This document shows positions 1 to 64,000 of a DNA stretch of 64,000 nt, one piece after another (positions within the stretch are counted from its first letter, which is position 1; each line of letters starts with the position of its first letter). Source of the DNA: Aplysia californica (lineage: Eukaryota); contig NW_004797276.1 of NCBI RefSeq assembly GCF_000002075.1, forward strand, positions 2,177,950 to 2,241,949, written 5' to 3'. Both the position numbers and the translations under genes were made by a program. The notes below the pieces were generated by a model, which ran no database searches, was not told where the DNA came from, and saw only the letters and a list, made by a program, of their open reading frames with translations.

Positions 1-412
1 AGAACTTGTTTGACCAAGACAATATGATATATGATCAAATGTAAGTCAGTCCTAGAGGTCGGAAAGTAGGAAAAGTATCCAAACTGGAAAATGTAGAGAC
101 AAAGTTGCTCTAAGAAAATATAAAATTGATGAAAATGGCCACCAAAAAAAGTGCATTGAATTCTTCATTGACAAATCCTCAAGGAATCAAGGTAGCCTTA
201 AGCACAAACCACAAAAAAAGGAAAAAAGAAATTTAGGTAGCCCAAAAAATTGTTAAATCGATACTGAGAACTCAGTTTCAATAGATTATAATAGTGGTAA
301 GACAGATTTTGGTCACACTGTGTAGTCCACGGCGCCCAGGGCAAACCAAAATAGGCCTACATGTAATTTCCTAGAGTCTAGTAAGTGTAGTGTAACCAAA
401 AATTCTCTACTA

Positions 413-1130
413 CAGTAGTCTCCGCCTAAGATCCCAGCCGACGAAGCCAAGGAAAAATCTACAGTGACCCATGAACTGATGTGACCCCTGGGTAGGTTTA
501 TGACATATGGCGAGCAAAGAGTGGTCAACCTTGATGACCAATCACAGTAGCATGGTGGCATGAGGCATGCCATAATATTATACTGTACACTCATTAGCAT
601 ATCGTCTCGGGATCTTTATCTACGTTTATCCAGTTGCCCCTCCCCTTTACCTGTCCAAAAATTGTAGCCTCCCATCTTTGATTGAGTCCCCCCGCCTTTG
701 TCGTTACGTACCATTACGCTGTGACCACACCAGTTAAAATTCAGGCTGTCTCACAAATTCGGGAATAGAGAAAAACTGCCTTCAACTTCAATGGTCAGGG
801 AAGAGTTCACAGTTCGATGTGATCCTGCCAGGAGTGAACTTGTAGGCCCTACCCACCCAACGAGTGATGAAAGTTGAGGTGGCGAGCTCAGATGCGAGTG
901 CAATGTTTGGGGAAAAGAAACGCCCATCGGTCAGTTCACACCTCGGTGTGATCCCGTCTGGTGATCATTGTACCGTTTCATGGAGTTTTACAACGCTTGT
1001 GATCACATTCACGAGAGTGGCTGATCTTTGACTCGACGGGCAGTTCTTTATTCTCAACTTTTAACTCTTGGTTGATCGGCTGTGCCTGCCCGGGTGTTTG
1101 TTCCGTAAATTATGATCAGAAATGCCGGCA
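413..1130 (+). mobile_element. Truncated pogo/Tc1-like non-autonomous DNA element; same family as the copy ending at ~26398
   Basis: TA|CAGTAGTCTCCGCCTAAGATCCC at ~413 is the inverted match of GGGATCTTATGCTGAGACTACTG|TA at ~26375-26400. 965-1128 is similar to 26105-26270. Confidence 0.55.
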
Positions 1131-1490
1131 CTTATTCTTTCATTAAGCTTCAAAAGTACTCAAAATGTACTTTAAAAGTAGGCAAAAGTACTTTGTAATG
1201 CACAGAATAGAGAGGGGAAAAAGTGGGGATTTGAAATCCTTTTGTGTTTAACAGTGTTTGTGTTGCGCAATGTCTACTGTATTTTTAAAATCTCTTTCAA
1301 GTCTCTATACTTTTTTTTTTTTTTACAGAAAAAAGGTTTGTCCCAGCCTCTTTCAAACAAGTTACACGTACGAAATGTGACCGATTTTTCTTTTTGCTTA
1401 TTAAATATATATGTAAACCTGCTCCCACTTCTTAAGTTCCTTCGTCACAATATTCTGATACTTCTGTTAACTGTGTCTTATAGAACTTAC

Positions 1491-2016
1491 CAGGGGATCC
1501 TGGAAGGACCACGCAGTCATCTGAAGGATCGTCCCCTTCCACTTTGATCACCATATGGTTTCCCGCCGTTTCACTAACAACAGGAGCATCATACTTGACA
1601 GAGTATTTTTGCTGGGCAGATTCTGTCTCTTCAGAGTCACTCAGGCTTCCCATGGCACTAGCACTTTGCCTTGGTTTGTCATGTGGAATATCACTCGACT
1701 TCTTTACATTCTTTTTTGCTCTTTGAGAATCAATTATTTCTTCATCATGGGGAACTTGTTTGGTGCTTAATCTTGAAGGCGGTGAAGAATGATAACTATT
1801 ACTGAGAAAAGTGGTTGATGCATCATCTCCTTCCTTTGATACTTGTTCATCCACAATGTAATTGAATTTGAATTTGTGATCAACCCTGACATTGATATGT
1901 CCTATTAATTCAATACTCTCATTGAAGTCCACTTGCCCATTACAAAGAATCTGTAATGACTTCACTAGCGATGATATGAAATTGCTTGCAGCAATGTTCG
2001 AACTTTCTTCCAGCAT
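1491..2016 (-). CDS. Gene A first coding exon: unnamed conserved N-terminal domain plus low-complexity linker; paralog of gene B; downstream exons lie left of the window
   Basis: On the minus strand, acceptor ttctttctctag| opens the exon at 2028, followed by ACCAAC-ATG at 2016. ORF reads MLEESSNIAASNFISSLVKSLQILCNG...VIKVEGDDPSDDCVVLPGSP. Donor CCT G|gtaagt at 1491 (phase 1). About 34/63 aa are identical to the gene B N-terminus by manual alignment. Confidence 0.85.
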
Positions 2017-2902
2017 GTTGGTCACCAACTAGAGAAAGAATTCAAACAGATTAACATTAAAACTTTTCCATTTTATAACGTTAAAAAAAACAAAAACAAA
2101 TATGATGTAATGATGACTTGAAACCAATGAAAGATAACAATATCTGTTTGTGACATTTGTTAACTAGTGGTGTAGATGATTTCATGAAGCACTTTAAATA
2201 ACTTATAAACACATTCTGCACATGAGTTACAAGTAAAGGAAACTGAATGCTTGAAACTTTCAACCATAGTTGCTCAGAAGGCTTGCATAACACTCTGCCC
2301 AAATCCACACTTTTGATACATGGATACATCCTTAAGACAGTTTTTTCCGAGTTTTGCAGGACTTTGGAGGAATGCTCCCCGAGCCTTTTGACACATCTTG
2401 CACTTGCTGTTGAAGGTAAGCCTAGGCCTAGGTTTGACAGCGACGAAGTCTTCGAATTAATTGGTCTTTTCTTTTTTTCTTTTTTAGATACATTTAAATT
2501 CTCTGTCTTTCTAGGCCTAGATCTAGATCTATGTAGATTTAGATTCTAGATCTAGATGTCTAGTCTAGATCTGGATTCTAGAATCTAGATTTTTAGCTCT
2601 AAGATAGAGATAGGCTATCAGTTCTAATAGTCTCCTATTGGATTACAAGTGATGGGCCAGATTTTGGACTTCAGGCTAGCTTTGGGTCGTGTGTTAAACA
2701 AAGTTTAAAAAATTTATTTAGGGACCCTAATTCTTTCTAAAAATCATTCTAGAGATCTAGAATCTAGGCTGGATCTGTACCCTTAGTAAAAAGGTTGTCT
2801 AGTCTGTCAAGAAGTCCAAAACTTTGTTAAAATGTTATCAAATGGACTTCCTTTCAGACAAAACCTTCACAGCAGCAGACACTTAAATTTCAACACTGAA
2901 TA

Positions 2903-3145
2903 CCCTATCCGTATGTCGTGTTTTACTCTCGTATCCATACGATGTGGGGAACTCTGTGCCACTACTTTCCAAAGAGAAAATTTACTCGTTAATCCAATCC
3001 GTACACTTTGCATAGCAGTCTGTCAAAATGATTTTTTGAGAAATACTGAAAGTTTCAAAGAGTTCTTCGCACGAGAGAAGTATTCTAAAATGTGAAGAAT
3101 ACAATCCTAGGGGTACAAAATGACTCCAGGGCGTACGGATAGGAT
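2903..3145 (-). mobile_element. piggyBac-like MITE copy
   Basis: Inverted copy of 51309-51564; termini CCCTATCCGTA...TACGGATAGGA|TTAA. Confidence 0.7.
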
Positions 3146-3401
3146 TAATGAGGATTGTATAGATTGTGAAGCACATGGAGCTTGCTGTTGAGCGGGGATT
3201 TGCGCTATACATATGCTATCTATTATTAATGATCAGATCAACTTGTACAGTTTAATCTGTCCGAGACGACCACCCATTGTCGATGACAAAAGTTGTCATC
3301 TCATACTGTCATTTTTTTTATGCAGGGGGGGGGGGGGGGGCAGTGGGAAGTGATCGTTTGTAGTTTAAACAGGTGGTCGTTATAACAGGTTTGACTGCAC
3401 T

Positions 3402-4626
3402 CAGGGTTGGGTTGATTTAAATCAGGTTGATTTAAATCAGTTGATTTTTTTTATTTAAATCAACTTGATTTTTTAAATAAAAATCAGTGATTTAAATCAC
3501 TTTTTTTTAAAATTATTTTTATTCGGTTTTTACACATTTCAACATTCAGAATTCCTTTCCTTGGTTTCATATAACAGATATAAGGTTTAGTAGACTAATA
3601 TAATCATGCTTAAAAGTCTGCTTTCCACCCTTTCACTGTAAAATAATACAGTATTCAATTTACTTTTTTTTCCATAAAATGAAATCAGAGCTGGGTTGAT
3701 TTAAATCAGTTGATTAAAAATTTTTTAAAATCAATTTGATTTTAAAAATAAAAATCAGTGATTTAAATCACTTTTTTTAAAAATGTATTCAGATTTTACA
3801 TATTTAAACTTTCAGAATTCCTTTCCTTGGTTATATTTTAAACGGATATAAGGTTTAGTAGACTAATATAATCATGCTTAAAAGTCTGCTTTCCCCCCTG
3901 TCACTGTAAAATAATACAGTTCTCAATTTACTTTTTTTCCATAATTGAAAACCAGGGTTGGGTTGATTTAAATCGGGTCGATTTAAATCAGTTGATTTTT
4001 TAAAATTTAAATCAACTTGATTTTAAAAATAGAACTCAGTGATTTAAATCACTTAAAAAAAATGTTTTCTGTTTTTACATCTTTAAACATTCAGAATTCC
4101 TTTCCTTGGTTTTATAAAACATATAAGGTTTAGTAGACTAAAACTGCTTAAAAGTCTGCTTTCCCCCCCTGTCACTGTAAGTAGTAAAATAATACAGTAT
4201 TCAATTTACTTTTTTTTCATAATTGAAATTAGCATTTTCTTTTTCTTTTTAGACAAACACAAGCGCGTGCTCACACACACACTGTAATAAAAATAAAATG
4301 CAAGTTTATCTATGCATAATTACCCCCCCCCCCCCCTCCTTCCTTTTAGACTGACATTTTCTTCATTTTTTGTCTGTAGCCATAATTCACTGATATAGCA
4401 GATTAAGGCTTTCTAAAATTGCAGTTGCTTAAATTAATCATTAGTTAAAATAAAGACAATGCATTTTGCACTAAAAGAACATACTTTTAGCCACCAAAAA
4501 TCCCAAACTGTGTCGACATTTTGAAAAAAATCAAAAAAATCCGATTTAAATAAAAAAAATCTGATTTAAATTTTAAAAATCGATTTTTTAATTTTTATCC
4601 CCCCCCCAAAAAAATCACCAACCCTG
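3402..4626. mobile_element. hAT-like non-autonomous element with an internal ~270-bp triple tandem repeat
   Basis: TIR CAGGGTTGG...CCAACCCTG; 8-bp TSD actgcact/actgtact; GATTTAAATC subterminal repeats; three units at ~3402-3690, 3690-3955 and 3955-4230. Confidence 0.8.
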
Positions 4627-5392
4627 ACTGTACTACGAGTGAGTGCTACTGCTAGTGCCCTGTCACTTCTAAATTTAACGCAAGCTTCCTGGCTAACAGG
4701 TAAAGCAGAAAGGTCAGTACCTAACTGCGAAATATAAAAAATGTATGGGCTGGGCGGTCAAAATATTTGGTTAATCAAAATGCCAGAAAAGGCAGAATTT
4801 TAGTTTATGCAAATTTTAAAGAGCAACAACACAAAAAAAATTAATTAAAAAAATTGAAAGTATGCAAGAAGTTTAGGCAAACAAAATTAGTAATTATTAT
4901 CCATACTTGGTTTCGTAAGTAAGCGATTGAACCGTGATGAAAATTATAAGGGCATGCTAGTGCTGAGAAATATGCCCTAAACATGATACAGTAGTCTCTG
5001 CCTAAACGCACGGTGCTCGGGACGACCCATAAGTATGCATTTATACGGAGCGTGAGTCATGAACCTGTGCAAGGAAGGAATGGGCGCAACTGTCTTATTT
5101 CCTAGATATTTTAGTGACCCTTGGAGGGTGGGGGATCAGTTTGGACGACAACGTGACGACACATGACAGTTTTGTGAAGAATCCCTCGACTGCGGTATGA
5201 ATTATGAATACTAAGGGGGGGGGGGGGGGGAGCGCAAAAAGGGACTCACTGTTCTGTATATAGTATATATATAATTATAATATCATGTCTGTCCACCCCG
5301 GTCATAATCAGTCGTAGTGGGTGGATTCCATGTACAGTTAGTTCGTGTGGTCTATTTGGTTGTTTTTGGCTGTGGCAGGGGGTTAGGCGAAA

Positions 5393-5648
5393 GGCCACCT
5401 CTATTCTCACCCCGGGTGAGAATAGTGCAGGCGAGTCTTTTGGCTATATAGATTCTCACCCGGTGCGCGTTCACCGTTATAGCCTAAATCTAGGCCAACC
5501 AATTTTGCGTTCACCCTAAACCACAGAATTCTACACTGTGATAACAGAAAAATTTTAGAATTCTGTGCCGTGAACAAACGTTTCATTACTACTGTTAGCC
5601 TACTAAAAGCGTACAATTTTGTCTGTGGGCAGTGGAGAGAGAGAGAGA

Positions 5649-5708
<60 letters not shown>

Positions 5709-6230
5709 AGTAGCGCCAGAACTTCCGGGCAAAACAAAATGGCAACCCGCGTAGTTCGGCTCGATTCGAAAAGTTAAATAGCCATAGCATCTTTGTAGAC
5801 GACCAAATTAATTTACTTTTGTGTTTTAACATCATCTTTAAACTTTGTTTTGGTCAATTTGATCGTCCACACCGATAGACCGTATTCAGAAAGAGACAGA
5901 TCTAGAGAGAGAGAGAAGAGGGGATGAGTAGATCTTGCGAGAACTTCCAGGCAAAACAAAATGGCGACCCCCGTAGTTCGGCTCGATTCAAAAAGTGAAA
6001 TAGCCATAGCATCTTTGTAGTCGATAAAATTAGCTTACTTTTGTGCTATAACGTAATCTTTTCTTTGCCTTTATCCATTTGATCATCCACATCGATAGAA
6101 AGTATTCCGAAATTAGGAAAAACAGGTCTTGTTTCACACCGGGTGAGAATAGCGTACGGTGGCAAGTCTCACCCCGGGTGAGAGGTCGATCGTATTTCTA
6201 TTCTCACCCCGGGTGAGAATAGCCACTTCC
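5393..6230. mobile_element. MULE/MuDR-like MITE
   Basis: Exact 9-bp TSD taggcgaaa (5384-5392, 6231-6239); GG...CC termini; palindromic CTATTCTCACCCCGGGTGAGAATAG repeats at both ends; internal (GA)n and a ~230-bp duplication. Confidence 0.8.
5634..5705. repeat. (GA)n microsatellite
   Basis: Seen directly. Confidence 0.95.
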
Positions 6231-6239
6231 TAGGCGAAA

Positions 6240-6600
6240 ATGAGTCATGTCCACTGCAAGCCTCTCCCAGACTGTGCTAACCTCCAAATCCCCAGTTTCG
6301 TGTTGTAATGGAGCAGGGTCTATCGACTGACATCTCTTACAATTCTTCACGGCTGATTTCAGTTGTTCCTTTGTCTTTGTTATTGTCGGATCAACTTCCT
6401 TGGCCAGATACCATGACCGTTCAACCCCCATGTGGTGCTGGTTATGCAGATATCCATGACAACGGTACTTTTGTTGCAGCACCGATCGCAGAACTCTCTT
6501 CTTAGTAGGCCTACTCATTTCTGGTTTGCTGGTTTGAGCCAACCACTCTTTCTTTACTCTTGTTAAAGAGTCAGCCTTGTCGTACTTCGAAGGCACGAGA
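6240..6600 (-). mobile_element. Ty3/Gypsy LTR retrotransposon integrase fragment
   Basis: HNQHHMGVERSWYLA...VKNCKRCQSIDPAP...WERLAVDMTHF: HHCC zinc-binding region plus the first catalytic Asp of the rve core. Confidence 0.8.
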
Positions 6601-9544
6601 TATCTAGATCTAATAATAGCCAATGTTACAAACAAACACTACAAAATACAATTTATTAGTCTACAAAAGACTTGAAAAACAAAAAATGCAGTTAATTGTC
6701 ATTAGGATTAGGTTAGGCCTAGGATCAAACGATTGTGTCATTATCGACGTCGAACCAGAGAAAACGAACAGTCATCAAAACATCTAGCCTACCTGGATCA
6801 TTCGAGAGAACTTTGCTTCAAAACAGAAGTTTTCTGTGGTCAAATGAAAATATTTCCTGTAATTCTAACTTAGATTCTAGTGCACTTATGCTCTCTGGGG
6901 TACAAAAGTAAATCTTTGTAAACAGAAAGAAGAGACGTCTTCTGTTTCAGTTTCTTTTACTAAGACTCGAATCCAGTAGGTAATAGAGTTAAAATCGATA
7001 CAAATACTTGCTGCATAGAGCCTATGTATCGGCGCGGAGTGACACAGAATCAAGGAGTTTAGAACTACTGTAAACTCCTTGCACAAAATGAATTGCCATT
7101 CGAGTGCTTGGAATTAATTATGTAATTAGGCCTAGTGTCATACTATTATTTAAGTAAATTATAAGGCTACTTTAAACCACAGACTTGACTGATAACACAT
7201 GATATGAGCAGACTTGACAGCACATTATATAGGTCTATAGTTAAGTACCATATATGTACACAGAAAACAAACGCTTCTTATTATGTCTAATTGTGGACTT
7301 GAACCTCAACACACATGTCTTTCATTTAATTTAATACTATTCTCACCATAGACAGCCCCGTCATCCCACCTCTATACATTTGAAAGCAGTTGGAATAGAC
7401 TGGTAAACCCAGAAAGCAAAATTTTAAGCAACAACAAGAGATTGAAAAAAAAAAACCAAACAAAAACTTCATTCTTTTAAAGATTGTATAACCTATACAT
7501 ATGTACAAGGTGAATTTTTTGTTTTCAAAATTTAGAATTTAAATTTCATCATTTAAAAAAAAAAATTTCTTGAGCAGCAACCGATATGATTTACATATAT
7601 ATATATATATATATGTATCCTATCCTACATGATATGTCCTCATAAAAACTATTATAGGCATCGGGGAGAGAATTAAGAAACGTTATTAAAGAGATTTATA
7701 ATGTTATCTTGTGGACACTAATAAGCAAAGATTGAAAATATCTTAGTAGCAAGCTGGCAATACATACCACATATATATGTATCTTTGGTTTTGCTTTTCT
7801 AATCTCTGAAAATCAAGTAAAGAAAGATTTTTTTAGAAAACAAAACCGAAGCACCTGCATGTCAGTCATAAAATGGAAAGACAAAAGAAGATAAGAGATA
7901 AGCAGTGACAGTGATAAATATGTAGCGACGACTGAAGACAAAAGACTTTTGGACTCCCCACAAAATCAGCGGGGTTTTTTTTCGACCTGGCCTAGTTCCA
8001 AGCTAGTTCTTAGTGTCTAATTGAAGACTCATGGCTAACGAAGTTTTATAGACATTTCTCAAAGATTGGAAAATAAGGTTGAAGGAGTTAGATCTAGCCA
8101 AGGACCTTAATTACAACATAAAATTTGTTAACATCTCTTTTGATCTAACCTCTTGCCTGTACAACAACATTAATATGTAATAAAACAATGTTGGTATCGA
8201 TATTTAAAAGTGTTTGCCCTGATTTTAATCAAAGATCCTGCTTTGTCGAATGTTGCCAAATCAGATTTGCCTCCCAAGCAGAACAAAATTAAACCTAACC
8301 TATTTGGCAAACCAGTTAAAACGCACAAAGGCGCTAAGGTTTTGAACAATTCAGATTTAGATCTACTGCTCTCAGTGTGAAAAGGTGAATGCCCCCCCAA
8401 AAAAAAAGGTCAGGGTAGGCCAAGACTAAGATGGAATTTCTTAAGGATTTGTCAGTTAAAACATGTGTAGATCTAGCAGGGGAAAAGGCAGGGATGATAA
8501 AAGTTTTGAGAGAGAATCTAAGCAGACTGGAGAGCCATGGCGCCGATATCTCTCTCTTTCAGCTATGGCAAGGGGGGAAAAGAAGAACCAAAACACAATA
8601 GCTGGCCATAGATAGAGTCTTGGAGTAATACACTGACAATACGCATGCACAGTGACGATAGATTGAAACACGATAAAAAGACACTCTGCCAATGTTCTGC
8701 ATCTCTTATATTCAAGCTCTATTTCTCTTTAAATATTTTGACATCTCTGGTTATGGGGCTTCTTGGCTTCTTCTTTCTATGTGAAAACTCCACTATTCCC
8801 CGCCCACTAAATCAATCTGGGAACTAAAAGCGAGCCTCGTTTTGGCGGCAAGTCATCAATATTCAACCACCTCCCTATGACTTTTGACCCTATTACATGG
8901 CTAAGTCAACACTCCTCAATCATATCAGCTTTTTCTTTGTTTAAAAAATGATAAAAACATAAAATCGATTGGCTATGTCACAAATATTGAACATATGTAT
9001 ACATTTATTTAAAAAGACCCTGCAAGTTAAAACAATATTTAGGTAGTAGCCACATATCTTCCTCTCATAGTAGGCCTATCTCTTTTTAATAATATAAAAG
9101 CCAGTTCTCATGAACACACATATACATGGCCTCCAGTCAGAGTGCAGGACTCCAGTCTTTTTTTTCTTCACAAAACAGGTAAGCAATACGTAGTAGCAAG
9201 TTCAAGGGTGTAGAACAAAGCCACATTATTTACAAGCACAACATTCCGTATCGTTATCTTGAGTGTTTAAGGTTAAAACGTCCGTTATGCCACCTGAATG
9301 GTTTGAGAATAGATGTTTCTTCCCTGCCTTGCAAAAGATAAATTTCAATGGTAATGTCCTTACAAAGGTCACCTTTTTGTGTATGAAACTGGTTTCCATT
9401 GGATTTTTATGACCCATTACTTCGACGTTTATCCGCTTTGAATTTATATTTTATTCTTTGAGAAACAGTCCTGCAAAGGTTTGGGCTAAGTAAGTGGATT
9501 GGATGTAAAAAGTCTTAATGTTTTATGTGAAACAGAATTAGGAC

Positions 9545-9960
9545 GAAGCTTCAGCCCGCGGAACTCGCGCATGCGCAATCCAGCTTTAGTGAAGATAATG
9601 ACGGCCATTTGGCTTTGTTGAAAAAATTACGGTAAATTCCAGCAAAATATCGTCTTTGACAGATATGCATTAGTAACCCCCTGTCGTGTATCTGGTTTTT
9701 GCCGTTTTCAGTTATTGGGTAAGTTGACTACCCGTATTTTATGCTTTTAAAGGTTTTCAAATTCTGTATTTCATGTTCTCAATTTCACAACCAGCAACAG
9801 AACCCCATCCTGGTCCGAGTGCTGCAGACTGCTGACTCAATGCCCCGTCTGCTGTGCCCTGGCAGATCTGTTGTGTTCGCTGTTGGCACCCCCTAGAACG
9901 CAACCATGCTATTTTAGAATGTTTTATACGATGCAGAATCTGTGGATGGCCTGTAAGTTA
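9545..9960 (+). promoter_or_regulatory. Candidate CpG promoter with short non-coding exons
   Basis: Perfect NRF1 palindrome GCGCATGCGC (~9567), GGCCATTT (YY1-like), and donors gtaaat/gtaagt at ~9632, 9719 and 9953. Confidence 0.3.
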
Positions 9961-10639
9961 TTTGGTTTATCAGCTGTTTATTGTGGTTGAAAGGTGAGGC
10001 TCGATGAAGATGTAGATCTAGATCTAATACTGAGTGTAACGGACTCTGAAGGAGTGAAGGTCCAGGGAATGCGACAAGAATAGGCCAAGTATGGCTGGTT
10101 GGTGCCGGTGCGGGCCCTTGCTTGCCGCAGGAGTTATGATGGCTGTTCTGTTATAACTATTTGTATAATTAACGATTGTCTTGCTAGATCTAGAATCTAG
10201 ATCTAGTTAGATAATTTAATTTATTGAAGAATTCTGTTTAGTCCTATTCTTTTAAGCGTGATTGTGAACAACAGCCTCAGACTGTCAGATTATTGTGATG
10301 CAAGGTCTACTTTAGGTTAGGGTAGGCTAAAATCACCATTCCTGCTGGTTACTTTTATTAGTCTAGATTCTATAATATTATTATATCTTGGAACAGATTT
10401 TGAACCAGAACTTGACCATATGCTGCTGTGAAAATTAAGGTAGGTAAGATTGAAGAATACCGGACCACTCGTACATTATTGCGCGAGAAAGTGGAGGGGG
10501 GGGGGGGGGGGTGTCCCCCCTGACAAAATTTTAATGAATAGAATAGATCTACCGGTCCGAGATTCTCCATTGAGAGATATTAAAAACGGGAAAATTATGA
10601 ATTCCTAAGGTTGAGACATAGGCAGTCAGTCCGCTGGTC

Positions 10640-11795
10640 CGGTATTCTTCAATCGTACCAAATTTTGATGCACTGAACACGAATATCAACTTCATTTCCG
10701 TCGCAAATTAATAGTTTTTGAAATATTTGATCGTTCTTAATCGAGATAGACGTGCTGTGGACCAATTGGGGAGGTTCCCTGCCCCCTTGAGGTAGAAGAA
10801 AATCTGGGGGAGTTACATGTTTTAACACATAATTTGATATTTTACAGTTAGATTTGAAATTCAAGGTATTTTTTTACTTTCCCTCCCGTGTCACACTCAG
10901 CTACCAGTTGTCTATTTTCTACTAAATATTGATGCGCTGAACACGAATATCAACTTCATTTCCGTTGCAAATTAATGGTTTTTGAAATATTTGATTGTTT
11001 TTAACCTAGATAGACATGCTTTGGACCAATCGGGGGGTTCCAGGGGGGCCTGCCCCACTGGGGTAAAAGAAAATCTGGGGGGTTACAGGGGGGCATGCCC
11101 CCCTGTTTTTACACCCATAATTTGATATTTTACAGTTAGATTTGAAATTGTCTTGAAAATAATTGATTTGCGACAGTTTTAGTGGCTTTATGTGTGATCT
11201 GCAGCAAACAGTACAGCAGTTTGACCCCTGAAACAGTGCATCTGTGTGCGGGAGTGAAAGTAAAAATTTACCGAAATTTACTTGAAATAATTGATTTGCG
11301 ACAGTTTTAGTGGCTTTATTTGTGATCTGCAGCAAACGGTACAGCATTTTGACCCCTGAAGCAGTGCATCTGTGTGTGGGAGTGAAAGTAAAAATTTACT
11401 GCAGTACTGTTTTCTGCAGATCACACATAAAGTCACTAAAACGATATGGTAGCTATGAGTCTCACACTTATGTAGGCCTTTTTCTACTACATATTGATTC
11501 ACTGAACACGAATATCAACTTTTTTTCCGTCACAAATTAATATTTTTGAAATGTAGTTGATTTTTCTCTATCGAGATAGATTAGGCGTGTTTTGGACTAA
11601 TCAGGGGGGCTGTTTTATTAACCCATAATTTGATATTTTACAGTTAGTTCTAGATTTGAAATTTTCTAGAAAATAATTGATTTGCGACAGTTTTAGTGGC
11701 TTTTTTGTGTGTGATCTGCAGCGAACAGTACAGCAGTTGACCCCCGAAGCAGTGAATCTGTGTGCGGGAGTGAAAGTAAAAATTTACGAAAACTG
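10640..11795. repeat. Cluster of tandem/nested copies of a DNA-transposon (MITE) family
   Basis: Repeated units 'gatgcactgaacacgaatatcaacttcatttccg' (x3) and 'gcagtgcatctgtgtgcgggagtgaaagtaaaaatttac' (x3). An inverted copy of 10864-10990 lies at ~14810-14937 and a terminal copy at ~16230-16265. Confidence 0.7.
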
Positions 11796-12509
11796 TACCT
11801 TCATGTCTTTTTTATTGTAGTAGTTATTTGCTGCAAATCAATAGGTACTGAGTTACTTACGTTTGAAAACAACTAGATCAAGAGGACAATGGCGTAGTGA
11901 TATTTTACTTGTTTTAACATGTGGAGTTTCAGGGGAGCACACCCCCACCCTGACTTTAAAAAATCGGGGGGGGGGGGGGGCATGTCATCATAATTTGACA
12001 TTTTGATTGATATTTACTTGAGAGTTCAGGGGGTTAGCCCCCGTGCGTTTGCCCATTATTTTTGGTGCAATATTACGTGGCAATTCTAATGGCCATATAT
12101 TCGTTTTTAGCACCCCCAAAAAAACGTTAGTTGGGTCACGAGAAACAGTGCGTGTGCATCAGTAAAAACGTACGGCGGAAAACACACAGGCAATGCTGAC
12201 ATCTACTTCAAATGGCCTATTTTGGCAATTTTTCAAAATGAATGCACAGTATTGAATATGGTATCAAAATTTAGCCCAAACCCTGTAGATTTCAGAAATG
12301 TTTGTGTCATGGGCAACAACTGTCTCGTTATGTAATAAAGGGCGCGTAATCACAGGTGATTTCAATTGCTTATCTCTGCAATAATGTCTTCCAAACTGAA
12401 AGCAGGACCCATCCTGATATACTCAGAGCATATATAAGCAAAAACAAGCACAAAATTCAAGAATTTATGAAAAGGGGAGACAATTAAATGAAGCCGACCA
12501 ATGCACGGT

Positions 12510-24110: not shown

Positions 24111-26049
24111 GTTTTTCCTTTTTTTTTCTCTAAAGAGATAAAAATGGGAAAAACGGATTTTGCGCTTCACCTAACATAGGAATGATCCAACAGCAGGTAC
24201 ACCGATACTTTAGTGTTTGACCGGGTCAAACGCTATAGAACTGCAGTTTCTTTCTATAGTGAACTTTAAAGTAGTAAAGATGATGGCATTGAAGGTTGTT
24301 CTGTGAGTTTTATGGATAGATTCTGACCTTCGAAACAATGTTGTATTGGATGCAGTGTTCCATGTGCTTTCACTCTACATGGCACTGTCCTTGTAATTAT
24401 CTCAACTTTATTCAACTAGGACCTAGGGGTATTGTTTGTTCTCTAAGAGTAGAGTGGCTGTACTATTGTCGTGCGGGAATGTTATGGTTTTTGTCAACAG
24501 TTCCTTGTACAAGACTAGGTTTTGCAGTTTCATGACTGGGCTAGGTCTATGGTCTTGATATTTGCAGTCAGCGTCTTTGTTGGTGATGACTTTGGGGTTC
24601 AACTATGATCGAACAGCAATGCCTTCCATATAGTGTGTGACAGTGGTATGGGGGAATTTAATTGCATACTTGCCTCCAACTTGCTGTAATTTGTGCTTGT
24701 ACTGTTCTAAAACGAGTAAATGTAAGTTAGTTTGACTCTCTCACTTCTGATGATTTGCTTTCATTTGTTTTTGCTATTTAAAAAATCGTTTACATGTTTT
24801 AAAAACTGAACTTCTCTGTTTGTAGCGCTGTTTTAGGATTCCAGGTCCTGATTTTGAAGCGTCTACTTTTCTTTGCTCTGGCTTGGGGGGAAAATTGAAT
24901 AAAATCACCCTGTCCTGTTTACAGTACTAGAGAAGTATACAGCCGGGAGTGACATGAATCCTCAGAATACTTTTTCTAAATGGTTTTTTAGTGTATAAAA
25001 TATTTATTTTGAGGCTTCCCCATTAGATGCTAGTGTTACATTGTTATTTGTGGAGAATATAGTCTGGAAAAGGATTTTCTGACATTGCTTTCAAATAAAG
25101 CACATGCGCAAACGCTTGCTGGAGCTGACAAAAAGACACGGTCTGGTTTTTTTTGTGTGTGTGAATGATATGGATATGATCGAAATAGTTTAAGATGACC
25201 ATCCATGTCGAGGAGGAAAGTGGTTGTCTTAGACATCTTGCACAGTGTCATTATAATGTAGAAATGCGGGAGAAGGAGGGAATGGTGACTTGTGCTGGTG
25301 AGATGGCCATGAGAGCAGGCTTAACCGTGTTTATAAATGCTATGCAGTACCCTCTTGCTTTGATATGTCCAAGTTTTTGTCACTGGCTCTCCAAGTGAAA
25401 TTTCAATGCATTGATTTCTGGTGTCTCCAAGTACTATTTCCACTCTTACTGTCCACTAAAAAAGGAATGAGGGGGACTTCACCGACTGTCTCAAGCCTTT
25501 CAGGCTTTTTTTTTTGTGTGTGGGTGACTGGATAAATGAGATATGTGTGCTGTAGCTTAAGAAATCGATTTTATGTGGGCTGTCGCTGTTCCTGGGTCTT
25601 CTTTTTTGCTTTTTTTTTCAGCACCTATTGTGGAGTTAACATAGATTTTGTGATTGATTTCATTGTGTTTTGTTTACATCTATTATTTTCAAATAGCAAC
25701 CAACTTTATGTGAAAAAAGATTGAAAGAGTGGGGGACTCCATTCACCCATTGTAACTTGTTCCCTTGTTTCGTAGTTAAACTCCATTCAAAGGTTAAATA
25801 AACATAAATTGTGCAGCACTATCAAAGAGCAAGGATGATTTATCCAGAGAATGCCTTACTCTTCTCATACACTAAAAAAATGGCCTTGGAAAAAGTGTCA
25901 AAAATTACAATGTTTCAAAAGATAGAAACCCTTACTTCGTGTAAATTTACATGATATTGAAGAATGAAAAATACACTTCATATCGAAGAATACCGTACGT
26001 ACACAGAGATGTATTGCTGTATACACGTAATGTTCCATCATATTCAAAG

Positions 26050-26398
26050 TGAACAAACCCATTTGTCAACATCAATCGAGTTTTGTGGTCCGATCTTGGA
26101 GTAAACATTGTACCGTTTCATCAAGTTTTAATACATTCATGTGATCGCATTCACAAAAGAGGCTGATCTTTGACACAATGAGCTGTTCAGTTGTCTCAAC
26201 ATTTCACTCTTGGTTGATCGTCTGCCCGCCTGGGTTTTTAGTTCTGTAAATTATTCTCTGAAATGCAGGATCTTGGCCGAATATAAACCTTCAGGGTGGA
26301 TCAGAGCGGATCTTAGATGATGACTTTTGTGTAGTAAAAATTCTATTTTCTTAAAACAGCGGGGTCCTAAGCAGGGGGATCTTATGCTGAGACTACTG
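26050..26398 (+). mobile_element. Right part of the same pogo/Tc1-like family
   Basis: Dispersed similarity to 965-1128; TIR ends in ...ACTG|TA. Confidence 0.5.
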
Positions 26399-26891
26399 TA
26401 TTTCTCTCTTTTTCTTCAAACCATTGTATTTACTTTTTAAAGTATTAACACTGTTTTGTATGTTGCCTACCAATATTATCCATATCTGCCATTCTTCTTC
26501 CTATTATTCTTCTTGAAAGTCCAAGGCTGGTTTTGGGCTTTGCCACTTAACTTTGGTATGAGTATGAGTTACGTTACTGCTTGAAGACTAAACTGCTTTA
26601 TCGTGCTTTTGAAGTTGTCCCGGCTATTTTCCAAGGCAAATTGATATCCAAGTGCATTTCAACCCATGTTTATTGATTATTGTGTTGCCAATCATACTTT
26701 GAGAGGATCTTTGTTTTGAATATTTGAATTTCCTACAAAGAGAAAGTTGGACCAAATTACCTTAGGTTTTTAGAGGACTTGTGTTCAGGTTGTTAAATTA
26801 GACAGTTTTAAAAATGTGAAATACTCAGCTGTCAGAGATGCAGAGATGGTGATTTTGTGTGGCTTCTCCGTGCCCTTTCTTCCCCCCCCCC

Positions 26892-26991
26892 NNNNNNNNN
26901 NNNNNNNNNNNNNNNNNNNNNNNNNNNNNNNNNNNNNNNNNNNNNNNNNNNNNNNNNNNNNNNNNNNNNNNNNNNNNNNNNNNNNNNNNNN
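26892..26991. other. Assembly gap (100 N)
   Basis: Seen directly. Confidence 1.
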
Positions 26992-27047
26992 CTATTGATG
27001 CCATTTTCTTTAGGTATAACATGCCTTTTATTTCATACTTATAAATA

Positions 27048-27132
27048 GTAAAAACTTCACCTATAAGTGTGATGTATCTATTTCCTATATATTGTAAAAA
27101 CTTCACCTATAAGTGTGATGTATCTATTTCCT
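27048..27132. repeat. ~45-bp direct tandem duplication
   Basis: gtaaaaacttcacctataagtgtgatgtatctatttcct occurs twice. Confidence 0.9.
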
Positions 27133-27354
27133 GAAGGCCTGAATCCGAGAAGTCACTCATTTTGTCAGCACGCTTCACATATTCTGTTTGGCAGAACACA
27201 CTTTCAAACTTGAAGAAGATTCCAACCTTGAAAGAAGTTATGAAAAAGTGCATGACCATTGCCTGTTGGAAACTCTTTAATGTTATGATGTTATCCTTTT
27301 CCTCCTTTTGGTACCCCTTCACTCTTTTAATCATTTAATCAACATTATCATATG

Positions 27355-27374
27355 ATGTGTGTGTATGTGTGTGC

Positions 27375-27412
<38 letters not shown>
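27355..27412. repeat. (GT)n microsatellite
   Basis: Seen directly. Confidence 0.9.
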
Positions 27413-27413
<1 letters not shown>

Positions 27414-27639
27414 TTTTTCTTTGCAATTTAGGTAGTCTCTTCTTGTTCTGTGAATATGGTTTTGTTACCTCATTTTTTGTTTTATTTGAAGCGTAGATTT
27501 GGCGTGGTACTTGATCTGTTGCTTTCTTTGAGGTTACTAGCAATTGACACCAAAAAAAGTTCTATTGTCCTCGATTTTTTAAATATATTTTTTTGTAATA
27601 ATGTAAGAAGGTTACGTAGTTTCAGTCTTATGGTTAAGA

Positions 27640-27836
27640 CCCTTATCCTATTCGTACGCCCTGGGGTCATTTTGTACCCCGGGGGTTGTATTCTTCACAT
27701 TTTAGAACACTTCTTTAAAAATCTTTGCAAAGCGTACGGATTGGTTTAACGAGTAAATTTCCTCTTTTGAAAGTGGTGGCACAGAGTTCCCCACGTCATA
27801 TGGATACGATAGTAAAACATGAAGTACGGATTGGGT
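27640..27836 (+). mobile_element. piggyBac-like MITE copy, internally deleted
   Basis: cgtacgccctggggtcattttgtacc...ggatacgatagtaaaac is shared with 51309-51564. Confidence 0.65.
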
Positions 27837-29329
27837 AGAGCGAGTTGTATCTTTTTACAGTTTTTATTGAATAATGGATTTATCATTCCTTTGACATGGA
27901 AAGCCTTTGATCATATGGTTTCAGTTTATGTCTATACTTTTGTGATATTGAATCTTCTATACTTGCACTATCGTTTCGCTATGAGGGAGCTTTTTTTAAA
28001 AAATAAAGACACATTGTTTGTAGGTTGTTGGGGGGGGGGTTTCGACCATTAAATTATAATAATGTGTTGATTTTGCCTCTAGCTAGAGTAATTTTGCAAA
28101 CGATGACATTGCCCTAAGAATTCAACAATTTTCACATAGTAGAGAGGATACATAAACCGTGAACAGGTTACTTCTGTAGACTTGGAAATTACTTACCTAT
28201 CGTTGGACTAGAAATTCGTCTCAAAATCAACGTACTTTCCTTTTTTGCATGTGTCTTGGCCGTTCTGGAAACTCGTGGCAAAATGACATTGCAAATGGGA
28301 CTTTCTGTTACTGTTACCGTGGCCATGTGGACTTGTATTTGTATTGACACTTTTGATGTTCTGCCGAGGATGGGCTACCTTAGAAAGCAGTGTTGCTTTG
28401 TGATATTCTTCTTGTTTTTGGGTTGTTGGGTTTTTTTTTACTGTTTGCTGTTTTGGAGTCTCATTATTGTCAGTGCTGAGTATGTGTGTATTTACAGTGT
28501 GGTGATTGGTATTAATTTCATTCAGATGTTTGGCATTCCAGCCATGGATGATAAAAGTTATAAATTTGATGAGGAGTCACCATGACAAGGAAGGACGGGA
28601 CTTTTCTTCACATTGAGCTCTTTGCTCGTATACCCAGCCTTTGTCTTTTATATTTCTCAATATATGTTCAATTTTCAAGGTCACATCAGAGAGAAAAAAT
28701 TGAAAAATTACAATAGTCAACATCAGCACTGGATTGTACAGACCTGTGGCAAAAATGTTTCAGAAATCCTCGAGACTGATAGTGAAATTCGAGGGCATTT
28801 GCGTGTGTTCATCAAAGTGTGATTTCGAGATTCGAAGTGGGAAAAGCAGTTTCGTCAATCTTCATTTAAAAAATTGATGTTCACATTACTTAGATTTTTC
28901 TGTTTTATAGTTATACTTTTTTTTAAAAGTCTGTATTTGTACATTATTTTTTCAACATTTGCTCTTATATTTTGTCTTACTTTTGTTACAAGAATTATTC
29001 CAAGGGAATTCAAAACATGAAATCGTGAGTACTGACATGAATTTTACAATATTGACATTCTTTTCCTTAAAATGTGTCGAGATGGGGATTGAAGGGATAA
29101 ATAAATGTTTTGGGGTTTATGCCTCTAACTTGTCAATGGAAAGGGGACATTCAAAAGTTTAATTGGTATCCGTCATGAAATACACCTAAGAGGTAAAAAA
29201 AATGGCAGTAATGTGTACTGCTTCATGATCAGTGATCAATCATGTTTTGAGTACCCTTGGATGGGTCTCCTTTTGTGTACTACACTTTTAGTGCTATAGA
29301 GTGGTGACAGGCATAATTATTCTTTGCAG

Positions 29330-29688
29330 GCAACTCTGGTGGCAATTCTTCATTATCACCATCACCATTTCAAGTCCCAGGTGTTCCTGTCAAATATTTT
29401 CGCTGTCCTGTGTGTAGCATCATAATCCGGCACAAGAACAACATTAAGAGACACATGCGTCGACACAATGGTGAAGTTTTTCAATGTGCTTTTTGTGATT
29501 CTACACAGACTTGTCGCTGGCAACTTCAGCGACACTTAGAAACAAAGCATTTCATAACACCTAATGGTGGTGTAGAAGATCAAGCTTCTGAAAATATTGT
29601 TTACCATGAAGAAGAGCTTGAGGATGGAGAGATTGTTTTTGAAATGAAGTATAAGACTGGAATTGAGGACAAGGAAGCCACTGTTTAA
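29330..29688 (+). CDS. Gene B alternative terminal exon V1: tandem C2H2 zinc-finger pair plus acidic tail
   Basis: Acceptor ttctttgcag|GC (phase 1), open frame into CPVC-x12-HMRRH-NGEVF-CAFC-x12-HLETKH, stop TAA at 29688. Confidence 0.85.
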
Positions 29689-29905
29689 AGAAGTTATACG
29701 CTATTGGAATGTGAAAATGCAACAATAAGAAAGCTTGTCAAAATTGCTCAGTTCCAAGGCATGTTCAGCTCTATTTACAAAGTATCTAGTAAAGTGTAGC
29801 TCAGAAAATATTGCATGTTAATTTTAGGCAAAATAATTGACTTTCATTTTGGAAATTGTTCCCATTTGAGTTGAGCATAAACACAAGCTTTCTTATTTGT
29901 TGCAG

Positions 29906-30186
29906 ATCCTGCTGCTAGCGGCAGTGTTGATGTAAGCAAGGCTTGGGGTCACCATTTTATCAGTGCTCCTCCAGGCACCCAGTTACAAGGTAGTCGCTTG
30001 GTCCGGAACTACAGCTGTCCGATGTGTGGTTTACAGATCTCACACCGAAAGAACATTCGACGCCACATGCGTAAACACACTGGAGAAATGTTCTTCTGTG
30101 ATTTGTGCGACTGGCGAGGCACCTGCAGATGGAAACTTCAAAAGCACAGAGAGAAAAAGCACGGCATCCCTCCATTGACACCCTGA
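29906..30186 (+). CDS. Gene B alternative terminal exon V2: tandem C2H2 zinc-finger pair
   Basis: Acceptor tttgttgcag|AT (phase 1), open frame into CPMC-x12-HMRKH-TGEMF-CDLC-x12-HREKKH, stop TGA at 30186. Confidence 0.85.
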
Positions 30187-30940
30187 AGGTCTATGAGAGC
30201 TGATGAGTTTTGCAGAGATATTTGTGCTATTGTGTATTGTTAATGCAAGTTGGCAGCCCGAACCGAGAGAAGCATTGTCACACAAATTATATGCTTATCA
30301 GACTACATTTTTTTCTTTGCTTGCTTTCCTGAGGTCCGTGGTTGTGTTGTGGGCGGAAAAGTTCATAGAGACAGTTATCTGTTTGATTGCTGATAAGCTA
30401 GTTAAGGAGATGGGGTATTGAAAACCCCCCAAAAAATGTGAAAAGATGTAAATTTAATATGAAAGGATTTTGTTATGGTACCACAGCATTTTGGGATTTT
30501 TTTTTCTGAAGTATAAAGAGTGTAATAAGCATAAACTTTATTTTATATTCGGGGTCATTTGGGCATGTGATAGGTGTATCTATACCCTTGTTTTTTCTCT
30601 CCATGTCATGGTACAATGTCATATAACTAAAAGGGGGACCCTAGGTTTTGATCTGTAAGTGTTAATATCGCTAATAACTTGTTTAGCACAGGACATACTA
30701 TTATTGTCAAATCTAAACTTTGTGGGATTTTGTTTAGTATTGATAAATTCCATACAAGATAAGTGGAGTGTACACTTGTCTGAACCTGTAGAACTTATAG
30801 AAGCAGCAACCATTCTATCGGTTGCCAATTTGACTGTTATGAGATTGTCATGGCAGAAAATTAGCTGTTTTAATTTGCAGTCAAGTATCTGACAATTCTT
30901 TTGATTGTTTTGCTAAAAATTCGTTCTCTGTCTGTTCCAG

Positions 30941-30958
30941 ATCAAAGGCCTCACCTTG
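30941..30958 (+). CDS. Possible 18-nt phase-1/phase-1 micro-exon of gene B
   Basis: ctctgtctgttccag|AT CAA AGG CCT CAC CTT G|gtgaga; good polypyrimidine tract; frame-preserving. No homology support. Confidence 0.3.
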
Positions 30959-32145
30959 GTGAGACAGGGTTGGGATTTAGTTTCATATAGTTGATCAAAG
31001 TGCAATTAAGTTTCCAACATTCTGAAGGTGTCTCGAGCTTGAACAAGCAATTAATGATAGTTATGAGACAGAAGAAACAAATTGATGAATCAGATAGTGA
31101 AAACGTTGTGGCAGGAGTTGGGAGCGATTCAGATTAATCAGATGTAGAATCTCAATTTAGAAGCTGATCGCGAGGTTGGGAGTGAGAATGATGGGTTGGA
31201 CACCCCTCTATGGAAGTAAAGTTGATAAAACATTTCCAAGAACCTGTGCATTGCAAGTTATGTTTTTCTGAAACTACATTCACTCCTTTTTGTGTTTTTT
31301 TCAAATGTGTGGGTTTGTTTGTTGGGGGGGGGGGGGTGTTGTGTGTGTGTTTGTTTTTTTGTTTTTTTAATGATTGTATTTACGTGAGGCGAGTTTCCAA
31401 CCCTCTTTTAGGTTTTGGGAATAGACTTCCTGTCCTGACCCTTACAGTGTAATGTGTTGAAATTTGGGCTTATTATTCTGATCTTACTAGCAATGGTAAT
31501 ATGCGTGGAACTCTTCAAATTAATTTTACCCCCATTCAAAAGAGTAAAGGATAAAAATAAATGCCTTATACACTGCTGTTTATTTGATGATGGAAATGAT
31601 GAATAATTCACTACATCAGGTTTGTTAATTAATAATGTTAGACAGGTGTACACTCTACTTAAAGGAATTTGTGTATGTATTTTCCCTTGATCATTAAACT
31701 GTAAATGTGACTGCTAATATTCAGGCACTGTCTTTGTTTTGCAAAACAATATTAACTGGAAAGAATGCAACTTGGTGTGTGCTGTTTGCCCATGTCGCTT
31801 GATTGTTAATTTTTAATATATTTTTTTAAATCTGCTTTTCTGGTTTAAGATACATAAGAGGTCTCTGGTGTCTATGGCTTATCAACCTAGTTTGCTTGAG
31901 GAAACTGTTTTTACCATACAGATCCCTCATCTTGAAACATTTTTGTGGGACAAAACTTGTCAAACGCTTTTCTCTTTGGCAATCTTATTCAAACAGGCCA
32001 CATCTAGTTCTCACTTTATTGTCAGCAGCTTGTTTTATACCACTGAAAATGTGTGCTTTCTTGAATATGATGTTTTGAAAGACCCGAATTTCATAGAGAT
32101 AAGAGCAAGATAATGAGGATGGATAAGGGGGCTGGGTTTCTATTA

Positions 32146-32270
32146 AGGGGTGCCCACTACGGATGGGGCCGATCACCCGACTCTGTCGCCTAAAAAGCAA
32201 ACGTGTTTGTTTTCAGTTTCAGGCGACGGAGTTGGGCAGTCTGCCTGATCCAGCTGTAATGGGCACCCTA
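32146..32270. mobile_element. Small MITE with GGGTGCCCA(C/T)TAC inverted termini
   Basis: aggggtgcccactac ... gtaatgggcacccta; the interior matches 18842-18930 and 38495-38560. Confidence 0.6.
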
Positions 32271-33284
32271 TATTATGTTTCAAGACTTAACAATTGAATT
32301 TTATAATCTAAAGGCATACTCTAACAAAATTGAGTGATCGACTTTTTGACAGATTTGTCACTCTTTTCTGATATCTTCAGGAACTTTCATGTTGATTCTG
32401 TAGTTCTGTCATTTTGAATGGAGACTATGCTATTATTCCAAGGCTCTATAGATGAATTAAGTGGTCTTTGTTTTTGTCTGTTTTTCCTTTTCAGGGAGAG
32501 GGCTTTTAGAAAATTTTCTTCTTACTTTAAGCTGTTTTGCATACTTTACCTTCGAAGTCAAAGCAGTTTAAGTTTCCAGGTTGAACCCTCTTAGCACCGT
32601 GAATAGGTCAGCACAGCAGAACCAAAATGCGGCTAGCTGATGGCTTCCCAGAGCAGGATTATTTCAGTATTTTTTAGAGGTCAGGGGTGTGTAGCAAAGA
32701 AATTACTTTTTGCTTTTGATCTAAGTTATGTATTTCAATGAAATTTCAGACTCGAAGACATTAGATGTCAGCATCTAAATTTAAAGTTGAAGGTTTTTAT
32801 TTCTAAGCCTGCATTAAAAGCCGAAGTGTCGGGCCGGTAAAAGCAGGTATTGCTCTTCAGCAGAAAAACTGGGGTGGCACCATGACAGGAAGGCCAGTTT
32901 ATGTCGGTATGGCTCAAAAAGATTTAAACTACGGACCAGATAATGAAGTGAGTTCACCAAAGATTGGTAAACTGGGGGGGGTGTCATATTTCTTATCGCT
33001 GGAGTATTTTAGACAATGAATAGCACATTGAGCAAATTGTTTGCTTTTCGTGAAAGTAAAATTGAGTCATCTGGTTGTGGATTGTATAGATAAAGGACCA
33101 CCATTTCTGATAACCTTCATTTACAGATAAATTATGGTACAATTGGACTTTTTGTCTGCACTCATTGATGCTGTTTTGTATTCTCTATAGCTTTGAAGTC
33201 CAGGAAATTGATTTTACTGAAGACAATGCTCCCAACCTAATTTTGGAATTTTCGTTGGTGACCCCCCCCCCCCTTCTCTCTCTA

Positions 33285-33316
<32 letters not shown>

Positions 33317-34994
33317 AAATTGTAAATATTGCCTGTAACAAAGTTATGTGTTTAAATAATGCAATGTTCATTTACTGAAATAGTGTGCTATTACTCACTG
33401 TGGTCACCTCTCACTCTCCCCATAACCGTGGACATTTCTGCCTTTGAACTTTGTATTTTATTTTGATGCAACTCTTAAAAGATGTGTATACATTTCAGGG
33501 GGGGGGGGGTGTAATTTGTAGGTGTATTCCAAATCACAAATTAGCTTACGGATTTTGCTTATTAGGAAATAGTACTTACGTGGAAGTTTGTTCTGTTCAT
33601 GATTTTGAAAAATCAATTGGTATGATTGTTGCGAACACCGTAAAACTCTAGTAAAAAAAAACCTTGGCACGATTAAAGAATTTCTTTTTAACGGGATTGG
33701 TAAATGGTCAGTATTACTTATGCAGACTTTCAGGAACTTTTTTAAAAAGGAAAATGGAATCAAATCTTGTTCTCAGATTCTTCCAGCATCAAATACATTG
33801 ATAACAGTAAGGAAGAAAAGGACATGGTTCTCTACACATGGGTTTGAAGGACAGTTTAATGTCATATATTCATTTTATTTTCCTATATTTTGCTCATTGT
33901 CACTTACTGTAAGCAATTCCCATGTGGGGTAAATAGTCTACAGACTCTGCTCAGATGTAGAAGGCCTCGTAGCTGTTGGCCCTGGCAGGCAGGTTTGAAG
34001 ATGGTCTAGATTGGTTTGTGAGGCTGTAGAATATTTACATTCATTTTTGGTAATATAAGGTATAGTGACTGTTTCTTGCAACAACACATTTACAACATAT
34101 TTGTACTTGAACAATGTAAACAGATCTGACAGGTTGCATTTTTACTATAAATGTAAGATCATGCAAATCTGGAAGTTTTCAGAAGATTGTAAATTTTGTA
34201 CATAACATTCAGTGGAATTTTATGTCCTTTTTTGTGTTGTTGGTTTAGCTATTTGAACTGGAGGGCGTACATTGCTTTCCATTATTTTGTATTAAAACTT
34301 CACAAGAAAAATGACATTTAACTATAGTATCATTTTGTACAATTACATCTTGTGTAGTACTGACACACTGATGGCTTATCGCCTACACTGATTTTAAAAA
34401 TTGTCCATAGTGTGACACTTGTATGGCAGTGTTCAGTTGACATTTATGTTTTTCTATATTCTGTGTGAACTGAGAAATGTATATTGATTCTTATATGACT
34501 TTTTATCACCGTATCTGTCCATTGGTGTTCATGGAATCTTGGTTTTTGTATTTTACTTCCAAAGCCAAAAATTATTTCAGTTCTACCTGTCTTGAGGTGG
34601 AATGTGTGCGGGAATCAAATTTTTTTTAAATGCTTGTCAGTTCCAATAGCGATCTAATGAAGTAGGGAAAAGTTCATTTGAGTCAATGTTAACCAAGAAT
34701 AAGTTGTGTGACATGTCGAAATACTTGATTCATCCACAAATTGGCTCGTTACCCATTCATGTTCCTTTTTGTAGCGCGCTTATCTAATATTTTGTGGTGC
34801 TGTCTGTGTGTTTCCTTCACCACTGATTTTAGGCCGCCTGTTTCATGACACGCTACTAATTATATATGATTTAATTGATTTTAAAAAATGGGGGGGGGGG
34901 GGGGGGGAATTATTATGACCAAGCTAAATGGCTACCATTTGCTGAGATTTTGGACATCTTGGGTGCTATATTTGTACTTTTGTCTATTAGGACA

Positions 34995-35765
34995 GCATAT
35001 GTACTTTCGCATTCAACGAGGTACCAGCTTGTTGTCCTCGTTGAATCCGACCTCTCGTTGAACGTGACTAAGGCCGAAGAAAAGAAAGGAGACAAGTTAT
35101 TATATTACCCGACTCACCGGTACCAGTTAGTAAAACATTTGTTCCCCCTATTGACGAAAATCTCAAACAGCATCAGTGTGCGCGTGTTTGACCTATGTTC
35201 TGACCGTCATTTCTGTATTTTAAAATATTTTTTCCCCGGAACACTTCTCGTGTGGAAACATACCCTCTCACAACTAATCCTAGATCTACATAAAGTAAAG
35301 GCAGGAGCTTGGATTTTCTGATCAGGGGAAGAAAAGAAAATTTGGGGGGGGGGGGGGGGTGTCTTGATCTAGACGTACCCATCCAGAGTTCATCCAGTTT
35401 CACACAGCCCGCATCGCGTTCCCACCATCCACTCCCATCCCTACCGTAGGCTAACCCTCGCCCATCCTCTTGGCTTTGGTGCCCATATTATGAGGCACAC
35501 TAGATTTAGCAATACAATGTGTTAGGAATCGAGGATAGGCCTTGTGCTTCGCGTGAGATGGAGAAAAATTCTTCACTTTTGGGGCCGCTAATTGCTTTTA
35601 TTTTGGTTTTCGCGACCTCGTTGAAAGCAACTTCGGTCTGTTTGCAACCTCGTTGGAGCTGACGTACATTTACAAAGAGATATAGAAGAAAATCAGGGAT
35701 TAAGGATTTCCTCGTTGGAGCTGACTTCTCATTGAATGTGACCTTATTGAATGCGACACCCACTG
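34995..35765. mobile_element. MITE with CTCGTTG(A/G)A subterminal repeats
   Basis: tcgcattcaacgaggt ... accttattgaatgcga inverted ends; repeated cctcgttg motifs near both ends. Confidence 0.55.
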
Positions 35766-36903
35766 TGTATGTTACGGCTAGTTATTTGTCATTCACAGGG
35801 CTTAGCCTGCAGTATTTTCGAAAGTTTTATGGTTTATGCCAGAGATACCTGATTTATTTTATTTTTTGATTACCATCAGGCTTACGTAATGCTCTTTTCC
35901 AAGATGATTCTACCAACATGTTAAGCTTTGAACAAATTGAAAAGAGGTTATGCAGGTTTCCCTGGTCAAAATGGTAATAGAATATACCGATGTCATAAGG
36001 AAAGGTGTCAGGCTTACTATACAAATTTTCAGAGAGTGCAATCTACTTCTCTTCATTGGATTCATTCATTCTAAGCTTTACTGTGTTCATATCTTGTGAG
36101 TTACAGGTTTGAGCGAGGGGGAATGATTCTTTTGAACTTGCTTTAAGTATACATTAAGGAAGTACCTATGAAAGCAGCAAAATTCCTCTGTGTTCAAAAG
36201 AATTTTTGCTTGACATTCTTGGCTTAAATGTAAGATAGAGATACCTTGAACTCATGCATTTGTAAGATGTTTTTGTTGTCATTCTTTGGCTTCATAGTTT
36301 GAATAAACTGCTAGATATTGGCTTACTTGGGGTTTTTTTTTTTTTTTGGTCTTTGTGTTTGTTCAAATTTCAATCATATTTTCCGTTTGTTACTGTGTTT
36401 ATGGCTCTCTAGTTTCTACAGTTGTTGGTTTTCTTCTCTATATAGCTGATAATCTAAATGCCTCGTTGCTGCTCTTTGCTTCAAAGGTTCACACCACTAC
36501 TGATGTGAAGTACATATAATTTTACAGTTTCTGGTAACATGGTTGAAAAAGCAATTGAAGTGTACACAGTGTAAGGTCCTTTCAAATGGCACGTTTGACA
36601 AGGTTGGCATGGTTGAATTCAAAACTTGCAGGATTGTATCCCAGCTTTAGGAACGTCTTGTGTGTGTATTTTCTCCAGAACAAATTAAAACCATATTCTG
36701 CTTTTTGTTTTTTGAGAATTGCTTGCCATTCTCTGTTGCTGGGGAGGGGTACGATAGTTGGGAGTGGAGTTGGGATTTGATTAGAACGAATTTAAGTGAC
36801 TCAATTTGGATTGAATTGAATCTTGGTCATTGTCAGCACAGCACTTTAAAACATCTGATAAACAGACTGCCAAAAGCTAGTTTGTCTTTTTTTTTTTTTT
36901 CAG

Positions 36904-36948
36904 GAACAATAGGCCTGCAAAATTTGATGCAGTCTTTCAGGACTGCTG
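36904..36948 (+). CDS. Possible 45-nt phase-1/phase-1 internal exon of gene B (TIGLQNLMQSFRTA)
   Basis: Long poly-T tract + cag|GA ... GCT G|gtatgg; symmetric phase 1, no stop. Confidence 0.4.
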
Positions 36949-38094
36949 GTATGGTTGTTTTTTGGGGGGTCAAGGCCGTCTTCAAAGCTGAAAGTAACAG
37001 TTGTGGGTGGTTGGCGGGTGCCCTGATGTGGTTTGCTCCTTCTTTCCTATCAAACGTCTATCATTCTGATCTCTCGTCCCTCTTTTTTGTGTTTGTTACT
37101 CTCTTGTAAAACCTAATCTTCGGCACTTATGTGACCTTATTGTGTTGCAAGTGCCGTAAAAATCTTGCAAAAAACTGAAAGTAACAATGTCTTAATGGGG
37201 AGGTCTGGTGAGCTATAAAAAATGTATTTGCTTACCTAAATAAATCAATTTAGCATAATAAGACTCAATGCCAAGACGCGAAATGATTTTGGGTATTACT
37301 CATGACGTACCACTCATTGCCATGGTCATGGGGACCATCTTGAAAATAAACACATCTTAAATTCCTAAAATCTCAAACACTAATCAAGATATTCTACTTT
37401 GTAAGATAGGAATGGAAAGGCAGGGTCTGTATTGAGGTAATAGGGCGACTTTTGTTATATTTGATTGTTGTCGATGATGTAACATGACTTTGAATCTCAT
37501 TATGTAAAAAAGTGTTGAAAATACCCCCCACAACCTGATATAAATGCTCACGTCCTGTCATATACACACAAAAAAACAAAAAAATAATTAGCTGAGTACC
37601 TAGAAATATGGATACGCTATCCCTGTGCCAAATTCTGTCTCTAGGGCAATAAGTATCAAGATTTTAGGATGTCCATGAAAAACACAGTTCAGAAAAAATG
37701 GCCATGTAAGTCAAAGTGACCTATTGTGATACTATTAGTAGCCATATTATGAAACAAAATTTCCCATATAGTATGCTATCTCAACAAAATAATATACCGG
37801 ATTTGATGTCTAGACATTCAGGTATTCATTGTGCAATAACCTCAAAAACAATATTTTGACCCAATATTCAGCTGAAGTCCCACCCGACACACACCCCCCA
37901 AACCAAATGGAGTGAACTGCGTATAACTGGAAATTGTTTTGTCCTTTATGGTACAAAGATGCAGATTAATGTGTCTCCATTTTCATATTATTCTTATCTG
38001 TCAAATTGGTGTTCACACAGTACTATGGCTGAGACACAGCTGAGAGTTACATTGCATGGTATTTTTTCAATGCCCCTCTCTTGCACACAAAATG

Positions 38095-39030
38095 CAGTGC
38101 TTCCACTCTTTCGTATTTTTACGGAAATATGTACTTTCTTCCAGTTCCGAACTTGTTCCTCCGTTAAAAAAAACTGCGACAGTGCAAGACTGCCGAAATT
38201 CCGTACTCGCCTTCGTATCGTCTTGTATAGTTACGGATATTTACGGCAATTCTCTCGGCAATAAGTTAATGTTATAGAAACCTGCCAGATTGTTCATTTC
38301 CTTCAGTCAGCCATTATTCTGCTATGCCCCGTGCATTCACTGCGGGTTGGTCGGTAGTACATTTTTTACCTGCAGGTGGATCAAAATCTGGCGAACTTTT
38401 TGTGCCAATTTCCTCCTTTCTATCGTTCACTCGTTCCTTCTGTCTATCTTCGGATTGTTGCCGCGGCTTGAAAATCTGCGCGTTGATCGATCGCCTGACT
38501 CGGTCACCTCAAAAACAAACATGTTTGTTTTCAGTTCCAGGCGATCGGCCTGATCCAGCCGTAGGTAAAATCAAGAATAATTAGAAGTGGTAATCCGAGG
38601 TTGTAACAGGCAACATTCAGACGTGAAAATTCAGGAAAAATTCAGGTATACGCTGGGCAACTGTATTGTGAAGGTACATATTTATTCATTATTCTCAGGT
38701 TTGCCTGCTATCAATGGTGCAACGACAAATTAATCGAATTATAGTAGCAATGAAAGGGGAACCTGCTTTTAAATATTGCCAGCAATGGAAAGATATATTG
38801 GTGAAGAAATCAAACAAGACAAAATGTTTGTGAAAAAATAAATTTTATGGGCTGTGGGCAATCCCTTCAAACAGGCTCCCTAATGCCATAACCCTCTATA
38901 AGTACTAAATTTCAATTTCTTTGGGGGCTTTGCCCCCTGAACCCCCACCGGGACTCTCTCCGTGGACCCTGCTGCAGAGACCCCCGGCACAATTTTCCTC
39001 ACTTTTCAGTTTCAGCTGGTGGAAGCATTG
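38095..39030. mobile_element. Short copy of the same DNA transposon, lacking the ~1.2-kb middle
   Basis: TIR CAGTGCTTCCAC / GTGGAAGCATTG; direct repeat aaaatg on both flanks. Confidence 0.75.
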
Positions 39031-41789
39031 AAAATGAAAAAGTAAAAAAAGAAACCACCAGTCTTACATAGTCGTGGCTGCTTTGCTCAATTGTGACACA
39101 TGGTAGGATCCGTATACATGTTGGGCAAAATGAGAAATCAAGTTGCAAGTTAAGCCAATTATTTCATCCCGTCTAACCTCTTTTGAAATGCCATGTTGCT
39201 TCTGTGTTTATGGCAAGCCACCTCAATATTGCGGGTAGTTAGAAGTTGCCGCTGGTAGGTCCTCCTCCTTTGCCTTTGTGATCCGTCTTCTTTTTTTTCT
39301 TCTTTTTCTGAGCAGTAAATGGCCATAATGACGTCTATGTGCTTCTCTTTGCCCAAACAAACCACAGCCACTCTCTTTTCCTCATTATCAGGCTATTGTT
39401 TTTTGTATGCGTTCTTGTGTAGCTGCAGAAGCATGTAGGCCTACTCCATAGTTCCTGTTTCCTTTCTGCTCTCACATTTCCGTTATTCTTTTGTTCTTTT
39501 CCCTTTTCTTGTTTATCTTTCCTATGTTTTCTTTCTTTTTCTGTCTCTATGTATGTATACATGCTTGTTTCAATGGAGTCAAACCTGCTTTATCAGTTAC
39601 CTTTTCAAGATAATGAAGCAGATGGTTGGAGGGCACCACTGGTAGGTCCTTCTTCTTTCCTTTCCCTCTGTTGTTCCTGTCTGTCTTACTTTTCCCCTGC
39701 CTTAATAAATGACCATTTTTGTGTGGATGTGCTCTGCTCAAACAAAAACAGGCCAACTACCTGTACAAACGACTACTTCCCTCCTTGCCTTACTTGCACA
39801 CTATAGTTTCACTGTTCAAGATGACGAGCTATCTAGTCCGAGACAGCCACTTTTCTCTTGTCATCTTGGACAATTTTCGACTGTTTACTTGGGAGGAGAG
39901 GGTAAAGTTCACATTACAATTACAACATAGAGTGTGATAGGCTCAACAGTCCCAAATCCGTTAATCCTATTCGCCTTTTCCCCAGCCTCATAAAGAACAG
40001 CAATACATACTTACTCCTTTTTGCACAATAATAATATGTGGACAGTTTCCACCTGTTTCCTTCTCTTCATAGCTCCTTTGTTTGCTGTTTCTGGGTTTTG
40101 TTTTAGTGACATTTCTTTTTAATGTTATAGAGGGATGTAATCCCTGTGCACAAGTGCAGCTCTCCTTAGCAGCATGAAAAGAAAAACAATATTGCTACCT
40201 ATACTATGAGTAACAATGGGGCAGTTGCTGCTAATGGGGAAGTTGTACAATTCAATGGACGGGTATTTGGATGGCACCACTGGTTGGTACTACTTCTTTG
40301 TTTATCCTCTTTTTTACCCGTTGTTTCTGTCGTTCTGGTCTTGCTTCTTCCTCGTACTAGATCTATACGATCGTTATTTTGTCGATATGCTTCTCTTTAC
40401 TCAAACTCAAAATCCAATTCAATGGGTGCAGTGTTTGCAAGTGGGGAAGGTGTCGGACACGATAACAGGAAGGCAAAAGTCCCTCCCATCTTTTTTCAAC
40501 CCAAAACACTTGTGTGGCAGGCGTGGGTTCTAATTGTACAGTCACGTTTGCTGCGGCGCCATCACACACATGGACCGCCCCCAACACTTTGCCCCCTGAT
40601 GCTCCTTTGTTTCCCACTTCATACGAGACATTCATCTCTGCTCTGAGTGTGAATGTGCCTTCGCTCGTGCAGTGAGGCAGAAGAGAATAAAGGTGGCCTA
40701 AAACTGAGAGGAAAATACAAAACGAACATGTTTGTCAACAGCAGTGAGAAGAAGTGGTGAGAAATAGAATACATCATATGTATGGTCTTGGGGAAACCAA
40801 AATTGCCGTCTGATGACTTAAGTTGCAATGAATTGCTCTTAAATTAAATCTTGCTGACATCAACTAACCACCTTAATGAAAAATCCACTGTACTCCGAAA
40901 GTAGTCCGAAAAGTTCTGATTGATATGGACCGGTCCTTGCCCTTTGTAAAATCAGGTTTTTCTAAAGTAGAATGTAAATACGATTTGGCTTGGCATAATT
41001 CTTTTGGTTGCTGCCTCAACTTTCTTGTTCTGGGCTGATACTGATAGATGGCGTTCAGGCTTTGTATTTGCATGTATTTGTGTTAGGACACAGTGGGATC
41101 AGGCTCTCGTCAAGTTTTTGGTTTATGGAGTTATTGGTATGATCTTGTTTTTCTTTTGATGAAAAGAAACACCCATGTACAGTGCTCCACAGCAATGACT
41201 AATAAAAGGACCACCGTGACCATCATGATATGATGTCCCTGTTATGGCTGGGGATCAAATTTAATACACTGCAACTCATGATTAACTAATGTGATCACTT
41301 TTATTACATATATTAAACACTACCAATTTATTAGTTATCTTTACTTTCTATTTCCAGTGATATTTTTTTCCTCGTCATATTTATCTTATTGCTAGTATAG
41401 TAGTCTCATAGAGGTTGACTAGACATAATTATATTGAAGTGCATGGGTAATTACTAATAACAATACTTGCATTTTTATAGCAGCACTTGTACATGCTTGT
41501 CTGAGTCTACAGCATAGTTTCTGTGCTTTACAACTATTTATAATCAGATATTTGCCACATTTAGGAAAAGGATTAAACAGATCTGCGGTAGATCTAACAC
41601 CTTGTACCTTCTTTTCATTCAATCATTTATTCCGTAACAAGTTTAGCTACCCCGTGGGTGCTAGACCAAGGTCGTGCTAAATTGCTAAATGTATATATGC
41701 ATCAACACCAAAGTACATCCAGCTTTCCTCCCTCCCCTGCACAGTTGATACTTATTTTGACTTTTTACTTTTTCATCCTCTGTTGCTGT

Positions 41790-42450
41790 TAAGCGTCGAG
41801 GGGAGATGCAGTTTTCTATGGTAGGCCAGCTCTGCAGCTCTTTCAGTTGTGATATTGTTTTCTCAGGGTTTCCTTGGCACTCTCGATCCACCTTTTGCGT
41901 GGCCTTCCTCTTCCTTTATAGCCTGAGTGCTTGGTGTTGTAGGTTCTCGAGGCTGGTTGGCCTGGTGACATACGCAACAGGTGACCAAACCGTTTCATTC
42001 TCTGTCTTTCTATGTAATGCAGGCAGGACTCAATGCCGATAGCTGCTCTTATTTCTTCATTTCTCTGCCTGTCTCGTCTTGTGATGTTTTGCAGAGACAT
42101 TTCATTTCGCATGCGGTGATTTTGCTTTCATGGGTTTTACTTAATGTCCAGGTCTGGCACTAATAGCATAATGTTGGTATTAATATCGAGGTGACAAGCT
42201 GTCTCTTTGTGTCCATGGAGGTGTTTGGGTGAGATAGGATGGGTGCAAGCTTGTAGGTGACAGCATTGGCTTTTTGGGTTCGCATTTCTATTTCTCTGTC
42301 TATGGCCTATGGACCCGTCCGTTTTAAGAAAAAGTACTGCCAAGATATATAACTCCTTCACCTGTTCCAGTTGTTTACTAATGACATTTATGTTCAGGGG
42401 ACTATGGTTTCAGCTCACTTTCACAACTTCTGTTTTTGATATGCACAGTT
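41790..42450 (-). mobile_element. RTE-clade LINE 3' fragment, frameshifted
   Basis: LEQVKE...; RDRQRNEEIRAAIGIESCLHYIERQRMKRFGHLLRM...GRGRPRKRWIE, the typical RTE post-RT C-terminal motif. Confidence 0.85.
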
Positions 42451-42913
42451 GATATGATATTTAAAATGTGTTCACAATCAACTTGGCCCAACTGTGAGTC
42501 ACATAGGACCATCATTTTGGGCTTTTTTCTGCTTTATTTTCTGTTTTAGTTTTGTGTCAATGGTTGGACCACTATTGTTACAGCCAAGCATGTCTGTCTG
42601 AATGCTTGTTGTAAAAGAACTTTTTACTATGCATAAAAGAGATGAGACTGCCATAGCTGAAATCCTGTTATAACTGAGACTGTTATAAGTAGGGCCCATT
42701 GTATCTTAAGTAGAAGTCAAGTGAAGGTGGGGTGTCGCCTGGGGTCAGATGTAAAAGTAGCGAGAAAATGGCTGCCAGTTTGGTAGCATCCAAAGCCTGG
42801 GTGTCCTTGGAATTTGCAAACGTACATTATTTGTGCCGTTGATCAACATTTGCCAGTAAATTCCGCACAGAAATATGTTTTTGAATAGACAAAAAAGGTA
42901 TTGAGTCTCCCCC

Positions 42914-42946
<33 letters not shown>

Positions 42947-44319
42947 AACAAAAACCCCCAAAAAATCTGATAAAAATTGCCCAGCGGAGGGAAAAATTTT
43001 GATTTCTTCAATTTCATTATAATGACAAACGCCTGATTCCACCATGACGCCACCCATTTCTTTCCTTACATTTTTGGAGGGTACATGTATTAAATATGAC
43101 CTTGCAGTGCGAATAATGCAGCAGCACTGTGACACTTTTGGAGGTTTGTGATGGGTACTGTTTGTTCTTACTATCCCTTTGTTTTTTTTCCACACATACT
43201 TGACATACATAATATTGAAGATAATACGTGTACTTTAAAGCCCTTAATGCAGAGCACAAAGCTTTAGGTCAATAAACAGACACCGCATATTGTTTGTATG
43301 ATCATCAGTTCCTTTTTTTACTTACTTGCATCGTCTTTCATTACAAACCGAGGAAAACTGTAGAGGAAGTGAATAGGCCAGCAATTTTGTAGGTCAGGGG
43401 TCATCAACCTCCAGCCTTTAACGTAGGCCAGTGTTAACCTTATGTGAGTTTCTGTCTGGCCCAATGCTCCTCAACTTATTTATTTTAAAAATCTGACCAA
43501 ATTAACTTTACTGTGACTATGATCATAATATATACATTGTTTCCTTTCTGCAAAAAGACACTCTCGGACTTGTTTTGAGGAGAGACCAATGTACACATTA
43601 GTCATGAAATGCCCGATATCCCTATGTTTTTCACCCACATCTGGAATCGTTTGTCTTAAACGTTTTATTGCACATATTTACTAAAAGATATAATTAGACG
43701 GAAGGGGAATAAATTATTTTTATTTGTGCTTTTAAATTTCAAATTAATAGAAATACTGATCAATCTAAATTTAAGTAACTTATTAAGTCGTCTTTGAACT
43801 TACCACGATTCTGACTTATTTTGGTTCATTTACTACTTTCAGGGGAAATACAAATGGAGGAAGGGTTCCAAAGAGTTCATTTAGTTAACTCTTTCAGAAT
43901 TTTGTGCAATTCTGAATCCAACTGAGTAATTTCGCTGTTGTGCATGTCATTGCAGTTAAAGGGTGCGAGTAGTATTTTCTACTTCTTTACTTTCCCTTTT
44001 GTTTCTGTCTGTTTTGCCTTTTCCTTATTAAGCTGAACGTCTGTTACTGTGTCAGTGTACTTCTGTTTACTGAAAAACAAAAAAAGTAGCTCATGTCATT
44101 CTGTTCTTCTTGGAAGGAGCATGTTGTGAGCTCAATTGGTGTCATGCGGTATTGGGGCAAAGGCAACCCTTGTTTGAATTTCCTGCTGGGCATACAAGAA
44201 CTTAGGGGTTTTTTTTGCTTTATTTTTCTTCACCCTCTTATTGCTGTCATAGACTCTTGGAGGTGGGTGTTGTACCAAAGGTACTGCCTTTTACATATTT
44301 CAAAGAAGCATTTAAAGGT

Positions 44320-44660
44320 GGGTGGTTGGAGAGTGCTCTGGTGTGGTTTGCTCCTTCTTTCCTATCAAACATCTATCGGCCTTACCTCTCCTCCTTTTTT
44401 GTGTATGTTACTCTCTTGTAACACCTCAATTCTTCAGCACTTATATGACCTTATTGTGTTGCAAGTGCCGTAAACTCTTGCTGTGGGTGGTTGGCAGGTG
44501 TTCTGGTGTGGTTTGCTTCTTTCCTATGAAACGTCTATCGTCCTTATCTCCCCTTCTTCTTTTTTATGTTTGTTACTCTCTTGTAACACCTCAAATCTTC
44601 TGGCGCTCATATGACCTTATGCAGTTGCGAGCGCCGTAAAACCTCTGCTAAAACTAACTT
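44320..44660 (+). repeat. Two tandem copies of a dispersed ~170-bp retroposon 3'-tail repeat
   Basis: Unit gggtggttgg...ttactctcttgtaacacc...(ggcgctcatatgacc...gcgagcgccgtaaaa). Related copies at ~19600-19685, 37005-37160, 39620-39750, 52775-52900, 56990-57230 and 57350-57480. Confidence 0.7.
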
Positions 44661-44726
44661 CTTGCTAAAACTAAAGACCCAGACCTTACCGTTGGTGAGC
44701 GCCACCAATAGGTCCTACTTTTTTGT

Positions 44727-45077
44727 GGCGTCGGTGGCCTAGTGGTTAGGCTCTCGGGCTCGCAACTGCAAGATCGTGGGTTCGAATCCCGTCAGGGGCC
44801 CGACGTTGTGTCCTTGGGAAAGGCACTTGCAAAAATTTCCCTCACTTCTCTCAGGTGGAAATAGGTACCCGGCTATAGACTGTGAATGATCTTGTCAGTT
44901 TGATAGTGTTTGAGCGCGTAAAATCTGCAGCTTGCACTGTATGCTTCCGCCGAAGCCGAGAATGTTTCAGAGTGTTCTCAGAGGGTCTGCTGGTGTAATA
45001 ATGGTTATAAAGCGCATAGAGCATACTCCTGAGCATGGATATATGCACTATATAAATACAGTTATTATTATTATTAC
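44727..45077 (+). mobile_element. tRNA-derived SINE
   Basis: Pol III A box TGGCCTAGTGG, B box GGTTCGAATCC, central GTTGTGTCCTTGGGAAAGGCAC/AAATAGGTACC segment, LINE-like tail aagcgcatagagc...(tta)n. Confidence 0.85.
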
Positions 45078-45838
45078 TTTTTCACTTTTCCTCTGTTGTT
45101 TGTGTCTGTCAGTCTTACTTTTTCTCAAATAAATGACGATTATTATGTCGATTTGTTTCTCTTTACCCAAACAAAATCCAGACCAATCCTAACAAATCTC
45201 ATAGCACTTTACTAAATGTAGCAAAAGTGTTGTAGTCCCTACTTGCTTTTCAACTCGTTCACACCAAATCATTATGATGGCAAAAGGGTTTTCAATTCTC
45301 TCACATTTTTTTAATGTCAAAACTGAGAGATGGTAATAACTTATGGTAGAGATGAGTTTTAGTGGTAATGGCAGTGTGGTCATTGTAAACAAGGATGAAT
45401 CACTATGCATGAAGTGACAAAGGTTTCATCTTCATTCTATTTTTCGGAAGAGTCGCCCTCAAGAAGTGCTTCTATAATGAAAGAAAAAAGTGCATGGTGG
45501 AACATTTAAACGGCTTTTGTTAGATTAAACATTTTTGGAAATGAAACAAGACTTTAGTTTGTCATAATGAGGCTGCCATTGGTTAAGTGTGTGTATTTCG
45601 TCTTTATGTGTAAGGAATGGATTCAGTTTTCCAGCTTTTTAGCCACCAAGCAAGATTGTTTCTCATAACAACTAGATTTTTATATTGAAAGCTGGAAGAT
45701 TCCCAGTATGTTCTTATTCATTTAACTGGCACTCTTGGATTAACATGCGTTTGAATTCAGACTTTGCTAGAAGTGTTCGATTGTGGGAAGACAGATGAGG
45801 CAAGGCTGTCGTCACTGATAAGTCCTCCCCCTTTTCAG

Positions 45839-46015
45839 CCTTGCGGGCTCTGCATGCAGACTCCGAGCACCTCGTCCGTACATCCCCGGTCTCCTCCCCT
45901 GCTGACTTGATACAGGATGATTTCGAAATGTCGGCAGGGGTGTCTGCTGGTGCTAAGGATGATCCCTTTATCCACACTGCCAGGCAGACAAAATGGGCAG
46001 TCGCTCGAGCCAGAG
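45839..46015 (+). CDS. Gene B module V3 exon a: linker plus start of DUF3504/Crypton-like region (TARQTKWAVARAR)
   Basis: Acceptor ccccttttcag|CC (phase 1), donor AGA G|gtgagt (phase 1). Splices in frame to 46890 giving TKWAVARAREWL, matching the N-terminal motif of Crypton-derived KCTD1/QRICH1/ZMYM-type domains. Confidence 0.8.
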
Positions 46016-46889
46016 GTGAGTTCTGGTTTTATCTTTTTTGTGTTAGTCAAATAAAAATGGTTGTTCCTGGAGGTTGTATGATGTAAAACCTATTTTTCTC
46101 CCAACAAAATTTCCATGTGTCATGGAAACTTTTGGAACACCATGTGGAATAAAATCTTATAAAGTTTTTCTCACAGCTTGGAGTTTAAGTAAAGTATGAA
46201 AGTAAATGTAAATGTTCATTATAAGGGCTGTTACTTTAGCAAAGGGGAAGTGTTCCACTTGTGTGTGTGTGTGGGGGGGGTGTAATCAAGTGCATTAGTT
46301 AGAATTACGGTAATGGTATTGATGTGAAGTATATAGTAATTTTGAATCAATTTTTTAAGAAAGAATCCTGCTCTATTTTTCATATCGATGTATGATGAAC
46401 CGGATTGCAATAGTAGTATTTTGATATTGATACCTTTTGGCTACAGTTGAAATGTTTGAAGTCATGCCTTGTGAAATGTGGTAGTTTTTTTTATACTGAT
46501 AATGACATTTTGTCTTTAAAAAGCTTAAAAGGTGATTTAGATCATAAGTCTTTTGGTTGCAAAAGTGGAATGTGATGCTATTTATATTGTGGAATACTAC
46601 AACTTTTAAAAACTTTGTTTTCTCCTAGGTTTGTTTAATACAGTGTTTATTCCTTTATGGTGTCATTGTTCTTTTGGGCAGTTCCTTTGGTATAGATTTT
46701 TTTCTTAATCGCAAAAATTACAGTTCTGGTTACACTTTTGAATTCTGACTTTAAAGTTCCATGCATGCTTTGAAAACTTTTGTTTGGGTTTTTTAGGTTA
46801 TTTTAGATTCCTTCATTAAGCAATTTTATTAGTCTGGCGAAATTTACAAGATTTAGTTAGTTGATTCCGAATTTTTTCCCCGTTTTCAG

Positions 46890-47668
46890 AATGGCTGACT
46901 AACCATGGTATGAGCCCAGAATTTGAGATATTCACGGAGACACAGCTGAACCAGATGATGGCAGGCTTCTATACAACTGGACAGAAAAAAGGTGGAGCTC
47001 CTTTTTCTGCCACAGCTCTGCTGGCATTTCGAACAGCCGTGAACAGACACTTAAATAAGTGTGGGCGTCAAATCAGCCTTGCGACATCACATGCTTTTAA
47101 AGAATCAAATGCTGTCCTGGCCAGAATTCAGTCAACGTCGGTCAGAATAAGTAAGACTATTTCTGTGGGTGACATTAAATTGTTGTACTCCAATGGTACC
47201 TTGTCTAACTCAAACCCTCAGTCCTTGCTTCATAAAGTTTGGTTCGAGCTTCAGATTCATTTTCGAGCTAAGATTGACTGGAGTCAAGTGAGCGCTGAAC
47301 AGTTCTTTTTTTCACATGATCCCTTGGGTCGTGTGGTAGTCACATGGAACACACGAGGCTACGGCAACTGTAATGAAGTGACTATGATAGAACCCAATGG
47401 AGGCCCTTATTGCCCTGTTCAGTCTCTTCGTCTCTACCTGCAACACCGTAACCGGAGCCACAAGGCCTTTCTGCAAGTACCTGTTGCTCGGCTGGACAGT
47501 CCGTCATCTGCCTGGTATCTGCCTGAAGAAGTCCGTGACCACAAGGAGAAGCAGATGATGAAAAAGATCTCTGCCCTGGGCAAGCTGAGCCAGATATACA
47601 CCAACGCCTGTGTGCTGGCCAGCTTTGAGGAGCACTTTCAAGCAATCTCTAGCTTCAAGCCTGTGTGA
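46890..47668 (+). CDS. Gene B module V3 exon b: DUF3504 / Crypton tyrosine-recombinase-derived domain, catalytically inactive; terminal exon
   Basis: Acceptor cgttttcag|AA (phase 1). Motifs LNQMMAGFY, TAVNRHL, FKESNAVL, PQSLLHKVWFELQIHF, CPVQSLRLYL, FLQVP, WY, MMKKISALGKLSQIYTN. Stop TGA at 47668. Confidence 0.85.
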
Positions 47669-47960
47669 TTTCTCTTTTCAGTGTTAGCTGATGTCTCTGT
47701 GCCAAAAAGCCCATAATAATGTGATCCCAGATGGAAGTATATGTTAAAAATGTTTTAATATTTAAGACAAACTTGGATTTCCCATAGTACTGTGCTTGTA
47801 CTTGTTTTTCTGTGTTGTCTGGATAAACTTCAGAGGTAGTAGATAAAGGTTTTTTTTCTCTCCACAAACTGCAACTGAGTTTACCTTCCTCAGTTTTTTT
47901 TTTTTATTACTTTTGCTAAAGATTTTGAAAGGAAAAATTATTTATTGACTTTATATTGAT

Positions 47961-50900
47961 ACAGTGATGTCCTCTTAACAGCAACACAGACAAGAGCAAC
48001 GTCCACCTCACAGCAACTTTAGCTTGTGTATCGTAACTTATCCTATATAAAAAAATCCCGATTTAAGAGCAACCTTTTCCTCTAACAGCAACCTTCTATG
48101 CTTTAAGTTAACGAAAATCATTTAATGAAGATTCAAAAACTTTAAACAGCGACACTGGCCTATAATTTCAGTGCTCCTCAAAACAACTGGGCGGGCCAAA
48201 ATTTCATGATGCTGAGTACAGGAGTTAAGTTCAGTTCACGCCCTCTCACCAGGAGCTAAGAACAGGCACGAGCCAAGAAAAGTACCCGTTTCTCGCGAGA
48301 ACGGCCCTTCCCGTCACTTCCCGGCCACTAAACTACTGGCCGGTTCCGAGAAGTCATACCACTTATTGGCTTGACATAACGAGAAAATGAGAGGTGCCGA
48401 CAGAAAGAGAAATGACACGCAGACAGTGTCACCCATCACCGTGTCGTCGTGTGTCTGAAACTGAAAGGGAGGGGAGAGGGTGGCTTGGCGAGTTGATCAG
48501 GGCTTAGGCCTAGGCCAAGGACCTTACTGTGTAACCTCCGTGGCCTAGGCCTAGGTCTCCCTACCTTTCTTCACCGCCTGCGCCACATGGCTAGCCTAGT
48601 TTAGATCCCAGCCACGGCCGGCTTTCTCGCTCAACGAGCTGCTCGTCCAACTGCGAGAGACGAGAAGCACTTCTTGGGACCGCCCGACGAGAAATGGATT
48701 AGCTTCCCGATCTGCTCGCTCGCGAAGAAAAAATACTATATGTTATATCGTGGGTTTGGGTTATCATAACTTTGAAGTTTAGAAGCCCTTTTCCCCCACC
48801 CATGGAAGTTCAGGGAGCAGCAACGTCCGCCTAATAGTAGGTACCACAAGCGAAATTTTTTTGGAACAATATTGACGTTTAAACCTCAGGGGTTCAAATC
48901 TACTCTATGAAACAAGAACATTAAAAAAAAGAATTATCAAAATCCATCAATAAACAATGGAGATATGGTATTTCAAAGTTTTATTTTTGAACGAAACCTT
49001 TTCAACTGCGACTTTCACCCATGTTTGAGGTGTTCTAAAATACAAAGTGCATGATGAAATCAATGAAAAGTTTGTTTTTCCCAGAGCTGTCAACACAAAT
49101 ATTGATATCTCTAAATCAAAGCATGTTAGAATGACTGGCTTCCAAGATATAGGCCTTCAAAAATTGGGGGAAAATGCCAAAATTTGTCATTAAGAGCTCA
49201 GAACCCTATTTTAACCTCTTCCAAATTAGTCAAAACTGCCTCCTCATTAGTGAAAATCACACAATCATTACAAATACATGCATAGACTTAGCTGAATTTT
49301 TTTCAGACCTCTCTGACCATAAGTAAATTTTCTGGACTCCTCTGAAGTGGGCTTCGGTGCAAAAAACGCCTCTTGGAAAAAAATTAGGGGAACTCTGGTA
49401 CATCCTCGGGCAAAAAGCATCACAACAAGTGAACAAATTAAGCTACAGGGCTAAATCGTACATCAAATTAAAGCTCAATGCAAGCTCTACGGGGCCAAAT
49501 GAAAATTGTTTACTAAAACCTCTCATAACACTCCATAATAGGGCCCTAATGCCCAAAAACCTGCCATTATTGAGTGAAAATTATAAACGTCTGCCGACTG
49601 GAAAAAAAAATCATATAAAATCAACAAATTGTGCTACAAGGCTGCATTATATATCAAACTAAAGCTCTTTTCAGGCTCTGTACAATGGATTAGTTTATAG
49701 AAAGAAAAAAAACTTCCAAACATTTCAGATATGTGGACAATAATGTGGAAAAAGTCATCAATATTGGTTCAGAAATTAAAGATTTCTGCTTAGGGGGTTT
49801 AAAAATTGGAATTAAATCAACATACTGTTCTGCCATGGTTCATCTTGTATAATATAGATCTAGTTCTAGATTTATTTATCATTTTAGCTGAGAAAGAAAC
49901 CAGTGGCTGGGGAAATACAATGTATCATCGTGTGTCCAGTAAGTGGATGGAAGAAAGAGGGGGGGTGGGGGGGCATTTCTCCAATTAGCTATCAGGTGAC
50001 ATCTAAGTCTAAATAAGTCTAAGAATACGTAAAAAGGCTGGTTGATTCAATAATTGAATATCCACCAATCAAGATCGTAGATCTAGCCTTTTTTGTTACC
50101 AAAGTAAGTGCCAAACAATAGATCTACGAACATTTCCATCGGTAACACTAACACCCGGTAACCCCCTTCCGAGTGTTAAGTAGTGTGTGATGACATGTTA
50201 CTATAAATAGAACTCCCAGTTCTACTCTTCACGGCTTAGATTTCAATGCATTTAGAATAAAGGTGTTCTTAGTTGAAAAGACAGCAAAAATACCACCACG
50301 AAGCGATACATTTGTATAGATCGCAATTAATTCACTATGAGGTGGGGCAAATGTAGGTCGACGTGATTCCCACCAAACAATAACAATCCAACCACACGGC
50401 AAGTGGTGGCCGATTAGTCTTATTTTTCAAAACACAATGTTCATAAGTATCCTAAAAGAAAGTTGTGATAATACTTACATAAATTGACGCCATAAACAGA
50501 TCTATCGAATGTTACTTTTACTGAACCATCATTATAATCGTCTGCTGGTTGGGTCAAGTCAGAGGGAGTGGAAATGGGCGATGGAACAGCTGCAATGGCA
50601 GAATGACGACCTCCCGAAAGTGGTTGTTACCCCACTTCAGAAAAAGTAATATTTCTACTTTGTGGAACGTAGTTGGCTTTTCTAAACTCATAAACATGAT
50701 GGTAGAGATGTCTAGGAATATGATCCTGGCACGGATAGCCCGATTTGTGTCGAATTTCATCTTTTAAAATGCTTTCTTCGTCTTTACATCGTACCACTCA
50801 AGCTTTCCGCTCGGAATAAAAAGATAAACACATTCCCCAGAAATTCTCCTGAAATCCCAGATTTTTATATTCAAACCGCAAGAAAATTTGATGATTCACG

Positions 50901-51245
50901 ACTGAGAAATCGAAATTTAAAACAAGTAGGCCTACCCCCAAATCTAAGCGCGCAAAATTGTGAGACGGCCGAGTTTTCACGTGTTAAACTTTAGTCCATT
51001 AAAAACTAAATATGCAATCATAAGTATCAGTTTCTCATTCACCATGGAGAAGGAAAGACACAGAAAACAATGGTATAATTTTTATTAGTGTTTACCAAAA
51101 TTAAAAACAGCTAATAGTTTGATGAAGTTGTCCAAATCTGGCTCCAGCCGTAGCTGTCTGCCTTGAAAACGGCCCGCCTGCGGTACCTACTAATAGTGAA
51201 CAAGGCCTGCTTTCCAAGGGCGTTGCTGGTAGGGAGCCACCATTG
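47961..51245. mobile_element. pogo-like element interrupted by a nested 2.35-kb insertion
   Basis: TA|CAGTGATGTCCTCTTAACAGCAAC at the left; GTTGCTGGTAGGGAGCCACCATTG|TA at the right. Confidence 0.5.
48838..51189. mobile_element. Non-autonomous hAT-like DNA transposon
   Basis: TIR TAGGTACC(A/G)CA(A/G)GCG; ctaatag(t) 7-8-bp direct repeat on both flanks (48831, 51190); no transposase ORF. Confidence 0.7.
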
Positions 51246-51308
51246 TAATATTATTTCCAGCACTGTCTTACATATTCTGTCATCAACTGTCCCAAGTACA
51301 TGACTTAA

Positions 51309-51564
51309 CCCTGTCCATACGCCTGGGGTCATTTTGTACCTCAGGGCTTGTATTCTTCACATTTTAGAATACTTCTACTTCTAGTGCGAAGATCTCTTTG
51401 AAACTTTCATTATTTCTCAAAAAATCATTTTGACAGACTGCTATGCAAAGCGTACTGATCGGATTAAGGAGTAAATTTCCTCTTTGGAAAGTGGGGGCAC
51501 AGAGTTCCTCACGTCGCATGGATATCATATGGATACGATAGTAAAACACAACGTATGGACAGGG
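51309..51564 (+). mobile_element. piggyBac-like MITE
   Basis: TTAA|CCCTGTCCATACG ... CGTATGGACAGGG|TTAA: perfect 13-bp TIR and TTAA TSD. Confidence 0.85.
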
Positions 51565-54500
51565 TTAAAGGAAGGTTGTTTTAAAGGGTTCACTTGATTT
51601 CAGATAAAAACGGTCTTGCTCTTAATGTACAGGTGCAATATATAATGTATTAATGTGAGTATTCAGTGCTTATGATTAGTTGTTGCTCATAGTATCATTT
51701 TATTTTTTGTCGTCTCTTAATGTGAGATAAGAGTTTATGTTAATGACATCTGTTGTCAAGCCTATACCACTGGTTGGTGCAGCATAAATCACTGGGTTTG
51801 TTACTGTAGAAAGTTTGTAATGAGATGAATTTAAAATGAAGTGGATCATTTAGAATACCCTATCCAAGAGTGGGTATGTGTTATTGCTTTTGTTGTTGGG
51901 CCCATTCCCTTTGACCCAGTGCCGTCATGTAGAGGGTGACGACTGAAGTCTTTATGAGTTGTTCTTTTTTTTTTGCAGCAAACTGTGTTGGTTAAGTTGG
52001 AGTTGGGAGAAGTTAGGTTTTCTTGTTGTGTTACAGGCATCACTTGTTTTTTTCTTTCACTTTATCTGTGGCTTCTGATGATTACTTAAAAATTTCTTTA
52101 AAATGAATTGTCTTTAACAGTGCAAGGTACTAGATATTAGGGTTCTGTTGGTATATGCTTTGGAAGCTGTCTTCTGCCATATTTTCATATTTAAAATACA
52201 TTTTGTCACTCTCACAAAAGCTTCAAATGCTTATTTTCCTATCGTGTGAGTTCCAACGCCTCCATTTTAAAATGTTATCAAAAGATGTAGTTTTCTTCTT
52301 TATGACATGTGTGAATAAAATAACTAATGTTAGCAAAGTATTAAAGAAAGGAAAATCTATATTTTTCTTAGTTTTGAGAGGTACAGTCGAGCACGGATAA
52401 CATACATATATGTCAGGGGTTGACAAATAAATTCCAATTGTTCAACGCATTCGTAATCCAGGTAAACCATAAGGGTCAAGTAATATAGTGCAAGACTTCT
52501 CACCAACTTTTGGTAAAATTTAACACTTCGCTACCTCAGAATTACAAAGTCCTATCTGCTCTGTACCAAGTTTTGAGAAATTTAATATCAAAATTTTTGA
52601 GTTTCACAATATGTCAATCTTTTTCTAATGCAGTTCTTTGTATCTTGATAACGACTCCGACTATTCTTACGATTTTGATTGACCAGATTGAGCATTTACT
52701 TTCTGACCTCAAAACAGTCAAAAATGTCAGAGAGAACTTCTTAATTCTGAGGTAGCCACTTGGCTTCTATTGGCAGGTGGTTGGAGGGTGCCACTGGAAG
52801 GTTCTATTCTTTACTTTACCTCTGTTGTTTCTGTCTGTCTTACTTTCTCCCAGCAGTTAATGACATTATTGTGTCGATGTGCTTCTCTTTACTCAAACAA
52901 AACAAAGCTTCTATTGTCAGACAATTTCAGTAAGTTTTCCTTGCTCTGCCATCATGAAAAGTACTCAGTATCGATAAAAGGATAAATGGATGGGTAGTGC
53001 ATGCACCTTTTTCGTGTTGAAGCAAGAGAACGGAAGAGGATGATGTTGAAAAGCCATACAACTTTTTAAAATGTTAATGGTCTTGGAATAGATGATTGTC
53101 ATGACAGTGCTACCGACTCTAGTCAGAGAACACCATCTACCCTTATTGTGTAATCACCTCCCGATCCACACCTTCACGTTAAACAACTAAATGCACTCAA
53201 ATGCAATTCACTGTACTGCCCAGTGCGTTTTTAATCCCACCTCCCAGCACCCGCTCTCAGTGACTAAGATTCAAGGAAGTTCTTGTGCCTTACTCGCACT
53301 ACAGGTACCATTTTGCAATGATGCTTCTTGATACTAGTTGAGTGTGGTGTGTATCACGATGTGCAGGGGCAAGCCTGTTAGGCTCATGTAACCTGATACA
53401 ATACACTCTCTTTGACGATTGGTGTGTTTATTTTTTATCTTTGGCGTAGGGAGATGTGAATGTAAGAGACATTTGTTGGGGAAAATTTTGGTGCGATTTT
53501 TCAAGATGAGCTGACTGACACATCTGTGCGGGTGTTTAAGAAAACAGTGCTGCCAGTCTTTAAAAAATGTAGCGGTTCTCTCTGAGAATGGCATATTGTT
53601 CAAGATATCCATGGATTTGAGTCGGGTTTAAGTTATCTGTGCTCGATTGTATAACAACTTAAAGTAAGATGTAGTAACATGAGTGCATGGACTTAATAGA
53701 GTTTATTAAGTCACGACCTCTTGTTTGTTCAGTTAACCATCCAAGTGTCAATAACAAAAAGCCTGAAGTATCAAGGGAAATTATATGATTCTACCACATT
53801 ATGTTGGAAAGTACTTGAGAACAGGCAAACCTAGTAAGTTGGGGCCATACATTTTCGGAGAGTAGAATGTATAAAGGAAGTAAGCTCATTTGCGATGAAA
53901 TAGCAATGTTTGGCGCCATAAACTGTGAGATAAACGAACTGAAATAACTACACAAATAATGGTTGATTAAATTGGCATCAACACTTTGAGAACCAAACTT
54001 ACGGCCAACTTTTGTTGGAGAGTTAAATAATTTCATAATCCAACTGGGAGCCATTAAGTCTGGTAAAATTGTCATGTTAAGATTGAGAACGTTTTTGTGT
54101 GCCATAATAACATGCCAGGTGGTGTGATTTCTCAGATAATGGCTGGGGAGGAGGGAAGATTATATTGTGTGTGGCCAGGTAATAAACAATACTCCTCATT
54201 TCTTGTCAAATGAAGCACTAGACTGTTCAGTTGTAATTTATATCATTGGGGGAAGTGATATGTGTGTCTTGTTTGTTTTTGGAGAATATGGTAGACTCCT
54301 GGTATTGTGTAACTGTACTATACTAAAGATAAGTTTTTGTACTCTGTCGAAACATTTTGAGTCTGTCAGTCACACTTTAAATTGCTGAATACAAGTGATA
54401 ATTATGATGTGGAGTCCTACTGCACATGTATCATATTTATTAGCTGAAGAGACTATTGCACACCAGAGTTTGTATTTGACTAATTTTAGGACATTTGATT

Positions 54501-57484
54501 GTCTTTTTGCGCTTACTTTCTGTGAAACATAGCCGTATTTAGATAGTGGAACTATCGTGACATCAGGAAAAAAGTTTGGTTTCAAAAGAAAAAGAACTTT
54601 GGATGTAATTGTTGGTCTATGATGATATAAGAAGGGAAAAGTCATAATATTGTCGCTTCAGAACTATTTTGTTCAAAGTGCCTCTCTTTACACTTCACTT
54701 TACTTAAGTACTTGTTGGACAAAATAGTTCGGAGGCGACGATATTTGGATAAGTGTCATGGCCATACTCAAATGGTTACACAATGAGATTTTGCAATGTA
54801 GATAACACTGCCTGTCGTGAATGTTGGACACAGTTCTATGACTGGAAGTTTTAGTTTTATTTCATCTATAGTTATGAGATACTGGGTTTTGGGAAAGGGT
54901 ATGTAAATTATGAAACAGTAAGAGGGGTAAGATTTCATTGAGTGTTGAAACAGGATTTAAAGATAAAAGGGGAGAAAATGTGAAGGCATCGGTCATCATT
55001 GATTAGAAGACTATATCTGGTGCGAAGTGTGTTGTTTTCTGAAACACTAGTGTTTTTACTTTTATAATTGTTGCATGTTTTTATCAGAAAGCTGTATGCC
55101 AAGGAGATGTGACTGGGGTGAAAGTGTGACTGTGTTTATTCATCAAAGTACCTTATGTTACCCCTGGATTCATTTGGTAGCATACAAACTGCTACGGTGA
55201 AGGAAGTCCCGAGTACGGTGGATTGAGGACTAGAAATGTACTTTTGTGGTAACAGGCCACCTGTACAGTTAGCATTTCCTAGCTAGTTGATTTCACATTC
55301 ACTGTTCTTCTGTTGGTGAGTTGAAAGTTTATTGCTTCTGTGTACCACAACTTGTGCTATGTGCTATTTCACATGTTTCTGTATCCTGAGTTTTACCAAA
55401 AAGTTGAAAGGAATTTGTTTAAATTTGTTCCAATAATGTTAATTATTGGTTATTCTTTTATGGTTGGTTTCAGCTTTGAAATTTAGATTTATTTATAATA
55501 ACCGTATCACTAGTTCAGCGTCAGTTGCTGAATCGCTTTCAAAGTTTTGAGAGATTGCTTTTACTGTCAGCCAATCTTTAGAGCATTTGTAAGTGTCCTA
55601 GTGTATGTGCTTGTGCATGTATAATGAACAATGTATTATTCACTAGGCCTTATAGGAGATCTCTAGTATCACTGGAGCCCATGGATGTCAGCTTTGGGAG
55701 AAATTCTGAGTATTGCCTTTTATGGGTCGATATTGTTTCTTTGACAATTTTGTTGCCAGTTTAAATAATTGATCTAATCACACTGAATGATCAGAAACAT
55801 TTGTGCATGCATTATAAGGTTTGTTTGTGCTAAAACAGCATATATGAATGTGCCCTGATTCATTTTTGGTTATCAAAAATAAAATCCTATTCAGCAACGT
55901 CTCTTTTGATTTTATTGTATTGGACATGTGTTATCTGTGTTATGTGACTGTCATTTCACTAGATCTAGTGTCATCAGACTTGGGCTCGACTATCTTTACA
56001 AGGAATAGGTGAATGTTTCACAAATTGAACCCAGAAGTTTGTTTCTGTTTGTCGAAATGGAATGTATATATATAAATGCAGGCAACCAAAGATTGATTTA
56101 GAAAACTTCTCTTTCAAAATACTACTACTACTAAACATCAAGATTGTGAAATAATGTCACTTGATCTACTTTTCCCTCCCACTCCCATATATTACTTAAA
56201 CCACTGTCCATCAAAATTTATAAGGGGTTTGTAATCAAAGTACAATTTTACTTTAGGCCTAGCTTATAACTCGTCAGATGAGGGTGAGGACAATGAGCAG
56301 GATTTACTTTTTTTTTATGGATCATTCTTGTATGCCTCATTTTGTTGTCAGTTGTTGGTTTTTTGTTGTAGAGGTTGGGCCATTTGCGAAAGTATGATGC
56401 TCAATAAAGTAATGGGTTCTGGGATATTCTTTACTTTATATTCCTGGCAGAGAGTGGGCATATTTTGGAATGACATGGAGTGTGGGCTGTGAAACTATTA
56501 TTAAATTTAAACTAAGACTCATGTTCAGATAGATATCCGGTATGTGTAGTAGAATCTACTCAGTATTACGCCTTCTCCATCTTTCTTATTCTGTCTTCCG
56601 TTTCAGCTACCTTCAAGCCCATTCCCCTCCTCTCACTCCTTATGCTCATTGTATTGATCAATGAACTCCACTCTACATCTCATTATGTTCCAACTCCTCC
56701 CTCCTACCAAAGAAATCATCTCACTTCTTAGCATTGTGTCACTCATTGGGCAAGTGCTCTAATGTTGTTTGCTTCTTTCTTTTTCAGATTTATTACAATC
56801 TCATAAATACATACATTTTTGGCTCATATTATACATCTGGGAGCCCCCCAGGGTTGTGTTACTGACTGAAGTGTCTTTTAGGCCATTCCCAAAGGGGGAT
56901 ATTAACATGTTCTTATGCACAGTAAAATTGTAAATAGGCTGATTTATCAGTCATGCTCATACTGTGCCGGAACAACATGGGAACTGCTGCTTTTTCTTTC
57001 CTGATCCTTACTGTCATCATTTTTCGTCTACTTCTTTTGTATGTTTGTCACTCTCTTGTAAACTACTACTTCCAAGATGCCTTGATAGTCAAAGCAGACT
57101 TTGTGCTGTTGAGGCTGCAGAGGGGAGCAGAGTGAGCCTGATTCCCCGTTTAGACTTCTCTGTTGACCTCCACCCCTTGGCGCTCATATGACCAGATGCA
57201 GTCGCGAGCGCCCTAAAACCTTACTAAAACAAACATACATCTGAGGGAGGTTTGGTGTTTCTCATGCTGTGGAAATTCCTACTCTCTTCTATCTGAGATG
57301 GACTTTGGATATTCGGAGGTCCCGTCTCCTAAACAACCCCACAATATTGCAAGGACTTACCTCCTTCCTTTTTCTTTTTTTATAGTTTTGTTACTCTCTT
57401 GTAACACCTCTAATTTGCACTTACATGAACTAATATTGTTTTAAAATTGCGGTAAGACGCTCTAACTAAATCATAAAACAATAC

Positions 57485-57809
57485 NNNNNNNNNNNNNNNN
57501 NNNNNNNNNNNNNNNNNNNNNNNNNNNNNNNNNNNNNNNNNNNNNNNNNNNNNNNNNNNNNNNNNNNNNNNNNNNNNNNNNNNNNNNNNNNNNNNNNNNN
57601 NNNNNNNNNNNNNNNNNNNNNNNNNNNNNNNNNNNNNNNNNNNNNNNNNNNNNNNNNNNNNNNNNNNNNNNNNNNNNNNNNNNNNNNNNNNNNNNNNNNN
57701 NNNNNNNNNNNNNNNNNNNNNNNNNNNNNNNNNNNNNNNNNNNNNNNNNNNNNNNNNNNNNNNNNNNNNNNNNNNNNNNNNNNNNNNNNNNNNNNNNNNN
57801 NNNNNNNNN
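57485..57809. other. Assembly gap (325 N)
   Basis: Seen directly. Confidence 1.
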
Positions 57810-58328
57810 CTGTATGACCCATTTTTGTTGCATGTGCCATAAAACTCTGACTAAATATTAAACTAAACTTTCTCTCTCACACACTGACAAGTACACACAT
57901 ACTCTCCCTTGTTTTCACAGGCACATACACCTGGAGCTGTATACTTTTCAGAAAAAGGCTGAAGTGTGGAACAAATACTGGAGTTTAATGAGAGGGGGGT
58001 GTTTATACTTTGTCTTTTTTTTTCTGTTGCACGCTTATCATTGTGCAAATGAGCATGATTGTTTAACCCTCTTTGACTTTGAGCCCAACAGATGTTCTCA
58101 TTCCAGCAAATTAAGACTTTTGACAAGTTTTTTTTTTACTAGAAGTCTGAGAGGATGGATGGATGGTTTGACAACTTATTCAACAATGGCTGTGCGGCAT
58201 GCCGCTGCAGCTTTGTTTTTACAAAGAAAATATCACAGTAACACAGCTCGACCTCTTCAAAAATAATGCCTGATTTCTTTGCTTGTTCCCAACAGACTCT
58301 TTAAATGTGCTCTTGTTCCTCCCCCCAG

Positions 58329-58420
58329 ATGATGCCACGGCTGGCCCTCCCCCAAGGATGCCTGATGGTGTGAAGCCTCTCTGTGGGTATGTGCACCATG
58401 AAGATGCTGAAAAGTGGATG
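58329..58420 (+). CDS. Gene B module V4 (BEN domain) exon a
   Basis: Acceptor cctccccccag|AT (phase 1; a second in-frame acceptor at 58296), reads DATAGPPPRMPDGVKPLCGYVHHEDAEKWM, donor |gtgagt (phase 0) matching the phase-0 acceptor at 59794. Confidence 0.7.
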
Positions 58421-59793
58421 GTGAGTAGACACATCATCTAGACTAGTCTGTCCCTGGGGTGTGAAAGCCACATGTGTGTGTGGGTGCCCGCAGAAAGATC
58501 CCAGTAGTCGGAAATTTTGGATGTTGAATTAAGGGCATATTCTTATAAGCAAATGTGATGCTGAACACGCTTCTTTTAATTTTTTTCAAAAATCTTGAGT
58601 AGTTTTAAAGATATGCCACATTTTGTAACACAGTGTAAAAACAAAGTTTGGAGAAGAACCCAATTTCTAACACATTTTTAACATTTGGTGAAATACATGT
58701 TGCAAAAACATGATATAAAAAAAGTTATCTAGACTTAGAATATTATAAAATCTTTTCAGTATGTTATTAAAATGTCATGTAAAATTGCAATATTATGTCA
58801 TAAATGTGTCAATAACAAAGCTCCCTCATATCTTAGTGATCGCATCCAGATTTATATGTGTGTGAATATTTTTGGTAAAGGGCCTAGAGCTGTGTTCACA
58901 CGTGAGTGGGCGCTATAGAAATGATCTACATTATTATTATTATTGTTATTATTATTAAGAAATGGCTAAACGTGGGTTTTCTGATGGAACTATATTTTTG
59001 ACCAGGTACAACTTTTATGGCCTTTTCATCCTGTTGCTTAAAAATAGATTTGCCGACAACTGGGACCTTTCTCCAGACACACACATATATGTCATTATCA
59101 AAGTGCAATGTGTACATCTGGCTAGCAGTGGAGCAATTTTACGTGAGGAAGGGCTGTACAACTCGGGCAGTTGGCAGATGGCAGGTTGAAGTTGAAGGAG
59201 CTGAAAGTGTGTTTATATAGATGTTCCTTTTTGTGTTTTGCTCTTCTCTTTTTTTTTCAAATGTGTTTATGTTGTACCATTAACTGATTAATAAAAAGAA
59301 GAAGAATAGATTGCATTAATGTAGTGCTCGATCCCATAAGAGTATAAGCTCTGAGCGCTTTACATCGATGACATGATCACAGAGCAGTTTGCATGGAAAA
59401 ATGTAGGGCTCTGATATTTCTCTGAATTCCAAATTTTAGGGCAAAAAATGAGAACTTTTCCCTCCAAAAAATCTTAATTTCATTCTAGGGGCTCTGAATT
59501 TTGTTGCATCTGTGAATGACCATAACTGATGAGACAGAACACACAGTGTTAAAACCTCAAACAGATATGGTGGAACATTATTTTTATAACAGATGGTAGA
59601 GACTTTAAATTTGATTCTTTTTTCTACTGAAAGTCAGTGCAGAGCTTTTAACATTTTTTGGTGCAGGATAATTATAATACAAACGTGGTTTTAAAGAGAT
59701 TTATGGAAAACTGTTGAGAATGATACTGCTCGCTACACATGCTGATCGGTTTTTTTCGCAAGTAAATTACCCGTACCTTGACATTGTCCCCAG

Positions 59794-59900
59794 ATGATAG
59801 AACTGCTTCCTGGTTCAGGCGTGTTTATTCATCAGGAGAACTACAACGTGGTCATGTCCAAGACGAGGCAAGACCGGCCGGATGGAAAGGCCATGGCAAG
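59794..59900 (+). CDS. Gene B module V4 (BEN domain) exon b
   Basis: ttgtccccag|ATG ATA GAA CTG CTT CCT GGT TCA GGC GTG TTT ATT (IELLPGSGVFI, typical of the segment before BEN domains) ... KAMA AG|gtctgt (phase 2). Confidence 0.75.
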
Positions 59901-61902
59901 GTCTGTGCTTTGGGGTGAAATAGAGGGACTTTCATTTCTGCCTCATTTTGTTATGCGTGTTCCTGCTCTTTGGTTTTATCTGAAGACTGGTCATTATTTT
60001 TATTTTATTTTGTGTCTCACAATTCTGGTGTACTGGTGAAAGTACACAATTCGGTGGCGTTTATGATATTGTATTCGGCTTCATTCGGCTTTCCCCAGTC
60101 CGAGAGTACGTTTCACTCGAATAAGCGGCTATGGCGGCAGGCGAAACTAGGTGTAATACTGAAACTCCATCGGGTGAATCAAAATTTAAAAACACAGTGT
60201 TGCCATACAAATTAAATCGATATTCTTACTGATGTCACTATAATGACCAAAAAAAAAAAGAAGGAAGAAAAAGAAAACAAGTGTCCTCCGATTTCTAGAT
60301 TGTCTGGCTCGTCATTGAACCTGTGAGAGTTAATGAGTATGGCATGAGTAAGGAACCGTCCGTTGGTTGTTGGGGAAGGCCTAATCAAAGTTTATTCAAA
60401 GTAGGCGTGTTGCAGGGCTTCGGATTTGAGGGGAGGTGTTTGACGCAATAAAGTCTACGGCAGCAGGAAAAGGCCGCAGTGCAAGAAACTGATGCTAAAT
60501 TAAGAACGATAAGTGGAAGTGGTTTTGACATTTGACAATCGAGTGCGTAAAGGAGGGAACATTAGAGAACTGGCTTGATGATTGTATCTTCAAGGTTGGT
60601 GTTCCCAGATTTGTCAGTGATGACAAATTGAATAGTGGCAATGAGGAAATGCCTTTTTCAACCCTCGGAAAGCTCTATGTTGGATGCCTATATGGATCAT
60701 GATGGCTTGTTGCTGATTAAAAACTGGTACTGTGATTTAGCATTTTGAAAAAAAATCAATACTTAGTCCATGATGCAGTGATTCACTGATTGCCAGCATC
60801 ACTACATCCCATGCTCTCACAGTCTTTCCAGCTCCGGCTCTCAGTACACACTCTCTTTTATTTTCCCTTTTTGCTCTGCCGTGAGCCTGACTATAAAGGT
60901 TTTATAAATAAGTTTTGTCTTGCATGCTTTTTAAAATCCGTGATTACTGAAACCAAACATGGTTTTGGCAGTTGGTGTTCTTCTTGCCTCTCCTAAGGCC
61001 CAGATCAGGATTAGTTTTTTATTTTTAGGGTAAAACTAGTTAAAATTAATTGTTTTGTCATACCTAAGTCACGAAGGACTTATCAGTGTCCTATACTAGT
61101 GTCGGGAAATATGTTTTAATATAGTTTGTATTTGTATGGGCTAGGGGTTTTGAAGTTAATTTGGCTGTCATCCTGCACTCAATTCCAGATTCAATACTGA
61201 ATGATAAGTGCCTTGGACGATAGTCCATAAATGCTTTTAAAAAAAAAAAGCTCGCCTCATTTCATACACACTTCATCTTAACTTGTGCATACCCAAACAC
61301 CCCCTTCCCCTCCCCACATATATAAACATACGCGAGAACATGCCCACGTGTACACACAGACACACACATACATGTGCATGCACAAATAGTTTTCAAAATA
61401 TAAGTACCCAATATCCCGGACAGCAATCGCGTTCGACGAGGCAACGATTATCTTTTTTTCTCTTCTTTGTTTTTGTACTACCTGATTTTGGGCCAAATTA
61501 CCTGAAAATGACCCTGAATCTACCTGAAATGGGAACTTTAAGGTAGGCAGCCTTACATATGAGACACTGTACTTTGAGAAGTCAGCCAAGTGCTCTTGGA
61601 TTCTACTTTCTTGTTGTCTTTAGAGAATATCAAATGATCAGTTTTGTGGGGGGGGGATTCAGAATGTGATTGACTGTGATTTATGGTTCTCTGTTTTTAC
61701 GTACAATCTGCCAATTATTTTTCAAATACAAAGGGGAAAGGAGATTTGATAGGAGAGTTGTTTAAATTTCCCCATGAAACGGAGTTGCAATGACTTAAAA
61801 CAATTTTTGGATTTTTGGTGTGTGTGCGTGTTGGCAGGGTTACATTGAGTTGAGTTCTTTTTTAAAATATGTCCTAGTTCTGTTATTGCCTTGTCTTTCC
61901 AG

Positions 61903-62015
61903 GTACCTCATGTCATGTTTCTGGAGACAAAGTGAATTAGTGGGTGCCAGTATTGCAGAGCCTCCCAAGCCTCATCAGAAATCACTGGATAGGGGCATTG
62001 TGCACGCTATTTTAG
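61903..62015 (+). CDS. Gene B module V4 (BEN domain) exon c; domain continues downstream
   Basis: ttgtctttccag|G completes the Arg codon: MARYLMSCFWRQSELVGASIAEPPKPHQKSLDRGIVHAIL fits the BEN consensus (AR-xL-xxFF-xxEL-xxxS...LD-xxxx-AI). Donor G|gtgag. Confidence 0.75.
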
Positions 62016-62113
62016 GTGAGAAGCTGCTCTTTGTACAACCATAAGAGAAACTGCAATAGTTTACTCTCTGTTCTGTTGTAATTTGTTAACCTTTGTGTGT
62101 TGTCAAACATATT

Positions 62114-63045
62114 TGGTTGAATGATAATACACCATCATATTTATCAAATCTGTTGAGACTGTACATTCCAACTCGCAGTTTAAGGTCACCAGCTGACAAA
62201 AAGAAATTTCTTTTACTATCTATGAAACTTAAAACAACGGGTGAAAGGGCATTTGAATATCAAGGCCCCAAGGTCTGGAATGCTTTGCCAAGTACTTTGA
62301 GAGAGATCAAATCCTTTTGATTCATTCAAATGTCAGCTGAAGTCATTTCTGTTTTTAAATTAATCAGATGAGTATTTGGAGTGATTTGTGTCAATTGCTA
62401 CCGAGTGACGCAGTGGCAATTGACGAAAATTGACTTTTTGTCAATTGCCACCGAGTAAATTGGAGCTCTTTTGCGTTGGTGGGTAGATCAAGCTTATTGT
62501 GCTCGAGTGCTCGGTGTTGTGCGTTCGCCTCTCTGTCCCTCTGTGTGTGTGTGTGTCTTTTCCTGACCCCCGTCCCCCGATTTATGTTCCCCGATATAAT
62601 GTGAATTTCTGCTTGAGTTTATGTGCGTTTGTGACCTTCTACTTCTAGAATTGCCTGTGTTGGTTCTACATCAAAGTGTAGGCTAAGGCTAGCCTAGATC
62701 TAGGCCTACGTCTCATTGAAAACACGCCAAGTTGGCACCGTAGCTCTAGACTAGATGCTCGTCCAATGAAATCATTGAGAACAAATTGATCCATTAGACA
62801 CACATTATGTACAATGCTAAAGATAGTGTTGTTTTCAGACTTGACACCGCTTCACTCTGTGGCAATTGACAAGTGGCAATTGCCACAGCGTCACTCGGTG
62901 GCAATTGACGCTACCATTTTCTTTTGGTCAGAACACAGCGTTTTATGTTACTGTTGTATTGTATTGTAAAGCGCTCAGAGCCTGTGTACTTTTATCGGAG
63001 GTTGAGCGCTATATAAATGTTATTTATTTATTATTATTATTATTA
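62114..63045 (+). mobile_element. L2/CR1-group LINE 3' end interrupted by a MITE
   Basis: PSYLSNLLRLYIPTRSLRS...GERAFEYQGPKVWNALPSTLR..., the L2-type C-terminus; tail aagcgctcagagc...agcgctatataaatg(tta)n at ~62965-63045. Confidence 0.8.
62388..62911. mobile_element. MITE with 24-bp TIR
   Basis: gtgtcaattgctaccgagtgacgc ... gcgtcactcggtggcaattgacgc. Confidence 0.75.
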
Positions 63046-64000
63046 GGTATCATCATCTTGTCTATCTCTGCTTTGCTGCCTAATTTTTAGAGAAGAAAAC
63101 ACCTGTGTTGCTGAATCATGTCATTTGAGGTTAAATTATTGTTTTGTGTAAAACTTTTTTTTCTCTCCTACTATCATCTTGGAAATGGGGATAACCATCA
63201 GATTTTATGCACTAGTAGTGACATCTTCCCTGTATCAGTCGAATTTCACACTAAGATCAAGGTGCCTGCAATCTGGAGAGAAAAATTTGAGGAGGCCATG
63301 TCTGAGACATAGGTGGCATTTGTCAAGCTTACCTGTAAACTGTTAAGCCCCGGTTACAAGCAACGATAAATTGTATCAGATTCATCATATGAGAGAACTG
63401 TCTGTTTTATCGAACTGTGTTGTCTGTTTACACGTTCCAATCTATCGCCCAGTTTTCTTTCGATTGAGGAGATTCCTAGTCATAAAGCCACCATGTCTGT
63501 TTGCGACGACAGGGATTTGCCTGCTCTCTATGTGAAGGTTTCAAGCTCTGGACTTAATGAATGAAAGGCGAACACTACCTCTAGATCACAGAAGGCCCCC
63601 CCCCCCCCCCCCTCCCTTTCCCCTGTACATTTTGCTATAGCAGAACAGTGTCTTTAGAAAAGGTGGCCATACTGTAGGCCTACCGTGTTGTGTGTAGAAC
63701 CGGAAGCTTTGACTTGACTGCAGGTGTGCAACGCACAAAGTGTCCTTGATGCACAGCTTCACTCCTGACGATCAACTAAATAATAAAATTGCTAAATTAT
63801 ATATATAATAACACACCAAATCAGGTTTTCGGAGAGTAACTTGGCTTATTTTGAGACGCTGATTCCAAATATGAAATCAGTTTTTACCTACTATAATTAT
63901 TTTAACAATTTTGAGTCCTTAGTTTTGTTCTGCTCGGTGGCAAATTTCAAAGTGAATCTTCGTCACAGCGCGTGTCCCTCAAGTGTGACCCTGATCGCAC

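Follow-up and report, generated by a model that had tools for sequence, protein, structure and literature searches.

The locus studied here raises the question of whether a host gene of Aplysia californica has taken up a Crypton tyrosine recombinase as an alternative set of exons and kept it after its catalytic residues were lost. Within the window (the whole stretch of 64,000 nucleotides that was analysed), the first exon of the recombinase module (45839..46015, + strand) is 177 nt long, is in phase 1 at each end and follows an acceptor AG at 45837-45838; it encodes a linker and the first helix of the core-binding domain, and its boundaries are taken from the sequence, from loose ends of mapped contigs and from RefSeq isoform X3. 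A GT..AG intron of 874 nt (46016..46889, +) separates it from the terminal coding exon (46890..47668, +), which ends in TGA and encodes, by prediction, the core-binding domain and an incomplete catalytic domain, both of the CryptonA tyrosine-recombinase type. When 45839-46015 and 46890-47668 are spliced, the frame is open for 317 codons and then stops, in agreement with the exact coordinates and the intact frame of about 318 amino acids across an intron that had been predicted from the letters of the DNA. Translation of the second exon gives a protein with 100% identity to the C-terminal part of XP_035824961.1 (A. californica LOC101859451, isoform X3), a model that starts with the window exons at 20570 and 22470.

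Splicing was checked by mapping four sequencing runs on 45400-47960. Contigs of runs X12 and X13, which come from two studies and whose RNA status is in both cases the guess of the tool, lack the 874-nt intron, as does one raw read of run X22. At 45839 the X12 and X13 contigs carry a loose end of 30 nt identical to 22641-22670, the last 30 nt of the upstream constant exon B; this stretch occurs once in the window and is followed by GTAAGT in the genome. These contigs join 22670 to 45839, confirming the proposed splicing to the constant exons, and they cover the 3' untranslated region (47669..47960, +) without a break, the region itself extending beyond 47960. The module is thus transcribed and spliced into a host mRNA, as seen in the guessed-RNA contigs and, for the internal intron, in one raw polyA read. 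Two raw polyA runs of about 15 million reads each yielded 0 (X21) and 3 (X22) module reads, one of the latter spanning the intron, so the module isoform is rare in these samples; with 0 reads there, X21 is no test of splicing. Among the window ORFs of at least 110 amino acids there was no long transposon ORF, consistent with the description of neighbouring transposon frames as broken.

The module had been assigned to the DUF3504 family of Crypton descent, and this assignment stood by homologues and fold but not by Pfam. With hmmscan, Pfam DUF3504 (PF12012) matched the module at E=0.12 and 12.8 bits, below the 29.7-bit cut-off, and did not match the full isoform; closer relatives P0008 and P0020 scored 21.9 and 25 bits, and the module was not among the six genome places matched by the Pfam DUF3504 profile. 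A search of the whole library with the module retrieved 743 relatives at E<=0.001. The intact recombinase P0021 matches it at E 5.6e-23, so the module is homologous to intact CryptonA-type recombinases, and a reciprocal search of the Aplysia genome with an intact recombinase returned the module exon as the best place (E 1.7e-24). Two scanned relatives with the full R-H-R-H-Y set match both DUF3504 and Phage_integrase in Pfam.

A first fold predicted from 6 sequences was discarded (pLDDT 55), and prediction from 96 sequences gave a structure with a pLDDT of 94.5, a model that leans to the relatives' fold because they dominate the alignment. The predicted model has a tyrosine-recombinase fold, with a core-binding and a catalytic domain. 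Its best structural match was QRICH1 in 9HJT (Zincore-ZFP91-DNA; Foldseek E 1.5e-8; Z 13.9, rmsd 15.9, 232 aligned), followed by Cre-type and Xer recombinases (for Cre, Z 11.7, rmsd 6.2, 228 aligned). A profile search of solved chains also ranked QRICH1 first (E 2.6e-9), a rank that was to be expected since QRICH1 was the only DUF3504-type chain returned by these searches. By sequence comparison and predicted fold, the module is a CryptonA tyrosine recombinase.

We then compared the module with its relatives at the catalytic columns, where 43 of the best 150 (of 743) carry the full R-H-R-H-Y. Against these, the loss of catalytic residues was borne out. The motifs HFRAKID and YTNACVL are both present as quoted in the original prediction; the first-Arg loop is shortened and the GxRxxE motif broken, A-C-V-L replaces H-x-x-R, and the stop comes 21 residues beyond the Asn of YTNACVL, ahead of the His and the Tyr, leaving the module without the catalytic R-H-R-(H)-Y of an active CryptonA. 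Judged from its sequence by established recombinase chemistry, catalysis by the module is excluded. An enzyme or mobile Crypton that is still active would fit the complete core-binding domain, the retention of most of the catalytic fold and the one Arg that sits near the first motif in Aplysia; that Arg, however, is missing from Elysia, both HxxR and the His/Tyr segment are gone and a single genome copy was found, so that we give this reading virtually no credence.

Genome searches with the module gave one match by protein (three candidates scored) and one by DNA, each to be read as at least one. The many near-identical dispersed copies of an active element family were thus not observed, the counts being lower bounds. 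With an intact recombinase as query, four genome places were retrieved, namely the module exon and three on contig C705, and the six places matched by the Pfam DUF3504 profile lie on C187, C705 and C364; in our reading the places on these three contigs are WOC-type and other host genes. An intact Crypton was not found in the genome with these queries (module, intact recombinase and Pfam family). Degenerate DUF3504-type host genes were located at C705 25549-33496 (+), C705 69048-71177 (-), C364 near 49527 and C187 701132-704222; one contains an intron, two are KIAA1958-like by our own reading and the one on C187 is of the WOC type. Elsewhere among the relatives, P0013, P0015, P0018, P0019, P0056, P0085 and L044-L046 form a tight clade with a degenerate DUF3504 and a common altered first motif, likely another domestication. 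Fusions of ATF7IP to recombinase domains (P0040, P0052 and P0099) fall in two separate tree clades, and P0052 and P0099 retain all five catalytic residues, which suggests that ATF7IP captured a recombinase repeatedly.

The host gene into which the module is spliced begins with constant coding exon A (20552..21338, +; ATG at 20570), whose boundaries are drawn from the sequence and RefSeq models, not from reads. It encodes an unnamed N-terminal domain of about 78 amino acids and a low-complexity linker, and has alternative donors near 21032 and 21209. Constant exon B (22470..22670, +) provides the phase-1 donor that joins the alternative modules. Besides the recombinase pair, these include a predicted terminal exon with two C2H2 fingers by Pfam (29330..29688, +), placed by sequence and a homologue, the Candidula isoform P0169, which it matches at 89% and in which the same tail is joined to the constant part. 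A second candidate terminal exon with two C2H2 fingers (29906..30186, +) came from a scan for phase-1 acceptors. The first three exons of a BEN-type module (58329..62017, +) were placed with RefSeq isoforms X1 and X2 by tblastn, the last exon lying just beyond the window; this tail had no Pfam match, and its BEN label is taken from UniRef names of orthologues. A phase-1 acceptor precedes each of the tails in the window (both C2H2 exons, the recombinase pair, the BEN exons), and all modules seen at the locus sit on one strand.

The constant N-terminal domain matches no Pfam family and is given no name by the Atlas, where a structural match places it in four mollusc clusters; C2H2 fingers abound in two of these. 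In sixteen proteins that carry it, one and the same junction point leads into a recombinase tail, a C2H2 tail or a tail labelled BEN or HTH. The query used did not recover the HTH tail, which occurs in Biomphalaria, Elysia and others, from the Aplysia genome. At the orthologous locus of Biomphalaria, Bulinus, Physella, Elysia and Plakobranchus, this tail is CENP-B/Brinker-like by weak Pfam matches (P0162-P0168, P0173, P0175) and is possibly a second transposon-derived tail. The genome holds at least six genes with the N-terminal domain, four of them on the window's contig: a head-to-head pair inside the window (20570-20803, +, and 1432-2028, -) and two at 2315295 and 2399567 of the same contig (G000:C6), with others on C89 and C420. 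One neighbouring paralogue is followed on the same strand by 25 ORFs with C2H2 motifs (L015-L020, minus strand, about 97-146 kb past the window end), which from their sequence are likely the alternative terminal exons of a lola-like gene.

In Drosophila, lola and mod(mdg4) splice constant N-terminal exons, which encode a BTB domain, to many alternative DNA-binding 3' exons. The Aplysia locus is alike in architecture, with constant exons and alternative DNA-binding 3' exons, the recombinase junction being the only one checked with reads; it differs in that its constant domain matches no Pfam family. No BTB match was obtained by Pfam in the constant part or the full isoform, so the BTB oligomerisation domain of the Drosophila genes was not recovered, and a homodimer prediction for the N-terminal domain (score 0.01) speaks neither way.

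The module is also present in other gastropods. In Biomphalaria glabrata, RefSeq has the same join of constant part to module, with 62% identity in exon 2; a partial model of Candidula has the same join and ends exactly where module exon 1 ends; in Elysia marginata a model standing alone carries the module, at 63%; and in the caenogastropod Babylonia areolata the same N-terminal domain is fused to a related module. Orthologues of the module stand at 54-63% identity, and in these gene models the module is retained across lineages at the level of the host gene. The capture is hence gastropod-wide and not limited to the Aplysia genome, and since the same fusion occurs in Biomphalaria, Candidula and Babylonia it predates the split between Heterobranchia and Caenogastropoda, roughly 400 million years ago. 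The simplest reading is one capture before that split and a later duplication. A second dead recombinase module, further diverged, is fused to the N-terminal domain in P0064 and is also carried by P0091; it is sister to the module studied here, suggesting that it arose by exon duplication. A Biomphalaria model in which the module is joined to BEN exons (P0003) was set aside as probably an artefact of prediction; the mapped Aplysia runs showed neither this joint nor a matching loose end. A metagenome scan for orthologue DNA returned at least three loci, at 30-32% and of another lineage.

As a surrogate for dN/dS, a simulation of neutral drift by random substitution down to 62% identity left the frame free of stops in 2 of 500 runs, with indels ignored, which points to purifying selection on the module. 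A neutral transposon fossil lying in an intron and caught by occasional splicing noise would explain why raw reads are so few, but it sits poorly with this simulation and with the open frame and identical splice in the models of Aplysia, Biomphalaria, Candidula (exon 1 only) and Babylonia, and we hold it to be very improbable. Splicing, single copy, homology, catalytic loss and the same fusion in other gastropods together support domestication by exon capture, and we are highly confident that the module has been domesticated.

The ancestry of the module was addressed with IQ-TREE on subsets of 40 and 37 rows from 152, Babylonia having been added to the 37-row set; an earlier FastTree placement of the module clade near the outgroup, among long branches, was superseded by these trees. 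In the 37-row tree, nine fused or related module rows form one clade (97/95), nested in a 31-row clade with intact recombinases (100/99), and KCTD1 lies outside. AU tests did not reject a grouping of the module clade with KCTD1 (p=0.242 and p=0.084), and deep branches are poorly resolved. The claim that this capture is separate from the vertebrate genes therefore leans on context: it finds support in the host gene, in an architecture that differs from WOC/ZMYM/QRICH1 and from KCTD1, and in the best trees, but the AU tests fall short of rejecting the KCTD1 grouping. The module might instead have been copied from an older domesticated DUF3504 gene of the host (KCTD1-type, bivalve-type or another Aplysia gene), an origin that fits either function considered below. 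Other DUF3504 loci do exist on C187, C705 and C364, branches are long, the AU tests leave the KCTD1 clade standing, and one tree joined a bivalve-type row at 95/94. That bivalve link disappeared once rows were added, whereas the best trees set the fused clade among intact recombinases, apart from KCTD1, WOC and the C705 genes; KCTD1 acquired its domain, a single exon upstream of a BTB gene, in jawed vertebrates (PMC3212892); and the intron site agrees with intact elements. We regard such a copy as unlikely. An aromatic residue is aligned at the start of exon 2 in 106 of 148 relatives, and 10 of the 24 intact relatives with an aligned residue have an intron-end-like start at the same site and phase, as judged from proteins. 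The transposon thus likely brought the intron with it, its position being inherited from an intron-bearing Crypton.

Capture of a dead Crypton recombinase as an alternative exon is already known. The covered sections of PMC3212892 describe four animal Crypton domestications, ATF7IP and a tunicate candidate, and for Aplysia WOC fragments only. There, as here, a CryptonA region was captured as an isoform-specific exon in KIAA1958 isoforms a/b, KCTD1 isoform b and the Crypton exon of ATF7IP; KIAA1958 likewise has alternative DUF3504 exons, and KIAA1958 and KCTD1 lost the catalytic Tyr and second Arg. The DUF3504 exons of KCTD1 and KIAA1958 are intron-less and vertebrate, whereas the Aplysia module is intron-bearing, truncated and gastropod, and the three genes have other partner domains, in contrast to the C2H2, BEN and HTH tails with which the module alternates. 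WOC, ZMYM2-4 and QRICH1 (a Zincore subunit, PDB 9HJT) have the dead Crypton recombinase fold in common with the module and include its best structural match, but are bilaterian-wide, constitutive, multi-intron and 15% identical, and the WOC-type gene of Aplysia is a separate one, on C187. Host-transposase fusions, in the portion of bioRxiv 10.1101/2020.05.07.082677 covered, similarly have a transposon enzyme domain spliced onto a host regulatory N-terminus; those are tetrapod and mostly KRAB, unlike the tyrosine recombinase and unnamed mollusc domain seen here.

Several DUF3504 genes occur in the majority of animal genomes, those of molluscs among them (PMC13465315, sections covered), and among 50 long matches six carry BTB and others C2H2 or MYM fingers, indicating that degenerate DUF3504 fusions recur. 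The main text of PMC10027918, on transposon-derived factors in metazoans, does not mention Crypton or DUF3504, and no paper on this locus, its names or its architecture came up in the literature searched. The Aplysia case is a further, apparently undescribed instance, in an unusual host locus. With exon capture of dead Crypton recombinases established and degenerate fusions common, it will strike the specialist as neat rather than startling; the few published Crypton domestications gain an old invertebrate case that spans a whole lineage, and a multi-isoform gene family of molluscs comes to light, with an unnamed domain, of which our searches returned no description. In this case the dead recombinase can be swapped for ordinary DNA-binding domains behind one N-terminus, so that the role of a DUF3504-type domain becomes directly testable, with sister isoforms as built-in controls in two laboratory snails, Aplysia and Biomphalaria.

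As to mechanism, a Crypton would have landed downstream of the constant exons in an ancestral gastropod, been recruited through a phase-1 acceptor with its own intron retained, and been deprived of its His/Tyr segment at the C-terminus. With its core-binding and catalytic domains the protein may then grip DNA as recombinases do, without cutting, and so position the constant N-terminal domain on chromatin, the presumed action of the C2H2, BEN and HTH sister tails as well. As all sister tails are of DNA-binding types, this non-catalytic DNA binding is the most likely role and, by analogy, a reasonably probable one. A helix at residues 37-56, which we take to be the recognition helix by analogy with Cre, is among the best-kept segments (80-85% in the three nearest orthologues, 65% in Babylonia and 20-45% in three intact recombinases), and the module pI remains basic at 8.2-9.8; kept core helices may reflect folding only, and a shared fold alone shows no function.

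The module could also have been domesticated as a protein-interaction cofactor, a Zincore-like clamp on DNA-bound zinc-finger proteins, among them perhaps the C2H2 isoforms encoded by its gene family, and would itself read sequence with little specificity. QRICH1 in 9HJT is the top match by structure and profile, the locus and its neighbours hold many C2H2 exons, BTB or zinc fingers are frequent fusion partners of degenerate DUF3504 domains in the matches, and Zincore, as its titles indicate, shows a DUF3504 protein to be able to act as a zinc-finger cofactor rather than a sequence reader. Against this, the identity to QRICH1 is low, as given above, and the tree puts the module with KCTD1/ATF7IP-type and intact recombinases and at a distance from WOC, which leaves the clamp the main, though somewhat doubtful, alternative to DNA binding. 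A broader and distinctly improbable proposal is a gastropod lola-like transcription-factor system, with an N-terminal hub and swappable tails derived in part from transposon capture, in which the dead Crypton tail would pair with zinc-finger isoforms from its own family and hold them on DNA, so that Zincore would have been invented a second time, independently, inside one gene.

Remnants of other elements were also noted in the window. A Pfam scan of a few window fragments gave a weak integrase zinc-binding domain as its sole match (E=0.063), in a broken retrotransposon-like fragment at 6204-6638 (-); a second such fragment, at 41843-42127 (-), was called by eye, as was a tRNA-like, SINE-looking repeat at 44690-45080, upstream of module exon 1.
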